DNA of 64,000 nucleotides from an uncultured Candidatus Saccharibacteria bacterium (lineage in GTDB: Bacteria > Patescibacteriota > Saccharimonadia > Saccharimonadales > JAGQNK01), in assembly GCA_964636435.1 (NCBI GenBank), contig CAZWRS010000003.1, positions 1,212 to 65,211 on the forward strand, written 5' to 3'. Below the pieces are notes generated by a model, which searched no databases, was not told the DNA's origin, and was given only the letters and a program-made list of their open reading frames with translations. Shown here piece by piece: positions 1 through 64,000 of the stretch. The translations under genes and the position numbers were made by a program. How positions within the stretch are numbered: position 1 is the first letter of the stretch; every line of letters begins with the position of its first letter.

Positions 1-338
1 TTGGAGTAGCCGAGGTCGCGCAGCTCACGCGGTACAGGGCCGAAGATGCGGGTAGCACGCGGGTTCTTGTCGTCGCCAATAATGACCGCTGCGTTATCGT
101 CAAAGCGGATCGTTGAGCCGTCCTTGCGCTTGATGCTATCGCGGGTGCGTACGACAACTGCCTTTACGACTGATTTCTTCTTGACGTTACCAGTCGGGCT
201 GGCCTGCTTAACGGTGGCGGTAATAATATCACCGACACGAGCGTAGCGACGGCGGGTACCGCCGAGAACGCGGATACACAGGATTTCCTTAGCACCACTG
301 TTATCGCAGACGATGAGACGGGATTCTTGCTGAATCAT
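1..338 (-). CDS. rplN: 50S ribosomal protein uL14, partial (3' end beyond window edge)
   Basis: Absent from the ORF track because it runs off the window. My reverse-strand translation from ATG at 338 reads [67 protein letters not shown]..., a typical uL14 sequence. It follows rpsQ as in the S10/spc cluster. Confidence 0.9.
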
Positions 339-339
339 A

Positions 340-663
340 TTACTTCTCCTCCTCCGCAGCTACCTCGGCCTTGTCACCTACAACCTCAGCGATTTCTGGA
401 TCAAGCTCCTCGACGTGGCTGATTGCCGCCCGCTCCAGTACCTTGTCCAGCGTGAAGCGCTTACGGGCACTAAGTGGCTTGGTCTCACTGATAACAACCT
501 TATCGCCAACATGTGCATCGTTCTGCTCGTCGTGGGCCATAAACTTCTTGGTTGAAGTGTATTGCTTCTTATAAATTGGGTGCGTCTTCCGTGTAGCGAC
601 TTTGACGATGATGGTCTTGTCGGCCTTATCAGAAGACACCACACCTACGAATGTCTTTGCCAT
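340..663 (-). CDS. rpsQ: 30S ribosomal protein uS17 with acidic C-terminal extension
   Basis: The 107-aa ORF begins [35 protein letters not shown]... and contains [13 protein letters not shown], typical of S17. It lies between rpmC and rplN. Confidence 0.95.
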
Positions 664-863
664 TACACGGTCTCCTTAGTTAGCTGCTCACCCAGGACAG
701 TCAGGATGCGCGCCAGGTCTTTACGCTTTTCGCGGATGATGCGCACGTTCTGAACTTCGCCCATGTGTAAGCGACGTTTTAATTCTGCAATCTCCTCGCG
801 GAGCTTAGTGCTTTCAGCTGTCAGCTCAGCAGTGGTTTTCTTGCGGATATCAACAATTTTCAT
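663..863 (-). CDS. rpmC: 50S ribosomal protein uL29
   Basis: Internal start MKIVDIRKKTTAELTAESTKLREEIAELKRRLHMGEVQN is L29-like. The longer tracked ORF (to 971) would overlap rplP, so it is trimmed to the ATG at 863. The stop overlaps the rpsQ start by 1 nt. Confidence 0.9.
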   Translation of the reverse strand: MKIVDIRKKTTAELTAESTKLREEIAELKRRLHMGEVQNVRIIREKRKDLARILTVLGEQLTKETV

Positions 864-867
864 GATG

Positions 868-1281
868 CTATGCCTCCTCCTTGACCAAGAATTTAGTCTT
901 GACGGGGAGTTTATGTGCGGCAAGTCGCATTGCCTCGCGAGCCACGTCTTCAGACACGCCCTGCATCTCAAACATGATAGTGCCCGGTCGGACTTTGGCT
1001 ACGAAAAACTCCGGGTTACCCTTACCACTACCCATCTTGGTACCGAGTGCCTTACGGGTGACGGGTGTGTGCGGGAAAACACGTATCCAGATCTTACCAC
1101 CACGCTTGACGTAGCGTGTCATTGCCTGACGGGCTGATTCAATCTGGCGGGATGTGATTCGCTCGTGACCCTGGGCCTGCAGTGCGAACTGTCCGAAAGC
1201 AATGTAGTTGCCACTAGTAGCTGGTCCGCGAACGCGGCCCTTGAACACCTTACGGTGCTTTGTTCGGTTTGGTAGCAACAT
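868..1281 (-). CDS. rplP: 50S ribosomal protein uL16
   Basis: [19 protein letters not shown]...[27 protein letters not shown] is the canonical L16 sequence. Confidence 0.97.
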
Positions 1282-1282
1282 A

Positions 1283-1915
1283 TTAGTTTACCTCCCCTTT
1301 ATAGATCCATACCTTGATACCGATGATGCCAGAACCTGGATACTTGGCTCGGGCTGCGTGATAATCAATATCAGCGCGCAGGGTATGCAGCGGCACAGAA
1401 CCTTCAACGATTTTCTCACGGCGGCTCATTTCCGCACCACCAAGACGACCGGAAACCTCGATGCGGATACCCTTCGCGCCAGCACGCATAGTCGCAGCAG
1501 CTGCTTGTTTGGTTGCACGGCGGAAGGCAATACGACGCTCCAGCTGGTGTGCAATGTTCTCAGCAACCAACTTGGCGTACAGTTCCGGCTTCTTGATTTC
1601 TTCAATATTGACACGGACGGGAATGCCGTAAATTTTTTCGATAGCAGCTTTTAGCTCCTGCGCACCGGAACCGCCGCGACCGATGACAACACCAGCTTTA
1701 GCGGTCGTGATCGTGACAGACACGAGGTTAGGTGAGCGTTCGATATCAACTTGGTTGATCGCCCCGCGACTACCGACCTTCTCTTGAACCAGCTTGCGTA
1801 CTGCCAGATCCTGGTTCAGAAACTTTGCGTAATCCTGCTTGTTGGCGAACCACTTGCTCCGCCAGTTCTTATTGACCTGGAGACGCATGCTAATTGGATT
1901 GACTTTCTGTCCCAT
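1283..1915 (-). CDS. rpsC: 30S ribosomal protein uS3
   Basis: [24 protein letters not shown]... with a KH-domain GRGGSG motif. The position is syntenic. Confidence 0.97.
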
Positions 1916-2331
1916 TACTTGCTCTCCTTCACAGCTTTAGTTTTCGATGCTGGCTTCGCTGGCTGCTTCGGCGCACGCTTTTCACCATCCACTGTCACAA
2001 AAATATGTGATGTGCGGCGCTGGAACGGTAACGCACGGCCATGTGCTGCAGGGCGGTACCGCTTGAAGCGCGGTCCAGGGCTGACTTGGATAGAAACGAT
2101 CTGGAGGGTGTCAGCTTTGTAGTTGTGGTTGTGGTCTGCATTAGCGCGGGCGCTCTCGATAACCTTGCGAACGGGCTCGGCTGCGCGCCGCGGTGTATGT
2201 TCTAGGATAGTGAGCGCGTCAGCAACGCTGCGGCCACGGACTAGAGCGGCAACAACGCCAATTTTACGCGGGCTCATACGAACACCCTTGGCTGCTGCCT
2301 TGACACCAGTAGGTACAGTCTTGCTAGCCAT
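1915..2331 (-). CDS. rplV: 50S ribosomal protein uL22 with basic N- and C-terminal extensions
   Basis: Core sequence RMSPRKIGVVAALVRGRSVADALTILEHTPRRAAEPVRKVIESARANA is L22. It shares a 1-nt TAATG-type overlap with both neighbours. Confidence 0.95.
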   Translation of the reverse strand: MASKTVPTGVKAAAKGVRMSPRKIGVVAALVRGRSVADALTILEHTPRRAAEPVRKVIESARANADHNHNYKADTLQIVSIQVSPGPRFKRYRPAAHGRALPFQRRTSHIFVTVDGEKRAPKQPAKPASKTKAVKESK

Positions 2332-2606
2332 TATTTCTTCCCTTTCGCGAGCTTACCACCGTGGCTGCGGAACTTACGCGTTGGTGCAAATTCACCAAGC
2401 TTGTGTCCGACCATGTTCTCGGTGACGAATACCGGTACGTGGACTTTACCGTTGTGTACAGCGATGGTGCGACCAACAAACTCCGGGCTGATGGTACTTG
2501 CCCGTGCCCAGGTTTTAATGATCGTACGATCGTCAGCTCCGAGTGCCGCCACTTTCTTGGCGAGCTTCGGATCAATAAACGGCCCCTTCTTCAATGAACG
2601 ACTCAT
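2331..2606 (-). CDS. rpsS: 30S ribosomal protein uS19
   Basis: [15 protein letters not shown]...[35 protein letters not shown] is canonical S19. Confidence 0.97.
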
Positions 2607-2618
2607 CTATAGGCTCCT

Positions 2619-3455
2619 TTATTTCCTCTTCGCCGCGTGACGACTGCGGACGATAAATTTAGTTGTACTCTTGCGGCGGCGCGTCTTGAAACCAAGCGTC
2701 TTTTGACCCCATGGTGTAACAGGCGCACGAGCCATTCGGTGACGACCACCATCACCACCACCGTGCGGGTGATCAGCTGCGTTCATGACCACACCACGAA
2801 CACCTGGACGGATACCCTTATGTCGTGAACGACCGGCTTTACCGACCTTGATGTTCTGATGCTGTACATTGCCAACCACACCAAGGCTGGCAGTGCAGGT
2901 CAAGTGAACCATACGCACTTCACCGCTTGGCAAACGAACCTGCGCATAATCACCCTCTTTAGCCATTAGCTGGGCGCTGGCACCAGCTGAGCGAACGATC
3001 TGCGCACCACGGCCAGGCTGCAGCTCAATAGCATGGATAACGCTACCTACGGGAATGTTCTTAAGCGGTAAGCGGTTACCGTTTTCAATGGCGACCTCTT
3101 CGCCGCTAGTGACTGTCTGGCCGATCTTCATACCACTGGCTGCCAGAATATAATGGTATTGATTATTCTGGTCCTTAATGCGGGCAATGCGGGCGCTACG
3201 GTTCGGGTCGTATTCAATGTGCTCGATGACAGCTTCAGTGCCAGTCGGCAGATTGAAGTTCACCAGTCGATAGAACTTGCGCGTACCGCCACCACGATGG
3301 CGGGTCGTAATACGGCCCTGGTTGTTGCGGCCAGAGTTCTTCTTTTTGATAACGGTCAGGCTCTTGAGCGGTTTTTTGGTAGTTATGGCGCTCATGTCCT
3401 GCGTCGTCATACCACGTCGGCCAGGAGTCGTCGGCTTGTATTGCTTAATAGCCAT
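2619..3455 (-). CDS. rplB: 50S ribosomal protein uL2
   Basis: MAIKQYKPTTPGRRGM...VMNAADHPHGGGDG is canonical L2. Confidence 0.98.
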   Translation of the reverse strand: MAIKQYKPTTPGRRGMTTQDMSAITTKKPLKSLTVIKKKNSGRNNQGRITTRHRGGGTRKFYRLVNFNLPTGTEAVIEHIEYDPNRSARIARIKDQNNQYHYILAASGMKIGQTVTSGEEVAIENGNRLPLKNIPVGSVIHAIELQPGRGAQIVRSAGASAQLMAKEGDYAQVRLPSGEVRMVHLTCTASLGVVGNVQHQNIKVGKAGRSRHKGIRPGVRGVVMNAADHPHGGGDGGRHRMARAPVTPWGQKTLGFKTRRRKSTTKFIVRSRHAAKRK

Positions 3456-3796
3456 TACTTCTTCTCCTTCTTCGCAGGCTTCTCGGCCTTCTTATCTTCC
3501 TCTTCGCTGGCAAAGAGTGCGATGGAATCGCCTTCTTTGAGCGTTACGTAGGCTTTCTTAAAATCGCTTGTCCGACCTGCAACCGGTCGACCACCCTTGC
3601 GGATGGTACGCTTGGCCTTGCCTTTGGACACAATCGTATTGACAGTCGTAACGGTTACGCCGAACTGCGCCTCCACGGCACGGGCGATCGATAGCTTGTC
3701 CGCTCGCTTATCAACGGCAAAGACATAGACGTTGCTTTGGGCCTGCGCATACGCCTTTTCGCTGACGCGTGGCTTGAGTACAAGTGTCTTGCTCAT
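3455..3796 (-). CDS. rplW: 50S ribosomal protein uL23 with Lys/Glu-rich C-terminal tail
   Basis: LKPRVSEKAYAQAQSNVYVFAVDKRADKLSIARAVEAQFGVTVTTVNT is L23-like. The position between rplD and rplB is syntenic. Confidence 0.93.
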   Translation of the reverse strand: MSKTLVLKPRVSEKAYAQAQSNVYVFAVDKRADKLSIARAVEAQFGVTVTTVNTIVSKGKAKRTIRKGGRPVAGRTSDFKKAYVTLKEGDSIALFASEEEDKKAEKPAKKEKK

Positions 3797-4434
3797 TACT
3801 TCTCACCTCCTAGCCAATCACTTACAGCAGCGAGCGCGTCATTCGTAAAGACGATGCTGTCTGCGTTCATGACATCATAAACATTGACGTAGCGGGCCTG
3901 CACGAGCTTGACGTTTGACAGGTTACGGGTGGCGCGGACCAGCTCTTCGCCCTTATCAGCTACCACGACGAGTGTGTTGCGGGTGGCACCAATCTTCGTC
4001 AGTAGCTTGGCAGCTTCGGCAGTCTTGCCTTCCTTAACCTTCAAATCTTCAATAATAATCAGCTTCCCCGCGTCGGCAGCAACACTTAGTGCCTGGCGGA
4101 TAGCCTGACGCTTCGCGTTCTTGGACATGCTGTGCGTGTAGTTCTCCTCGCCTGATGGACCAAAAACCACGCCACCACCACGCCATACCGGCGTGCGGCT
4201 GGAGCCAACACGTGCCCGGCCAGTGCCTTTCTGCTTCCAGGGCTTACGGCCACCACCGCTTACAAGACCGCGCGTCTTGGTTTTAGCCAGGTTTTCACGG
4301 CCGTTGGCGAGGTAAGCCACGTAGGCTTCTTTGATAAGGTCATGGCTCTCAGGTACTACCGCAAAAACTGACTTGTCCAGCTTGGCGGCAGTCGCGGCCT
4401 TGGTGCCCGACTTGGTGTACGTAGCTACAGCCAT
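3796..4434 (-). CDS. rplD: 50S ribosomal protein uL4
   Basis: GGGRKPWKQKGTGRARVGSSRTPVWRGGGVVFGP is the L4 signature. Confidence 0.95.
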   Translation of the reverse strand: MAVATYTKSGTKAATAAKLDKSVFAVVPESHDLIKEAYVAYLANGRENLAKTKTRGLVSGGGRKPWKQKGTGRARVGSSRTPVWRGGGVVFGPSGEENYTHSMSKNAKRQAIRQALSVAADAGKLIIIEDLKVKEGKTAEAAKLLTKIGATRNTLVVVADKGEELVRATRNLSNVKLVQARYVNVYDVMNADSIVFTNDALAAVSDWLGGEK

Positions 4435-5048
4435 TATTTTGCCTCCTTAATTAGGACTATACCTTTGCGTGGACCAGGAACAGCGCCCGTTACACCGATA
4501 ACGCCAAGTTCGGTATCAACAAACGCGACCTTCAGGTTGCGCACGGTTACCTGCTCAGCGCCCATTTGGCCAGACATCTTGGTGCCCTTAAAGATGTGCT
4601 GTGGGTACATCGAACCGATTGAGCCCGGCTTGCGAGTATTACCCTTGCCGCCGTGTGATTTGCTCTGGCGGTGAAAATTGTGACGCTTGATGGTGCCAGC
4701 AAAGCCTTTGCCCTTGCTAGTGCCAGTGACGCTAATCACATCGCCTGGCTCAAACACGTCAGCGTTGATTGCTTCGCCGACCTTGATAGATTCATCAATC
4801 TCGTCGATGCGGAACTCGCGCACAACTTTCGGTTGTACTTTTGATGCCTTGAAGTGGCCAGCCTGGGATTTACCCATGTTTTTGGCCGTCTCGGTACCGA
4901 GCTGAACAGCGGTATAGCCGTCTGTTTCATCGGTCTTGACTTGCGTAATGACGCAAGGACTAGCGGAAAGCAAGGTAACAGCCTGCACCACACCATCGTC
5001 ATTAATGGCGCTGGTCATGCCAACCTTTCTCGTGATAAGAGCTTTCAT
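4434..5048 (-). CDS. rplC: 50S ribosomal protein uL3
   Basis: MKALITRKVGMTS...FKASKVQPK...GKGFAGTIKRHNF is canonical L3. It is the first gene of the downstream part of the split S10 cluster. Confidence 0.97.
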   Translation of the reverse strand: MKALITRKVGMTSAINDDGVVQAVTLLSASPCVITQVKTDETDGYTAVQLGTETAKNMGKSQAGHFKASKVQPKVVREFRIDEIDESIKVGEAINADVFEPGDVISVTGTSKGKGFAGTIKRHNFHRQSKSHGGKGNTRKPGSIGSMYPQHIFKGTKMSGQMGAEQVTVRNLKVAFVDTELGVIGVTGAVPGPRKGIVLIKEAK

Positions 5049-5189
5049 AGTGACCCTTTACTTGTTATTCTTCGCGATTCTGTGTCATGAATCATGGCAC
5101 AAAAATGCTTGGCGTCCCCTGGTTTCCACCCCTGTTAGAGCAGACCTAGAGAAACTCACCAAGTACGAAAACTTTTGATATACCGGTAC

Positions 5190-5219
5190 AGATTAGCACA
5201 AAAAGCTAACACTAGTCAA
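5190..5219 (-). promoter_or_regulatory. Putative sigma-70-type promoter for the rplC-to-rplN transcription unit
   Basis: The minus strand reads TTGACT (5214-5219), an 18-nt spacer, then TAATCT (5190-5195). This lies about 135 nt upstream of the rplC ATG. Identified by pattern match only. Confidence 0.4.
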
Positions 5220-5241
5220 TATGTTGTGTATATTACAGTAA

Positions 5242-5517
5242 TCAGACGACGTAGTAGATGCCGAATGGAGCCCAAAACCCGACGAGCATTGCCACCAGAA
5301 GTACCCCGTACATAATCTTACGGTCATTCTTGAGCCGCTCCTTTCGGACGACTAGCAGCCCGGCTGCCAGACCGAGCGGCAGCGGCAATTGCCAGGAGTG
5401 ACCGTTCCCCACTTTGAGCCATAAGGATCCGAGAATCAAAACAATTACCAACTTCAAGAAGTAAACGCTGTCTACGTCCGTCTGTACTTTTGTCTTTTTT
5501 CTTTTGGTTTTAGCCAT
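5242..5517 (-). CDS. Hypothetical small polytopic membrane protein (about 91 aa, Lys-rich N-terminus, about 3 TM segments)
   Basis: The ORF reads MAKTKRKKTKVQTD then hydrophobic stretches (LKLVIVLILGSLWL, LPLGLAAGLLVV, GVLLVAMLVGFWAPFGIYY). ATG at 5517 is preferred over the tracked TTG at 5550. A perfect TATAAT (5525-5530) lies 7 nt upstream of the ATG. No family recognised. Confidence 0.5.
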   Translation of the reverse strand: MAKTKRKKTKVQTDVDSVYFLKLVIVLILGSLWLKVGNGHSWQLPLPLGLAAGLLVVRKERLKNDRKIMYGVLLVAMLVGFWAPFGIYYVV

Positions 5518-5567
5518 TACCGTGATTATAGCAGATGCACAGGCCTCCAACCCAAAGTACGAGGCGC

Positions 5568-6170
5568 CTAACCGGTCGGCGGCGTCAGTTCGCAGTTATG
5601 GGCGGCGAGCATCACGATAGTCACCGGATCAGTTGGGGCGAGTACTGCGTTATTCTCATCTACGATAAACTGCAAAGGGGGCATATCCGGAACTGAGGAT
5701 TGCACGACAATATACTCACCAAACTTTACCAGTTGGGCTGGCGCTGCGTGCGGATTCTCCTGCTCGCTCCAAGCGGGCCGCTCTATGTCATAGGCCGTGT
5801 CGGTCAGGCATGTCTGACCAACTTTGTGTGACAGCGTCGCGAGATTGTCACCTCTTACAAACGTATCGAGCTTACCTAGCAATCCATTACCACCCTCCAG
5901 CGTTCCGACGTGCACAGCTTTTGGCGTACTGACGGATGACAAAAATTCCATAGTGTACTTACCGAATGCATCTGCCTCAGTAAACAGCTTTTTGGTAGCT
6001 CGCTGCCTTTCGGCTTCTATCTCTGCATCTGATCGGCGGCGATGCAGATCGCCAAATAGATCAAGTCTGTCGTCTCGACCATAGTATCCGGCAAAAAGAC
6101 CCATCCCGAGAGCGAGAGCTCCGGCAAGCACGTTCTTTTTATATGACCTCTGCCTGATTTGCTCCGCCAT
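5568..6170 (-). CDS. Hypothetical membrane-anchored protein (200 aa, one N-terminal TM)
   Basis: A good SD (GGAGGG) lies 6 nt before the ATG at 6170, and TATAAT sits at 6198-6203. The N-terminal TM is VLAGALALGMGLFAGYY, followed by a charged helix and a soluble domain. No family recognised. Confidence 0.55.
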   Translation of the reverse strand: MAEQIRQRSYKKNVLAGALALGMGLFAGYYGRDDRLDLFGDLHRRRSDAEIEAERQRATKKLFTEADAFGKYTMEFLSSVSTPKAVHVGTLEGGNGLLGKLDTFVRGDNLATLSHKVGQTCLTDTAYDIERPAWSEQENPHAAPAQLVKFGEYIVVQSSVPDMPPLQFIVDENNAVLAPTDPVTIVMLAAHNCELTPPTG

Positions 6171-6221
6171 GCTGAGCCCTCCGCAATCAATACATGTATT
6201 ATATCGCTAATGTAAAATGAG

Positions 6222-6254
6222 AGATAAAACCGTCTGGCATCTTGCCAGACGGTT
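6222..6254 (-). terminator. Rho-independent terminator directly after rpsJ
   Basis: The minus strand reads AACCGTCTGGCA-aga-TGCCAGACGGTT (12-bp perfect stem, 6228-6254) followed by TTTTATCTC. It starts 34 nt after the rpsJ stop. Confidence 0.75.
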
Positions 6255-6287
6255 CATAGCCATTGCCAAGGTGGCGGCTCAAGCAAT

Positions 6288-6641
6288 CTACATCTTTATT
6301 TCGGCGTCACAGCCAGCAGGGAGCGATAGGTTCATCAGTGAGTCGATCGTCTTTGGTGTCGGCTCAAGCACGTCGATCAAGCGCTTATGCACCCGCATCT
6401 CAAACTGTTCACGTCCTTTTTTGTACACGTGAGGGCTCTTGACGACAGTATAGAGTGTCTTCTTGGTTGGCAGTGGAATTGGTCCGGCTACCGTTGCGCC
6501 AGTACGTAACGCTGTTTCGATAATCTGCTTAGCAGACTGATCAATTACCTTGTGGTCGTATGCCTTCAAGCGGATACGAATACGCTGCTTGCCCGCAGGC
6601 GAATCTGCCTTCTTGGCAGCTGTTTTTTTGGCTTCAGCCAT
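6288..6641 (-). CDS. rpsJ: 30S ribosomal protein uS10 with Lys/Ala-rich N-terminal extension
   Basis: [41 protein letters not shown]...HKRLIDV is canonical S10. The SD AAGGAGAG lies upstream. Confidence 0.97.
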
Positions 6642-6730
6642 TGATAACTCTCCTTGTGATGTAACATCTTTGTAGCCTTATTGAGAAAGCTTACAACGAC
6701 TTTTAGTCACCACGATTAATTTACCAGTGC

Positions 6731-6759
6731 ATTCTACAACAGAAAGACACTGCTGTCCA
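6731..6759 (-). promoter_or_regulatory. Putative promoter for rpsJ
   Basis: The minus strand reads TGGACA (6754-6759), a 17-nt spacer, then TAGAAT (6731-6736), about 85 nt upstream of the rpsJ ATG. Pattern match only. Confidence 0.45.
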
Positions 6760-6811
6760 GATGACGCGACGCCTTTAACGTACCGAACGTGGTACAGCAG
6801 CGTAAAATATT

Positions 6812-6839
6812 AAAGAGCTTCGCACCCGCGAAGCTCTTT
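6812..6839 (-). terminator. Rho-independent terminator after tuf
   Basis: AAAGAGCTTCGC-gggt-GCGAAGCTCTTT is a 12-bp perfect stem, followed by AATATTTT on the minus strand. It starts 28 nt after the tuf stop. Confidence 0.7.
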
Positions 6840-6866
6840 AACGTAGCTAGGCTTTTTACCTAAGTA

Positions 6867-8048
6867 CTACTTGTTGATCTTGGTTACAACACCAGCACCA
6901 ACGGTCCGGCCACCTTCACGGATTGCGAAGCGCAGACCCTGCTCCATGGCAATTGGGGCAAGGAGCTTAACCTTGAAGGTTACGGTGTCGCCAGGCATGA
7001 CCATTTCCTTGTCAGCTGGCAGCTCGACTTCACCGGTAACGTCAGTGGTTCGGAAGTAGAATTGAGGCTTGTAGCCTTTGAAGAACGGCGTATGACGACC
7101 ACCTTCTTCTTTGGTCAAGATATAGACTTCAGCATCAAATTCGGTGTGTGGTGTGATAGAACCTGGTTTTGCCAGCACCTGGCCGCGCTCGATGTCATCA
7201 CGCTCAACACCGCGCAACAGTACACCGACATTGTCACCAGCCTGGCCTTGGTCTAGGTTCTTCTTGAACATCTCAACACCAGTTACGACGGTCTTGCGTG
7301 GTTCGCGAATACCAACGATTTCAACTTCGTCGTTGATCTTTACGATACCTTGCTCGATACGCCCGGTAGCCACCGTACCACGTCCCTTAATTGAGAAAAC
7401 GTCTTCGATAGGCATCAGGAATGGCTTGTCCAGCTCGCGCTTTGGCTCTGGGATAAACTCATCCATTGCCTTGACGAGCTCCATGATGGCGTTTTCTGCG
7501 TCTGCGTCGCCTTCAATAGCTTTGAGCGCTGAGCCCTTGATAATCGGCGCATCTTCATCAAAGCCGTTCTTAGCGAGCAGCTCCCGGATGTCCATCTCAA
7601 CAAGTTCAACAAGCTCTGGATCAGCGAGATCCATCTTGTTCATAAATACGACGATTTTTGGCACGCCGACCTGGCGCGCAAGCAGAACGTGCTCACGTGT
7701 CTGGGGCAGTGGGCCATCGTTTGCACCAACGACGAGGATAGCACCGTCAACCTGAGCGGCACCGGTGATCATGTTCTTGACGTAGTCGGCATGTCCTGGC
7801 ATGTCCACGTGTGCGTAGTGCCGATTTTCTGACTCATACTCGTTGTGAGAAGTAGCGATAGTGATACCACGCTGTTTTTCTTCTGGTGCGTTGTCAATCT
7901 GGTCATAAGCAACTGGCTTGTTGACATCAGTTGGCAACTTCTTTGCTAGTACTGCGGTAATAGCTGCAGTAAGGGTGGTCTTACCGTGGTCGACGTGGCC
8001 CATGGTTCCTACGTTGACGTGCGGCTTTGATCTGTCAAAATCTGCCAT
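6867..8048 (-). CDS. tuf: Elongation factor Tu
   Basis: The 393-aa ORF carries [18 protein letters not shown] and NKMD GTPase motifs, with EF-Tu-like sequence throughout. Confidence 0.99.
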
Positions 8049-8132
8049 GTAGATTTATCTCCTGATTATTAATTATTTTTTCGAGGTCCATATTGCATAT
8101 TACAGCAACGCCCTCACGCGAGTTACCAGCTT

Positions 8133-8161
8133 ATCTTATCTGATAATAGTGTGATTGTAAA
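8133..8161 (-). promoter_or_regulatory. Putative promoter for tuf
   Basis: The minus strand reads TTTACA (8156-8161), a 17-nt spacer, then TAAGAT (8133-8138). Pattern match only. Confidence 0.35.
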
Positions 8162-8165
8162 GCAT

Positions 8166-9728
8166 TTAACGGCCTGGCATATCAGTTGAGTCTGAACTTT
8201 TACCTTTAACCACCCGGTACGGATATTTCGGGTATTTTGCAGCCAGTGCCCAGGGGCTAAGTAACATATCAACGTGGGGGATGTGGCGTAAAATCTCCTT
8301 CTCTAACTTGATCTGCCAAGAGGTTTGCTCGATCGCAGCAGAACGCTTCAGTTTGCTGGACAAGAGATTCGCTACAATTGCGTACAGCGCTGATACCGTC
8401 CATGCCTGCGTCGTCTCCGGGTTATTCGTACTGTCAACGATGATAAAATCGCCATGCTCATGTGATTCTGGTGCACTCGCTAAAACGCGGCCCCATTCAT
8501 CAACATAAACGAACTCTGGGTAGCTGCCGCTCCGCAATACCAGATTCAGTAATCGGTTCTCGAGCTGCTTAGCGAGCGCCGGAAAGCCCTGACGACGAAA
8601 GCCTTTGGCAATGTCGTACGTCTCCTTCGGCCAGGTGACGTAGCTGCCATGGTAGTCCCAATAATCCACCAGGTGACCCTCGCTTAGTGCGCGGCTGCGG
8701 ATACCCGCATCAGTCAAGAAATCCGGACTCATCACTTTTTTAACAATACCAGCTACATAGAGCTGTTTTTCTTCATCCGGCAATTCATCAAATAGAGCTG
8801 TCTCCAGCAAAGCTGCAGGATTGGCTGTAATGGTCTGGATGGTTCGCTGCTCGCCCGACGAAGAGTAGTCTACGCCAAGCGCAAAGTAGTTCTTTTCCGG
8901 TAGCCAGAGTTTTCTCAGGATTTGCGTCCGAAGCTCCCGCGCCCGCTCTGCAAACACGTCACGCTTATCAGCACTCTTAGTCAGTTCAGCAGCTGCCAGC
9001 AATGCATCGTAGGCTAGGCCTTGTACCTCTATAGAGGCAATGGGCGCCTCATGATTGGCACGCTCACCAGTGTTGTGCACATAAAATTCTCGGGAATCCT
9101 TCCAAACCTGATTCTCGATACCCTGCGGGTTCGCACGGTGGTATTCGATCATACCGGATTCTGCATCATCAAGCTTCGTGCAGACCCAGTCGGCTGCATT
9201 ATCCATAATGAGCTGCAAGCTGAGCGTGTGACCGCTGCGCAGACGAATCCGGCTGTCCATTATTTTCGTACCATATTTCCGGGTGTACGCACCGAGTAAA
9301 CGCAAGAAGTGCGGCGTTGCGTCAACCGACCCGTAGTAGGCGAGCTCCTGGTCATCGCCGCCCCAACGTGCACCGAGCTCCTCGAAGATGTGCTTCTGTG
9401 ATCCACGCAGGGGCTTACCATCAACGATCGCCGTACGGTACTCATGAATAATCTTGCCTGGCTCTTCTTCGTTGGTATCATTCTTAATTTCACCCTGCAG
9501 ACCGGCCAGGGTGAGGATGATTCGCCTGACCAAGCGTGGCTTCAGCGCGAGCAGATCTTCGGCAACCTCAATGGAATCCCGCCCAAATATCGCACCCTTG
9601 AAGAGTACGTCATTGCTAGCATAGACACCCTTGCCGGACTTTGAGGTTACGGATTTAAGGGCTATGCCCGGCAACAACAGTGGCTTCGCAGGATAGAGAG
9701 GGAGTTTTTGGGTAAGTGGATTTCTCAT
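8166..9728 (-). CDS. Amylo-alpha-1,6-glucosidase / glycogen-debranching-enzyme C-terminal-domain family protein ((alpha/alpha)6 glycoside hydrolase)
   Basis: The 520-aa ORF contains FGRDS, GKIIHEY, YYGSVDATPHFL, VWKDS, IEVQGLAYDAL and TQAWT motifs, which I recognise from the GDE_C family. The SD AGGAGGG lies upstream. Confidence 0.7.
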   Translation of the reverse strand: MRNPLTQKLPLYPAKPLLLPGIALKSVTSKSGKGVYASNDVLFKGAIFGRDSIEVAEDLLALKPRLVRRIILTLAGLQGEIKNDTNEEEPGKIIHEYRTAIVDGKPLRGSQKHIFEELGARWGGDDQELAYYGSVDATPHFLRLLGAYTRKYGTKIMDSRIRLRSGHTLSLQLIMDNAADWVCTKLDDAESGMIEYHRANPQGIENQVWKDSREFYVHNTGERANHEAPIASIEVQGLAYDALLAAAELTKSADKRDVFAERARELRTQILRKLWLPEKNYFALGVDYSSSGEQRTIQTITANPAALLETALFDELPDEEKQLYVAGIVKKVMSPDFLTDAGIRSRALSEGHLVDYWDYHGSYVTWPKETYDIAKGFRRQGFPALAKQLENRLLNLVLRSGSYPEFVYVDEWGRVLASAPESHEHGDFIIVDSTNNPETTQAWTVSALYAIVANLLSSKLKRSAAIEQTSWQIKLEKEILRHIPHVDMLLSPWALAAKYPKYPYRVVKGKSSDSTDMPGR

Positions 9729-9881
9729 AGCTGCCCTCCTATCGACACGCTTACGTTAATAGTACGAATAATTTCGACCTTACCGATGCAGGCCCGAAAA
9801 TGCAAGTAAATATTTCGATGCCTTAGCGTCACCAGGCGCGTATAATTAAACTTGCCACTACAATGGGTAAAGGAGTACATT

Positions 9882-10946
9882 ATGAAAATAATCATGGTTG
9901 CTGGGCCGTATGTACCGGTGCCACCACCGAAATACGGTGGTACCGAGCTGATTATCCATTATCTAATAAAAGGGCTTATGGAGGCAGGTCATGATGTGAC
10001 ACTTCTCGCCTCGGGCGATTCGACCGTCGATTGTGAGCTCATTCCAATTGTCGACAAAGCAATCTATTTTCCGAAAAGTAAAAGCGAGGAGGCCGCGTAC
10101 GAAGATATGGTCGTGCGGCTGAATGAGAAAACTGAAACCATGCTCAAGCAACTTATTGCTGATGCGGACATCATCCACTCGCATGGTTTTGACCTGAAAA
10201 ACTTCAGTGACGTGCCGAATATTACGACCATTCACGGACCTATCCTGATAGACCACATAGATTATTACAAGCAGCGTAGCAACTTATTCTATACGCCTAT
10301 TTCCAATAATCAGAAAGAGGCCCTGCCAGACATTAACTACACCAAAGTCGTGTATAACGGAGAAGACCCGGCAGAATTTCCAATCGTCGAAAAGCCGGAT
10401 GATTATCTGTGTTTCATTGGCCGCTTTGACCGCGAAAAAAATCCGCACCTCGCCATTCAACTGGCCATCAAGCTCGGTATGAAAATCAAAGTTGCCGGCA
10501 AGCTAGACCTGCAAGGTGAAGGTTACTTCGAAGAAGAGGTGGCAAAATACTTCGACCATCCTCTTGTCGAGTATCTCGGTGAACTTGACTTCCGAGAAAA
10601 GACTGCGCTGATTAGCCGGGCGAAGTGCAACTTGCACCCCACTGGATTTCGCGAACCATTTGGTCTCACGGTTCTAGAAGCTGCCTACTGTGGCACACCG
10701 ACGCTGGCAATTGCGCGCGGTTCGATGCCAGAACTTATTGACGAAGGCTTCACCGGCATGCTTGTCGAGGATTTTGTCGAAGGCTATCATGCCATCGAGG
10801 AATGCCTGGCAATGGATCGTCTGTATATCGCCAGCCGTACCCGTCGCTTGTTTAACTACAAGAACATGACCCGCGGCTATATCAATGCCTATAAGCAAGT
10901 CATGAAAACTCGACGCTACCCAAAAGCAACCGCCCCAGGGCTTTGA
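9882..10946 (+). CDS. Glycosyltransferase, GT-B fold, family 4-like
   Basis: MKIIMVAGPYVPVPPPKYGGTELIIHYLIKGL is a glycosyltransferase-like N-terminus. The C-terminal segment PTGFREPFGLTVLEAAYCGTPTLA carries the E-x7-E type donor-binding motif. The start was trimmed to ATG 9882, which is preceded by AAAGGAG. TATAAT sits at 9841-9846. Confidence 0.75.
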   Translation: MKIIMVAGPYVPVPPPKYGGTELIIHYLIKGLMEAGHDVTLLASGDSTVDCELIPIVDKAIYFPKSKSEEAAYEDMVVRLNEKTETMLKQLIADADIIHSHGFDLKNFSDVPNITTIHGPILIDHIDYYKQRSNLFYTPISNNQKEALPDINYTKVVYNGEDPAEFPIVEKPDDYLCFIGRFDREKNPHLAIQLAIKLGMKIKVAGKLDLQGEGYFEEEVAKYFDHPLVEYLGELDFREKTALISRAKCNLHPTGFREPFGLTVLEAAYCGTPTLAIARGSMPELIDEGFTGMLVEDFVEGYHAIEECLAMDRLYIASRTRRLFNYKNMTRGYINAYKQVMKTRRYPKATAPGL

Positions 10947-11020
10947 GTGACACCTGCGGCATGACGGCATGAGCCCTGCTGATTTTATCAGCAACAAACG
11001 ACCTGCAAGGAGTCACAATT

Positions 11021-11052
11021 AAAACAGCTGGCCCTAGATGTAGAGCCAGCTG
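11021..11052 (-). terminator. Terminator after fusA (between convergent fusA and the GT4 gene)
   Basis: CAGCTGGC-12 nt-GCCAGCTG (11025-11052) is followed on the minus strand by TTTTAATT. Confidence 0.65.
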
Positions 11053-11072
11053 TGCTGCTTCGGCAGTTTATG

Positions 11073-13160
11073 CTACTTGCCAGCCTTAGCGATAATTGCT
11101 TCGGCTACGTTCGGCGGTACATCAGCATAGTGATCCAGCTCCATGCTGCTGCTAGCGCGTCCCTGGGTCATGGACCGCAGACTGGTGGTATAGCCAAACA
11201 TTTCACCCAGTGGTACGAAAGCGGTAATTTCTTTCACGTTAGCACTTAGGTCTTCCATCGTTTCAATACGGCCACGCTTGGAGTTCAGGTCACCAATAAC
11301 GTCACCCATGAACTCTTCCGGTGTCACGACAACGACTTTCATGACCGGCTCAAGCAAGGTTGGCTTAGCATTCTTCATACCCTCCTGGAAGCCCATACTA
11401 CCGGCAATCTTAAAGGCCATTTCGCTTGAGTCAACATCGTGGTAACTACCGTCATAGAGTTCTACTTTGACATCCACGACTGGGTAGCCGGCTACCACAC
11501 CGTTATTCATAGCTTCCTTGATGCCCTCCTGGACTGGCTTGATATACTCATTCGGCACCACGCCACCCTTAATGGAGTTGATGAATTCAAAGCCAGCGCC
11601 TTTTTCGTTCTGGCTCAGTCGCAACCAGACATGACCGTACTGACCGCGACCACCGCTCTGGCGGACAAATTTTCCTTCGGCTTCGACAGCATCTTTGCGA
11701 ATAGTCTCGCGGTAAGCAACCTGCGGCGCACCAATGTTGGCCTCGACGTTAAACTCGCGCTTCATGCGGTCAACAAGGATCTCAAGGTGCAGCTCACCCA
11801 TACCTGATATAACTGTCTGGCCGGTCTCATCATCAACATGCACCCGGAAGGTTGGATCTTCTTCAGCGAGGCGCTGCAGCGCGAGACTCATCTTTTCCTG
11901 GTCAGACTTAGTCTTTGGCTCGATGGCAATCGATACCGGCGGCTCTGGGAAGGTGATGCTTTCAAGAACTACCGGATTGTTACCGTCAGCCAGGGTGTTA
12001 CCAGTAGTGGTCGCCTTCAGGCCGACAATAGCAGCGATGTCACCTGCACCAACTTCAGAAATTTCTTCACGCTTGTCAGCATGCATACGAACGATACGGC
12101 CGACACGCTCCTTTTCACCTGTTGAGGTATTCATGACGTATGAACCAGCCGTCAACTTACCGGAGTAGACACGGAAGTAGGCGAGTTTACCGACAAACGG
12201 ATCGTTTGTGATCTTAAAGGCCAGACCAGCCAGCGGCTCAGATTCTGATGTCTTGCGCTCAACTTGATCACCAGTCTTTGGATGCGTGCCCCAGACAGAG
12301 TCAATGTCTTTTGGTGATGGCAGGATATCAACGACTAGGTCGAGAACCTTCTCAACAATCACGCCACGACCGTCGCCACCGGTAACTGGATAGAAATTAC
12401 CGCTAATGGTGGCTGCGCGTACGGCTCGGATGACCTCTTCTTCAGTCAGACCCTCTTCACCAACTTCAAAGTACTTCTCAAGCATCGCTTCATCTTCGGC
12501 CACTGCATTCTCGATCAAAAGACTGCGGTACTTCTTAGCCTGGTCCAGCATGTCTTCTGGCACATCGCCCTCGACAAGCTCTTTGTCGGTAAATTCATTG
12601 TAGGTGTAGGCTTTCATGCGAACGAGGTCAACGACACCGCTAACACCTTGCTCAAAGCCAATTGGTAGGTGGATAGGAAATGCCCGCTTGCTCAAGCGGT
12701 TATGAATGGTGTCGAGTGATTTGTAGAAGTCGCCACCGGTCTGGTTGATCTTGTTGATGAAACAGACACGCGGTACGAGATACTTGTCAGCCTGACGCCA
12801 CACGGTTTCTGATTGTGATTCGACGCCCATCTTACCGTCAAACACCACGACGGCACCGTCGAGCACACGAAGCGAGCGCTCAACCTCAACGGTAAAGTCA
12901 ATGTGACCTGGTGTATCGATAATGTTAATCTGGTGATCGCGCCAAAAACACGTGACAGCAGCAGAAACAATGGTGATTCCACGCTCACGCTCCTGCGCCA
13001 TCCAGTCGGTCGTGGACTCACCTTCGTGAGTAGTACCAATTTTGTGCTTAATACCAGTGCGGTACAGAATACCTTCTGTTGTGGTCGTCTTACCCGCGTC
13101 AATGTGGGCAATGATACCAATGTTCCTGATCTTATCTAGTGCGTACTTTTTTGCTGCCAT
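11073..13160 (-). CDS. fusA: Elongation factor G
   Basis: The 695-aa ORF has [20 protein letters not shown] and EF-G domain IV/V sequence. Confidence 0.99.
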
Positions 13161-13161
13161 G

Positions 13162-13416
13162 CTATTCCTTTTCTACTGCTTGCTGTATTAACTGAGAACA
13201 TTCAGATACTTCTTTGCTGCCCTCTATAAAATTGTCCGGCCCCTCGCATGCTTCGAAATTGACATCTCTGCTGAATCCTCTGAGACTGTCCATTACCTCA
13301 GCTTTGCCTACCTCTCTTGGGCTAATGTGTCCGTCCTCTATTAGGCCAATAAGATAAGGGCACTCCACGCACTTTGGGGGGAAATATTGCTGGGCGTCGT
13401 AAAGCATCCCTTCCAC
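13162..13416 (-). CDS. Hypothetical small Cys-containing protein (84 aa) wedged between rpsG and fusA
   Basis: A GTG start at 13416 is preceded by GAGGT at 7 nt, 5 nt after the rpsG stop. Its TAG stop is 1 nt before the fusA ATG. It contains C16-x2-C19 plus C57 and C73. No family recognised. Confidence 0.55.
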
Positions 13417-13421
13417 TATCT

Positions 13422-13898
13422 CTACCTCGCAAAGTGAGCGAAGGCGCGGTTAGCTTCAGCCATCTTGTGCGTATCTTCACGCTTCTTAACTGCCATACCA
13501 GTGTTATTGTACGCATCAATGAGCTCGAGCTTGATACGGTCTTCCATGCTCATGCCCTTGCGCGCACGGCAAGCAGCCACGAACCACATCATCGTCAGGT
13601 GGTTCTGACGCTGACCCTTAACCTCAAACGGGATCTGGTAGTTGGCACCACCAACACGCCGCGAACGAGTTTCCATAGCTGGACGAACGTTTTTCATTGC
13701 CTGCTCAAAAACATCGAGCGGGTTATCTACTTTGAGCTCGGCTGCAGCCTTTTGCATGCCGCCGTAAACTAGGCGTTCCGCAAGCTGCTTCTTGCCATTC
13801 AGCATCACTCGGTTAATCAGCCGCTGGACCATGACGCTGTTATACATGCGGTCAGGTTGAATTGGGCGAACAAGAGATTTGGTAACTTTCCTCGGCAT
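13422..13898 (-). CDS. rpsG: 30S ribosomal protein uS7
   Basis: [37 protein letters not shown] is canonical S7. Confidence 0.98.
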   Translation of the reverse strand: MPRKVTKSLVRPIQPDRMYNSVMVQRLINRVMLNGKKQLAERLVYGGMQKAAAELKVDNPLDVFEQAMKNVRPAMETRSRRVGGANYQIPFEVKGQRQNHLTMMWFVAACRARKGMSMEDRIKLELIDAYNNTGMAVKKREDTHKMAEANRAFAHFAR

Positions 13899-14311
13899 TA
13901 CTTGCGCTCCTTCTTGGTGCCGTACTTGCTTCGGCCATTCTTACGATTCTGCACACCCTGGAGGTCAAGTGCACCACGAACAATGTGATAACGCACACCA
14001 GGAAGGTCCTTAACGCGGCCACCGCGAACCATGACCACCGCGTGCTCCTGCAAGTTGTGGCCTTCACCACCAATGTACGCCCAGACTTCATGACCGTTGT
14101 TCAAGCGTACACGGGCAACCTTACGGAGTGCTGAGTTTGGCTTCTTTGGGGTTTTGGTCGTGACCTTTACGCACACACCACGCTTAAATGGAGACGGCTT
14201 TTCGTAGTTCGTCGTCTTCAGGCTGTTCACCACACGATGAAGGTGTGGCGAATTCGACTTGGTCGACTTTGCCTTACGCGGCTTGCGCACTAATTGATTG
14301 ATTGTTGGCAT
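13898..14311 (-). CDS. rpsL: 30S ribosomal protein uS12
   Basis: [13 protein letters not shown]...[17 protein letters not shown] is canonical S12. Confidence 0.98.
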
Positions 14312-14397
14312 TTATTCTCCTTTAGATGTGTAACCTACTGCTGCAGGGCAATGCCTCTCCCCGGCTCAGGCTACTTATAGTTAACTTGTAAACTCTA

Positions 14398-17300
14398 CTA
14401 CAAATTGGCGGTTTCTTCAACCTCTACGGCGTCGACATCCGAGAATCCGTCGTTGTCCAGATCCGGCAGGTAGCCGGTTCCGACTGGGATGCGGCGGCCG
14501 AGAATGACGTTTTCCTTCAGACCGTAGAGCTTGTCTACCTTACCACTGGTCGCCGCCGAAATCAGAACACGTGTCGTGTCTTGGAAGGATGCGGCGCTCA
14601 GGAATGAGTCAGTTGACAGGCTGGCCTTGGTGATACCAAGCAGCAACTGCGTGAACTTAGCCGGCTCCTTACCTTCCTTGGCCAAGCGCTCGTTGGCCTC
14701 GACGACCGCCAGCTTGGATACAATGTCACCAGTCACAAATTCCGTGTCACCAGCTTCCTCGATCTGAACGCGGCTGAACATCTGGCGTACGATGATCTCA
14801 AGGTGCTTATCGTCGATGTTTTGACCCTGGCTGGCAAAGATGCGTAGGATTTCGTTCATGATGTAGCGCTGTGTTGCTTCGACACCCTTCAGACGCATCA
14901 GCTCATGCAGGTTGATCGAGCCGTTCGTCAGCCGGTCACCGGCAGACACGGTATCGCCATCCTTGACGGTCAGCTGTTTAAAGCCCGGGATTTCGTAGCG
15001 AACAACGCTGCCGTTGCTTGGAACGATCGTGACTTTCTTCTTGGAAACCTCCACCTTACCTGGCACAGGCGCAACCAATGGGTTCGAGCCATCTTCGCTG
15101 GCCGCGATGACATCGCCAATAGCAACGTCGCTGCCACTGGCAACTTGCACAACACGATCATTGATTTCCAGCTCAGTAACATCTTTGGCGCTGGATGTGA
15201 CCTGCACAATGTAGCGCTCACCTTCTTCCCAAGAGTTCACCGTACCATCGATCTCAGTCAGGTAAGCCTGACCTTTCGGCGTACGTGTCTCGAATAATTC
15301 TTCGACTCGTGGCAAACCTTGCGTAATGTCGTCAGCAACAGCCGATCCGCCAGCGTGGAACGTACGCAGCGTCAGCTGCGTGCCTGGCTCACCGATTGAC
15401 TGCGCGGCTATGACACCGACAGGATGATGGTTGGCGACTAATTCACCGGTTGCCGGATCGAGGCCGTAGGATTTCCGTGGCACACCCTTAACCGAGGTAG
15501 CCGATAGGGCGCTCATGATCTTAATGCCATCAAGCGTTTCGTCGGCTTCGATTTTCTCCGCAATTTCCTTAGTAATGAGTTCACCGCGTTTCACGAGATT
15601 CGCGACATCTTCAGCTGCGAAGCGGCCCTCAAGGCGGGAAGCGTAACTGACACCGATTTCCTCTGCGTCAGAACGATTGACTGCAAATCCTGGGTCGTCA
15701 GCCTCAGCTTCGTCATCAATGGTAAAGACGTCTTGTGAGACATCGACCAGACGGCGCGTCAGGTAACCTGAATCGGCAGTCTTAAGTGCCGTGTCAATCA
15801 TACCCTTACGAGCACCACGAGTGGCCGTAAAGTACTCGAGCGGCGAAAAGCCTTTCTTATAGTTGGAGCGGATCGGCAGCTCAATAGCACGTCCCGTTGC
15901 ATCGGTAGTGACACCGAGCATACCGACGATGTTCTTAACCTGACCGATGTTACCACGCGCACCGGACAGGGCGGCAATCGCCATGGCGGTGTCTTCGGTC
16001 GTAAACTGGTCGGTCAGCATGGCGAGCACCTTGTTATCGGTGTCCATCCAGGTCTCGACAGTTAAGCGATAGCGCTCGTCTTCGGTAATGAAGCCCTGCT
16101 CGTACTGCTCGCTGATCTCCGCGGCACGCTCTTCACCGGCCTTAATGGTCTCGTTCAAGCCTTTTAGGTCATTGAAGTCGCCCATACCGAGGCTGAGTCC
16201 AGAACGGGTCGCAAAGTCAAATCCAATGTCTTTGAGGTCGTCAGCGATTTCAGCTGTCTTAGCCTGACCATACTTCTGGTACGCCAACGCCATGACGCCG
16301 TTCAAGCGTTTTTTGGTCATTGGCTCATCCTGGAATGGGAAGTCCTCTGGGAAGATTTCATTAAACAGCAGGCGACCCAGTGTCGTTTCACGAACTTTGC
16401 CGCGGAATGGTACCCGCACGCGGCTCTGTATGCGTATTTCGCCGGCATCTCGGGCCATGAGCGCTTCGCCCAGGCTCACGAATGATATCGGCTTGTCTTC
16501 GGTCATACCTGGCCGTTCGTAGGTCATGTAGTAACAACCCAGCACGATATCCTGCTCAATGTGCAGAATTGGTGATCCGTCTGCTGGCTTGAGCAGGTTC
16601 ATGTTGCTGGCCATGATTGTCCGGGCTTCTTTCTGCGCCTCGTCACTCAGCGGCAGGTGCACAGCCATCTGGTCACCATCAAAATCAGCGTTGAAGCCTT
16701 TACAGACGAGTGGGTGAAGCTGAATTGCCTTACCCTCGATCAAACGTGGCTGAAATGCCTGGATTGACAGACGGTGCAGTGATGGGGCGCGGTTCAACAG
16801 TACGTACTTGCCCTTGATCACTTCATCGAGAGCGTCCCACACCTCAGTCTCGCCAGTCTCAATCATTCGGGTTGCGCTGCGAATGTTATGGGCGTGCTCG
16901 TTTTGGATGAGGTGACCGATGACAAACGGCTTAAACAGCTCCAGTGCCATCATCTTCGGCAGACCACACTCATAAATCTTCAGCTCAGGGCCGGCAACGA
17001 TTACCGAGCGACCTGAGTAGTCGACACGCTTACCAAGCAGGTTCTGGCGGAAGCGTCCCTGCTTACCCTTCAACATGTCACTCAATGATTTCAGGCGTCG
17101 ACGTTGACCAGTTGCGGCAACCGCACGGCCAGAACGGGCATTGCTGTTATCAATCAGGGCGTCAACCGCTTCCTGGAGCATGCGCTGCTCGTTACGGCGT
17201 ATCACCTCTGGTGCGTTAAGCTCAATAAGCTTCTTCAATCGGTTGTTACGATTGATGACGCGACGATACAGGTCGTTCAGGTCTGAGGTCGCGAACCGAC

Positions 17301-18240
17301 CACCCGTCAGCTGAACCATTGGACGCAGATCCGGAGGGATGACAGGTAGGACAGACAAGCACATGCTGCTTGGCTCAATGCCAGCCCGCTGCATACTTTC
17401 GAGCAGGCGCAGTCGCTTCATGAGCTTCTTCTTGCGCTGACCCTTTGCCTCCTCAGACTCGTCGGTCAGACGGGCAATGAGCTCATTTAAATCAACTTGG
17501 TCAAGCAGTTCCTTCAATGCCGCACCGCCCATACCGACAGTGATCATTTCGCGCAGCTCTGCCGGCAAGGCTCGGTAATCAGTCTCACTAATGAGGTTGA
17601 GATGCTCTAGGCTGCTGATCTGATTCTTAAGCAGTTCAAACTCTTCGGTGACTTCTTCGAGCTCTTTCGTCTGCATCTCAGCTAGCGCCTTGACGTTAGC
17701 ATCTTCGGCTTCTGCTTCCTTTTCAAATCGGGCCTTGATGGCGGTTTGAGCGGCAGCAAACTCTGCTTCTTTATCGGCTAGGTACTGGTCGCGCTTCTCT
17801 GCGTCAACTGACTTTATAACGTAGCTGGCAAAGTACGCGATTCGTTCCAAGTTCTTGACTGTCATACCAAGCAGCAGGCCGATTGCCGACGGAGTGCCAC
17901 GCAGGAACCAGATATGTGCAACTGGCGTTGCCAGTTGTATGTGGCCCATACGCTCACGACGGACGATGCTCTTGGTGACAATTTCACCATTCTTGTCTAC
18001 GGCTGCCTCGCGTGAGCGAACACCTTTGTATTTGGCATCGTGTGGGTTGATATCCTTGACCGGACCAAAGATACGCTCACAGAATAATCCATCGCGCTCA
18101 GGCTTCTGGGTTCGGTAGTTAATTGTTTCCGGTTTGGTAACTTCACCATAGCTCCAATCGAGAATGTCTGCCGGACTAGCCACAGCCAGGCGGACTGCGT
18201 CAAAGTCGGCAATATTTGTACCAGTATTGTAGCGTCTCAT
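14398..18240 (-). CDS. rpoC: DNA-directed RNA polymerase subunit beta'
   Basis: The 1280-aa ORF contains the [12 protein letters not shown] catalytic motif. The start overlaps the rpoB stop by 1 nt (TAATG). Confidence 0.99.
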
Positions 18241-21200
18241 TATTTTGCCTCCTTTTCTGTGGCTTCGTCTTTTGTATCGTCATCGGCTGCAGCAACAGCG
18301 GCGGCATCATCGTCGTCGTCATCGGTTGAGACGGCGGTTGTTGCCGGGATATCATCTTCCAGCTCCATGACGATGTAATCTTCAGCAGGTTGTCCGTCTT
18401 GAGACAGGTCAACATCTGATACTGCTGGAGCCGGCACATCTACTTCTGACTGATGCGCGGCTTCGTCTTTGATGTTCTCGGCCAAGACATCCTCAGCATC
18501 AACAACTTTCTCGCCCTGCTGGATGAGGTCGACCTTCAAACCAAGACCCTGGAGCTCCTTGACGAGCACGTTAAAGCTTTCTGGAACTTTCGGCCCGACA
18601 ATTTCGGTACCTTTGATGATTGACTCATAGGCTTTTGAACGACCATAGACATCATCAGACTTGATAGTCAGCATTTCCTGGAGGGTATTGCTGGCACCAT
18701 AAGCCTCCAGTGCCCAGACTTCCATCTCTCCAAAGCGCTGACCACCGTTTTGTGCCTTACCACCGAGCGGCTGCTGGGTGACCATGGTATATGGACCGGT
18801 CGAGCGGGCGTGGATCTTGTCCGCAATCATGTGGTTCAGCTTGATGGTGTACATCGAACCGACCGTCGTGCGCTCACTAAAGGCTTCGCCGGTGCGGCCA
18901 TCATACAGCTGCTGTTTGCCGTCCTCTGGCAGGCCAGCCTCTTTGAGCAGCTCCTGGATCTTCTCGGTCGGCACACCATTGAATGGCGGACTCGCGACTT
19001 TTATGCCGAGAGCACGTGCGGCCATTCCAAGGTGCGTCTCAAACAACTGACCAATATTCATACGACTTGGCACACCAAGCGGGTTGAGAATGATATCAAC
19101 CGGTGTACCGTCTTCCATGAACGGCATGTCCTCAACTGGCAGGATACGAGCGATAACACCTTTGTTTCCGTGACGTCCACCGAGCTTGTCACCTACGGCA
19201 ATCTTGCGCATTTGGGCAACGAAGACCTGAATCTGCATAATGACGCCAGCCTTCAGCTCGTGACCGTTAGCCCGTGAGAAAACCTTAACACCGACAACTT
19301 TACCGTGCTTACCGTTCGGCATACGCTGTGAGGTATCGCGAACTTCTTTAGCTTTTTCACCGAAGATAGCTCGCAGCAGACGCTCTTCCGAGCTCAGCTC
19401 TTGCTCGCCTTTTGGCGTAATCTTACCGACCAGAATATCACCAGGATGCACCTCAGCTCCGATACGAACAATGCCATCTTCATCGAGGTGACGGAGGGCG
19501 TCTTCAGAAACGTTCGGGATGTCGCGCGTAACGATCTCTGGACCGAGTTTGGTTTCACGGACTTCAACCATGAAGTCAACGATGTGTACGGATGTCAACG
19601 TGTCGTCCTGGACCAGCTTGCGGCTCAAGATAATCGCGTCTTCAAAGTTATAGCCACGCCACGGCATGAATGCCACGATAAGGTCTTTACCGAGCGCCAA
19701 TTCACCATCAGCAATTGACATACCTTCAATGATTGGATCGCCAGCTTTTAGCCTGTCGCCGGTATTGACGACGACTTTCTGGTTAATTGAGCTGCCTTCA
19801 TTGGAGCGAATAAAGTGCAATGGATTGTACGTGACTGGACCGTCCTTGTACTTGACAATAACTTCGTCACCGCTTGCCTTGACGACTTCACCATCAGCCT
19901 CGGCCACAACTAGCTGACCACTGTTATACGCAGCAGTAGTTTCCAGACCGGTACCAACAATCGGTGCCTGTGGCTTAACAAGTGGAACTGCTTGGCGCTG
20001 CTGGTTGCTTCCCATGAGCGAGCGGTACACGTAGTTCTTTTCGATGAAGGGAATCAGTCCAGCACTGGAGCCGATAATTTGCTTGCGAGCAGCGTCCATG
20101 TGCGTGACCTCGTTGGCGTCAACTTCTCCAGATACGAGGTTCGCACGGGCGGATACACGCTCATTGACGAAGTAGCCATCGTCGTCAACTGGCTCACCAG
20201 TGCTGGCAATTGTTGCCTGTTCTTCTTCTGATGCATCGAGGTAGACGACCTCGTCAGTGACTTTTGCCTTGACCGGCCAGGTGACCTGCTCCTTGACGGC
20301 TGCCAACTTCTTGGCATCGGTAGCAGTAATCTTGTCACCAGCTTTTACGACAACCTTGCCGTCGACCTCTAGATTAACAGCGGCGATGTGACCAGCTGCT
20401 TCTTTGGCTGACACCGCGTTGATGACTTTACGGTAGGGAGTCTCGATGAAGCCGTAATCATTAATCCGGGCGTAACTCGCGAGGTTGAGCACCAGGCCGA
20501 TGTTGGCGCCTTCCGGTGTTTCAACGGCACAGATACGGCCGTAGTGGGTGGCGTGAGCATCACGCACCTCAAAACCGGCGCGCTCACGACTCAGGCCACC
20601 AGGACCCATCGAACTCAGGCGCCGCTTGTGCGCAAGTTCGGACAGCGGGTTGATCTGATCCATGAACTGACTCAACTGTGAGCTGGCAAAGAATTCACGG
20701 ACTGCAGCGACAATTGGTCGGGCATTAATCAGCTGTGCGGGCGTAACAGTTTCGATCTCTTGCATGGACATGCGGTCTTTGGTGTTGCGCTCCATGCGCA
20801 GCAGACCGATGCGGAACTGACGCTGCACCAACTCACCGACAAGCTTCACGCGACGATTCGCCAGGCTGTCGATATCATCAGCTGGCTCCTGGGTGTTATT
20901 CAGGCGGATTAATTCAGCAATGATTGCCACGAGGTCTTCAAGGCGCATCACACGGTTCTCAATAGTGTTCGGCACATCCAGGTTCAACCGCTTATTGATC
21001 TTGTAGCGACCGACACGAGAAAAGTCGAAGCGCTTGTAGTTGTAGAACATGTTTTCCAGCAGACTGCGCGCATTGTCTACGGTAGCGAGGTCACCCGGAC
21101 GGAGACGACGGTAGACCTCAATAAGTGCATCATTGGCACCACGACTTGGGTCTTTCTCAAGTGTGGCATCGAGATACTTAAGTTTGCCCTGATCGACATG

Positions 21201-21836
21201 GGCGAACTGCTCTTTCATCTGGGCTTCAGTCATGCGCAGGGCACGCAAGAGCGTTGTAACAGGGATTTTGCGTTTGCGGTCAATCTTGACATACATAGCA
21301 CCGGAGGCAGCTGTTTCAAACTCCAGCCAGGCACCACGGCCGGGGATAACCTTGGCACCATAAAGATTCTGCGTACCATGCGCTTCTGCAGTAAAGAACA
21401 CGCCGGCTGAACGGATCAGCTGACTGACCACGACACGTTCCGCGCCATTAATCACAAATGTACCGCGGTCTGTCATCCAAGGATAGTCGCCGAGATAAAT
21501 TTCCTGCTCTTTGACCTCGCCAGTCACTTTATTAGTCAGCTCAACGGTGGCCTTAAGAGGCGCTTCATAGGATACGTTGTTCTCGCGAGCTTCATGCTCA
21601 GAAACCTTCGGATCCTCAAACCGATAGTCCTTAAACCGCAGCGACAGTTTGGTACCCGTGTAGTCATCTATCGGGCTGATTTCTGCCAATAGTTCGCCTA
21701 AACCCTCGTCAACGAACCACTGGAACGATCGGTTCTGGTGGTCGACAAGATTCGGCATGTCAATGACATCGTCAGTCTTTGTAAAGTAAGTTCGCTTCTG
21801 CAGCGCCTGCTTGGCACTCGTAGAGCCTTTTGCCAT
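18240..21836 (-). CDS. rpoB: DNA-directed RNA polymerase subunit beta with an 89-aa acidic C-terminal tail
   Basis: The 1198-aa ORF has conserved beta-subunit blocks (GRHGNKGV, LGGKAQNGGQRFGEMEVWALEAYGA). The SD GGGGAG lies upstream. Confidence 0.99.
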   Translation of the reverse strand: MAKGSTSAKQALQKRTYFTKTDDVIDMPNLVDHQNRSFQWFVDEGLGELLAEISPIDDYTGTKLSLRFKDYRFEDPKVSEHEARENNVSYEAPLKATVELTNKVTGEVKEQEIYLGDYPWMTDRGTFVINGAERVVVSQLIRSAGVFFTAEAHGTQNLYGAKVIPGRGAWLEFETAASGAMYVKIDRKRKIPVTTLLRALRMTEAQMKEQFAHVDQGKLKYLDATLEKDPSRGANDALIEVYRRLRPGDLATVDNARSLLENMFYNYKRFDFSRVGRYKINKRLNLDVPNTIENRVMRLEDLVAIIAELIRLNNTQEPADDIDSLANRRVKLVGELVQRQFRIGLLRMERNTKDRMSMQEIETVTPAQLINARPIVAAVREFFASSQLSQFMDQINPLSELAHKRRLSSMGPGGLSRERAGFEVRDAHATHYGRICAVETPEGANIGLVLNLASYARINDYGFIETPYRKVINAVSAKEAAGHIAAVNLEVDGKVVVKAGDKITATDAKKLAAVKEQVTWPVKAKVTDEVVYLDASEEEQATIASTGEPVDDDGYFVNERVSARANLVSGEVDANEVTHMDAARKQIIGSSAGLIPFIEKNYVYRSLMGSNQQRQAVPLVKPQAPIVGTGLETTAAYNSGQLVVAEADGEVVKASGDEVIVKYKDGPVTYNPLHFIRSNEGSSINQKVVVNTGDRLKAGDPIIEGMSIADGELALGKDLIVAFMPWRGYNFEDAIILSRKLVQDDTLTSVHIVDFMVEVRETKLGPEIVTRDIPNVSEDALRHLDEDGIVRIGAEVHPGDILVGKITPKGEQELSSEERLLRAIFGEKAKEVRDTSQRMPNGKHGKVVGVKVFSRANGHELKAGVIMQIQVFVAQMRKIAVGDKLGGRHGNKGVIARILPVEDMPFMEDGTPVDIILNPLGVPSRMNIGQLFETHLGMAARALGIKVASPPFNGVPTEKIQELLKEAGLPEDGKQQLYDGRTGEAFSERTTVGSMYTIKLNHMIADKIHARSTGPYTMVTQQPLGGKAQNGGQRFGEMEVWALEAYGASNTLQEMLTIKSDDVYGRSKAYESIIKGTEIVGPKVPESFNVLVKELQGLGLKVDLIQQGEKVVDAEDVLAENIKDEAAHQSEVDVPAPAVSDVDLSQDGQPAEDYIVMELEDDIPATTAVSTDDDDDDAAAVAAADDDTKDEATEKEAK

Positions 21837-22057
21837 GTAGCACTCCCCTGTTATTAGTACTTGATAATCAGCAGCAGAAAGTAAGCATCTGTGATCACCA
21901 ACTAGCTATGCCCAGATAGATAGATTGGTAATTTTGCTTATTTCTGTTTGCTTTGTTGTTTGATTAGTTTTTGCGCGCAAAGTTTCCTACGTAGAGAATT
22001 TTTGTGAGGTTGATTTACCTTATAACGTTCCCGTACGTACACTACTTCTTACTGTAC

Positions 22058-22086
22058 AGTCTACAGGCGACTACTACACATGTCAA
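22058..22086 (-). promoter_or_regulatory. Putative promoter for rpoBC with a leader of about 215 nt
   Basis: The minus strand reads TTGACA (22081-22086), a 17-nt spacer, then TAGACT (22058-22063). Pattern match only. Confidence 0.45.
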
Positions 22087-22145
22087 GCACCAGGAAAACA
22101 TGCTTGCAGCGGGATCAAGCGAATTCGCTTCGAGAATAAGCGATC

Positions 22146-22733
22146 TTATTTTGGCGGCGTGTTAATGACTTTGTCTACAATGCCGTATTCACGTGCTTCT
22201 TCTGCGGTCAGCCATTTATCACGCTCCATGTCGTCGTGGATTTTCTCAACTTTCTGGCCAGTATTGTTGGCCATGATTGATTCAAGCAGCCGCTTAACAC
22301 GCAGGCTTTCGCGCAGGTCAATCTCCTGGTCGGTGACCTTACCGCGTGTACTGGAGCTTGGCTGGTGTATCATGACGGTTGCATGCGGCAGCAGGAAGCG
22401 TTTACCTTTGGTGCCAGAGCTTAGCAGAAATGCTGCGGCACTGGCCTGCATACCGATACCAACGGTTTGCACATCAGCCTTCACATATTGCATGGTGTCA
22501 TAAACTGCCAGCGCATCGTAGACGCTCCCGCCTGGACTATTGATGTAGAGGAAAATATCCTTCTTGGAGTCTTCATTATCCAGAAATAACAACTGCGCCG
22601 TCACTAAGTTAGCAGTATGCGGGTTAACGTCCTCGCCGAGAAAGATGATTCGGTCACGGAGTAACCGTGAGTAAATATCATAGGCACGCTCTAGGCGGCC
22701 TTCTTGTTCAATGACAGTTGGAATAAGTGGCAT
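22146..22733 (-). CDS. clpP: ATP-dependent Clp protease proteolytic subunit
   Basis: [32 protein letters not shown] and MIHQP are ClpP signatures. The start was trimmed to ATG 22733 ([10 protein letters not shown]), which is preceded by GAGGGA. Confidence 0.95.
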
Positions 22734-22784
22734 AATTGCTTGTCCCTCAAATTTTAGCTTAGTAGCCATCGGTGGCTCTGTGCA

Positions 22785-22826
22785 AGCATACAAAACTAGC
22801 ACTCTATGGTCAAGAGTGCTAGTTTT
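22785..22826 (-). promoter_or_regulatory. CIRCE-like inverted repeat (HrcA-type operator) with embedded promoter upstream of clpP
   Basis: CTAGCACTC-N9-GAGTGCTAG lies at 22796-22822, against the CIRCE consensus TTAGCACTC-N9-GAGTGCTAA. The minus-strand -35 TTGACC (22808-22813) sits in the spacer, with the -10 TATGCT (22785-22790) 17 nt away. Confidence 0.7.
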
Positions 22827-23049
22827 TGTACAAGGTCAGATCTGAGATATATTCAGCTAAAATTTCCTCGGCGTATGGAATATCATCCTGTGAGGCCACA
22901 AGATGATATAGCTCACTCGTCAACGCATGAGGCAGTGCATATTTCATACCCAAATAGTCCAGATCGGTGGCCCACTGATTGAGATCATCCTGTTCGTGCA
23001 CTTGCCAGCCGTCTTGCGGCTGTCGTTCGAAATCTGATTCTATCGCCAT
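22819..23049 (-). CDS. Hypothetical small acidic protein (76 aa)
   Basis: The ORF has no SD. A tandem TATAGT TATAGT (23050-23061) lies immediately upstream of the ATG, making it a leaderless candidate. Its stop codon lies inside the CIRCE arm. No family recognised. Confidence 0.45.
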
Positions 23050-23087
23050 ACTATAACTATACCATGTTATTTGTTTAATACAACTAA

Positions 23088-23390
23088 CTAGATTGTATTC
23101 TGTCTACGCTCGCCATGGGCCATGATTCGTGACACCCCGACCCCGCCAAGTGTCAGTATAGCTAAACTACCGATGACCCCAGCACCTGACTGTATGACGC
23201 GATCTGGCCAGCCCGCGTCCATCCTCTCTGCAGCATAGAAAGCGGCAGTTGATAGGGCCGCAGCAACCCCAGCCCCGCCTGCTGCCCGATATGCCGAGCG
23301 CTTCTCTGCATCCCAAAATATAGCATCGACTGCCTGACGAGAACTCTCTAGCGTATTTTCCGCAAACAGAGGGTCAGAACAAGCGCTCAT
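23088..23390 (-). CDS. Hypothetical Ala/Gly-rich membrane protein (100 aa, about 2 TM)
   Basis: The ATG overlaps the tig stop by 1 nt (TAATG), implying translational coupling. Hydrophobic segments are GAGVAAALSTAAFYAA and GVIGSLAILTLGGVGV. Confidence 0.5.
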   Translation of the reverse strand: MSACSDPLFAENTLESSRQAVDAIFWDAEKRSAYRAAGGAGVAAALSTAAFYAAERMDAGWPDRVIQSGAGVIGSLAILTLGGVGVSRIMAHGERRQNTI

Positions 23391-24682
23391 TACTCACTGC
23401 CACTCGCGTATTCGACAAGCTTATTGACGGTTTTTTCAGTCAGCAACCTGGCAGCGATGTCGCGGCGTGTCTCCGGCTTTTCGAGCTCAACTTGCATCTG
23501 GGCGTCCTGATACTGGCCTTTTAATAGTTGCATGCGAATCTCCAACTCTTCAGGCGTAACTTCCAGACCCTCCACCTCGGCGATTTCAGCCAGCACAAGA
23601 CTAGCCTTTACTCGGTCTGTAGCTTGCGGCTTGAGAATGTCTTCACGGTATTGCTCTTCGGTTTTACCCTCCGCTTCGAGAAATTCTTGTATCGTCTGTC
23701 CTCGGTACATGACATTTTGCTGCAGGTCCGTCCAGAGGCGCGCGACCTGATCATTGATAAGGACTCCCGGAATCTCCAGCTTGCTCTTATCACTAATCTT
23801 TTTAACAAGCTCTGATTCATAATCACGCTCAGCCTGGTGCTGTTTCTCGTGTGTCAGCTGCTGCTTAATGTCGGCTTTTAGTTCGGTAAACGTCTTGACG
23901 GGTCCGGCTTTGGCTGCAAAATCATCATCCAGCTTCGGCAGCTTCATTTCCTGGACCTTGATGACCGACACGGTAAACTCAACTTTGCGATTTTGAAGCG
24001 CCGCGACTCCATAATCCTTCGGAAACGTAATCGTAAACGTTTTCTCATCCCCAGCCTTCATACCGATAACCTCAGGCTCAAAACCCGGTATGAACGTGTT
24101 GGAGCCAATTACGAGCGGATAATCCTTACCGTCGGCACCGCTAATCGGCTCCTTGGTCTTGGCATCAACGCCCTTGAAGTCTAAGTAGACCTGGTCACCA
24201 TCCTTGACGGCACGGGACACATCTTTCTTGTCAGCTAAACGCTGACGCAATGATTCGATAACTTCCTTAATCTCGGCGTCGGTCACCTTGACTGTCGGCT
24301 TAGACAGCTTAATCTTCTTATAGTCCGGAAGCTTGACTTCGCCAAGCACCTCAACCTCGGCATCGAATTCGAGCATGGTATATGGTACAAACTTTTTTAA
24401 GCTGATTTGCGGCCGATCTACGGGGCGAAGCTGCTCGTTGTTGGCAGCAGCAACATACAGCTGCTCGATAGCCTCTTCGAGAAACTGTGTTTGAAGCGCG
24501 GTCGGATCCACGTTTTTTTCCAGAATTTCAGCCGGAACCTTGCCAGCGCGAAAACCCGGTACTTTTACCCGCCCCTGAAAATGCGTGAGCACATGTGCTT
24601 TTATTGGTGCGAGCTCTTTCTCGTCCGCAATGACGGTCAATGTGAGGTTGGTAGGAGATGAATTAGTCTTTTTTACTTGCAT
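23390..24682 (-). CDS. tig: Trigger factor
   Basis: The 430-aa ORF has a GFRAGKVP ribosome-binding motif near the N-terminus, a central FKBP-like region and trigger-factor length. Confidence 0.95.
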   Translation of the reverse strand: MQVKKTNSSPTNLTLTVIADEKELAPIKAHVLTHFQGRVKVPGFRAGKVPAEILEKNVDPTALQTQFLEEAIEQLYVAAANNEQLRPVDRPQISLKKFVPYTMLEFDAEVEVLGEVKLPDYKKIKLSKPTVKVTDAEIKEVIESLRQRLADKKDVSRAVKDGDQVYLDFKGVDAKTKEPISGADGKDYPLVIGSNTFIPGFEPEVIGMKAGDEKTFTITFPKDYGVAALQNRKVEFTVSVIKVQEMKLPKLDDDFAAKAGPVKTFTELKADIKQQLTHEKQHQAERDYESELVKKISDKSKLEIPGVLINDQVARLWTDLQQNVMYRGQTIQEFLEAEGKTEEQYREDILKPQATDRVKASLVLAEIAEVEGLEVTPEELEIRMQLLKGQYQDAQMQVELEKPETRRDIAARLLTEKTVNKLVEYASGSE

Positions 24683-24728
24683 AGCTATGTACTGTAACAG
24701 ATGGGGCAGCCTTTTTCCACAGTATATG

Positions 24729-25190
24729 CTACGGAGCAGTAACCATCAGAAAGAGGTAGAGAGAGCCGACGAGCCAAACGAGCTCAACACCGTAGCCCCA
24801 GGGCCGTTCGTACCATTGGATTCGTGCCAGAAAGCGCCCGATAGGGTCAAACTTGCGTGGGCGGCCCTGCAGCTCCCAAATCCAGTACGGCAACCACCAC
24901 AGGTCTGGTGCTGCACCGAGGATGCCGCAAGCGACAAGCAGCGGCCACTGCGGCAGCTGCAGTAGCGCAATGGTGAGCAAAAACGAAGCAGAAAGCGCCG
25001 CATCAACAGCCAGCTCTAATTTAAACCACGTCGTAGTATGACTACCCTTACCGCCACCCGAATGTGGAATAGCATCGAGTACCAGGTGCGACAGTAATGC
25101 TGCGGGCAATGCAATGACTGGGTTGCCGATCACTGCACCCAGCAGCGCACCCGTTACCGTGTGATTAATCGCTCTCATCGAGTTCGCCAC
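24729..25190 (-). CDS. Hypothetical polytopic membrane protein (possibly YdjM/DUF457-like membrane-bound hydrolase)
   Basis: The 153-aa ORF is hydrophobic with N-terminal HTVTGALLG and LDAIPH His/Asp motifs reminiscent of the YdjM family. This resemblance is judged by eye only. The start overlaps the hisS 3' end. Confidence 0.45.
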   Translation of the reverse strand: MANSMRAINHTVTGALLGAVIGNPVIALPAALLSHLVLDAIPHSGGGKGSHTTTWFKLELAVDAALSASFLLTIALLQLPQWPLLVACGILGAAPDLWWLPYWIWELQGRPRKFDPIGRFLARIQWYERPWGYGVELVWLVGSLYLFLMVTAP

Positions 25191-26493
25191 TCTGACGATA
25201 ATCTTTTATGATGCTCACCGTCCGTTCGACACCGTGACGCTCATCGGCGCCAGTCAGTAAATTCTTGAGCACGTACTGCTCGTCCGCCAATTCCTTCTCA
25301 CCGATGAAAAGCGCGTAATGGATGCCCTTCTTAACGGCGGATTTTATCTGCTTGTCAGGCTTGCGGCCAGTGGTGTCGACAGCCAGTCGGGCACCTAGCT
25401 CACGGAACTTACGGAGTACCGGCTGCGCGCGTTCGTAAACATCTCCGATGAGGATGACATACACGTCCGTTTCAGGTGGCAGTACTGGCATTAGTTCGTG
25501 CGATTCCAAGAAGTTCTGCAGAGTCACATCGCCCATGCCAAACCCAACCGTCGGTACTGGCTCGACACCAAAGGCACCAACCAAGCCATCGTAACGACCA
25601 CCACCAAACATCGCTCGATTATTATCCGGGTGCGTATCAAATACTTCAAATACGATATCGGTATAGTAGTCGAAGCCACGCATCAGCGTCGGGTCGAACT
25701 CAAAATTTGTGATACCGGATTTGGAAAGCAAATCCATGAGCACCTGCAGCTCTAGTACTGACGGGTGCACTCGCAACTCGCCCGGCAGATCATTGACAGT
25801 CTTGAGCTTCAAAAAACTAAGCAGCAGTTCAGTTTCACCATTCTCGCGCTGATTCGGCATGAACAAGGCATCGAGCGAAGCTACGAACTGGGCGTAATCC
25901 ATCTTATGCATGCGATCAATTAGCTGCGCCATGGTATGCGACTGCGTACTGTTGAGCTTCAAGTAATCCGCAAATAAGGTATTCATTAGTTTACGGCTAT
26001 TAATTTTGATGGTATACATGCTGCGCTTAGCCTTGAAAGCCTGCATAATGCCGTCGGCCACCTGAATGGCCTCGTGATCGGCCTCAACACCGTTTACGCC
26101 AAAGATGTCGACATTGAGTTGCCAGAATTCACGTAATCGGCCCCGCTGTGGCCGTTCATAGCGCCAGATGTTCGGAATTGAATACCACCGGACGGGATAA
26201 GCTAGCTCTTGTCGTTTTGCCGCCACCATGCGACTGACGCTCGGTGTCATCTCGGTCCGAATTGTCACACTACGATCGCCGCGATCAGTAAAGGTATATG
26301 TTTGTTCGTTAACAATTTCATCACTCGTTTTACTGGCGAACAATTCGGTCGGCTCCAATATCGGTGCATCATACTCCTCGTAACCATACCGTTCAACGAC
26401 TTTGCGCATGGTCTGGAACATATATTTCTGAATGCGCTTGTCTTCGGGATAAAAATCCCGAGCGCCTTTATAGGGTTGTGTTGACAGTGCCAT
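25165..26493 (-). CDS. hisS: Histidine--tRNA ligase
   Basis: The 442-aa ORF contains KGARDFYPED, YERPQRGRLREFWQ and GGGRYDGL, which are class II HisRS motifs. Confidence 0.97.
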   Translation of the reverse strand: MALSTQPYKGARDFYPEDKRIQKYMFQTMRKVVERYGYEEYDAPILEPTELFASKTSDEIVNEQTYTFTDRGDRSVTIRTEMTPSVSRMVAAKRQELAYPVRWYSIPNIWRYERPQRGRLREFWQLNVDIFGVNGVEADHEAIQVADGIMQAFKAKRSMYTIKINSRKLMNTLFADYLKLNSTQSHTMAQLIDRMHKMDYAQFVASLDALFMPNQRENGETELLLSFLKLKTVNDLPGELRVHPSVLELQVLMDLLSKSGITNFEFDPTLMRGFDYYTDIVFEVFDTHPDNNRAMFGGGRYDGLVGAFGVEPVPTVGFGMGDVTLQNFLESHELMPVLPPETDVYVILIGDVYERAQPVLRKFRELGARLAVDTTGRKPDKQIKSAVKKGIHYALFIGEKELADEQYVLKNLLTGADERHGVERTVSIIKDYRQSGELDESD

Positions 26494-26533
26494 AATAATT
26501 AACCTTTACCGTAATTGTACTGTAATAATGCTG

Positions 26534-26559
26534 AAATAAAAAAGCCCCGTACCCGGAGC
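26534..26559 (-). terminator. Putative terminator downstream of tRNA-Leu
   Basis: The minus strand reads GCUCC-GGGUAC-GGGGC (5-bp stem including one G-U pair) followed by UUUUUUAUUU. Confidence 0.5.
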
Positions 26560-26605
26560 CACTTATGCGATATATTATATCATTTATTTGTCAGTATGAT
26601 TAATT

Positions 26606-26690
26606 TGGTGGGCGAGAAAGGACTTGAACCTTCACACCTTGCGGCACGTGCTCCTAAGGCACGCGTGTCTACCAATTCCACCACTCGCCC
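26606..26690 (-). tRNA. tRNA-Leu (anticodon UAG), type II with long variable arm, CCA encoded
   Basis: The reverse complement is GGGCGAGTGGTGGAATTGGTAGACACGCGTGCCTTAGGAGCACGTGCCGCAAGGTGTGAAGGTTCAAGTCCTTTCTCGCCCACCA. It has a 7-bp acceptor stem, a GGAATTGGTAGAC D-region typical of tRNA-Leu, the anticodon stem-loop CGTGC-CTTAGGA-GCACG and a GGTTCAAGTCC T-arm. Confidence 0.9.
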
Positions 26691-26704
26691 AATCGCATAC
26701 CATT

Positions 26705-27403
26705 TTACTGGTATGTGGCGATATTTTCCAGTATTTCTTCAAAAGCTTCAGCGCGATTTGGCTTACCGGTAATAGAGCGGCCGACTGCAAGATAATCCGC
26801 CCCCATCGCCAGCGCTTCAGCCGGAGTAGCAACCTGGGGGTGATCGTCCGGACTATCTCCGGGCATGCGGATGCCAGCAGCAATGATTGTAAAATCCCCG
26901 GCTCGCTTGACTCGCTCAATGTCACCAACATTGCACATGACTTCCCGTATCTGTCTGTCAGGAGTAAGACCGCTATTGGCTTCCGATATTTCACTTAATA
27001 GCATGTCGACTAGCCGCTCGTTGCCGTCAGGCATTGCCGCAAACAAACCACAGCCGGGTGGCACAACTTCGGTGGCCCGCATAAGTGCAGGTGCGCCCGA
27101 AGTAGGTGCAACACTAATATGCTTGAAGCCTTTCTGGAATGCATCCGCGACTAGCGGAGCCATTTGATCAGCGTTCTCTTCGTACTTTGCGTCAAAATCA
27201 ACCTCTACACCACGTGCTTTCAGCATCTTTACTGGCGCCCAGGGGCTGGAGTTCAGCAGCAGCTGTTGCCCGAGCTTAAAGGCTCGGGCTCGAGCGCCCA
27301 AATCCTGTGCCATCTTTTGCAGCTCCAATAAGTCCTCTTTAGCGTCAATGGTAACGATAATGCGCTCCTCGGGCTGCATATCGGCTTTTTTTGTGTGTAT
27401 CAT
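26705..27403 (-). CDS. Orotidine 5'-phosphate decarboxylase family protein
   Basis: The C-terminal GADYLAVGRSIT resembles the OMPDC signature GADyivVGRpIt. N-terminal IIVTID...FKLG and a central D-A-K-Y-E-E (DxKxxD-like) are also present. Identity as a true PyrF versus a related decarboxylase or HPS-type enzyme is not resolvable by eye. Confidence 0.6.
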   Translation of the reverse strand: MIHTKKADMQPEERIIVTIDAKEDLLELQKMAQDLGARARAFKLGQQLLLNSSPWAPVKMLKARGVEVDFDAKYEENADQMAPLVADAFQKGFKHISVAPTSGAPALMRATEVVPPGCGLFAAMPDGNERLVDMLLSEISEANSGLTPDRQIREVMCNVGDIERVKRAGDFTIIAAGIRMPGDSPDDHPQVATPAEALAMGADYLAVGRSITGKPNRAEAFEEILENIATYQ

Positions 27404-27522
27404 GTGTATTCATTTTACAAATTTTTTATGCAAAAAAGCTAATATCTTCTATAAACACCGGTGCCCTTTGGGCGCACGGACGATACACCGGCGGCAACCT
27501 GCGGGTGAGAAATCGCTAATGT

Positions 27523-27552
27523 TTTGACACCTGCCGAAGGCTTGTGTGATTA
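27523..27552 (+). promoter_or_regulatory. Putative promoter for the 27582 membrane-protein gene
   Basis: TTGACA (27523-27528) is followed by an 18-nt spacer ending in TG-n, then GATTAT (27547-27552). GGAG lies 9 nt before the GTG start. Confidence 0.4.
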
Positions 27553-27581
27553 TGACTATAAAATAACGTGGAGCACATATC

Positions 27582-28439
27582 GTGGGCGAACAGCCAAGCA
27601 CACCCCAATATCAACCACAACCTGCAGAATCAGCACTACCGGCACAAAGTCAGGCCACTCCGTCTCCACAACCGCAACCGGCGCCGACCCATGAGATGCC
27701 GGGAGCATTTGCCCTTTTTGGCCCTAGCATCAATGCACTTAAAGTTAATATCAGAACGCTACTCGCAATAATCGGTCTTGTTGCTCTAACCGCGGTTATC
27801 GCGGTTCTGATCGTTAGAAATGTCACCGGCACGGCTGGTTCGCCAGGCAACAGTGCCGCTTTGACGCCGGCCTCCTTGCTGGGAATATTGTTTTTCGTTG
27901 CCGTAACAGCGATTGTCGGGCCAGCTGTCGCCTACGTCCAGCTAAAGAGCGCAAAAGGAATTAAAACGTCACTCAGTGAAGCGCTATCAACCGGTGCAAA
28001 GTACCTTTTACGCTATCTAGCACTCAGCATACTAACCAGCCTAATTGTCGGGATAGGGTTCTTACTGCTCATAATACCCGGCTTCATCATGCTGCGACGA
28101 TACTACCTAGCTATGTACTTCCTGATTGATCAGGATACTGGCGTACTCGAGGCAATGCGCAAGAGCGCAGAAAGCACCAAGCCTTACTCGTGGAAGGTGT
28201 ATGGGATCATGGGCGTAAACTTACTATTTTCATTCCTCAGCCTAATACCCCTCCTCGGCCAGATTGCAGGCGCGATACTGCAGTTCCTCTATAGCTTCGC
28301 ACCAGCCATAAGGTACTATCAGATAAACGAAGCTTTCTATGGAGCAGGTGATCAGACAGCAGGTATCGGGAGTCAAGCTCCCGTACCGCCATCTGCTCAG
28401 CCACCCGTGCCACCGACGCCGGCTGCACCGGCTTCTTAG
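27582..28439 (+). CDS. Hypothetical polytopic membrane protein with Pro/Gln-rich termini
   Basis: The 285-aa ORF has the N-terminus PSTPQYQPQPAESALPAQSQATPSPQPQP, 5-6 hydrophobic segments and the C-terminus PVPPSAQPPVPPTPAAP. No family recognised. Confidence 0.6.
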   Translation: MGEQPSTPQYQPQPAESALPAQSQATPSPQPQPAPTHEMPGAFALFGPSINALKVNIRTLLAIIGLVALTAVIAVLIVRNVTGTAGSPGNSAALTPASLLGILFFVAVTAIVGPAVAYVQLKSAKGIKTSLSEALSTGAKYLLRYLALSILTSLIVGIGFLLLIIPGFIMLRRYYLAMYFLIDQDTGVLEAMRKSAESTKPYSWKVYGIMGVNLLFSFLSLIPLLGQIAGAILQFLYSFAPAIRYYQINEAFYGAGDQTAGIGSQAPVPPSAQPPVPPTPAAPAS

Positions 28440-28972
28440 GTACTCTTTCGAGAGTAAATGATCAAAGTCGCATTGCCATAAGTCTTATGGCGCAAAACCG
28501 TGAAGCTGGGCACATCAGGTATGGGCTCGCTGATTGGCCAGGACAGCACGAGTACACCTGTTGCGCGAACATGCCGCGACAGTTGAAAAATCAGCGTTTC
28601 GAGCACCGCGTCGTACGGTGGGTCGCAAAACACGATATCAAATACTTTGTCAGTATTGTTATTCGACCATCCTTTGATATTGCGCATAACCGCACGGGCT
28701 TGGTACTCCAGACCCAGTGCTTCAATATTACGTTTGATGGTCAAGAAAGCATCTTTGTCGAGCTCCACCAGCAGTGCGCTTTTGGCACCACGACTGATAG
28801 CCTCAAACGCCAGCGCACCACTTCCGGCAAAAGCATCCAGCACCGTCAGGCCACGTATATCACCGAGCATATTGAATATCGCGCCGCGGATCTTGTCACC
28901 CATCGGATGCGTGTTATATGTTCGCGGACTGCGAAATGTCCTGCCGCCCAACTTGCCGGAAATAATCCTCAT
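28436..28972 (-). CDS. rsmD: 16S rRNA (guanine966-N2)-methyltransferase
   Basis: MRIISGKLGGRTF..TRPMGDKIRGAIFN..VLDAFAGSGALAFEAISRGA..DPPY are RsmD signatures. The start was trimmed to ATG 28972, which forms an ATGA overlap with the upstream gene. Confidence 0.85.
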   Translation of the reverse strand: MRIISGKLGGRTFRSPRTYNTHPMGDKIRGAIFNMLGDIRGLTVLDAFAGSGALAFEAISRGAKSALLVELDKDAFLTIKRNIEALGLEYQARAVMRNIKGWSNNNTDKVFDIVFCDPPYDAVLETLIFQLSRHVRATGVLVLSWPISEPIPDVPSFTVLRHKTYGNATLIIYSRKST

Positions 28973-29790
28973 GCCTCTCCAGCCAAATCTGCATCCACGA
29001 GTGCCGCATACCAAGCGAGCGTAACGCTATTTATGATCAGCGGTCCGAGTCGGTGACGAACGTCATAGGCTAATTTTGGCGTCCAACCCTTTTGTTGGTA
29101 TCGGGTATACATATCGAGCACGGCTATTTCGCGAGCTGTGCGCCGAAACCACTCCACAACCCCGATTTCGACAATAGCCTCTTGGTCGCGCCTGGTTGGC
29201 ATCGAATCAGAAAAGCTAAGCGGCGCAATGATAGAAGCAACACCAAATTCAAAGAGCCCGTGGGTCGTCATGAGGCCCTTGGGACCCCACATCTTCCAAT
29301 TATTGAGGATTTTTTCGCGGGTCGTTTCACCGGGCATTAGGATCTTGTTTTTTATCGTCGTGCGGGTTTCGATACCCTCACCACCACGAAGTTCAGTCAG
29401 TTTTTCCTCGTACGGGAAATGGTGTGCAGGTGTCAGCCCGTCAACGATGGCGTGCGCCAGCCAGGCAGCCTCGAAAGCGCTGCGTTCAGTGTTATCCGCT
29501 TTGAGTTCACGCACCAGCAATCGATAATGTTCGTCAATAATATCCACGATTCGCGTATCTTTGTCATCGAACGGATTAAAGTAGTGCCACAACTCATCTT
29601 TGGCTGGACTCTTCCGCTTGATAGCATCGGGGCCATTCTTACCTTCGAAGTGTAGTATGGACCGAATTGGCGGAAAAGCACTGTCATCAGCAATCATTCT
29701 CGACAAATGCCTGCGTGCAACGCGGTCAATCTTTTGGTGCGCCCCTATGACGCGCCCTGAGTATTTAGTAAGTGTGGATCCTGAGTACAT
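28969..29790 (-). CDS. Zinc-dependent phospholipase C / S1-P1 nuclease superfamily-like protein, no signal peptide
   Basis: The 273-aa ORF has WLAHAIVDGLTPAHH, giving H-x3-D-x5-H, and a later THGLFE giving H-x3-E. This is the spacing of metal ligands H118/D122/H128 and H142/E146 of Bacillus cereus PLC. The gene is tightly packed between recG and rsmD. Confidence 0.5.
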   Translation of the reverse strand: MYSGSTLTKYSGRVIGAHQKIDRVARRHLSRMIADDSAFPPIRSILHFEGKNGPDAIKRKSPAKDELWHYFNPFDDKDTRIVDIIDEHYRLLVRELKADNTERSAFEAAWLAHAIVDGLTPAHHFPYEEKLTELRGGEGIETRTTIKNKILMPGETTREKILNNWKMWGPKGLMTTHGLFEFGVASIIAPLSFSDSMPTRRDQEAIVEIGVVEWFRRTAREIAVLDMYTRYQQKGWTPKLAYDVRHRLGPLIINSVTLAWYAALVDADLAGEA

Positions 29791-29794
29791 ACGG

Positions 29795-31831
29795 TTAATT
29801 TAAGTTTGTAATAGCGCGAACCTTCTGTACGCGCACATGAAGTTGCTTATATTTTAACAGGTCTTCTTGGCGATCAATGAATTCTTGCGCGGCGTGACGG
29901 GCGGCAGCAATCAGCTTTGCGTCGGAAAGCTTGGCGACTCTCAGATCCAACTGACCGTGCTGCATAGTGCCGTATATTGCCCCTGGCCCACGAATCTCCA
30001 GGTCGAGCTCGGCAAGCCTGAAGCCATCATTTGTCTGTTCCAAAGCTCGCAGTCGCCGACTCGGCTCGGAAGAATCTCCCATCATGAGATAACAGTAACC
30101 CTGGTGAGCACTGCGGCCAACACGGCCGCGGAGCTGATGGATTTGTGCTAAACCGAATCGCTCAGCGTTTTCTATCAACATCACGGTTGCATTTGGCACA
30201 TTGACACCAACCTCGATCACTGTCGTTGATACTAGAATATCGAGTTCATGTCGCACGAACTGCTGCATAACCGTTTCCTTCTCGGCCGGTTTCATCTTGC
30301 CGTGGAGCAAGCCGACGCGCCAGCTCTTGAAAGCCCTGGCCTGCAGCTCGTTAAATACCTCCTCTGCCGACCGGGCGGGTAAGGTGTCGTTTTCTTTAAT
30401 GAGGGCAGTGACCACGAACATCTGCCGTCCGCTCTTGAGCTCCTGTTCGATTGTTTCATAAAGCTGCTTGCGTGAATTGGGTGAGACGATTTCCGTCACT
30501 ATTGGCTTACGACCCACTGGCTTCGCGTCAATGATCGTGATATCCATCTCGCCATACAGTGTCAGCGCGAGACTCCGTGGAATCGGTGTCGCTGTCATAT
30601 TCAGCACGTGCGGCATATGGCCAGCTTTCTGTTGTAAGGTTTTACGTTGCTCAACACCAAAGCGATGCTGCTCATCAACTATTACCAGCCCGAGCCGGTG
30701 CATATCAACTTTTTCTTGAATCAGGGCGTGAGTGCCAACTATCAAGCCTATATCCCCTGAAGCAATATTAGCGTGTGCAGACTCTTTCTGCACAGGCGTC
30801 AAGCCGCCAACCAGCAAGCTGAGCCTATTGGCCATACCAAGTGGTGCCAACAGGTCATGCAGCGTCTCGGCATGCTGACGGGCAAGGATTTCGGTCGGCG
30901 CCATGAAAGCTACTTGAAAACCTTGCCTCATTGCCATGACAGCCGCCATTGCAGCAACCACCGTCTTGCCGGAGCCAACATCACCCTCAAGCAGGCGATT
31001 CATAGGCTGCGATTTTTGCATATCTAAATAAATCTGCCAAACAGCCTTCTTCTGAGCATTAGTCAGCGTAAAAGGGAGATGACTGACAAAATCCTTAGCC
31101 AACTGCTCATTGAACGGTATGGCTATGGCTTCTTCACTCAAAAGTTCATATTTATTAAGTAGCGCAGCTAATGATAGCTCAAAGATTTCCTCAAACCCCA
31201 AGCGTCGTTTTGCATTTTGGAGTGCTTCCGAATTTTCTGGAAAATGCATCATTTCTATAGCTTTCGCTCTGCCCATCAGTCCGTGCTGCTCGACGACCCA
31301 GCCTGGCAGTGATTCTTTTGTCTCACGTATAAGCGGCAGGCATGCGCGGATTATTTTACGGATTTGTTGCGATTTGAGACCTTTAGTCTCACGGTATATG
31401 GGAATGATGCGAGCGGTATTGACTGGAAACTCACTAACGAGCTCAGCCGACGGATTCTGGATACTCAACCGCTGGCGACGCAGTGCGAACTCGCCAGATA
31501 TGTAGTATTCGGTATCACGCTTGAGAGCTGCCGCCCGATATGGCTGGTTGAACCACACTAAACGTACGCTGCCGGTTTCATCACTCGCCACTGCCTCTGT
31601 TACGTGCATCCCACGCCGAACATACCGTCCCTTTGCCTGCTTAATGACTGCTTTTATCGTCACCATGCCAGGCTTAATATCACTGATTGGTTCGACGCTA
31701 GAGTAATCATCATACCGGCGTGGGTAATAATCAATGAGATCCGATACAGTCTCAACACCAAGAACAGCAAACTTCTTTGCCATCTCCGGACCTACACCTT
31801 TAACATCTATCAGCGGGCGTAATACTTCCAT
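29795..31831 (-). CDS. recG: ATP-dependent DNA helicase RecG
   Basis: The 678-aa ORF has an N-terminal wedge/OB region, GDVGSGKT (Walker A), DEQHRFG and helicase motif QLRGRVGR. Confidence 0.95.
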   Translation of the reverse strand: MEVLRPLIDVKGVGPEMAKKFAVLGVETVSDLIDYYPRRYDDYSSVEPISDIKPGMVTIKAVIKQAKGRYVRRGMHVTEAVASDETGSVRLVWFNQPYRAAALKRDTEYYISGEFALRRQRLSIQNPSAELVSEFPVNTARIIPIYRETKGLKSQQIRKIIRACLPLIRETKESLPGWVVEQHGLMGRAKAIEMMHFPENSEALQNAKRRLGFEEIFELSLAALLNKYELLSEEAIAIPFNEQLAKDFVSHLPFTLTNAQKKAVWQIYLDMQKSQPMNRLLEGDVGSGKTVVAAMAAVMAMRQGFQVAFMAPTEILARQHAETLHDLLAPLGMANRLSLLVGGLTPVQKESAHANIASGDIGLIVGTHALIQEKVDMHRLGLVIVDEQHRFGVEQRKTLQQKAGHMPHVLNMTATPIPRSLALTLYGEMDITIIDAKPVGRKPIVTEIVSPNSRKQLYETIEQELKSGRQMFVVTALIKENDTLPARSAEEVFNELQARAFKSWRVGLLHGKMKPAEKETVMQQFVRHELDILVSTTVIEVGVNVPNATVMLIENAERFGLAQIHQLRGRVGRSAHQGYCYLMMGDSSEPSRRLRALEQTNDGFRLAELDLEIRGPGAIYGTMQHGQLDLRVAKLSDAKLIAAARHAAQEFIDRQEDLLKYKQLHVRVQKVRAITNLN

Positions 31832-31847
31832 CTTGCTATCAGTATAG

Positions 31848-32678
31848 ATGATTTTTCGATTGATTTATGCTGCTCAAGGCACCCGCAGTGTGCCGCGCCT
31901 GAGCCTAGAATTACTTCATGACGTGATATTATGTCTTTATGCGGGCACCGGATTTTCCACCGGAATCATTCCTCGAAATCAATACCACCTTCTCGACTAC
32001 GATAAGGTAGTTCATGATCTCTCACCGTTTGGTAGTGGCATCGCTATCGTGCGGGAAGCGCTTGATTATAATCAGTTATTCTACCTGCATGACGAAATTC
32101 ACGACCCTTTCGCAGTTCAGTGGCGAGATAATCATAAACTGTCCGAGAACAAACGTGGAACAGTCATCCAGAACCATGATGTTTTTGCATTGAAGCTTTC
32201 ACGGGGGGATCAACGAAAAACATTTCGGGTCCCAAGAATGAGAAGGTTAGCTGCTAATATCGGTGAATTGATCAGGGGCTTTTCTGGCTCATTTCCATCC
32301 CTATCAGACTGGCAGGAAGATGAAATGTCTCTTCATAAATACGATGACCAAGAAATCGGCTTGAGCACACATAGAGACCATTCCTGCTTTGTTGGCATGA
32401 TAGCGGTCATGACGCTAGAGGGTGCAAGTGATGTGTTGGTATCGAATGAAGATGACGTACCAGACACTATATCTGTAGAGGAGGGCGACTTAACACTAAT
32501 GCGTGCCCCGGGCTTGTACGAACCGCTTCCTGGTAAAGAAATCCGTCCGGATCATGCGGTCGTAAACCTAAAATCAAATATCAGAACATCTTTCATCGTT
32601 CGCGCTAACAACAACCCTACCGAGCAGGTCGAGGGCTTCGAGTACGACAACTGGGCGGGAGAAGCAAATGCAACATGA
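31848..32678 (+). CDS. Hypothetical protein with 2-oxoglutarate/Fe(II)-dioxygenase-like motif set (P4H-like)
   Basis: LHKYDDQEIGLSTH175-R-D177, then H236 (RPDHAV), then R246-T-S248 ten residues later, gives the HxD...H...RxS arrangement. The start codon is uncertain, since ATG 31848 is only 16 nt from the divergent recG ATG. Fold assignment is by motif only. Confidence 0.5.
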   Translation: MIFRLIYAAQGTRSVPRLSLELLHDVILCLYAGTGFSTGIIPRNQYHLLDYDKVVHDLSPFGSGIAIVREALDYNQLFYLHDEIHDPFAVQWRDNHKLSENKRGTVIQNHDVFALKLSRGDQRKTFRVPRMRRLAANIGELIRGFSGSFPSLSDWQEDEMSLHKYDDQEIGLSTHRDHSCFVGMIAVMTLEGASDVLVSNEDDVPDTISVEEGDLTLMRAPGLYEPLPGKEIRPDHAVVNLKSNIRTSFIVRANNNPTEQVEGFEYDNWAGEANAT

Positions 32679-33748
32679 ACAAACAAATGCCCCGAATAGA
32701 ATCTATTTCGCATCTCGCCACCATGTGCGAAGCTGCCCTCGATGTTGATAGCATTGCTGCTCAGGAACAAGCATCTCAGCACGTAAGGTTAGCTACGGGT
32801 ATATTGCCGACAATCGGCTGCGAGATAGAGATTAAATGGTCGAGCTTGTTTCCAGAGATTGCTGATGAATATTTTGGTGCAAAAGATACGCTGGGAGAAT
32901 TTGAGCGAGCGTTTGATGATCTCAGTCCTGTCGAACAAGATGAATTGAATGCCCTCAGGAAAGTCCATGAGACTGAGCTTCTGCCTGCCTACCAGGCAAC
33001 TTGCGACGCTGGCATACCGGCTGGGAGCGATGCCTTCTGGGAATTTGCAAATGCGCCTGCCTATAGTGCCCGCACGCTTTCAACTGAGGTTAAGCTACTA
33101 TTCCATGCAGGATTTATTCCTGAAGGGCACCACCACGCCCTGCACGTGACACTTGGAGGGTTAGCGCTGGGGAGGGGCGGTGCACATATGGTCTTAGCTG
33201 GACTTGAGTTGCTACACGGTCTTCCAGAACGATTCATTCTAGCCACGCAAGGTACAAAGTACGCGACGGCCAACACGTGGGCGCGACGCAGGTGCGAAGG
33301 TATTCGACAGAGAACCTCTGAGCAACTACAGCTCAATGACACCATAGGAATCGAATTTAGGACTCTGACGATTGCTTCTTCCGAGGCTGCCGATGATCTG
33401 TTTTCTGATGCTCAAAATTTGGGGTCAATACTTCTTGCGTACCGACAACATGCTTACAGCCCGAGCCATCTGACACAGCCCCTACGCCCCCTCTGGGATA
33501 CATATAGACAGAGGATCAAAGACCTGATGCATGCATATCAGCTACCTAGTGAACCTTGGGGTAAGCCACATGAAAATGCTATTCCATGGCTCCGCTGGGC
33601 AGAAGTAATTAGTGAGGCGCCCCATTCAACGAGCGAAGCCGCTGCAGCAACGAATGACATAAAGGCAATCGTCAAAGAAGCTGACGAGTTACTTGCGTCC
33701 CTTAGAGCAGAAGTGCCTCGCATGCCCCTTCACATCGTGGACTCGTAA
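32675..33748 (+). CDS. Hypothetical protein resembling GS-fold carboxylate-amine ligases (Amidoligase_2 / GCS2-like)
   Basis: TIGC-E50-I-E52-IKW, GSDAFWEFANAP, EGHHHALHVTLGG and TIGI-E227-F-R229-T match the ExE, HxH and ExR strand motifs of this superfamily as I remember them. The gene has an ATGA overlap with the upstream ORF. Its 3' end overlaps the folP 3' end by 60 nt. Confidence 0.5.
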   Translation: MNKQMPRIESISHLATMCEAALDVDSIAAQEQASQHVRLATGILPTIGCEIEIKWSSLFPEIADEYFGAKDTLGEFERAFDDLSPVEQDELNALRKVHETELLPAYQATCDAGIPAGSDAFWEFANAPAYSARTLSTEVKLLFHAGFIPEGHHHALHVTLGGLALGRGGAHMVLAGLELLHGLPERFILATQGTKYATANTWARRRCEGIRQRTSEQLQLNDTIGIEFRTLTIASSEAADDLFSDAQNLGSILLAYRQHAYSPSHLTQPLRPLWDTYRQRIKDLMHAYQLPSEPWGKPHENAIPWLRWAEVISEAPHSTSEAAAATNDIKAIVKEADELLASLRAEVPRMPLHIVDS

Positions 33749-34474
33749 ATACGTCGCGTCATTCTGCACTGCGACATCACCTGCTCTGAGATTAGCATCG
33801 AGTAGCATTCTAGAAGGTCCTAGGAATCGTTTTCGTGAATAGCCTATCATCACATCTACATCTGGCACTAAAGCGCCGAAACTTAAAAGCTGCAGATTAA
33901 GCTGCCTGGTTTTTTCAAAACCTATCCCTGGGTCAAGTACAATATCACCCTTCTCTATACCAGCCCCAATCAGCTCATCTCGCTTACGCAAGAGGTCGTT
34001 TCGTACCTGTGCAACGTCATCAATTTTGTTTTCTGCTGCATGGGCAGCCTGAACGTTCTGATGAAAATTAACCGGAAAGTGACTTATTACGCATTTGAGG
34101 CCGTAGTCTGCTACAACTTGGACCATTTCCGGATTATTAAAGCCGGTTACATCATTTACGATTATCGCCCCTATCGATTCGACTACCCTACGAACGACTT
34201 GCGGATGACGGGAATCTAGGGATATGCGACCTGGATATGCGGCCAGCAGAGGTTCAAGAACCGGTTTCAGCCTTTTCCATTCTTCGTCTTCACCTACTGG
34301 TGTAGCACCTGGCCGAGTCGATTCCGCTCCCACATCAATGAAACTTGCCCCCTCCCGAACCAGAGTATCTACTGCATCCACAGCCACATCTGGATTGAGA
34401 TATATACCGTCGTCGCTGAAGCTATCAGGTGTTAGGTTTAGAATCCCCACCAGCTCTACCTTACTCATATCCAA
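33689..34474 (-). CDS. folP: Dihydropteroate synthase
   Basis: GILNLTPDSFSDDG, IDVGAESTRPGA, VNDVTG, LDPGIGF, GYSRKRF and LRVHDV are canonical DHPS blocks. Confidence 0.9.
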   Translation of the reverse strand: MDMSKVELVGILNLTPDSFSDDGIYLNPDVAVDAVDTLVREGASFIDVGAESTRPGATPVGEDEEWKRLKPVLEPLLAAYPGRISLDSRHPQVVRRVVESIGAIIVNDVTGFNNPEMVQVVADYGLKCVISHFPVNFHQNVQAAHAAENKIDDVAQVRNDLLRKRDELIGAGIEKGDIVLDPGIGFEKTRQLNLQLLSFGALVPDVDVMIGYSRKRFLGPSRMLLDANLRAGDVAVQNDATYLRVHDVKGHARHFCSKGRK

Positions 34475-34525
34475 AGTATACGTTAGGTGTGATCACAGTG
34501 TCGATATATGCAGCGGTACTCCAGA

Positions 34526-35359
34526 CTACTTGGCCTTTCTGACGAGGAAAAAGACACTGGGCCCAAAATATGTACGGGACAAGGTCGGCTGCAGGATACG
34601 CTCCACGACAAGCATGGCTTTTCTCGGTACGATTTTCTTAAGCGCCGGGCTCCGCAGGTTTGACACTGAGAGCACTTTATCAACTTTTAGTCCAGCATGG
34701 GCGAGCTGCTTTTGGACGGTCTTGGGATTGTGATTGACGAAAGGAATTTCATCCTCGCGACGGTTCTCCTCCGAGCGGATATCGATTGGCTCGGTTGGCA
34801 ACCTCCGGCCACGCAGATAGTGCTTCAACCGATTTCGACCATGTGCGTAGTTGGCGACCTCGAGGATTATCATGCCATCATCAGACAGAACGCGGGCAAG
34901 TTCCTTAAATTCCCTACTCGGATCCGGTAGGTGATGCATAACACGGATTACCGTTATGAGATCAAGAGATTTATCTTTGAATTTCAAATCATCAGCCTGC
35001 GTCAGCAAGCGCTTCACATCCGGGTAATCTTTTAGATAGACTTTGGCGATATCGAGCTGCTGTTTCGATGGCTCAGCAAGGGTTACCTTGTCGGCATAGC
35101 GCCGCAACAGCACACATAGCCGACCGTATCCGCCACCGATGTCAGCAGCATGCCTAAACGTCTTGGAGCCCAGCAGACGCTTGATGGCAATTTCTTCAGC
35201 TGCATGTTCGTAGTCGCGACCATCCCAGTACTCCAAATAGTTATGATTGGGATCGTTATACTGGTCAGCTTTTCTTCTGGCCTCGTTGGCAGCTTTTACA
35301 GCCGGCTTCTTCTTGGCCGTCTGTTTAGTTGGTTTGGCTTTAGATGATGATTTTGGCAT
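34526..35359 (-). CDS. Class I SAM-dependent methyltransferase with Lys-rich N-terminal tail
   Basis: AADIGGGYGRL is motif I (GxGxG). Motifs downstream include VIRVMHHLPDP. The N-terminus is MPKSSSKAKPTKQTAKKKPAVKA. Confidence 0.75.
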   Translation of the reverse strand: MPKSSSKAKPTKQTAKKKPAVKAANEARRKADQYNDPNHNYLEYWDGRDYEHAAEEIAIKRLLGSKTFRHAADIGGGYGRLCVLLRRYADKVTLAEPSKQQLDIAKVYLKDYPDVKRLLTQADDLKFKDKSLDLITVIRVMHHLPDPSREFKELARVLSDDGMIILEVANYAHGRNRLKHYLRGRRLPTEPIDIRSEENRREDEIPFVNHNPKTVQKQLAHAGLKVDKVLSVSNLRSPALKKIVPRKAMLVVERILQPTLSRTYFGPSVFFLVRKAK

Positions 35360-35376
35360 GGTGACAAGTGTATCTC

Positions 35377-36630
35377 TTATTTACGTTTTAATAAAGCGGT
35401 GGTATTTTTGCCGCGGCGAATGACAGCGTAGTCACTCGACATCTCATACGAAAATTCGTTATCTGCCTTAAGCTGCAGATTGTTAATGTATATCGCTCCC
35501 GACTGCATGAAACGACGAGCCTCAGTCCGTGATGACGCCAGCCCGGTCCCAACCAGTGCGGTAAAGATATCGTCAGAAGATACGTTCTCTGGAACGGTCG
35601 TGACCGGAAAGTCTGCTTCGAGACCTTTCAGCTCCTCATCGCTCAAGTCAATAATATCACTTCCAAACAGGGCTTCGGCAATTTTGACTTGTGATTGTGC
35701 GGCCTTTTCACCATGAATCAGTTTTGTCACTTCATACGCCAGCGTTTTTTGTGCCAGGCGCCCTGCGCGATCTGTCTGAAAACGCATCATGATATCATCG
35801 ATTGCCGGCTTATCCAGCTCGGTATATACCTTCAAGTAACTTTCCACCTCCTCGTCGTCAGCGTTAAGCCAGAACTGGTAGAACTTAAACGGACTCGTCT
35901 TAGCCGGGTCTAGCCAAACTGCGCCCTCCTCACTCTTACCGAACTTTTTACCGGTAGCTTTATTGATAACGAGCGGACAGGTTACAGCATGGACTTCTTC
36001 ACCCTTGACACGGCGAATTAAATCAACGCCGGATAGGCTGTTGCCCCATTGGTCACTTCCGGCCAGCTGCAAGTTCACTCCCTTATCTTCGAAGAGGCGC
36101 AAAAAATCATATCCCTGCAGAAGCGTGTAGCTGAACTCCGTAAAACTGATGCCGCTCCCACCTTCACCCATACGTTTGGCAATATAATCACGCTGGACGA
36201 GCGGCGTCATACTAAAGTGCTTGCCTACATCACGCAAGAAATGCATGACATTCATCTTCTTGTACCAGTCAAGATTATTGACCAATTCGAAATCATAGCC
36301 CTTGAAGACGATCCTGAGCTGCGCCTCTGCTTTTGCGACATTTCGAGCAATCGTTTCTTCGTCTTGCAGCACACGCTCCTTATCTTTGCCGCCAGGGTCG
36401 CCGATAAGACTGGTAGCCCCGCCAGCCAGTAACACGGCGCGGTGACCATGACGCATGAACACCTTGTCAAACATCATGGCCGCGAGATTACCTACCGTCT
36501 GAGAATCAGCCGATGCATCAAAACCATGGTAAAACGTCCACATCTTACTATCCAGTTCTTTAATGTCAGCAAATGTGGACTGGTGTACGAACCCGCGCCA
36601 GGCGAGCTCTTCGGATAATGTCATTTTCAT
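35377..36630 (-). CDS. tyrS: Tyrosine--tRNA ligase (HIGH motif degenerate: TVGN)
   Basis: GFDASADS..GGATSLIGDPGGK, the KFGKS (KMSKS) motif and a C-terminal S4-like domain are present. The start was trimmed to ATG 36630 (MKMTLSEELAWRG). The longer tracked ORF has an implausible N-terminus. Confidence 0.93.
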   Translation of the reverse strand: MKMTLSEELAWRGFVHQSTFADIKELDSKMWTFYHGFDASADSQTVGNLAAMMFDKVFMRHGHRAVLLAGGATSLIGDPGGKDKERVLQDEETIARNVAKAEAQLRIVFKGYDFELVNNLDWYKKMNVMHFLRDVGKHFSMTPLVQRDYIAKRMGEGGSGISFTEFSYTLLQGYDFLRLFEDKGVNLQLAGSDQWGNSLSGVDLIRRVKGEEVHAVTCPLVINKATGKKFGKSEEGAVWLDPAKTSPFKFYQFWLNADDEEVESYLKVYTELDKPAIDDIMMRFQTDRAGRLAQKTLAYEVTKLIHGEKAAQSQVKIAEALFGSDIIDLSDEELKGLEADFPVTTVPENVSSDDIFTALVGTGLASSRTEARRFMQSGAIYINNLQLKADNEFSYEMSSDYAVIRRGKNTTALLKRK

Positions 36631-36748
36631 ATAGGAACAGTATAACCTATCTGTTACGGGACAGGAAAATATTGATTGCTTGCGCTTATTTTTTGCTATA
36701 CTACTATATGAAGCGAAAAGCTTATTTAATGGAGTTATACATATACAC

Positions 36749-39742
36749 ATGAGCAGGAAGAAACTCTCTGGTCACCGTGCTGGTGGCCGTGGCCGTAAGA
36801 GTAAAAATACTTTTACGACCCGCTCCGGGCAGACTATCAAGATCAATCGCAGCCTGACTGATAAGATCCGCGCTAAGAAAGATGCCTACGCGCGAGCGCG
36901 TGCGCAGCGTCTGGCCGGCATGCCAAAGTCCCCAGTGAAGCGTTTCTTCTACCGTTTGCATCCGAAGCGCATGTACCAGTACTGGTTTAGCCGAGAGGGC
37001 GGCATCATGGCCCTCAAACTTACCGGTATCGGCCTGATTGCCGGCTTTCTACTGCTCGTCGGTCTGTTTGCATACTTCCGCAAAGATCTACCGAACTTGC
37101 GCGATATCTCCGGCAAAAACATCGGCGGCAGTATCCGCTACTATGACCGCACGGGTCAAACGCTCCTCTGGGAGGATTTTGATGCCGTAAAACGTATCCC
37201 TGTGCAAGGTGATCAAATCTCGGATCACGTCAAGGATGCGACCATCGCTATTGAAGACCAGGACTTTTTCAAGCATGGCGGCTTCGATACGCGTGGTATT
37301 ATGCGGGCAGCTTTTAAGAATGCCACTGGTGGCACCACGCAAGGTGGCTCAACTATCACCCAGCAGCTCGTCCGCTTGACCCAGTCTGGTGTCGGCAAAG
37401 AACAGACCTATACCCGAAAGATAAAAGAACTTATTCTGGCGGTAGAGCTGGAACGCAGTTATTCAAAAGAAGAAATCTTAACGGGCTATCTCAACACTGC
37501 CCCGTATGGCAACGTGCAATACGGCGTCGAATCGGCGGCGCGTGATTACTTCCAGAAATCGGCAAAGGACCTCACCCTAGACGAAGCAGCATTTCTAGCG
37601 GCTATTCCGCAGTCACCCTCTTACTACTCACCTTACGGTCCGAGCTACAACCCTGAGGCACTCGTGGGGCGTCAGCACTACATCCTTGATCTCATGGAGC
37701 GACAGGGCATGATAGATGCCAAGGAGCGAGATGAGGCTAAGAAAATCAATACCCTGAAAAAGGTCAAGAAGCCTAAACCAAAGTTTGCCGGCATCAAAGC
37801 CCCGTGGTTCGTGCTCACCGCCAAGGAATACCTAGAGAACGAATTTACTGCCGATACTGTACAGCGTGGCGGCTGGAAGGTTACCACAACTGTTGACTTA
37901 AAACTGCAAGAAATTGCTGAGCGTAAAGTAAGTGAAGGCATCGGCCAGATTCAGGCACAAGGAGGAGATGTTGCCGCTTTTGTCGCAGAGGATGTTGAGA
38001 CCGGTCAAGTAGTTGCCCTGGTTGGAGGAGCTGACTTTAATAACGAAAAGCACGGACAGAATAACTATGCCCGTTACCGCCTGCCGCCAGGATCCAGCTT
38101 CAAACCGTATGACTACCTTGCTCTGATCGAGAAGTCCAACAACTTCGGCGCTGGCTCGGTACTCTATGACACACAGGCTCCACTGCCCGGTTATCCGTGC
38201 ACCAATCGCACAATGCCGCCACCCCGTGGACAAGGTAACTGTTTATGGAACTACGATTTCCGCTTCCCTGGCCCTATTACACTACGCTATGCACTGGGTG
38301 GGTCACGAAACGTGCCGGCCGTGAAAGCCATGCTGACCGTTGGCGTCGACGAAACCATACAGGTCGCTGACAGCCTGGGACTGGCGAGTGGCTACCGCTG
38401 CTACCAGGACGATGAGCTAACCAAAGAAGGCCCGTGCTATGCCTCTTCGGCCATCGGCGACGGCGCCTACTTGAAGCTTGACGAGCACGTCCACGGTTAC
38501 GCAACGATTGCTCGAAACGGTAACAAAGTTCCGCTCACCTATATTCTCAAGATTGAAGATGCTCAGGGCGAGACAATCAAAGAATGGGAACCACAAGAGG
38601 GCGAACAGGTAGTACGTGAAGACTCAGCGTACATCGTGCAGGATATGATGAGCGATCCGAATGCCAGCTACTTCCCTGCCGGACGTAAACCACATCGTTT
38701 CAATGGCAGCAAAGGTACATGGAAGTTTGCCATGAAAACGGGTACGACCAACGATGCCAAAGACGGTTGGATGATGGGCTTCTCCGCTAAATACTCCTCT
38801 GGTGTCTGGGTTGGCTACCACAACCGGCAGATCGAGATGACCGGCACCATGGAATCAATGACGCAACCAATCTGGCAAGGCTGGATGAATGAAGCTCACC
38901 AGGAATTAGAACCCAAAGACTTTGCCCGACCAAGCAGTATCCAATCACTACCAGCCTTTGTTATCAGGAGCCACGTCGGTCTTGGCTCAGTCGAGCCGAG
39001 CCCCTCCACTGACTTGTTCCCGTCATGGTTCAAGAAGCGTGCAATCGATAGCAAGAAACAGACAATTGACATTATCTCAAACAAGCTTGCAACCGATTGT
39101 ACGCCACCCCGCGCGCGTAAAGATGTGACCGGTGGTGATGCAAGCAGCTTCTCTTCCGACCAATTTGTTAACGACGGGTCCGGCGCTATCAACACCGACC
39201 AGAAAGATGACGTACACAAATGCGACGATGTTAAACCGACCGTACGGCTCCGAGTTAATCCTGCCGGTGGCAACCGATATCAGTTCGTCGCCGATATTAC
39301 TCAAGGTACGCACCCGTTATCCAGCGCTGCCCACCCGGGCTCACTCGTCTTCAGCGTGAACGGCCAGCAGGTGCATAGTCGTCAAATTGGCAGTCCAGGC
39401 ACAGTCACCTATACTTACACCGCAAGATCTGGCGGCCGGCATGAAGTCACTGCAACCGTGATCGACAGCGTACTATATGATTCGACCGATACTGTTTCGT
39501 TTAGTGCACGCGGCGGCAATGACAATGAATCGCTCACGCTCAACGCTCAAAACGTTGGGCCAATGACGGCCATAACCTGGTCAAACGGTAACGGCCGGGT
39601 CACCATATACAACGAGAACGATGAAGAAATCTGTGGTGGTGGCTCAAGCGGTGATTGTTCAGTGGACGCAGACCAAGCGCCAAAGAACTCCATGATATAC
39701 GCAGTCGACGACCGACGAGAAACCAGAGTGCGCGTACGCTAA
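36749..39742 (+). CDS. Class A penicillin-binding protein (glycosyltransferase GT51 + transpeptidase) with a C-terminal extension of about 250 aa
   Basis: AIEDQDFFKHGG, GGSTITQQL and RKIKE are GT51 motifs, and SSFKP is the SxxK transpeptidase motif. The KTGTT motif is present. An N-terminal basic tail and TM precede these. The start was trimmed to ATG 36749. Confidence 0.9.
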   Translation: MSRKKLSGHRAGGRGRKSKNTFTTRSGQTIKINRSLTDKIRAKKDAYARARAQRLAGMPKSPVKRFFYRLHPKRMYQYWFSREGGIMALKLTGIGLIAGFLLLVGLFAYFRKDLPNLRDISGKNIGGSIRYYDRTGQTLLWEDFDAVKRIPVQGDQISDHVKDATIAIEDQDFFKHGGFDTRGIMRAAFKNATGGTTQGGSTITQQLVRLTQSGVGKEQTYTRKIKELILAVELERSYSKEEILTGYLNTAPYGNVQYGVESAARDYFQKSAKDLTLDEAAFLAAIPQSPSYYSPYGPSYNPEALVGRQHYILDLMERQGMIDAKERDEAKKINTLKKVKKPKPKFAGIKAPWFVLTAKEYLENEFTADTVQRGGWKVTTTVDLKLQEIAERKVSEGIGQIQAQGGDVAAFVAEDVETGQVVALVGGADFNNEKHGQNNYARYRLPPGSSFKPYDYLALIEKSNNFGAGSVLYDTQAPLPGYPCTNRTMPPPRGQGNCLWNYDFRFPGPITLRYALGGSRNVPAVKAMLTVGVDETIQVADSLGLASGYRCYQDDELTKEGPCYASSAIGDGAYLKLDEHVHGYATIARNGNKVPLTYILKIEDAQGETIKEWEPQEGEQVVREDSAYIVQDMMSDPNASYFPAGRKPHRFNGSKGTWKFAMKTGTTNDAKDGWMMGFSAKYSSGVWVGYHNRQIEMTGTMESMTQPIWQGWMNEAHQELEPKDFARPSSIQSLPAFVIRSHVGLGSVEPSPSTDLFPSWFKKRAIDSKKQTIDIISNKLATDCTPPRARKDVTGGDASSFSSDQFVNDGSGAINTDQKDDVHKCDDVKPTVRLRVNPAGGNRYQFVADITQGTHPLSSAAHPGSLVFSVNGQQVHSRQIGSPGTVTYTYTARSGGRHEVTATVIDSVLYDSTDTVSFSARGGNDNESLTLNAQNVGPMTAITWSNGNGRVTIYNENDEEICGGGSSGDCSVDADQAPKNSMIYAVDDRRETRVRVR

Positions 39743-39795
39743 GTCAGCAACCAATAACAAAAATGAACCTGTCAAAATAAACCACTCAGGCGCCA

Positions 39796-40572
39796 TTAAC
39801 GCTTGAGGCGCGACGCAAGGCTGCGCGCCGATGATGAACGCCGGGTCGCAGACGATGACCCGGCGTTCTTACTTCGGGCGGGTTGCGCAACTACGATCTC
39901 TCCAAACAACATCTTGCCAGAAGAAGTCTGATGCGTCTTGGTAATGTCTACCTTAACTGTCTTGCCGACAAACTTTGCAGCGTTCTCCACGACTATAAGC
40001 GTGCCGTCATCCAGGTAGCCGGCACCCTGCTTGGCATTACTGCCTTTTTGTATGATTTTGACAGTCCTTTGCTCCCCCGGCAGTGCGGTCGGCCGCAAGT
40101 GCTGGGCCAGCTCGTTGACATTCAGGACTTTAACGCCATCTATTTCTGCAACCTTACCGAGATTATAATCGGTGGTATATAGCGGGGCTTTGAGCTTTTG
40201 AGCGAGCGCGACGAGCTTGTTATCCACGGCGTGCACATGCGGGATCGACGTTCTATCTATCACCACCTGCACATCGTCCAGCTCTTGAAGGTCATGGACC
40301 ACATCAAGTCCATAACGTGCCCGCGATCGCTTATGGGCGTCGGCGCCGTCAGCCAGTAATTGCAATTCATGAATGATAAATTCCGGGATAACGAGCGTGC
40401 CAGGCACAAAGCCTGATCGCGCCAGCTCGATAACTCGTCCGTCAATCAACGCACAGGTATCAAGTATCACCTTCGCATTGCCCTTTCCCGGCAGAAAATT
40501 TTTACCGCGCTGCTGCGTGTAGAGCAATGCCAGGATTAACACTAGTAGAAGAAACTGCAGTACATCAATCAC
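39796..40572 (-). CDS. PIN and TRAM domain protein (YacL-like), N-terminal TM
   Basis: ILDTCALIDGR is a PIN acidic motif, and the C-terminal VKVDITKTHQTSSGKMLFGE is TRAM-like. It lies directly downstream of radA, as yacL does in Bacillus. Confidence 0.75.
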   Translation of the reverse strand: MIDVLQFLLLVLILALLYTQQRGKNFLPGKGNAKVILDTCALIDGRVIELARSGFVPGTLVIPEFIIHELQLLADGADAHKRSRARYGLDVVHDLQELDDVQVVIDRTSIPHVHAVDNKLVALAQKLKAPLYTTDYNLGKVAEIDGVKVLNVNELAQHLRPTALPGEQRTVKIIQKGSNAKQGAGYLDDGTLIVVENAAKFVGKTVKVDITKTHQTSSGKMLFGEIVVAQPARSKNAGSSSATRRSSSARSLASRLKR

Positions 40573-41919
40573 TTAATCTTTCTCCAGAAATGTATTTAAA
40601 GCGGTACGCACGTCTTTGACACCAACGTACCCGTTTGGTGTTTTGCCAGACTTTATGACTGGTCCGATAGCCGCCTCGAAACCAAGTTTTCTGGCTTCAG
40701 CAACGCGTTTATCAAGGAACGGCACGTGCCTGATTTCGCCCGAAAGCCCCAGCTCGCCAAACACAACGGCATTCGCTTTCAGCTGCAAACCCCTGGCGGC
40801 GGAGGCAATAGCCATAACGATAGCTAGATCAGCCGCTGGCTCGCTCAGCTTGATACCACCCACGATGTTTACATAAATATCCTGATCGGCCAAATTAAGC
40901 TTCGTCCGTTTTTCCAGCATCGCCACCAGCAGGTTCACCCGGTTTAAATCAATACCGCTAGCTGCCCGCTTGGGATAACCATAGCTCGTGCGATTGACGA
41001 GCGCCTGGACCTCGACGAGCAGCGGACGGGTACCCTCAAGTGTCGCCAGCACTACCGATCCATCACTTATCTGCCGCTCTGCGAGCAATGCTGCTGATGG
41101 GTTTGCAACTGGCTGCAGCCCATTGTCCACCATTTCAAATATGCCCGCCTCATTCGTAGAGCCGTAACGATTCTTAACCGCCCGCAGTACCTTAAAGCCA
41201 CCATACCGGTCGCCCTCGAGCTGTAGAACCACATCCACCACGTGCTCGAGCACCTTCGGGCCGGCGATTGAACCTTCCTTGGTGACATGCCCAACAAGAA
41301 TAATTGCCGTATCGGTTTGTTTGGCCGCAGCCGTTAACAGCTGGGTGCTGTTAGTAATTTGGCTAACGTTCCCGGCTGCTGAGGAAATAGCGGCACATGA
41401 GATGGTTTGTATGGAATCAACTACAACGAGCTTGTAGCCACCACCGGCAATTGTAGCGGCAATATCATCAGCACTTGTACTGGTGGCCAGCTGCAGATGC
41501 TTACCACTGGTACCAAGCCGTTCTGCACGGATACCTATTTGATGCGCAGATTCCTCGGCGCTTACATACAACACTGGCTGCTTGGTGCTTAACGAATGCG
41601 CCAGTTGTAAAAGAAGTGTGCTTTTCCCGATGCCCGGCTGACCAGCAATTAAATTTACGCTACCAGCAACTACGCCGCCACCAAGGACTGCGTCAATCTC
41701 TGCAATGCCAGTCGATAAGCGTTCGTGGTCCTTAGCCAGCGACGCACTAACAGATTGCGGAGCAAGCTGTTGTCCGCCGCCCTTCACGCTTGCTGACGTA
41801 ATAACCAGCTGCTCCTCGAGTGTATTCCATTCACCACAATTGAAGCATCGTCCGCTCCAAGTTGAACTCTCAGCCCCACAATTAGAGCAGACGTATTTTT
41901 TTGCTTCCTTCTTAGCCAT
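40573..41919 (-). CDS. radA: DNA repair protein RadA/Sms
   Basis: The N-terminal zinc finger is CSNCGAESSTWSGRCFNCGEW. It also has Walker A GQPGIGKST, the KNRYG motif and a Lon-like C-terminal domain. Confidence 0.96.
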   Translation of the reverse strand: MAKKEAKKYVCSNCGAESSTWSGRCFNCGEWNTLEEQLVITSASVKGGGQQLAPQSVSASLAKDHERLSTGIAEIDAVLGGGVVAGSVNLIAGQPGIGKSTLLLQLAHSLSTKQPVLYVSAEESAHQIGIRAERLGTSGKHLQLATSTSADDIAATIAGGGYKLVVVDSIQTISCAAISSAAGNVSQITNSTQLLTAAAKQTDTAIILVGHVTKEGSIAGPKVLEHVVDVVLQLEGDRYGGFKVLRAVKNRYGSTNEAGIFEMVDNGLQPVANPSAALLAERQISDGSVVLATLEGTRPLLVEVQALVNRTSYGYPKRAASGIDLNRVNLLVAMLEKRTKLNLADQDIYVNIVGGIKLSEPAADLAIVMAIASAARGLQLKANAVVFGELGLSGEIRHVPFLDKRVAEARKLGFEAAIGPVIKSGKTPNGYVGVKDVRTALNTFLEKD

Positions 41920-41939
41920 TCATTGTAAAGTGTAGCAGA

Positions 41940-42890
41940 TTACAGCGTCGGACGGCTATCGAGCGACTGATATAACTCCTGTGCCTCCAGTGCAATTTCT
42001 CGGTAGTCACTTATAAGGCTATTGTGTCGGGAAATAAGCGAGTTCAGAAGTCGAATATTATCGTTATACGCCGCGACCCGGGCATTATAAGCGCTTGCCT
42101 GTTCATTGGTCGTCACGCTACCACGTGTGCGTTGCAGCTCATCCCGCTCGATCGCCAATGTCTGTTCGAGCTGTTCAATTTCGCCTCTCAGCCCTGATAT
42201 CTGGAGCTCGAGCGATGCAGCCTGATTACGCCGCTTGGTCAGCACCGATTCGTACTTCTCCGAATACGCCACAATAGCGAGCCGATTGGTGAAGTATCTC
42301 TCGTAATAATCCTCAAGCTCAGGCGGCAAATTCCGTACCTCGGTTGCCAGTATCGAGTGTAACTCATTCGGCACCACCGAAGGGTCACGACTACGGTAAT
42401 TATCAATTGAGCGCTGAATACGCTCGTCAGTGACCTTAGCAAACGCATCACCTACCATTTGATCAACGCGCTCTCGCTCTGCCATGCTAAGCCGGTCATA
42501 CGCCGCATGCAGCAGCTCATGCGCTGCCGTCACCTGTTCGACCCCTTCAAGCCGCTCATCATCAACATCGAACAAAAAGATGCCGTAATTCGAGACATAG
42601 CACCCTAGTACAATCGTGTGTTCACCAAAACCTTTACAGTTTTGATTGAACTCCTCTCTGCCATTCAGCTGAGGGTGGTAAACGTAGAACAATCGGCGCG
42701 CAGGATTGGTCATAGTGGTATCAAAAGCTAGCTGCTCAATCCGCTGCGGCGGGTCGTAATTACGCAGGCGCACCCAATCGTAAATATCTTGTTTTCGCGT
42801 CCAAGCAAAAGCAGTAGCTGCCAGCACAACCAACAGGAAAACCAGAACTATCGCCTGGCCGGAATTTCGGCGGTGCAAGGTCTTTAGCAT
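41940..42890 (-). CDS. Hypothetical membrane-anchored protein with HExxH motif and C-terminal coiled coil
   Basis: The 316-aa ORF has the N-terminal TM AIVLVFLLVVLAATAFAW and TAAHELLHAAY (HExxH). The C-terminal roughly 100 aa is heptad-like (LELQISGLRGEIEQLEQTLAIERDELQ). No family recognised. Confidence 0.5.
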   Translation of the reverse strand: MLKTLHRRNSGQAIVLVFLLVVLAATAFAWTRKQDIYDWVRLRNYDPPQRIEQLAFDTTMTNPARRLFYVYHPQLNGREEFNQNCKGFGEHTIVLGCYVSNYGIFLFDVDDERLEGVEQVTAAHELLHAAYDRLSMAERERVDQMVGDAFAKVTDERIQRSIDNYRSRDPSVVPNELHSILATEVRNLPPELEDYYERYFTNRLAIVAYSEKYESVLTKRRNQAASLELQISGLRGEIEQLEQTLAIERDELQRTRGSVTTNEQASAYNARVAAYNDNIRLLNSLISRHNSLISDYREIALEAQELYQSLDSRPTL

Positions 42891-42916
42891 ACTGCTTTAT
42901 ATTCTACACGAAGATG

Positions 42917-45415
42917 TTAAGCAACGGGTTCCGCAATCTCAGACTCAGCATTATATACCAGCTGATTGTTCTTAGCGCTGATTCGGATAATGTGACCCTT
43001 GTGATACTTACCGTCAAGCAGCTCATGCGCGATATGATCCTCGATAGTGTCAGCTATCAGTCGGCGCATTGGACGCACGCCATTAGTAGCGTCGTACCCT
43101 TGCTCGAGCAAGAGATTCTTGGCTGCTGGTGTCAACTGCAAGTCAATTCCATGCTTCACTAAACGATTGCGCAGCTCATCGATTTGCAGATCGAGAATCT
43201 TGAGCACGTTTTTGCGTGTCAGAGCATGGAAGACAATGGTCTTATCAATACGGTTCAAGAACTCCGGACGCATCATCTTCTTGAGTTCATCGAGTACCTT
43301 ACTCTTGTTACGCTCGTGCAGTGCATCAAGGTCGTTTAGATCACCACGGTTATCGGCGTGGAAGCCAAAGTCAGCTTCTTTCTGTAGCTTATCGGCCCCA
43401 ATGTTACTGGTCATGATGATGATGGTGTTCGTGAAGTCAATCCGGCGACCCTTGGCATCGGTCAAGTAACCGTCCTCGAGCATCTGGAGGAGCATGTTGA
43501 AGACATCGGGATGAGCTTTTTCAATCTCATCGAACAGTACCAAGCTGTACGGCTGGCGTCGTATCTTGTCCGTCAACTGACCGCCTTCGTCGTACCCGAC
43601 ATAGCCAGCCGGTGCGCCGACTAGCCGCGATACGTTATGATGCTCACCAAACTCGCTCATGTCAATCTTGACCAGCGCGTCTTCACTACCGAAGAACTCA
43701 CGAGCCAGCACGCGCGCCAGCTCCGTCTTACCGACACCGGTGGGACCGAGGAAGATAAACGAACCAATCGGCCGCTTACCACTACCAATGCCGACACGGT
43801 TACGACGGACAGCCTTGGCGACAGCTTCGACCGCTTCATTTTGGCCGATAACATACTTGCGCAGCGTCTTCTCTAGATTTAGCAGATACTTGGCCTCGGA
43901 ACGAATGACTTTAGTAACCGGTACGCCTGTCATGCGGGCGACCACTTCAGCAATGTTTTCGCTCGTGACCGTCAACTGATTAGCAGACTTACCTTCAGAT
44001 TCGAGCTGTTTAAGCTCATCTTTGATTTGTGACGCACGCTGCTTGAACTTAGCGGCCTTTTCGTAATCTTCACTGTCAACAGCATCCTCAATACGAACAT
44101 TCACCAGCTTCAGTTCTTTCTGTAACTTGCGTACTTCTGGTGGCGTCTTACCTTTGTCGACGCGTAAGTGTGCGGCAGTCTCGTCTAGTAGATCAATTGC
44201 CTTGTCGGGCATAAACCGATCATTGATGTACCTTTTTGCCAAATTCACAGTTTCTTCTAGTACTTCATCGCTCACTTTTACGCCGTGGAATTCTTCGTAG
44301 TGCTTCCGTAGACCCTTCAGGATGGCGACAGTTTCAGCCGGAGTCGTCTCTGGGACTTGTATCGGCTGGAAGCGACGCTCTAGGGCGGCATCCTTCTCAA
44401 CGTGCTTGGTGTACTCGGCGGTAGTGGTCGCACCAATAACCTGTATCTTACCGCGGGCGAGCGCTGGCTTGAGTATATTTCCAGCATCCATCGCTCCTTC
44501 AGCAGCCCCAGCACCAACAATTAAATGCATCTCATCAATAAACACGATTGTCTTCGTGTCCTTCTCGAGTTCGGACATTATCTTCTTGAGTCGCTCCTCG
44601 AATTCACCGCGGTATTTGGTGCCGGCTATCATGCCAGCCAAGTCGAGCATAACAATCCGCTTGTCGAGCAGGCTATCAGGCACATCTTCGTTGACAATCC
44701 GCTGAGCCAAACCCTCAACGATAGCTGTTTTACCGACACCAGGCTCACCAATGAGCACTGGGTTGTTCTTCGTTCGACGGTTTAAGATGGTGATAACGCG
44801 CCTGATTTGTGCTTCCCGGCCAACAACTGGGTCAAGCTTGCCGTCCCGTGCCTGAGCCGTCAAATCCGTACCAAAGAAATCGAGCGCGGTTTTCTTGGTC
44901 TTTTTCACCTTCCGACGGCCATCCGTAGAAGAAGAGCTGTCATCTTCGTACTGTTGGCGATTAAGGAATTGCTCCAGTTCAGAGACTAACGCGTCAACAT
45001 CTACGTTCATATCTCGAAGCAGTATCGTTGCTCGTGCGTTCTTCTGGCTCAGCACGCTATATAGTATGTGCTCAGTACCGCAAAATTCCTGGTTGAAGTC
45101 TTGCGCTACATCGTAGGCCATCTTAAGCGTCAGCTTGGCCGTTTCACTCAAGCCTTTGGCACCCATATTTATAACTAGTGTCTTTGGTGTGAGGTTCAGC
45201 GCCAGACGGGCACGGTCCAGTGTCACACCAGCACCTTCAAGTATTTTAGAGCCCATGCTGGTGTCTTGTGCGAGCACACCAAGCAGCAAGTGCTCAGTAC
45301 CGACGTAGGCGCTACCGAAGCTCCGCGCTATAGCATCGGCGTGCTTCAAACTTTGCAGCGCGTTATCAGTAAGATGATTCAAAAATTCTTGGAAATCAGA
45401 GTTTTGTGGCATCAT
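42917..45415 (-). CDS. clpC: ATP-dependent Clp protease ATP-binding subunit ClpC
   Basis: The 832-aa ORF has a duplicated Clp_N repeat, two AAA+ modules ([16 protein letters not shown]), a short UVR-like linker ([20 protein letters not shown]) rather than a long ClpB M-domain, and an FGF loop. Confidence 0.9.
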
Positions 45416-45463
45416 AAGCGTTCTTCCACCTATCAGCGATTGTCTTAAATTATCGCTAAGTCT

Positions 45464-45506
45464 ATGATACCAAAACTAGCACTCAAGGGTCAAGAGTGCT
45501 AGTTTT
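45464..45506 (-). promoter_or_regulatory. Second CIRCE-like inverted repeat with embedded promoter, upstream of clpC
   Basis: CTAGCACTC-aagggtcaa-GAGTGCTAG lies at 45476-45502. The minus-strand -35 TTGACC (45488-45493) sits in the spacer, followed by an 18-nt spacer and the -10 TATCAT (45464-45469). The element is 61 nt from the clpC ATG. Confidence 0.7.
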
Positions 45507-45521
45507 CTCACATTTCTATCG

Positions 45522-46682
45522 CTATTCGCCGTGCTCTTCGATAGCCTCAAGCAGGCTGCTTTCCAGTTGCTCTTTCTTTTTGAGCTTTGGTGCCTGGCGC
45601 GGCTTTAGCTCCTCTTTCTCGGCTACTGGTTCCGGCGCTTTTTCCCGCTCAGCGTTGATATCTATCTCCAGGCCTACCAACTTACTAGCCAAGCGTACGT
45701 TCTGCCCGCTCTTGCCGATAGCGATGCTGAGCTGGTCTTCCGGCACAAAGACTTTTGCCTTGCCGGCTGCTTCATCAATCTCGACGCGATTGACCTTGGT
45801 CGGTGACAGGGCGTTCACAATATATTCCTTCTGATCGTCAGACCAGACAACAATATCAATCTTCTCTTGTTCACCAATTTCACTCATAACCGCATTGACG
45901 CGCGTGCCATGCCCGCCCACAAATGTACCTACCGGGTCAACGCCCTGCACGGTGCTGGCAACCGCAATCTTGCTGCGTACACCTGCTTCACGTGAGATAC
46001 CCTTGATTTCGACAGAACCGTTTTCCATCTCCGGCACCTCAGCACGGAACAGCCACTCGATAAACTGCGTGCTGCCTCGCGACACAACCAACTGGGGTCC
46101 ACGCGGACCGCGTTCAACGTCTTTCAAAAACACCTTCAGACGTTGGCCTGGGTAGTAGCGCTCCCCCTGGATCTGCTCACTCATTGGCATGATGCCCTGC
46201 GCCTTGCCGAGATCTACGCGCACAATGCGGCCCTCGACCCTGGCGACGATACCGTTGATCACAGTACCAATCTTGTCCTCGTACTCTTCCATGATGATTT
46301 CGCGCTCAGCTTCGCGCAGGCGTTGCAGGATCACCTGCTTAGCAGTCTGCGCGGCAACACGACCGAAATTTTCGATAGCTTCGTGCACCTCAATCTCGTC
46401 ACCGATCTTGGCATCTTTCTTCATCGTCTGTGCCTGGGCCAGACTTATCTCGAAATGCTCATCATCGACTTTTTCGACGACCTCTTTCGTTACATAAGCG
46501 TCTACTTCACCCGAATTAAGGTTCATGCTCACGCGCACTTCTTGCTCGCGGTCGCCATAATCGCGGCGATAAGCGGCTGCCAGTGCCTGTTCAACCACCT
46601 CTTGGACTGTATCTTCCGGTAGGTTTTTTTCTTCGGCAATCGACTTGAGTGCTAGAGCTAGCTGTTTAATATCCAAATCCAT
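45522..46682 (-). CDS. nusA: Transcription termination/antitermination factor NusA
   Basis: The 386-aa ORF has an N-terminal domain, an S1 domain (GTVINGIVARVEGRIVRVDLGK) and two KH domains (GKSGQNVRLASKL). Confidence 0.96.
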   Translation of the reverse strand: MDLDIKQLALALKSIAEEKNLPEDTVQEVVEQALAAAYRRDYGDREQEVRVSMNLNSGEVDAYVTKEVVEKVDDEHFEISLAQAQTMKKDAKIGDEIEVHEAIENFGRVAAQTAKQVILQRLREAEREIIMEEYEDKIGTVINGIVARVEGRIVRVDLGKAQGIMPMSEQIQGERYYPGQRLKVFLKDVERGPRGPQLVVSRGSTQFIEWLFRAEVPEMENGSVEIKGISREAGVRSKIAVASTVQGVDPVGTFVGGHGTRVNAVMSEIGEQEKIDIVVWSDDQKEYIVNALSPTKVNRVEIDEAAGKAKVFVPEDQLSIAIGKSGQNVRLASKLVGLEIDINAEREKAPEPVAEKEELKPRQAPKLKKKEQLESSLLEAIEEHGE

Positions 46683-46848
46683 TACTCATCTCCTTACTTT
46701 TAAATATGTTTTAGGCTGTGCTGTTCAAACTCGATTATATTAGCCAGTGCATGAAAAAAGCCGACCTGCTGGCCGACTAACACAACTTAACTTTACTACA
46801 ATGAACTATCCACTGTCAATGTCACCCGGGTCATGTACACTAGAGTGT

Positions 46849-49416
46849 ATGGGAAAAGATGTAAAAAGATTATACGCAGGATTTCAGCCAGACAACTATA
46901 AGATTGATCTCGTACCCGATCGTGAGGCAAAAACATTTACCGGGAAAGTGACGATTACCGGCAAAAAGGTCGGCCGACCAAGTCAACGCATTACCCTGCA
47001 CCAAAAAGATCTGAAAATCACCAGTGCTCGTGTCGTTAAGCATGACAAAAAAGGTGACCAAGACATACCGCTCGCACGTATCAACCTACAGAAAAAGTTG
47101 GATGAAGTTCGTCTGCATAGCAAAAGCATGGTTTACCCGGGAAATTATACGGTCACGCTTGAGTTTAGTGGTGTCATCACCCGGAATATGAATGGTATGT
47201 ACCCGTGTTTCTTCGAGTACGAGGGTAAGCAGCAGGAGCTCATCGCCACACAGTTCGAAAGCCACCATGCCCGCGAGGTTTTCCCATGCATCGACGAGCC
47301 CGAAGCCAAGGCGACCTTTGACCTGACGCTGACCACACCGAAGGACGAGACTGTACTAGCAAACACGCCCATAAAGTCACAAGAGACGAAAGGCAACCAC
47401 GTCGTTTCGACTTTCGACACCACGCCAAAGATGTCCACATACCTGGTAGCATTTGCGTATGGTAACCTCCGCTACCGCGAAGCCCAGACCAAAGATGGTG
47501 TCATCGTACGCACCTACGCTACGCCAGATAAGGTTGACTTTACCCAGTTTGCCCTCGATACAGCCGTCAAGACGCTCGAGTTTTATAACGAATACTTCGA
47601 TATCCCCTACCCACTCGAGAAGTGTGATATGGTCGCCTTGCCTGATTTTGCGAGCGGTGCCATGGAAAACTGGGGACTTATTACCTACCGTGAACAAGTT
47701 ATGCTGGTTGACCCGAAGAATACCTCTCTCAGCACTAAACAGTACGTCGCCATGGTTATTGCTCACGAACTGGCACACCAGTGGTTTGGTAATCTCGTAA
47801 CGATGCGCTGGTGGACCGATCTCTGGCTAAATGAAGGTTTTGCCAGTTGGATCGAGTATCTGGCTGTCGACCATCTTTTCCCGGAATGGCAGATGTGGAC
47901 ACAGTTTGCCGTTGATGAACAGCAGCGCGCCTATAAACTCGATGCCTTGGAACATACACACCCCATTGAAGTACCGGTACGTCATCCGGACGAGATTCGC
48001 AGCATATTCGACACCATTAGCTACAGCAAAGGTGCGAGTGTCATTCACATGCTGCATGAATATCTCACTCCAGAGGTTTTCCGCGATGGCCTTCGCCACT
48101 ATCTATCATTGCACAAGTGGGGCAATACGGATACTATCGACCTTTGGACCGCCCTCGAAGATATTTCCGGCAAGCCGGTCAAAGAGTTCATGCATGCTTG
48201 GACCTCTCAGTCCGGCTTCCCTCTACTACAGGCCGATGTTCAGTCCGACGAAGTCAAGCTCACCCAAGAACGTTTCTACCTGAACCCTGAACAAGAAAAT
48301 CGTGCTGATACAACGTGGCCCATTGCCCTACTGTCCGGCGAGGAGGGCATACCCGATTTATTCCAGGGCGAGGAGGCGACGTATCATGTCGACGATGTCC
48401 CATCACTCAAATTCAATCGGGGCCAGAGCGGTTTTTATCGGACGGTTTATAACTCCGAACACTTAGAGCGTCTCGGTGAACTGATTGAAAATAACCACCT
48501 CGCACCTCTCGATCGGCTCGGCATTTTGAGTGATTTGTTCGAAGCCGCCAAAGCCGGCCAGGCGTCTACGGCTGACGCACTGAAATTCTTATCACACTTC
48601 GCCGGCGAGAGCGACAACGCCGTCTGGGACGTGATTGCATCTGGTATCCTATCAACCCGCGCCGTCATGGACGACGAGGGTTTGCGCGAACAAATGAAAC
48701 CGTTCATTCGCCAGCTCGTTGCCAAACAGCTCGAACGTCTTGGCTGGGAAAGGCAAGAAGACGATTCACACTTCGATCAATTACTGCGTCCAACAATCTT
48801 GGGGCTCGCAGCTGATGCTGACGAAGCGGCCGTCGTCGACGAAAGCCTGACACGCTTCGACGCTATGCAAAAACCAGAGGATATCGATCCTGACCTGCGT
48901 AGTGTCGTATATAACACGGCCGTACGACTCAGGAACGACCTAGAGACGTTCGACAAACTGTTTGCCATGCACGAAACGAGCACTAACAGCGAAGAACGCA
49001 ACACCATCGCAGCTGCACTAACAAGCTTCAAGAAGCCGGAACTGTATAAACGGGCACTTAATCTCATCGACACCGACTCAGTCCGCCACCAAGACGTGGC
49101 TTACTGGCTGGCCTATAGTTTTGGCAACCGCTTTGCCAAACGCGACACCTGGGCTTGGATGCAGGATCACTGGCAATGGCTAGCTGGCAACCTCGGCTCG
49201 GATCTCAGCTTCTACCGCTTCCCGATGTTCGCCGCCAACGCGTTTTCTAATCGCACCTTCCTAACAGAGTATAAAGATTTCTTTTTGCCAAAGATGGAAC
49301 CAGCCTTCGAACGCGCCATCAATCAAGGTATAGAAGTCATCACCTGGCAGTCCGCCTGGAAAGAGCGTGACTTCGCGTCAGTGCAGCAGTTCTTCTCTAA
49401 TCCTAAGGTACGTTAA
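46849..49416 (+). CDS. pepN: M1-family aminopeptidase (aminopeptidase N-like)
   Basis: GAMENWGLITYRE (GAMEN) and HELAHQWFGNLVTMRWWTDLWLNEGFA (HExxH-x18-E) are present. The start was trimmed to ATG 46849 (MGKDVKRLY). Confidence 0.9.
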   Translation: MGKDVKRLYAGFQPDNYKIDLVPDREAKTFTGKVTITGKKVGRPSQRITLHQKDLKITSARVVKHDKKGDQDIPLARINLQKKLDEVRLHSKSMVYPGNYTVTLEFSGVITRNMNGMYPCFFEYEGKQQELIATQFESHHAREVFPCIDEPEAKATFDLTLTTPKDETVLANTPIKSQETKGNHVVSTFDTTPKMSTYLVAFAYGNLRYREAQTKDGVIVRTYATPDKVDFTQFALDTAVKTLEFYNEYFDIPYPLEKCDMVALPDFASGAMENWGLITYREQVMLVDPKNTSLSTKQYVAMVIAHELAHQWFGNLVTMRWWTDLWLNEGFASWIEYLAVDHLFPEWQMWTQFAVDEQQRAYKLDALEHTHPIEVPVRHPDEIRSIFDTISYSKGASVIHMLHEYLTPEVFRDGLRHYLSLHKWGNTDTIDLWTALEDISGKPVKEFMHAWTSQSGFPLLQADVQSDEVKLTQERFYLNPEQENRADTTWPIALLSGEEGIPDLFQGEEATYHVDDVPSLKFNRGQSGFYRTVYNSEHLERLGELIENNHLAPLDRLGILSDLFEAAKAGQASTADALKFLSHFAGESDNAVWDVIASGILSTRAVMDDEGLREQMKPFIRQLVAKQLERLGWERQEDDSHFDQLLRPTILGLAADADEAAVVDESLTRFDAMQKPEDIDPDLRSVVYNTAVRLRNDLETFDKLFAMHETSTNSEERNTIAAALTSFKKPELYKRALNLIDTDSVRHQDVAYWLAYSFGNRFAKRDTWAWMQDHWQWLAGNLGSDLSFYRFPMFAANAFSNRTFLTEYKDFFLPKMEPAFERAINQGIEVITWQSAWKERDFASVQQFFSNPKVR

Positions 49417-49590
49417 TCAGTCGCACGCGAAAAGTAGCTGGCTGACACAATTAACCTTCCTGCACACCTACAAGCTCCTAGCTATCAAGACAGGCAGAAC
49501 GCAGTCAACAGACCGCTACTCATACCTGAAATGTGCCATTGATAACGCCGTACTACTGCTCTATGCCATGACTTGCCTGGTAATTCATTT

Positions 49591-50172
49591 TCACAAAAAG
49601 GCTTGAATAGGCTTATAGCTCTTGCGGTGAACGGCACTGACGCCATGAATCTTTAGTGCACTGCGATGCAGCTCGGTGCCGTAACCGACATGCTTCTCAA
49701 ACCCATAGAATGGATGGAACTTGGCAATTCGCTCCATGTGCCTGTCGCGAGTGACCTTGGCATAAATACTTGCCGCACTGACAATCGGGTGCGTGCTGTC
49801 AGCTTTTACGACCGTCTGCACTTTTGTAAAATCCGAGGGGCAGTAGTTAATATGGCCGTCCATGATAATTTCATCCTCAAATCCCGCACCAAGCTGCAGC
49901 AATGCCCGGCAGACGCCCAGGCGCATTGCTGCCGCCAAGCCGTGTTCATCAATCTCTTCCGGATGCACCCAACCCTCACCCAGCTGACACGAAGCTTTGA
50001 TGCCTGTAAAAAGCTGTTCTCTTTGCGATTTGCTGAGCACCTTCGAATCAGCCAGCCCTACTGGCAGCTCGGTAACTTGACGTGCCGCGACCACCAGCAG
50101 TGGCCCTGCCCAGCAACCTCGTCCAACCTCATCAACTCCAATCATTATTTCGACTATACCACACCGCTGCAA
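49591..50172 (-). CDS. rnhB: Ribonuclease HII
   Basis: IGVDEVGRGCWAGPLLVVAA and DSK..S match RNase HII motifs. The start is uncertain between 50172 and 50145. Confidence 0.88.
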   Translation of the reverse strand: MQRCGIVEIMIGVDEVGRGCWAGPLLVVAARQVTELPVGLADSKVLSKSQREQLFTGIKASCQLGEGWVHPEEIDEHGLAAAMRLGVCRALLQLGAGFEDEIIMDGHINYCPSDFTKVQTVVKADSTHPIVSAASIYAKVTRDRHMERIAKFHPFYGFEKHVGYGTELHRSALKIHGVSAVHRKSYKPIQAFL

Positions 50173-50202
50173 GTGTTACGCGCATAAAGGACTTAAGAGG
50201 CC

Positions 50203-50237
50203 AAACAAAAACACACCTACTGATGTATTAGGTGCGT
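50203..50237 (-). terminator. Rho-independent terminator after rplS
   Basis: The minus strand reads ACGCACCUA-9 nt-UAGGUGUGU (9-bp stem with one G-U pair) followed by UUUUUGUUU. Confidence 0.6.
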
Positions 50238-50263
50238 TTTACAATTGTGATTATAAGCTAAAT

Positions 50264-50713
50264 CTATTGCTCGCTTGTTGCCTCTTTGGCATCCGGTGTT
50301 GTCTCAGCTGGCTTCTCCTCAGCTTGAGCCGGTGCTTCCTTGACAGTGTTTACTTCTTTGCGGTCAAAGTCTACACCAGTCAGACGGGCCGACTTGCCAG
50401 TACGCTCGCGCATGTATGACAGATAATTGCGGCGAACCTTGCTTCGCTTGGTGACCTCAATCTTCTCAACGAGCGGGCTGTGGAGCAAGAAGCTCTTCTC
50501 TACACCCACGCCACTGGCAATCTTACGGACAACAATGCGAGAGGTGTGACTGCCCTTGCGATCAACACGAATAACCAGCCCCTGAAAGATCTGGATGCGC
50601 TCTTTGCTGCCTTCCTTGATTTTCTGGTGCACCTTAACGGTATCGCCGGAACGAACATCGACGACATCGTGCTTCTTGAACTTCTCTTCTATTTTCTGAA
50701 TAACCGATTGCAT
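50264..50713 (-). CDS. rplS: 50S ribosomal protein bL19 with C-terminal extension
   Basis: FRSGDTVKV-like SGDTVKVHQKIKEGSKERIQIFQGLVI, and later RRNYLSYMRERTGK, are L19-like. ATG 50713 is preferred over TTG 50719. Confidence 0.93.
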   Translation of the reverse strand: MQSVIQKIEEKFKKHDVVDVRSGDTVKVHQKIKEGSKERIQIFQGLVIRVDRKGSHTSRIVVRKIASGVGVEKSFLLHSPLVEKIEVTKRSKVRRNYLSYMRERTGKSARLTGVDFDRKEVNTVKEAPAQAEEKPAETTPDAKEATSEQ

Positions 50714-50779
50714 GACCAACTGATATTACACTAGTTCGCTGTTTTTGGCAACACTTTTCAACCTTCGCTGACATTCTAG

Positions 50780-50986
50780 CTAATCAAATCGCACATGCAC
50801 CACATTAGCCTCCTCGTCAAGCGGTGCCATCTCATCTTCTGTAAGTCCGAGCTGCATCGGTACAGCACCTAGTTTCTGTAAACGCATTGCCGCCCGGGCT
50901 ACGTCCTCATCGGTCATGTACGGACCGCCCTCATCTATTATCACGCTAAACTCATATGGGCCGGGTAATTCGTGTTCTTTGTCCAT
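50780..50986 (-). CDS. Hypothetical small acidic protein (68 aa)
   Basis: A strong SD GGAGGGAG lies 6 nt before the ATG. No family recognised. Confidence 0.55.
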   Translation of the reverse strand: MDKEHELPGPYEFSVIIDEGGPYMTDEDVARAAMRLQKLGAVPMQLGLTEDEMAPLDEEANVVHVRFD

Positions 50987-51068
50987 GTAGGCTCCCTCCT
51001 TACCTTGTTTTTTGTCTTGTGCCTTTTACGGCAAAGCTACAAGTATACCAAGTTGCCTGCGAAATGCT

Positions 51069-52214
51069 ATGATGAAGCCTATGGATTACAATGAGCTGGC
51101 ACTACGCAAGCACAAAGAACTTAAGGGGAAATTAAGCGTGTCGCTCAAAGACACGCTCGACTCGCGCGACAAGCTTAGCACCTACTACACACCGGGTGTC
51201 GGTGCTGTTTCTGGCTATCTCGCCGAACACCCCGGCGAAACGAGGGACTACACCTGGACCAATAACGCGGTCGCCGTAGTGTCTGACGGTTCTGCTGTGC
51301 TTGGACTCGGTAATATCGGACCGAGAGCCGCCCTGCCAGTCATGGAAGGCAAAGCCATGTTGTTCAAGCATTTCGCAAACATTGATGCCGTACCGGTTGT
51401 GCTCGACGTACATACAGCTGACGAAATTGTGGCGGCCGTCAAAGCAATTGCACCGAGCTACGGTGGAATCAACCTGGAAGATATTGCCGCTCCGCTCTGC
51501 TTTGAGGTTGAGGAGCGACTGAAGTCTGAGCTCGATATACCGGTATTTCACGACGACCAGCATGGTACCGCCATTGTTGTATTGGCTGGGCTCATCAACG
51601 CTATGAAAGTAACCGGTCGTTCATTAGAAGACTGTCGAATTGTATGCGTCGGCGCCGGTGCGGCTGGCACGGCCATCATAAAGTTACTCCACTTGTATGC
51701 AAAACCGGAAATCCTGGCTGTCGATAGCAAGGGTATCATCAGCAGCGACCGAACTGATCTTAATATCGAGAAGCGCAAGCTGCTCGACTTCACCAATCCC
51801 CGTGATGAAGGTGGTAGCTTGGAGGATGCCTTGGCCGGTGCCGATATCTTCATTGGTGTATCAAAGGCCGGACTTTTGACACAGGAAATGGTCAAGACTA
51901 TGGCGCCAGACCCTATCATTTTCGCCATGGCCAACCCAGTGCCCGAGATTATGCCAGACGTTGCCAAGGCCGGTGGTGTCGCCATTATGGCGACTGGCCG
52001 CAGTGACTTCCCAAATCAGGTCAATAATTCGCTCGCCTTTCCTGGTATTTTCCGTGGCGCATTAGACAACCGCGTCGATCAAATTACCGATGAGCATAAA
52101 ATCAGCGTTGCTGAAGTCATTGCCGATCTCATTGATACACCGACGGCAGATGAAATAATCCCGAGCAACCTTGATGAACGGCTCGTGCCTGAAATCGCCA
52201 GAGTAGTAATATGA
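51069..52214 (+). CDS. NAD(P)-dependent malic enzyme (short, PTA-less form)
   Basis: LSTYYTPGV, SDGSAVLGLGNIG, INLEDIAAP, FHDDQHGTA and VCVGAGAAG are malic-enzyme blocks. The start may be 51069, 51072 or 51081. Confidence 0.88.
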   Translation: MMKPMDYNELALRKHKELKGKLSVSLKDTLDSRDKLSTYYTPGVGAVSGYLAEHPGETRDYTWTNNAVAVVSDGSAVLGLGNIGPRAALPVMEGKAMLFKHFANIDAVPVVLDVHTADEIVAAVKAIAPSYGGINLEDIAAPLCFEVEERLKSELDIPVFHDDQHGTAIVVLAGLINAMKVTGRSLEDCRIVCVGAGAAGTAIIKLLHLYAKPEILAVDSKGIISSDRTDLNIEKRKLLDFTNPRDEGGSLEDALAGADIFIGVSKAGLLTQEMVKTMAPDPIIFAMANPVPEIMPDVAKAGGVAIMATGRSDFPNQVNNSLAFPGIFRGALDNRVDQITDEHKISVAEVIADLIDTPTADEIIPSNLDERLVPEIARVVI

Positions 52215-52429
52215 GTAAAGAGCATGATACGTTTCACGTTATACAGAATCCTGAGCTGACAAACACTGGCGGAATTAGTGAATCGGAAATTGCAACCCAT
52301 GGGTTGGCAAGAACAAGGCCCGAGCGGAGGCAGTCGGTTATTGAGGCACCCCTTAACCAGCCTAAACTGCTCCTATCAGCTACCGACCTCGAATTACGCC
52401 GACGTGCACATATGATGCTAGACAGGTAG
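52211..52429 (+). CDS. Possible small ORF (72 aa), ATGA-coupled to the malic enzyme gene
   Basis: The only support is the 4-nt ATGA overlap with the upstream stop and the fact that it fills the gap before convergent pilB. No motif is recognised, and an antisense ORF of similar size exists. Confidence 0.25.
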   Translation: MSKEHDTFHVIQNPELTNTGGISESEIATHGLARTRPERRQSVIEAPLNQPKLLLSATDLELRRRAHMMLDR

Positions 52430-52464
52430 CATAGGCTGCCACCACCGAATGACGTCATAGTATC

Positions 52465-54072
52465 CTAACCTAGTACGCGGTAGACTTCTTGTAAAGTCGT
52501 CTCGCCAGCAATAACTTTCAGAATACCGTCCTGTAGCATCGTACGCATGCCGCTGCGCACAGCAGCGGCCTCAATTTCTTGGGCAGTCAGTCTATGTGAG
52601 CCCCTCTCGCTCAACAACTCGCTTACATCACCCTGCATCATGAACTGCTCGCGAAGCGCAACCTGTCCCTTGAACCCGTAGGGATTGTCTGCTGATGATC
52701 CGGGTTCGTATAACTGCAAGTTAGAGACATCCGGCCGCTCAATTCCTTCTGGCAGACCATCGATAATTTTTTGGATGTTCCGAAGAGTCGCTTCATCTGG
52801 TGTATAAGCCTGCTTTGTCTCATCGTCGAGCCGACGAACCAGACGCTGAGCCATAACTAACCGGATTGCAGACACGAACAGCGGGTTTTCGCCAATAATA
52901 TCGGCCATGCGCGTCAGGGCCGCCGCGGCCGAACTGGCGTGAAATGTCGAAAGCACCAAGTGCCCGGTCAGAGCCGCTTGCAGCGCTGTCTTGGCAGTAT
53001 CCATGTCACGGATCTCACCGACCATCACGATATCCGGATCCAAACGAAGCACCGCCCGCAGCTTTTCAGCAAAACCAGTTTCATGAGCTGATTTACTGAT
53101 TGCCGGGATCTGGGTAACACCCTCGAATTGATATTCAACTGGGTCTTCAATGGTAATGATTTTTCGCTCTTCGCTGTTTAGTGAGTTGAGCATCGAATAC
53201 AACGTGGTGGTCTTACCCGAGCCTGTCGGCCCCACGACCAGCACGAGCCCGGTCGGCTTGGAGATAATGCCATCAACAACTTCGCGCTCGTAGTCGGACA
53301 AGCCGAGCTTATCGAGGTGGTACATATCTTGGCTCATATTGAAGAGGCGCATCACTACGTCCATGCCTGTCACTGTCGGAGCTGTCTCGAGACGTAAGTT
53401 AATATCCACTTCGGCTCCGTCGGCCATCCGCAGCCGCTGGGCAATATGCCCCTGCTGGGCTTCATCGGCAGCCGTCGAAACGTTACCCGCACTCGCTATC
53501 GCTGATATAAGGATTCGATATTTTTCAATCGACAAGCGAGCGATTGGATGCAACACACCATCGATGCGAAACCGAATGCGCACGTAATCTCGCTGTGTTT
53601 CCAGGTGAATGTCAGATGCACCAAGTTTGTGGGCCTGCTGCACAAGATAAGCGAGCATATCATCGGCGCGAACCTGCTCAAGCGTCCGTGAAACAGCGGC
53701 AATCAGGTCTTCCGTGCCGGCCTCGGTGATAGTTATATCTTTGTACTCGATCTTTTTTGGCGGATCATACAGGCGCATGTATTCACGAAAACCAGCGTCA
53801 GAAATCAATCCGAACGCGACGCGCTGGTCCAAAAAGCGATGGCGCAAGTTTTCCATCGTCGCCTGTGACGTCATGTTGGTCACGCCGAAAGTGATGTTAT
53901 GGGCATCTGCACGGATCGGAATAACTCGCAGGCTGTACAATTCCTGCGTATCCAGCAGCTCCTTATACAGAACCTTGTCAGCTATCAAAGATGTATCAAT
54001 ATAATTTAACCCCAATATTGAGGCTCGTCGCTGGGTGCTCAGCTCTTCGTCGCGTCGGGCATCTTGGCTCAT
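52465..54072 (-). CDS. pilB: Type IV pilus / type II secretion assembly ATPase (PilB/GspE family)
   Basis: Walker A VVGPTGSGKTTTLYS is present, along with Asp box, Walker B and His box regions (ITIEDPVEY, ALRLDPDIVMVGEIRD, LTGHLVLSTFH). Confidence 0.85.
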   Translation of the reverse strand: MSQDARRDEELSTQRRASILGLNYIDTSLIADKVLYKELLDTQELYSLRVIPIRADAHNITFGVTNMTSQATMENLRHRFLDQRVAFGLISDAGFREYMRLYDPPKKIEYKDITITEAGTEDLIAAVSRTLEQVRADDMLAYLVQQAHKLGASDIHLETQRDYVRIRFRIDGVLHPIARLSIEKYRILISAIASAGNVSTAADEAQQGHIAQRLRMADGAEVDINLRLETAPTVTGMDVVMRLFNMSQDMYHLDKLGLSDYEREVVDGIISKPTGLVLVVGPTGSGKTTTLYSMLNSLNSEERKIITIEDPVEYQFEGVTQIPAISKSAHETGFAEKLRAVLRLDPDIVMVGEIRDMDTAKTALQAALTGHLVLSTFHASSAAAALTRMADIIGENPLFVSAIRLVMAQRLVRRLDDETKQAYTPDEATLRNIQKIIDGLPEGIERPDVSNLQLYEPGSSADNPYGFKGQVALREQFMMQGDVSELLSERGSHRLTAQEIEAAAVRSGMRTMLQDGILKVIAGETTLQEVYRVLG

Positions 54073-54103
54073 GTCATAGGTATTTAAGCATAAGGGGCGT
54101 CAT

Positions 54104-54616
54104 TTGATAAGATATATGCCAGTGAAACATATCGTTTTGATCGCGCATAATCTGCGCAGCTGCCATAATGTCGGATCGCTGCTCCGTACGGCCGAGGGGC
54201 TCGGTATATCACGGGTTATATTATCTGGCTACACACCGTACCCAAAAAGCGAGGTTGACCCGCGACTACCACATGAAGCAAACAAGATTCACCGGCAAAT
54301 AGCCAAGACAGCGCTCGGTGCCGAAAAGTGTGTGCCGTGGGAGCACGTCACGACCATCGAGGATTCTATCGAGGCGCTTAAAAAAGATGGTTTCTCTGTT
54401 TTGGCCGTCGAACAGACCGTAACGTCCATACAGTTACCTGATTTTAGTCCGCCGGAAAAACTGGCACTCATTGTCGGCCGTGAAGTCGAAGGCATCGAGC
54501 AGGAGGTCCTCACCTTATGCGACGGTAGCCTGGAAATACCGATGTTCGGCCGCAAAGAATCGTTCAATGTCGTGCAAGCTGCAGCGATGGCAATGTATCA
54601 CTGTACTTTTTCGTAA
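54104..54616 (+). CDS. SpoU/TrmH-family RNA 2'-O-methyltransferase
   Basis: HNVGSLLRTAEGLG, LIVGREVEGI and IPMFGRKESFNVVQAAAMAMY are SPOUT motifs. TTG 54104 is preceded by AAGGGG. ATG 54116 is an alternative start. Confidence 0.8.
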   Translation: MIRYMPVKHIVLIAHNLRSCHNVGSLLRTAEGLGISRVILSGYTPYPKSEVDPRLPHEANKIHRQIAKTALGAEKCVPWEHVTTIEDSIEALKKDGFSVLAVEQTVTSIQLPDFSPPEKLALIVGREVEGIEQEVLTLCDGSLEIPMFGRKESFNVVQAAAMAMYHCTFS

Positions 54617-54659
54617 AGTTGTTTTATCATAAGCGTTGTAGTAAACATACGAAACAAAC

Positions 54660-55700
54660 ATGCCGAAAACAACTAAAAGTAAGCGAACACCGCCCAACCA
54701 TACCCGTAATCACACCAAACGCCACGGCAAGCACCATAAGAAGAAAGGTGGGTATATTAAGGTATACGCGCCATATTTGCCGCTCATTATTTCTATCATC
54801 CTGAGTCTATTGATCAGTTTTTGGCAACCGCATGCAACCAACACGCTCGCCTATGCTACCAACATGAACACGGCGGGACTACTGTCGTCGACAAACGCCC
54901 AGCGCACTAATCACGGCAGAGCCGCCTTGAAGCTCAACACACAGCTCGCTAACGCCGCTCAGGCAAAAGCTAACCACATGATTGCCCATAATTACTGGTC
55001 GCATGTCACGCCTGACGGCCAGGAGCCCTGGGTATTCATTCAAAATGCCGGTTACGCCTATAACAAGGCTGGGGAAAACCTCGCCTATGGTTTCGCAACC
55101 AGCGCTGACACCATCATTGGCTGGATGAACAGTCCGACGCATAAAGCCAACATGCTGGACAGCACCTTCACTGAAGTTGGTTTTGGCTTCGCCAATGGGT
55201 CGAACTTTAATGGGGACGGCCAGCAAACTGTCGTCGTAGCGATGTACGGCCAGCCACAAGCACTCGCCGCCGCTGCTCCGGCCAGCCCACCTGCCACACC
55301 GAAGCCAGCGCCAGCCCCGGTAACAAGCGCACCAGCCGCCACGCAGCCGACGGAAGCCGCCGCAGAAAAACAGCCAGCCGAAGAGCCCGTCAAACAAGCA
55401 GCCCCGGTAACTACCGAGCGGCCAGTAGTAGCTGCCGCTCCTGTGTCACAAAATATCGCCAGAGCCCAAACGCTTACCAACGGTCACGCACCCTGGACGC
55501 TCGGCGCAGCCATTCTCATAACGGGACTTGCAACGATCGTCCTCCTCATGCGCCACAGCCTCAAGGTTCGGCACCTCATCAAGGACGCCATTCATGACAC
55601 CGAGAAGTTTGTACTGCACCACCCATTCCTGGACAGCCTTCTTTTAGGTCTCATCATCTTGGGCGCCGCCCTATCGAGAACCTCTGGCACCATCCTCTAG
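54660..55700 (+). CDS. CAP/SCP (YkwD-like) domain protein with N-terminal TM, Ala/Pro-rich linker and C-terminal TMs
   Basis: NAQRTNHGRAALKLN..LANAAQAKANHM...YWSH...GENLAYG...IIGWMNSPTHKANML...VGFG is a CAP-domain pattern. Hydrophobic segments lie at both ends. Confidence 0.75.
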   Translation: MPKTTKSKRTPPNHTRNHTKRHGKHHKKKGGYIKVYAPYLPLIISIILSLLISFWQPHATNTLAYATNMNTAGLLSSTNAQRTNHGRAALKLNTQLANAAQAKANHMIAHNYWSHVTPDGQEPWVFIQNAGYAYNKAGENLAYGFATSADTIIGWMNSPTHKANMLDSTFTEVGFGFANGSNFNGDGQQTVVVAMYGQPQALAAAAPASPPATPKPAPAPVTSAPAATQPTEAAAEKQPAEEPVKQAAPVTTERPVVAAAPVSQNIARAQTLTNGHAPWTLGAAILITGLATIVLLMRHSLKVRHLIKDAIHDTEKFVLHHPFLDSLLLGLIILGAALSRTSGTIL

Positions 55701-58700
55701 TGAAACTTGACATTGTGTTCGCCGACCAGTTCGCCGAATTTAGCAAGCGTAGTATCGCTCGAATCTACCCGCATCGGTAAACGGATAATCTGCTTTGAAG
55801 CGCCGGGGCCAACTACCAGCACCATTTCGGTATCGCCTTTATTCGCATCGATGACGGAGCGCAGGTCAGTCAGCGTCTGGTGATCATCGCTCTTTTCTAT
55901 ACGGACATAGACCCGCGGCGGCACTTTGCTGGCTGGCTGGGCGGTGACTGCCGCTGCAACTGTCTTCTTGGTCCCTTTCTTTGGTATCTTCGCTTTTTTA
56001 CCTGTCGACTGATAGGCAGCAGCCTGCTCGGGTGTTATTTCGCGAGCATCATCAACAAGTATCTTAACTTCGCTCGTTACATTACCTTCCCGGTCCTTGG
56101 CGTTGACCTTTCCTTTTATCAGTACCACTCTGTCACGCTCCCAGATACCTAACGTCTGCTGATACATGCTCGGAAACAGGATGAGCTCAATCTCATTGAA
56201 GCGGTCTTCGATCTTCACGAACGCCATCTTCTGTCCATTCTTGGTAGTAATTTCGCGGAAATCTAAGATCGCTCCGCCCACGGTGACTGTCCGCCCATCA
56301 TGTTCAGGCTTGAGAGCATTGAGCGGTACCGTATGCTCTGTCAAGAAGACTTCGTACGCTTCCAGTGGATGCTGGCTCAAGTACAGACCGAGCAGCTCCC
56401 GCTCCCAGACCAATTGTTCATGCGGCGAATACACTACGGCGGCTTTGTCCAACGTCAGTTCAACGCGGATGGCCGCTGATTCATCTTCGATGATGTTGCC
56501 GAACAAATCTGTCTGGCCGCTGGCCTGCTCTTTCTGGATACGTGACCCGAACGCCAGCAACACATCAAGGTTATGCAACAAGTAACTACGCTCCCCGTAG
56601 CGATCAAATGCACCGGCCTTGATGAGACTTTCCAGTGCCCTTCGGTTGACAATACGTGTGTTGACCTTCTTAAAGAAGTCTTCGATTGTTTCGAATCTGC
56701 CTTCACTGTCACGCACCCGCAGGATCTCCTCGACCGCACCCGTTCCGACATTTTTAATCGCTGCCATGCCAAAACGGATCTGGTCAGTCTCCGGCACGAC
56801 CGCGAATTCCAAATAGGACTCATTGACGTCTGGGGGTAGCACTTTGATGCCCATATGATTACATTCTGCAATTTCAATAGCGAGACGATCGATGTCATCA
56901 AAATCGCTGGACATGAGGGCCGCCATGAACGCCGATGGAAAGTGCGCTTTGAGGTAAGCCGTTTGGTAGGCAATTAGGCCATAGCAAGCAGCGTGTGATT
57001 TGTTGAAACAGTAATTTGCAAACTCCTCCAGCTGATTCCAGAAAGTTTCGGCCAGCGCTTCTGTCGCACCGCCATGCTTGACCGCACCCTCAACGAACTC
57101 AATCTTCATTTTGCGCATCAGATCAATCTTTTTCTTTCCGACTGCCTTGCGTAGCGTATCAGCCTGACCGCCAGTGAAACCGCACCACTCCTTGGAAATC
57201 TGCATAAACTGTTCCTGGTACACCAATATGCCGTATGTGCTCTTTAAGGAGTTCTCAAGTCCTGGGTGCAGGTAGGTGATTTTCTCCTGACCATGCTTAC
57301 GCTTAATGAAGCTATCGATGAACTGCATCGGACCGGGACGGTAGAGTGCCACCATAGCGACGATATCCTCAAACGTCGTGGGCCGCAGCTCCCGCAAGTA
57401 GCGCTTCATGCCGGCAGATTCCAGCTGGAAGACGCCAGTCGTATCGCCACGCTGGAAGAGCTCATAAGTCTTCTGGTCATCCAGCGGGATGGTGTTAATA
57501 TCGATGTCTTTGCCATAGACCTTCTTTATGATTCGCAGCGCGTTCTTGATAATAGTGAGGTTTGAGAGGCCCAGGAAGTCCATCTTCAACAAGCCGAGCT
57601 CTTCGACCGGGCCCATTGGGTACTGCGTGGAGACAACGCCTTTCTGAGCCATTTCAAGCGGTACGAACTTCACAATATCATCCGGCGCAATGACCACACC
57701 GGCAGCGTGTACGCCATGGCTGCGCACCGTACCCTCGAGCTTGACAGCCTGATCTAGCACCTCCCTGGACGTTTCATTTGATTCGTATTCACGTTTGAGA
57801 TCCTGATCTTCCTTGAGTGAGGTTGCCAGTGGTATATGCCGGCCTTGAATCGGCGCAGGAATCATCTTGGCCAGGCGGTCAGCTTCGGCATATGGCACCT
57901 GGAGCACTCGGGCCACGTCACGTACAGCGTTGCGCGCGAACATCCGACCAAAAGTAACGATATTTGCGACTCGCTCCGCACCGTATTTATCGACACAGTA
58001 CTGAATGACTTCGTTGCGCCGCGTATCCTGGATGTCAATATCAACATCCGGCATACTGATGCGGTCGGGGTTTAGGAATCGCTCAAAAAGTAAGTCGTAT
58101 TCAATTGGATCAAGCTCTGTTACCTTGAGGGCAAATGCAATAATTGATCCGGCAGCAGAGCCACGGCCTGGGCCAAACACAATCCCCCTGTCTTTACCCC
58201 AGTTAATAAAGTCCTGGATGATGAGGAAGTAGCCATTGAAGCCCATATTATCGATCACGCCCAGTTCGTACTCGGCGCGCTCGGCAATTTCTTGGGGCAG
58301 CGTTTTTTTGGCCTCCTCAACAGTCAGCTTTTCTGCCTCCGTCTCTGACTTGCCGCCATAGCGCCAGGCCAAGCCGCGGTACGTCAGCTTATCGAGGTAC
58401 GTCTTCTCTGACTCCCCTTCAGGTACTGGGAACTTTGGAATGAGAATCCTGCCAAGCTCAAGCTCCAGATTGCAGCGATCTGCGATCGCCTTGGTATTAG
58501 TGATGACTTCCGGGTACGTTTCACCCCATCGCTTTATAATCTCCTGTGGCGGCTCAACATGCAGCGGGAAGTCTTTGAGCGTCATACGCTTTTCGTCGCT
58601 CAGGAATGAGCCCGTCCCGACACAGAGCAGAATCTCGTGCGCATCCTGGTCTTCATGATTCAGATAGTGCGCATCACAGGTCACGACGACCGGTATATCC

Positions 58701-59332
58701 AACTCTTTTGCCAGCGCAAGTGCTCGCTCATTAACAACACGCTGCTCTTCATTATGGAGCGGGTTATCAGGATGTCCGTGGTCCTGGATTTCTATGTAGT
58801 AGCGGTCGCCAAATACTGATTTATACCAGCTAGCGATTTGTTTTGCCTGCTCGTACTGGTCCTGCTTAAGTGCCTCGCCAATTTCACCTCCCATGCAGGC
58901 ACTCAGGACAATAACACCTTCGTTATACTTTTCGAGCAACTCGTGATCAACACGTGGATAGTAGTAGAAGCCATCCAGGTTAGCAATCGTACTAAGTTGC
59001 ATCAGATTCTGGTAGCCCTGGTGGTTCATGGCGAGCAGTATCAGATGGAAACGGTTTTTATCTTTTTGCGGATCTTTGTCGGTATGCTTACGAGCAGCCA
59101 CGTACGTCTCGATACCGATAATCGGCTTGAGATCCCGTGCTTTCGCTTCTTTATAGAACTCAATGGCACCGGATAACGTACCGTGATCAGTCATCGCCAC
59201 CGCTTCCATGCCATGCCCTTTTACAAAGTCCATTAAAGGACCGACCTGGGTGAGACCGTCCAGCAAGCTGTACTGCGTGTGATTATGCAGATGTACGTAG
59301 TCTGAGTTTGTTAAACTCTTTGTCGTCGCCAC
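55697..59332 (-). CDS. dnaE: DNA polymerase III alpha subunit
   Basis: The 1211-aa ORF has a PHP domain (YVHLHNHTQYSLLDG) and polymerase core (PDVDIDI, GLLKMDFLGL). Its stop shares the CTAG tetranucleotide with the convergent CAP gene stop. Confidence 0.97.
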   Translation of the reverse strand: MATTKSLTNSDYVHLHNHTQYSLLDGLTQVGPLMDFVKGHGMEAVAMTDHGTLSGAIEFYKEAKARDLKPIIGIETYVAARKHTDKDPQKDKNRFHLILLAMNHQGYQNLMQLSTIANLDGFYYYPRVDHELLEKYNEGVIVLSACMGGEIGEALKQDQYEQAKQIASWYKSVFGDRYYIEIQDHGHPDNPLHNEEQRVVNERALALAKELDIPVVVTCDAHYLNHEDQDAHEILLCVGTGSFLSDEKRMTLKDFPLHVEPPQEIIKRWGETYPEVITNTKAIADRCNLELELGRILIPKFPVPEGESEKTYLDKLTYRGLAWRYGGKSETEAEKLTVEEAKKTLPQEIAERAEYELGVIDNMGFNGYFLIIQDFINWGKDRGIVFGPGRGSAAGSIIAFALKVTELDPIEYDLLFERFLNPDRISMPDVDIDIQDTRRNEVIQYCVDKYGAERVANIVTFGRMFARNAVRDVARVLQVPYAEADRLAKMIPAPIQGRHIPLATSLKEDQDLKREYESNETSREVLDQAVKLEGTVRSHGVHAAGVVIAPDDIVKFVPLEMAQKGVVSTQYPMGPVEELGLLKMDFLGLSNLTIIKNALRIIKKVYGKDIDINTIPLDDQKTYELFQRGDTTGVFQLESAGMKRYLRELRPTTFEDIVAMVALYRPGPMQFIDSFIKRKHGQEKITYLHPGLENSLKSTYGILVYQEQFMQISKEWCGFTGGQADTLRKAVGKKKIDLMRKMKIEFVEGAVKHGGATEALAETFWNQLEEFANYCFNKSHAACYGLIAYQTAYLKAHFPSAFMAALMSSDFDDIDRLAIEIAECNHMGIKVLPPDVNESYLEFAVVPETDQIRFGMAAIKNVGTGAVEEILRVRDSEGRFETIEDFFKKVNTRIVNRRALESLIKAGAFDRYGERSYLLHNLDVLLAFGSRIQKEQASGQTDLFGNIIEDESAAIRVELTLDKAAVVYSPHEQLVWERELLGLYLSQHPLEAYEVFLTEHTVPLNALKPEHDGRTVTVGGAILDFREITTKNGQKMAFVKIEDRFNEIELILFPSMYQQTLGIWERDRVVLIKGKVNAKDREGNVTSEVKILVDDAREITPEQAAAYQSTGKKAKIPKKGTKKTVAAAVTAQPASKVPPRVYVRIEKSDDHQTLTDLRSVIDANKGDTEMVLVVGPGASKQIIRLPMRVDSSDTTLAKFGELVGEHNVKFH

Positions 59333-59405
59333 ATTGTTACCCTCTGTTTGTTCTAGTGTATAAAATTATCAGCTTTCATGCGACGCTTATAATTACAACA
59401 GCTAC

Positions 59406-59675
59406 CTATTGTCCCTTGGTTTTCACGGTATCTTCGAAGGTTTCGAAGATTGGACCGACAAACGGTATCGAATCGAGTAACGAGAGAATCCAGAGCAAGA
59501 GTGCAACGACTATCGTTGCGCCAATAACACCGCCGAAGCCTGTCGCGACACCCTTCAGAAAGCTCATCTTCATCATCTCACCCCGGCTAATATAGCCGGT
59601 CAGATAGATATTCTCCAGTCGCCGACCGAGCTCTTCGTAGTCTTTTTTAGTCCTCTCAGGTGTTTTTGCTGGCAT
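59406..59675 (-). CDS. Hypothetical small membrane protein (89 aa)
   Basis: The C-terminal half is hydrophobic (GVATGFGGVIGATIVVALLLWILSLL). No confident family assignment. Confidence 0.5.
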   Translation of the reverse strand: MPAKTPERTKKDYEELGRRLENIYLTGYISRGEMMKMSFLKGVATGFGGVIGATIVVALLLWILSLLDSIPFVGPIFETFEDTVKTKGQ

Positions 59676-60063
59676 ATTTTCTCAAGTGCTCGATGGCTTT
59701 GTTCACTTCTTCAATGGCGTCCTGCAGATCCTTATCATCAGCGTCGCCTTCATGAACAGCGCTTAATATCTCACGCGCTTTTTCCTTGGCTAACTGCGCC
59801 TTGTCCAGTGCATCGGCGTATTTGATCCGCACCTCTGACTTAACCTTACCAACGCGCATACGCCCGTCAGCAATGAGTGCGGTGAGCTCACTGTGCAGTG
59901 CTTTTAGTTTCCTTTCGGCCTCATTCTTTGCTCGCGTCGCATGCTTCTGCAGAGCGCGTCTGGTCTCCTTACCGCTTTTTGGTGCCGTCAACAGCCCGAC
60001 TGCATACCCCGTTAAACCGATCAGCAATGTTCCGAGCGCGATATTACGATTCTTTTTGCCCAC
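59656..60063 (-). CDS. YtxH-like protein
   Basis: The N-terminal TM plus TAPKSGKETRRAL motif and a long helical region are typical of YtxH-domain proteins. Confidence 0.65.
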   Translation of the reverse strand: MGKKNRNIALGTLLIGLTGYAVGLLTAPKSGKETRRALQKHATRAKNEAERKLKALHSELTALIADGRMRVGKVKSEVRIKYADALDKAQLAKEKAREILSAVHEGDADDKDLQDAIEEVNKAIEHLRKYASKNT

Positions 60064-60078
60064 GCACTTCCCCTCACG

Positions 60079-60345
60079 TTACTTTCTCTTACGTTTCCTG
60101 CCACGGCCGTTCAGCACTTCTGTAATGACAGCAATGATCTTGCCAGCAGCGAGTGGCACGGCGGACTTAGAGAGAAATTCAGCAATATTCTCTGCTTTAC
60201 CGGAAATAGCCTCAGCCTTCTCTGATACGCGCTTAATACGATTAGCAATCTTGATACAGATGATAAGCAGAATAATCCCGAGAACGAGAAAAAGTGTCAG
60301 TGCTGCCGACAGAAATATAACCAGAATTTCGAACGCATTCTCCAT
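60079..60345 (-). CDS. Hypothetical small membrane protein (DUF948-like by eye)
   Basis: It has one N-terminal TM, then a helical region and a basic tail GRGRKRKRK. ATG 60345 is preferred over GTG 60351. Confidence 0.5.
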   Translation of the reverse strand: MENAFEILVIFLSAALTLFLVLGIILLIICIKIANRIKRVSEKAEAISGKAENIAEFLSKSAVPLAAGKIIAVITEVLNGRGRKRKRK

Positions 60346-60350
60346 GTGCA

Positions 60351-61256
60351 CTAATTATACAACGATTGTATATATTGTCGAAAATCGCCACCCAGCTCGG
60401 GGTGTTTCAGGCCGAACTCAACCACTGTCTTTAAGTACTCTAGCTTATTGCCCGTGTCATAATATTTGCTGTCTTTCAGCGCACAGCCGAATAGCGGCCT
60501 ACCATCTCGAATCATCGGTTCCAACACATACGTAGTCAGGTAAAACTCACTTGCACCATCAAGGTTAGCCTGTGCCGTTTGCAGATATTCGAATACATCT
60601 GGTGTCAGCAGGTAGCCGCCCACACTCGCCATATCCGACGGCGCGTTAGCCTTACCAGGCTTTTCAGCTAGACCAGTCATCCTAATCACCCCATCCCGTA
60701 CCTGCTGGCCGGCTAAAATACCGTACCGTTCAAAACCAGCATCATCTTCAACTCTAATGCAGGGCAATATTGAGCCGCCCAGCTCTTCATGCAGTTCGAT
60801 CATCTGCTGAAAACGATTCGGATTGGACGGCACCAGGTCATCAGCAAAGGTGTAAATAAACGGCTCGTCGCCAATCAAATGTGCAACGTTCATAATCGGC
60901 GTGGCGCTACCATAGGGTCCTTTTTGCCGTACATAGGCAAAGTTTGCCAGCTGGGAAATCTTGCGCGTCTCTTCCAGCAGCTCAAGCTTATTACCTTGCT
61001 TCAAATTGGCGCGGAGCTCGGCACTGGTGTGATCAAAGTGGTCCTCAATGGACCGCTTGTGGTACCCGGTGACAATAATAATATCCTCTATCCCGGCTTC
61101 AACAAGCTCCTCAACGATGTACTGGATGATTGGCTTGTCGACCAAAGGCAGCATTTCCTTGGGCATAGCCTTAGTCTGCGGCAGAAAACGGGTACCGAAG
61201 CCAGCGGCAGCAATGACAGCCTTTCGTACCGGTTTGCGTTCTGTATTTGTGCTCAT
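60351..61256 (-). CDS. galU: UTP--glucose-1-phosphate uridylyltransferase
   Basis: KAVIAAAGFGTRFLPQTKAMPKEMLPLVDKPIIQYIVEE is the canonical GalU N-terminus. Confidence 0.9.
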   Translation of the reverse strand: MSTNTERKPVRKAVIAAAGFGTRFLPQTKAMPKEMLPLVDKPIIQYIVEELVEAGIEDIIIVTGYHKRSIEDHFDHTSAELRANLKQGNKLELLEETRKISQLANFAYVRQKGPYGSATPIMNVAHLIGDEPFIYTFADDLVPSNPNRFQQMIELHEELGGSILPCIRVEDDAGFERYGILAGQQVRDGVIRMTGLAEKPGKANAPSDMASVGGYLLTPDVFEYLQTAQANLDGASEFYLTTYVLEPMIRDGRPLFGCALKDSKYYDTGNKLEYLKTVVEFGLKHPELGGDFRQYIQSLYN

Positions 61257-61279
61257 GATGGCAATTGTATCACGCGACC

Positions 61280-62728
61280 CTAGATGCCGAGTTGTTTCTT
61301 GATTATTTCCTGTGCTAGGGCGGGATTAGCCTTACCCTTCGACTGCTTCATGACCTGGCCCACCAGAAAACCGATCGCTTTCATCTCGCCACCCTTTACG
61401 TCACTGGCGGCTTTTTCATTATCAGCCAGCACCTGCTCGACGATAGCAGCTATCTCACTCTCGTCAGATACCTGCAGGAGGTTCTTTTCGGCGGCAATCT
61501 CTTCAGGATCTCTGCCCGATGCATACATTTCAATCCAAATCTCCTTAGCAGCGGTAGAGCTTAGCTTCTTATCCGCTACCATCTGAGACAACTTGGCCGC
61601 TGACTCGACAGTCGCCTGACTCGTCGACGCCTCCTCCCCCGCGTCACCAGTAAGCACATGCACGAACCAGTTAGCAATACGCTGGGCATGATCAGCGCCG
61701 AATTCATCAAATACTTGCTTGACGAACTGCGCATCTTCCGGCACATCAATGAGCGCTTCGGTCGTTGCCACGTCAAGCGATAGTGCTTTAAACGTCTTGC
61801 GATAGTCACCTGGCATGAGCGGCATGCCCTGCTTGACGCTAGCAGTCCACTCTTCGCTAAGTACAATTGGCGGCAAGTCAGGGTCGGGCATATACCGGTA
61901 GTCATGCGCTTCTTCTTTACCGCGCTGACTAAATGTTTGCTGTCTGCCATCATCCCAGCCCCGTGTCTCCTGCACCACCTGCTCACCCTTCTCTAGTAGC
62001 TCAATTTGGCGAGCAATTTCGTACTCAGCTGCCTTCTCTACGCTACGAAAGCTATTCAGGTTCTTGATCTCCGTTCGTACGCCAAGCTTTGCCGAATCCT
62101 TACTCACACTGACGTTCACATCAAAGCGCATATTGCCATAATACAAACTGGCATCTGATACTTCTGCATACCGAACAAGTAGGTAGAGCTCACGAGCATA
62201 CGCCTTAGCTTCAGTCGGCGAATGTATATCTGGCGCTGATACGATTTCCAATAACGGCGTACCTGCGCGATTAAGGTCAACTAAGCTATAGTCACGACCG
62301 GGCGGGTGCGTGCTTTTACCCGCATCAGCTTCGAGGTGCGCTTCGTGAATTCGAACCTGCTTCTCTTCACCGTCAAGCATAAACCGCACTACACCATCTT
62401 TGATGATTGGATCATAGAACTGAGTTATTTGATACCCGCTAGGCAAGTCGGGGTAGAAGTAATGCTTGCGATCAAACTTACTGAATTTCTGTGGCCTGGT
62501 GCCAAGAGCGTACGCCGCTCGCATAGCTAGCTCAACTGCAGACTTATTGAGCACTGGCAAGGCGCCCGGCAGACCCAGGTCAATGTGGCTAATCAGCGTA
62601 TTGGCTGGTGCTTCACGCGCGTCATTGCCCACAGCCGAAAACAGCTTGGTCTTGGTCTTGAGCTGCACATGGGACTCAATTCCAATCGTAGCAGTATACT
62701 GACTAAGAATCTCGGGACTTAGCGCCAT
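61280..62728 (-). CDS. gatB: Asp/Glu-tRNA amidotransferase subunit B
   Basis: YTATIGIESHVQL, RFDVNVS and the C-terminal GatB_Yqey region (GFLVGQVMKQSKGKANP) are present. Confidence 0.96.
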   Translation of the reverse strand: MALSPEILSQYTATIGIESHVQLKTKTKLFSAVGNDAREAPANTLISHIDLGLPGALPVLNKSAVELAMRAAYALGTRPQKFSKFDRKHYFYPDLPSGYQITQFYDPIIKDGVVRFMLDGEEKQVRIHEAHLEADAGKSTHPPGRDYSLVDLNRAGTPLLEIVSAPDIHSPTEAKAYARELYLLVRYAEVSDASLYYGNMRFDVNVSVSKDSAKLGVRTEIKNLNSFRSVEKAAEYEIARQIELLEKGEQVVQETRGWDDGRQQTFSQRGKEEAHDYRYMPDPDLPPIVLSEEWTASVKQGMPLMPGDYRKTFKALSLDVATTEALIDVPEDAQFVKQVFDEFGADHAQRIANWFVHVLTGDAGEEASTSQATVESAAKLSQMVADKKLSSTAAKEIWIEMYASGRDPEEIAAEKNLLQVSDESEIAAIVEQVLADNEKAASDVKGGEMKAIGFLVGQVMKQSKGKANPALAQEIIKKQLGI

Positions 62729-63137
62729 CAGGCAGTGCTCCTAAATCACGTAGCGCTTGGCGAAAGCCAATCAGCGCATTTTTTACATCTGACTCCCGTA
62801 ACTTGAAGTTCGGGTCTGTCATAACTTTCTTATAAACATTGTGCGCAAACCAGGCAGCATCATTATCAGTAAATGTACGTTGTGCCGAAACCATACGTTC
62901 GCCCATAGTTTTACCTTTAAACTTGCGCTTCTTTAAAGCACGATCCAGTAGCTTATCCGCCTCTTGCAGCGCTTGCGGCCACGTCTGCTTGTCCTTGCAA
63001 TGCTGCTGCAGCTCCTTCCAGCGCGCTACAAAATATTCGCTCTTCAGGCGTTTCGGAACACGAACGGCGATAACGACCAGGCTTGCAACTGCCAGCAGAG
63101 CTCCGATTGCAATCAATACGGCTGTCTCTAAGCCCAT
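62703..63137 (-). CDS. Hypothetical membrane-anchored protein (144 aa) between gatA and gatB
   Basis: The N-terminal TM is AVLIAIGALLAVASLVVIAV, followed by a basic helical domain. The start overlaps the gatA end by 10 nt and the stop overlaps the gatB start by 26 nt. No family recognised. Confidence 0.5.
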   Translation of the reverse strand: MGLETAVLIAIGALLAVASLVVIAVRVPKRLKSEYFVARWKELQQHCKDKQTWPQALQEADKLLDRALKKRKFKGKTMGERMVSAQRTFTDNDAAWFAHNVYKKVMTDPNFKLRESDVKNALIGFRQALRDLGALPDGAKSRDS

Positions 63138-64000
63138 TGGATAATTTCCTCCGTTTCTTTAGCGAGTGACAAAAGCTCTCGATCCTTTTTCTGGGGTGCC
63201 ATCAACTGCAATCCCACCGGTAAATTCTCCACTTTGCCAGCCGGAATTGATACGGCCGGGATACCGACCAGGCTAGCCGCGACTGTCATAATGTCCGTTA
63301 AGTACATTTGCAGCGGGTCATTAACATTAGCACCAATATTAAAAGCAGGTGTCGGTGCTGTCGGCCCGATCAGAAAATCTACCTGCTCGAACACTTCGTT
63401 AAATTCATCAATGAGCTTGGTTCTGAGCTGCTGTGCCTTGCGGTAATACGCGTCGTAGTAGCCACTACTCAGCACGTACGTTCCAATCATAATGCGGCGC
63501 TTTGCTTCGGCACCAAAACCTTCGCTGCGACTCCAACTATAGCTATCATCCAATGTTTGTGCATCCGGATATGAGAAACCGTATCGCTGACCGTCATAAC
63601 GGCTTAAATTACTGCTAACTTCGGCTGGCATGATGATGTAGTAGCTTGGTAATGCCAGCGGCAAAGACGGCAAGCTAACTTCTGTCACACCTGCACCATC
63701 TTCCTTTAATTTTTGTATCGATGCCTGAATCTGCTGCTTGATCCGAGGATCTATACCATCGCCCATATATTCCCTTACCACACCGATCTTCGTCCCTTTT
63801 ATTAGGCCGTTCGCATTGGGAACATATGACTCAGTACCACGTTCAATCGTTGTAGCATCAAGCTCGTCTTTGCCAGCCAAAACATCGAGCACTAATGCCG
63901 CATCATCAACTGTACGAGCCAGCGGACCAATCACGTCAGTACTGCTTGCCATCGCTACCACGCCGCTTCGAGATACCAGCCCATACGTCGGCTTATAGCC
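63128..64000 (-). CDS. gatA: Glu-tRNA(Gln) amidotransferase subunit A, partial (5' end beyond window)
   Basis: The frame stays open to the window edge. Translation reads ..GYKPTYGLVSRSGVVAMASSTDVIGPLART.., the amidase-signature region of GatA. Confidence 0.93.
   Translation of the reverse strand, partial: GYKPTYGLVSRSGVVAMASSTDVIGPLARTVDDAALVLDVLAGKDELDATTIERGTESYVPNANGLIKGTKIGVVREYMGDGIDPRIKQQIQASIQKLKEDGAGVTEVSLPSLPLALPSYYIIMPAEVSSNLSRYDGQRYGFSYPDAQTLDDSYSWSRSEGFGAEAKRRIMIGTYVLSSGYYDAYYRKAQQLRTKLIDEFNEVFEQVDFLIGPTAPTPAFNIGANVNDPLQMYLTDIMTVAASLVGIPAVSIPAGKVENLPVGLQLMAPQKKDRELLSLAKETEEIIQWA

Follow-up and report, generated by a model that had tools for sequence, protein, structure and literature searches.

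What does an inverted repeat of the CIRCE type do in front of clpP? In the CIRCE/HrcA regulon, groESL is a constant member and the dnaK operon usually one too (PMC545781, PMC3842655). The repeat in question lies in a stretch of 64,000 nt of DNA from an uncultured Saccharibacteria bacterium (the window, meaning the whole stretch that was analysed), and an earlier note, made from the letters alone, had taken it for an HrcA operator with an embedded promoter and had placed the Clp genes of this organism in an HrcA-type heat-shock regulon. Hardly any members of the Patescibacteria (the candidate phyla radiation) have been cultivated; their genomes are tiny, they have few regulators, and to our knowledge almost nothing is known about their gene regulation. 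The site and its relatives amount to a concrete and testable regulon in this group. As argued below, the repeat is very probably a CIRCE operator for HrcA, fused to a sigma-70-type promoter from which clpP would be transcribed under HrcA repression, with a twin of the same kind in front of clpC.

The inverted repeat and its extended arms are borne out by the sequence at the positions previously given for them (Table 1). Read on the plus strand, the core is CTAGCACTC-TATGGTCAA-GAGTGCTAG, with the spacer tatggtcaa. It is a perfect inverted repeat that agrees with CIRCE at eight of the nine positions in each arm and keeps the exact 9-nt spacer, as had been claimed; the outermost C/G of the arms, in place of T/A, is a minor variant. 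The proposed TTGACC within the spacer and TATGCT 17 nt farther on are called as a sigma-70-like pair by a promoter scan, and the proximal arm of the repeat fills the spacer between these two boxes. Transcription of clpP is predicted to start near 22778. The clpP ATG at 22733 lies 62–63 nt beyond the end of the repeat, matching the distance of about 63 nt in the earlier note, and the element does overlap the stop codon of a 76-aa ORF. Gene callers use an in-frame ATG at 22769, which gives a 207-aa form of ClpP.

Table 1. Positions of the two CIRCE sites in the window, with their promoters and adjoining genes.
Feature	Position	Strand	Basis or remark
CIRCE core inverted repeat CTAGCACTC-N9-GAGTGCTAG, predicted HrcA operator before clpP	22796..22822		0 mismatches
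Extended arms AAAACTAGCACTC / GAGTGCTAGTTTT of the clpP site	22792..22826		Equal extension at the second site
-35 box TTGACC, first six bases of the 9-nt CIRCE spacer	22808..22813	-	Promoter scan
-10 box TATGCT, 17 nt past the -35	22785..22790	-	Promoter scan
Shine-Dalgarno sequence GAGGGA for the clpP ATG at 22733	22743..22748	-	Read from the sequence
clpP, 195 aa, PF00574	22146..22733	-	ORF and Pfam
76-aa ORF, TAG stop (22821-22819) inside the distal CIRCE arm	22819..23049	-	ORF list
Second CIRCE CTAGCACTC-N9-GAGTGCTAG, arms extending to 45472-45506	45476..45502		Pattern scan
clpC promoter: TTGACC (45493-45488) in the CIRCE spacer, 18 nt, TG-n-TATCAT (-10 at 45469-45464)	45464..45493	-	Promoter scan
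clpC, 832 aa, two Clp_N repeats and two AAA modules	42917..45415	-	ORF and Pfam
Genes for a 316-aa coiled-coil protein, radA and a PIN/TRAM protein, downstream of clpC	39796..42890	-	Gaps of at most 26 nt

The nearby genes are all on the minus strand (hisS, a 153-aa membrane-like ORF, tig, a 100-aa ORF, the 76-aa ORF, clpP and rpoB). Neither the 76-aa nor the 100-aa ORF, which lie between tig and clpP (22819-23390), has a Pfam match or a homologue in the related loci, and gene callers annotate both nonetheless. Since no homologue was found, the coding status of the 76-aa ORF is uncertain; the two may be species-specific genes or no genes at all. An Rfam search of 22000-23500 returned no family match. 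In 19 contigs of the same species the clpP operator and promoter are invariant, and the SNPs within the species avoid the operator, an avoidance that is not significant with only five SNPs in 560 nt.

Is the repeat at clpP the only one of its kind? When the window was scanned for YTAGCACTC-N9-GAGTGCTAR with up to three mismatches, two sites were found, both with zero mismatches, against 0.05 expected in shuffled windows. The second, which the earlier note did not contain, reads AAAACTAGCACTC-TTGACCCTT-GAGTGCTAGTTTTG-GTATCAT on the minus strand and is situated 20 nt past the nusA stop codon and 61 nt before clpC. It shares its arms, flanks and -35 with the clpP site. There are no other full copies of CIRCE in the 64 kb, and both of these lie at promoters of Clp genes. 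Judging by their spacing, the gene for the 316-aa protein, radA and the PIN/TRAM gene are probably the rest of the clpC operon. As a separate observation, tig is also found in the window (23390-24682) and has no CIRCE.

The CtsR class III regulon of Firmicutes has the same targets, clpP and clpC, and a similar string of clpC, radA and a PIN/TRAM gene; the segment at 39796-45415 resembles the ctsR-mcsA-mcsB-clpC-radA-...-yacL neighbourhood of Bacillus. However, the string in the window lacks ctsR, mcsA and mcsB ahead of clpC, where nusA lies directly upstream instead, and the operator is an inverted CIRCE repeat, not a direct heptad repeat. The CtsR operator RGTCAAA-NAN-RGTCAAA was tried as a candidate and rejected: it gave two matches with three mismatches in the window, where 4.9 would be expected, and neither is near clpP or clpC.

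Which genes does the motif precede in other genomes? One genome per species was scanned with AACTAGCACTC-N9-GAGTGCTAGTT; this gave at least 118 loci, and the gene beside the motif was identified by blastx of both flanks against reference proteins. About 80 of the 118 listed loci are labelled Saccharibacteria, Saccharimonadales or allied names, the remaining ones being mostly other Patescibacteria or unlabelled “bacterium” bins. Of the 118 loci listed, all selected by motif, 112 have a gene for proteostasis as the immediate downstream neighbour, in each case on one side of the motif only: a clpC-type gene in 26, clpP in 23, dnaJ in 20, dnaK in 14, hrcA in 10, hsp20 in nine, groES/EL in six, tig in two, and htpG and clpB in one each. 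Where they were checked (HrcA PF01628, Hsp20, ClpP, ClpC), the Pfam assignments agree with the blastx calls. The tabulation thus supports the membership of Clp genes in an HrcA-type regulon, with dnaK, dnaJ, groES/EL and hrcA among the genes that the motif precedes. It also contradicts a scatter of the motif at 3' ends of unrelated genes, which had been named beforehand as a refutation: since the motif marks one functional class that includes the classical HrcA targets, it is no generic terminator or REP-like element. Since one canonical operator, which can be recognised by eye, marks the promoters of chaperones and of Clp proteases alike, the protein-quality-control response as a whole is probably set by a single repressor. 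In JAQBRV01 (Saccharibacteria, isolate RYN_410), hrcA-grpE-CIRCE-dnaK is found on one contig and CIRCE-clpC on another, and in other single assemblies the motif pairs clpP with clpC, clpP with dnaJ, or groES with dnaK.

Because the genome scan was selected by motif, the region upstream of clpP was also sampled by protein, in a metagenome scan with the ClpP of the window as query and a CIRCE criterion of at most three mismatches. The best 80 loci included 19 with at least 73% ClpP identity, 17 of which had enough upstream sequence, and in all 17 of these close relatives a CIRCE is located 25-165 nt upstream of clpP. Among the same best 80, none of the 61 loci from other phyla, at 66% ClpP identity or less, has one before clpP. 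This separation speaks for the HrcA reading of the earlier note. Stacking of the 17 sites gives the consensus aaTTAGCACTC-N9-GAGTGCTAAtt, with TTGAC in 16 of the spacers and TTGCC in one. The -35 starts either at spacer position 1 (TTGACnnnn) or at position 5 (nnnnTTGAC, to which the right arm adds the G that completes it), and a TATAAT-like box follows 16-18 nt past it. Conservation is confined to the arms, the -35 and the -10 and does not extend to the remaining intergenic sequence. In their sequence, the stacked sites are a clean phylogenetic footprint of a predicted operator fused to a promoter.

These results bear on the reading that the repeat is a chance palindrome, or a copy of some dispersed REP-like or mobile element, and has no regulatory meaning. 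It is a repeated palindrome, with two copies in the window, as such an element would be. However, by chance no more than 0.05 sites would be expected; the 64 kb has just two copies, both at Clp promoters; the palindrome is kept before the orthologous clpP in every one of the 17 relatives while its flanks diverge, and its distribution across genomes is specific for a class of genes. The probability left to chance or a dispersed element is close to negligible.

Another reading takes the hairpin to be mainly an intrinsic terminator or attenuator of the upstream transcript (from the 76-aa ORF or tig at one site, from nusA at the other), its likeness to CIRCE being secondary. The hairpin begins at or just past the upstream stop codon. 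In RNA it would form a 13-bp stem (-23.1 and -20.3 kcal/mol, with z about -5.5 relative to shuffled sequences), with an A-run before it and UUUUGU after it, much like bidirectional terminators. However, a terminator scan makes no call at either site, and the four U's of the run pair with upstream A's. After the right arm no T-run is conserved in the 17 protein-selected relatives, which have kept the arms, the -35 and the -10, and for this reason the terminator idea is weak. The terminator would also have no conserved upstream gene to serve, since the 76-aa and 100-aa ORFs are without homologues in the relatives, and in the 118 listed loci the motif tracks the class of the downstream gene (112 loci) instead of 3' ends in general. 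Termination is therefore an unlikely main role, and a termination or roadblock effect would be a local side effect at most. The earlier note had suggested that the hairpin might also terminate the upstream transcript; of this suggestion the stable RNA hairpin stands, whereas the terminator scan and the lack of conservation of the T-run count against it.

If the repeat is an operator for HrcA, is there an HrcA to bind it? Within the 64-kb window, ten candidate ORFs were run against Pfam, and none proved to be hrcA, groES, groEL or dnaK. Looking up the exact proteins of the 76-aa ORF, of ClpP and of trigger factor led to Logan contigs no longer than 12.7 kb. With hrcA outside the window, the regulator has to be inferred from relatives. 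In the related loci 21 hrcA genes were found, and all 21 have a CIRCE just upstream (at most three mismatches), including ten whose CIRCE falls outside the strict motif selection. At least 12 assemblies or contigs of Saccharibacteria contain the gene, and in two hrcA loci that were looked up by protein a CIRCE enclosing a -35 precedes the ATG of hrcA by about 20 nt. The earlier HrcA reading gains from this, hrcA being present in the lineage behind the same operator and, in one assembly, together with a CIRCE-clpC locus. Taken together, two sites where 0.05 were expected, the gene class of the 112 among 118 listed loci, the 17 of 17 against none of 61 at clpP and the 21 of 21 at hrcA support the HrcA-operator reading.

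The HrcA of this lineage is a small protein. A profile of nine Saccharibacteria HrcA proteins matched at least 8000 protein clusters, the best 120 of which are 232-278 aa long, mostly 235. In Saccharibacteria and other Patescibacteria the short form has about 233-250 aa (L020:3629-4330, L066:1490-2194, L116:6896-7603 and others; P0001-P0120), and Pfam identifies it as HrcA (PF01628). Characterised systems have an HrcA of about 340 aa, against about 235 aa here. In an alignment with Thermotoga maritima HrcA (1STZ), the short protein covers residues 15-139 and 246-332 and leaves out about 105 in between (about 140-245), a segment which we take to be the inserted dimerising domain of the Thermotoga protein. 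Being about 100 residues shorter than the characterised proteins, the short HrcA may differ in dimerisation and stress sensing. With regard to the sequencing runs that HrcA clusters share with the window organism, P0018 shares SRR7082982 and sibling runs and P0035 shares sibling runs only, an overlap too small for a claim that they come from the same organism.

The atypically short HrcA of the lineage, and the failure to find hrcA within the 64-kb window, could also point to some other, lineage-specific repressor that recognises a CIRCE-like palindrome. Against this, the N-terminal winged-helix region of the short HrcA aligns with that of canonical HrcA and is highly conserved, the motif is found at every hrcA gene seen, which fits autoregulation, and dnaK, dnaJ, groES/EL and hrcA-grpE are the classical HrcA regulon. 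Moreover, the exact published consensus, TTAGCACTC-N9-GAGTGCTAA (PMC545781, PMC3842655), occurs in the relatives. A repressor other than HrcA is thus very improbable.

How would HrcA act at such a site? The -35 lies in the operator spacer and the proximal half-site between the -35 and the -10, so that an HrcA dimer on the two half-sites would lie over both the -35 region and the promoter spacer and would be expected to exclude RNA polymerase. In the classical model, established for Bacillus, HrcA is inactivated by heat or when GroEL is titrated by unfolded proteins. By analogy, loss of HrcA activity under protein-folding stress would free the clpP promoter in the host, whose hrcA gene is presumably elsewhere in its genome, and clpP would then be transcribed from about 22778, with a 45-nt leader. 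The twin operator-promoter at 45476-45502 would do the same for clpC and probably also for the string clpC-orf316-radA-PIN/TRAM. More speculatively, transcription reading through from tig or nusA might in addition be impeded, either by the bound repressor or by the hairpin. Such well-defined promoters, with a candidate stress-inducible switch, might be of use in the new genetic systems for Saccharibacteria.

The predicted start sites differ in their distance from the genes. Both window genes, clpP and clpC, would have leaders of about 45 nt with a Shine-Dalgarno sequence, whereas many transcripts of relatives look leaderless. In the relatives (L016, L017, L014, L021, L127, L209 and others), dnaJ, many clpP genes and hrcA start 16-20 nt past the right arm, with the ATG 6-9 nt past the -10, a distance that suggests leaderless mRNAs. 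In some Saccharibacteria loci the operator is doubled: a tandem pair of CIRCE copies precedes dnaK in L015, L058, L082, L121 and L127, and hrcA in L066. The first copy of the pair holds the -35; the second, more degenerate one (TGGCAATC-N9-GAGTGCTA) is downstream of the -10 and would be part of the transcript. In two Saccharibacteria loci (L053, L065) the CIRCE-promoter precedes tig, and clpP follows without a site of its own, so that trigger factor can also join the regulon.

The CIRCE/HrcA system of Bacillus subtilis has in common with the window site the inverted repeat and the 9-nt spacer, and its core regulon (dnaK, dnaJ, groES/EL and hrcA-grpE, with autoregulated hrcA) is matched in the lineage. 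It differs in that the targets here are clpP and clpC and that the -35 is inside the operator spacer. In Bacillus the operator comes after the promoter or transcription start and ahead of the start codon, in the dnaK and groE leaders. In contrast to these leaders, the repeat in the window would be outside the mRNA of clpP itself, since it is upstream of the predicted start.

In Mollicutes the HrcA regulons include the dnaK operon as well as clpB and lon, with tandem CIRCE copies (PMC5138195). As in Saccharibacteria, the genomes are reduced, HrcA is among the few conserved regulators, and its targets include AAA+ chaperones and proteases; tandem CIRCE copies are common to Mollicutes and to the dnaK genes of Saccharibacteria. 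The Clp-type members are clpB and lon in the former, and clpP and clpC (plus hsp20, dnaJ and sometimes tig) in the latter. The Mollicutes belong to an unrelated phylum, however, and the layout with the -35 in the spacer is not described there (PMC5138195). For a clp gene with CIRCE in an HrcA regulon there are precedents, as far as the citing papers go, in Streptococcus salivarius clpP, with dual regulation by CtsR and HrcA (Chastanet & Msadek 2003, cited in PMC3842655), and in Lactobacillus gasseri clpL, which is under HrcA (cited in PMC3192767). These are Firmicutes with CtsR as co-regulator, whereas the window is without a CtsR box at its Clp genes. Expansion of the HrcA regulon in reduced genomes is a known phenomenon; for heat-shock specialists the present case is thus an expected variation and no surprise.

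A full-text search of open-access papers for HrcA/CIRCE in Saccharibacteria, Patescibacteria, TM7 and the candidate phyla radiation found nothing relevant. The clpP site is a CIRCE of canonical type whose targets are non-classical, in a phylum that has been studied little, and its layout, with the -35 within the spacer, is characteristic; the lineage-wide regulon and the short HrcA of about 235 aa are, as far as could be found in open-access papers, undescribed. We lean towards a broader claim, namely that in Saccharibacteria, and apparently in other Patescibacteria, a minimal HrcA of about 235 aa without the dimerising insert runs essentially the whole proteostasis network (dnaK, dnaJ, groESL, hsp20, clpP, clpC, clpB and sometimes tig) through operators with the -35 in the spacer and often leaderless-looking transcripts, replacing Clp control of the CtsR, ClgR or sigma-32 type. 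In a transcriptome of TM7x, the phase in which most chaperones are higher is not the one in which one predicted clp protease is higher (PMC10768705). That pattern is unlike what strict co-regulation would predict, and the comparison made there was not one of heat shock.

Some minor observations concern the labels of the loci and the other genes of the window. Two loci with a CIRCE-promoter are labelled Acidobacteriota (L015, before dnaK, and L069, before hsp20) and two Gammaproteobacteria (L049 and L096). Some of these contigs carry genes of Saccharibacteria or Patescibacteria type; L015, L049 and L096 have the short HrcA, that of L015 being 76% identical to one from Saccharimonadales, which suggests that the four are mis-binned or mislabelled MAG contigs. 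Within the window, a third CIRCE-like match immediately before the start codon of rpoB (21838-21862), the sole addition when the search was relaxed to three mismatches, has one perfect half-site (GAGTGCTA, on the minus strand), and it was taken to be due to chance because it shares bases with the GGGGAG ribosome-binding site and lacks conservation before rpoB in 27 related loci. RpoB itself (18240-21836, 1198 aa) has a long acidic C-terminal tail (…DDDDDDAAAVAAADDDTKDEATEKEAK) outside the usual beta-subunit domains.

Follow-up and report, generated by a model that had tools for sequence, protein, structure and literature searches.

The clpC locus described here belongs to a 64-kb stretch of Saccharibacteria DNA, the whole of which was analysed and is called the window below; all features given with coordinates lie on its minus strand. 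The clpC gene (42917–45415) encodes a protein of 832 aa, identified by its Pfam architecture (two Clp_N repeats, two AAA+ modules and a short UVR-type middle domain) and by its best matches in the PDB, which are full-length matches to the ClpC structures 6em8 (S. aureus ClpC), 3j3t (B. subtilis ClpC) and 8a8u (ClpC1). ClpC structures align with it in a single full-length stretch and ClpB structures in parts only, and an FGF tripeptide can be read from the sequence where the ClpP-docking loop is expected. Judged by these features, the protein is a true ClpC, and its predicted type is that of a ClpP-coupled class I AAA+ unfoldase.

Beginning 26 nt past clpC is a gene for a membrane-anchored, coiled-coil protein of 316 aa with an HExxH motif, HELLH (41940–42890). 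It is followed after 20 nt by radA/sms (40573–41919; TIGR00416, 525 bits against a cutoff of 403), which in turn abuts a YacL-like PIN/TRAM gene (39796–40572) recognized by Pfam TRAM and by a PIN-type N-terminus matching NF010335. The next gene, encoding PBP1A, is convergent. A single operon of four genes is suggested by the gaps of 26, 20 and 0 nt and the convergent gene beyond, and the HExxH gene, which sits between clpC and radA in most relatives, is probably a member of it. The upstream neighbour is nusA (45522–46682; TIGR01953, 380 bits), which we treat as context and not as part of the regulon; the 106-nt gap between nusA and clpC contains no ORF, and ctsR, mcsA and mcsB are absent from it. 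The relatives used for comparison of clpC are 80 ClpC loci from species-representative genomes, with ClpC 68–86% identical to that of the window; the majority are labelled Candidatus Saccharibacteria or Saccharimonadales, and the others carry generic or other labels. The order pepN, nusA, clpC, HExxH, radA, (PIN/TRAM), PBP1A, tyrS, with pepN and PBP1A in the opposite orientation, is common to most of them, and no gene separates nusA from clpC except in three species, where hrcA-grpE does so.

The gap between nusA and clpC holds an inverted repeat, CTAGCACTC-AAGGGTCAA-GAGTGCTAG, read from the sequence at 45476–45502. Each arm agrees with the canonical CIRCE arms TTAGCACTC/GAGTGCTAA at eight of nine positions and the spacer is 9 nt long; the outermost base of each arm departs from the consensus, being C/G instead of T/A. 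The palindrome is flanked by AAAA at 45472–45475 and TTTT at 45503–45506, so that an extended palindrome with 13-bp arms spans 45472–45506 and would fold, as RNA, into a hairpin of -19 kcal/mol. The clpC ATG at 45415 is 61 nt away from the arm end at 45476, and on the other side 19 nt separates the operator from the nusA stop codon (45522–45524). A search for CTAGCACTC-N9-GAGTGCTAG with up to three mismatches allowed found two sites in the 64 kb, at 22796–22822 and 45476–45502, each a perfect match. The chance expectation, taken from dinucleotide-preserving shuffles, is 0.02 copies per window, and two or more copies occurred in none of 100 shuffles. An Rfam scan of the window returned one tRNA only and no RNA family at the clpC element. 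The clpC promoter region of near-identical strains found in metagenomes is identical to that of the window. All sequence-level tests of CIRCE membership place the element in that class as a predicted operator.

A promoter is built into this element. The consensus promoter scan finds a -35 hexamer, TTGACC, within the CIRCE spacer (45488–45493) and an extended -10 element, TGgTATCAT, at 45464–45472. Read towards clpC, TTGACC (45493–45488) is followed after 18 nt by TATCAT (45469–45464), with agreement at 10 of the 12 consensus positions and the TG extension in addition. The extended -10 box begins 4 nt past the promoter-proximal arm, and the flanking TTTT of the palindrome doubles as the source of the T in its TGn motif. 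A Shine-Dalgarno sequence, AGGTGG (45426–45431), can be read 10 nt 5' of the clpC ATG.

The same geometry is found in the relatives. A TTGAC-type box lies on the clpC coding strand in the spacer of all 79 sites analysed (as TTGCA in five and as TTGAT in one), and in 73 of the 79 it occupies spacer positions 1–5. A TAnnnT box, often preceded by TGn, stands 16–18 nt past TTGAC, just beyond the right arm. TTGAC is found instead at spacer positions 5–9 in five of the clpC sites and in one at clpP, and there the -10 box is displaced equally, by 4 nt. This joint displacement speaks for TTGAC being a -35 box and not part of the sequence recognized by a repressor. As the arms are palindromic, direction can be encoded in the spacer alone, and the spacer TTGAC points to the gene every time.

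The sister copy of the operator at 22796–22822, with arms identical to those of the clpC copy and the same GGTCAA spacer core, stands before clpP (22146–22733; 195 aa; NF001368, 289 bits; start at 22733 picked by alignment of homologues). Its promoter has a -35 hexamer TTGACC at 22808–22813 and a -10 hexamer TATGCT at 22785–22790, 17 nt past TTGACC, both located by the same scan. Since ClpC carries a loop of the ClpP-docking type, control shared with clpP would make functional sense. The metagenome contigs discussed below were selected by the motif, and clpP loci were therefore also sampled independently of it: seven ClpP homologues, 86–94% identical, were picked for long contigs alone. All seven clpP genes have the element upstream, with TTGAC or TTGCA in the spacer, and their neighbourhood is the conserved order hisS-x-tig-(small ORFs)-clpP ... 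rpoB.

A first-pass annotation, made from the letters of the window, had described the clpC element with its AAAA/TTTT extensions, TTGACC in the spacer and TATCAT 18 nt downstream on the coding strand, a position 61 nt from the clpC ATG and just past the nusA stop, a second copy alike in arms and GGTCAA core, and a downstream order of clpC, HExxH, radA and PIN/TRAM lacking ctsR and mcsAB. Direct reading, the promoter scan, the motif search, which found exactly two copies, and the ORF layout with its profile matches agree with that description throughout. It had also proposed a comparison of orthologous clpC upstream regions, and here the element proves to be conserved: a CIRCE-type palindrome is present upstream of clpC in 79 of the 80 species (about 99%). 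The strict core GCACTC-N9-GAGTGC is found before clpC in 78 of them, the copy in the species designated L040 having two mismatches. The one species with no element upstream of clpC, L078, has a ClpC match that begins only at residue 40.

Most relatives carry the canonical TTAGCACTC-N9-GAGTGCTAA arms, the outer triplet being TTA in 61 of 78 and, on the other arm, TAA in 55 of 78, and the most variable arm position is the outermost base, the one that is C/G in the window. Per column, the arms hold 1.86 bits of information on average, spacer positions 1–5 (TTGAC) 1.46 and the other spacer positions 0.21, and the value falls to 0.15–0.20 bits in the flanks (30 nt upstream and 45 nt downstream). 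The contrast between arms and flanks is a classical phylogenetic footprint, such as a protein that recognizes a specific sequence leaves at its site, the site here being putative. The distance from the element to the clpC start clusters at 54–82 nt, with a median of 69 nt, and the element still precedes clpC where grpE is the upstream gene.

The genes that carry the module outside the window were collected by scanning metagenome contigs for TTAGCACTCTTGAC-N4-GAGTGC and recording, on the strand that carries TTGAC, which gene comes first downstream. At least 120 contigs match. Among the matches listed, the first gene is hrcA (217–291 aa) in at least 35, dnaK in at least 21, clpP in at least 10 and clpC in at least 8; rarer among them are a Zn-ribbon protein (at least 5), groES and hsp20 (at least 4 each), a ClpB-like ATPase (at least 2), and groEL and dnaJ (at least 1 each). 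Most of the remaining contigs end ahead of any gene. Pfam bears out these gene classes, and the ClpP proteins from module-bearing contigs are 61–84% identical to that of the window. The window itself encodes no hrcA, dnaK, groEL/ES, dnaJ or hsp20, and the presence of hrcA in the source genome is presumed from the relatives.

In one of these, L044, the order is nusA, CIRCE, a 249-aa hrcA, grpE, CIRCE, clpC and radA; L051 and L230 repeat this arrangement, so that hrcA and CIRCE-clpC are on one contig in all three. In L229, CIRCE-hrcA-grpE is followed by CIRCE-dnaK-dnaJ. CIRCE stands directly 5' of hrcA in L044, L229 and L230 as well as in the metagenome contigs that have hrcA as first gene, which in these relatives is the arrangement of an autoregulated repressor. 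The 249-aa protein of L044 contains the Pfam domains HrcA and HrcA_DNA-bdg and matches TIGR00331 at 1e-51; its score of 176 bits lies below the TIGR00331 cutoff of 197. Saccharibacteria HrcA proteins of 235–249 aa compare with 338 aa for HrcA of T. maritima and are about 100 aa shorter than the canonical protein. Confident alignment to the solved T. maritima HrcA covers the N-terminal winged helix only, which is also the sole confident part of an AlphaFold model of the short protein (mean pLDDT 49). In a database search the best 120 of at least 8000 matches are all at least 79% identical and 234–246 aa long. From these gene neighbourhoods and the database search, hrcA is common in the lineage, is apparently autoregulated through CIRCE, and shares contigs with CIRCE-clpC.

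Taken together, the sequence and its conservation, the promoter geometry, and the set of genes bearing the module, with hrcA co-occurring in relatives, lead us to read the clpC palindrome as, very probably, a CIRCE operator, the predicted site of HrcA, fused to a sigma-70-type promoter of clpC-HExxH-radA-PIN/TRAM. Bound to the arms as a dimer, HrcA would occlude the -35 box, lie up against the -10 box and so exclude RNA polymerase. Repression by HrcA would hold clpC-HExxH-radA-PIN/TRAM at a basal level, and clpP likewise through the sister copy. When unfolded proteins titrate GroEL/ES, HrcA would become inactive and the clpC and clpP promoters would fire together, inducing the Clp ATPase and peptidase alongside the chaperones. 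As the element precedes clpC in nearly all related species, the Clp protease is apparently under the HrcA chaperone repressor, and HrcA appears to be the common regulator of chaperones and Clp protease in small-genome Saccharibacteria.

The operator could be real and yet belong to a different regulator, not the truncated HrcA, or to an HrcA that acts without GroEL-dependent control. The reduced length of the Saccharibacteria proteins, their score under the TIGR00331 cutoff and the restriction of confident alignment to the winged helix speak for this, and clp genes and chaperones do not co-vary in the transcriptomes of TM7x. A protein about 100 aa short of the canonical one and below the family cutoff may indeed differ from it in oligomerization and GroEL dependence. 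We nevertheless think this alternative unlikely: both HrcA Pfam domains are present in the short protein, whose family is already catalogued (NF003033, 264 aa), the element precedes hrcA in every case examined, which is the classical autoregulatory layout, and the arms match the canonical CIRCE that HrcA recognizes in many phyla.

The palindrome might also be merely an intrinsic terminator of nusA, possibly bidirectional, consisting of an RNA hairpin and U-run and having no operator role, a behaviour that the first-pass annotation had named among those that would undo its proposal. It does lie 19 nt past the nusA stop, and the A4/T4-extended 13-bp hairpin is stable (z = -5.0) and is followed by UUUU. 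A terminator scan made no call at the palindrome, however, because the loop is 9 nt long and the Ts number only four. In the relatives the arms are conserved as sequence, beyond mere pairing, the A4/T4 extension is not kept (a T-run of four or more follows the hairpin in just 5 of 78), and the spacing from the nusA stop varies widely (median 335 nt, extremes -4 and more than 7000 nt), whereas that from clpC is constrained. The same sequence, furthermore, precedes clpP, hrcA, dnaK and groES in unrelated contexts. Since neither the T-tract nor the distance to nusA is conserved, the palindrome must be more than a nusA terminator, and a terminator alone is very unlikely; it may still serve secondarily as one in the source genome.

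Control of clpC and clpP by a CtsR-type repressor, as in Bacillus, with the palindrome incidental, has two resemblances in its favour: GGTCAA in the spacer looks like one CtsR heptad (A/GGTCAAA), and the clpC-radA-PIN/TRAM synteny recalls the Bacillus ctsR operon. The CtsR operator sought was the tandem heptad A/GGTCAAA-NAN-A/GGTCAAA. With up to three mismatches the window contains 2 matches against 4.9 expected, neither of them near clpC or clpP and with no tandem heptad, and with up to two mismatches there are 0 matches around the clpC promoters of 78 relatives. The genes ctsR, mcsA and mcsB are absent from the clpC operon in the window and in the relatives, and GGTCAA is more readily understood as the opposite strand of the -35 hexamer TTGACC than as a CtsR heptad. 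CtsR control would have told against the first-pass annotation, which held that the synteny had been retained and the regulator swapped from CtsR to an HrcA/CIRCE type; we consider such control so improbable that it can be set aside. The second half of that statement stands, in that an operator of HrcA/CIRCE type precedes clpC and clpP both in the window and in the relatives. For a CtsR-controlled ancestor, implied by the word 'swapped', we find no support. CtsR is a Firmicutes-type regulator, and the clpC-radA neighbourhood predates CtsR and has a wider distribution, so that independent recruitment of different regulators is simpler than a swap; it is more economical to speak of HrcA having been recruited in this lineage.

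That the two copies are a dispersed repeat, REP-like or a mobile remnant, without regulatory meaning is scarcely credible: their near-identity does extend to the A4/T4 flanks and to the outer C/G pair, itself unusual, but there are just two in 64 kb, each exactly at a Clp gene promoter, a survey of 1.5 Mb found 81 cores, of which two are those of the window, 78 lie before clpC and the other before hrcA, and the flanks are not conserved between species, so that this exclusive promoter location and the unconserved flanks exclude such a repeat.

The reading of the element as a CIRCE operator with an embedded promoter can be set beside several known systems. The B. subtilis operon is ctsR-mcsA-mcsB-clpC-radA-disA-yacL. 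The Saccharibacteria block shares with it the order clpC ... radA ... PIN/TRAM (yacL-like) and differs in lacking ctsR, mcsA, mcsB and disA, in the inserted HExxH membrane protein and in having nusA upstream; the operator in B. subtilis consists of CtsR heptads, and that of clpC here is a predicted CIRCE. The CIRCE operator of B. subtilis is located downstream of the transcription start, whereas the Saccharibacteria operator coincides in part with the core promoter, whose -35 box lies in the operator's spacer, and HrcA is the shortened form described above.

The logic of a GroEL-titrated repressor in the classical HrcA/CIRCE system goes back to work of 1997, as cited in PMC6305308 and PMC7737663. 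The inverted repeat TTAGCACTC-N9-GAGTGCTAA and, presumably, this logic are shared with the lineage described here, as is, in the relative L229, the layout of hrcA behind its own operator followed by grpE and dnaK-dnaJ. One difference from the classical system is the predicted target set, which takes in clpC and clpP together with radA and the PIN/TRAM gene, the latter two by their place in the operon. In Mycoplasma pneumoniae, HrcA/CIRCE controls Lon, PepA, Pip, ClpB, DnaK, DnaJ and GroESL (PMC7737663). A small genome and a single regulator over folding and degradation are common to both cases; the protease under control is Lon in Mycoplasma, which is without ClpP and ClpC and for which Lon is the target for that reason, and in Saccharibacteria (Patescibacteria) it would be the ClpC-ClpP machine. 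In Streptococcus salivarius both CtsR and HrcA regulate clpP (Chastanet and Msadek 2003, as cited in PMC6305308). CIRCE before clpP is shared with S. salivarius; there CtsR acts too, and here the CtsR box is missing and clpC is a predicted target as well.

In promoter design there is a likeness to groEL2 of Myxococcus xanthus, where CIRCE and the -35 region overlap, according to the account in PMC9040617, which cites Zhuo et al. 2018. In both cases an operator overlaps the -35 region of its own promoter. The groEL2 promoter is sigma-32-dependent and belongs to a chaperonin gene, whereas the TTGAC box here is sigma-70-like and has a fixed place inside the spacer; and in Saccharibacteria, unlike the groEL2 case, the operator with its -35 box in the spacer recurs throughout the predicted regulon.

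What is added to this well-known system is a new set of regulon members and a design that runs through the lineage; the mechanism is not new. Our literature search found no paper tying HrcA or CIRCE to Saccharibacteria or Patescibacteria, and to our knowledge almost nothing is known of transcriptional regulation in Patescibacteria. The genes hrcA-grpE, dnaK-dnaJ, groES/EL, clpP and clpC-HExxH-radA-PIN/TRAM would make up a first concrete, testable regulon for this phylum-level lineage, in which the Clp protease is predicted to be wired to the chaperone repressor and not to a regulator of CtsR or ClgR type. The finding extends textbook biology and its interest is modest. A broader proposal, which we regard as somewhat less than evenly balanced, is that proteostasis in Saccharibacteria, perhaps in Patescibacteria at large, has one master regulator, a truncated HrcA of ~240 aa acting through a portable CIRCE/-35 promoter-operator cassette of ~45 bp that serves the chaperones, both ClpC and ClpP and, as a member of the clpC operon, radA. 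If this were true, protein quality control and recombinational repair (radA) would share one GroEL-titrated switch.

There is also a gap in annotation: the short HrcA falls under the TIGR00331 cutoff and is called just 'transcriptional regulator' in NCBI records, and some of the short entries have been named 'heat-inducible transcriptional repressor' by JGI. Saccharibacteria are now genetically tractable (PMC10633639), and a short, conserved and presumably stress-inducible promoter cassette may be of use in them.

In the transcriptomes of TM7x, the only ones published for Saccharibacteria, clpP and a Clp ATPase, there called clpB, are up together in stable symbiosis, whereas expression of most chaperones is higher when the partners first meet. 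That the two clp genes move together agrees with shared control, and their divergence from the chaperones is not what a single simple regulon would predict.

An RNA thermometer in the clpC leader was considered and finds no support as a conserved feature: the leaders of 53 relatives have little structure (mean z of -0.78), and pairing of the Shine-Dalgarno sequence is inconsistent among them, with a mean probability of 0.38. The clpC leader of the window itself is predicted to form two hairpins, the second of which pairs with the Shine-Dalgarno sequence and the start codon (z = -4.0).

The HrcA proteins of Saccharibacteria are uniformly short, being 234-249 aa in length at three loci (L044:8552-9301, L229:10001-10711 and L230:10001-10720) and among the best 120 database matches to the L044 protein (P0121-P0240), whereas HrcA of T. 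maritima has 338 aa. Residues 12-137 align with positions 1-123 of TIGR00331, with a score below the family cutoff, and the match to Pfam PF01628, over residues 117-233, covers just the last half of that family. The sole name given to these proteins in NCBI records is 'transcriptional regulator', and an AlphaFold model of the short HrcA is poor, with a pLDDT of 49.

Both CIRCE copies in the window carry an outer-base variant, CTAG...CTAG, in both arms. The variant recurs sporadically in relatives, for example at the clpP site L223/L224:2941-2967 and in the clpC loci L019, L054 and L068. Among the 78 clpC sites of relatives, 4 have C at position 1 and 11 have G at position 27, so both positions are weakly constrained; the presence of the variant in both arms of both window sites suggests matched drift within one genome. 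At the clpP copy the CTAG opening the arm includes the TAG stop of a 76-aa ORF lying upstream of clpP (22819-23049, minus strand), so that the unusual outer C coincides with a stop codon. A second ORF, of 100 aa (23088-23390), separates the 76-aa one from tig. Both are listed by gene callers in related contigs, and neither has a Pfam match.

In many bacteria nusA is followed by infB in a nusA-infB operon; throughout Saccharibacteria (nusA at 45522-46682 in the window, and loci L011-L090) what comes next is either clpC itself or hrcA-grpE-clpC. The sub-lineage with hrcA-grpE between nusA and clpC (L044, L051 and L230) is without the gene for a HELLH protein. This gene separates clpC from radA in the majority of the 80 relatives and would be co-transcribed with clpC. 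Its 316-aa product in the window (41940-42890, minus strand) has a transmembrane helix at the N-terminus and a coiled coil at the C-terminus, and the sole Pfam match is a weak one to AAA_13.

RNA folding of the clpC leader in the window (45414-45458, minus strand; -13.6 kcal/mol, z = -4.0) predicts two structures: a stem-loop at the 5' end (UAGCGAU...AUCGCUG) and a second hairpin, in which the Shine-Dalgarno sequence is paired along with part of the AUG. The corresponding place in the leader reads AGCGA...TCGCT, GATGC...GCATC or TAGGC...GCCGC in subsets of relatives. Over 53 clpC leaders of relatives, however, z averages only -0.78, and folding found no consistent pairing of the Shine-Dalgarno sequence among them. 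An Rfam scan of the window gave no match besides a tRNA gene at 26609-26690 (minus strand; RF00005, 57 bits).

In five metagenome contigs picked by motif (L095, L098, L109, L134 and L166), some of which appear GC-rich, the first gene after the module of CIRCE with TTGAC in its spacer encodes a small Zn-ribbon protein. These proteins belong to Pfam Zn_ribbon_8, of the FmdB type with CxxC...CxxC, and the gene may be an unrecognised member of the HrcA regulon in another lineage.
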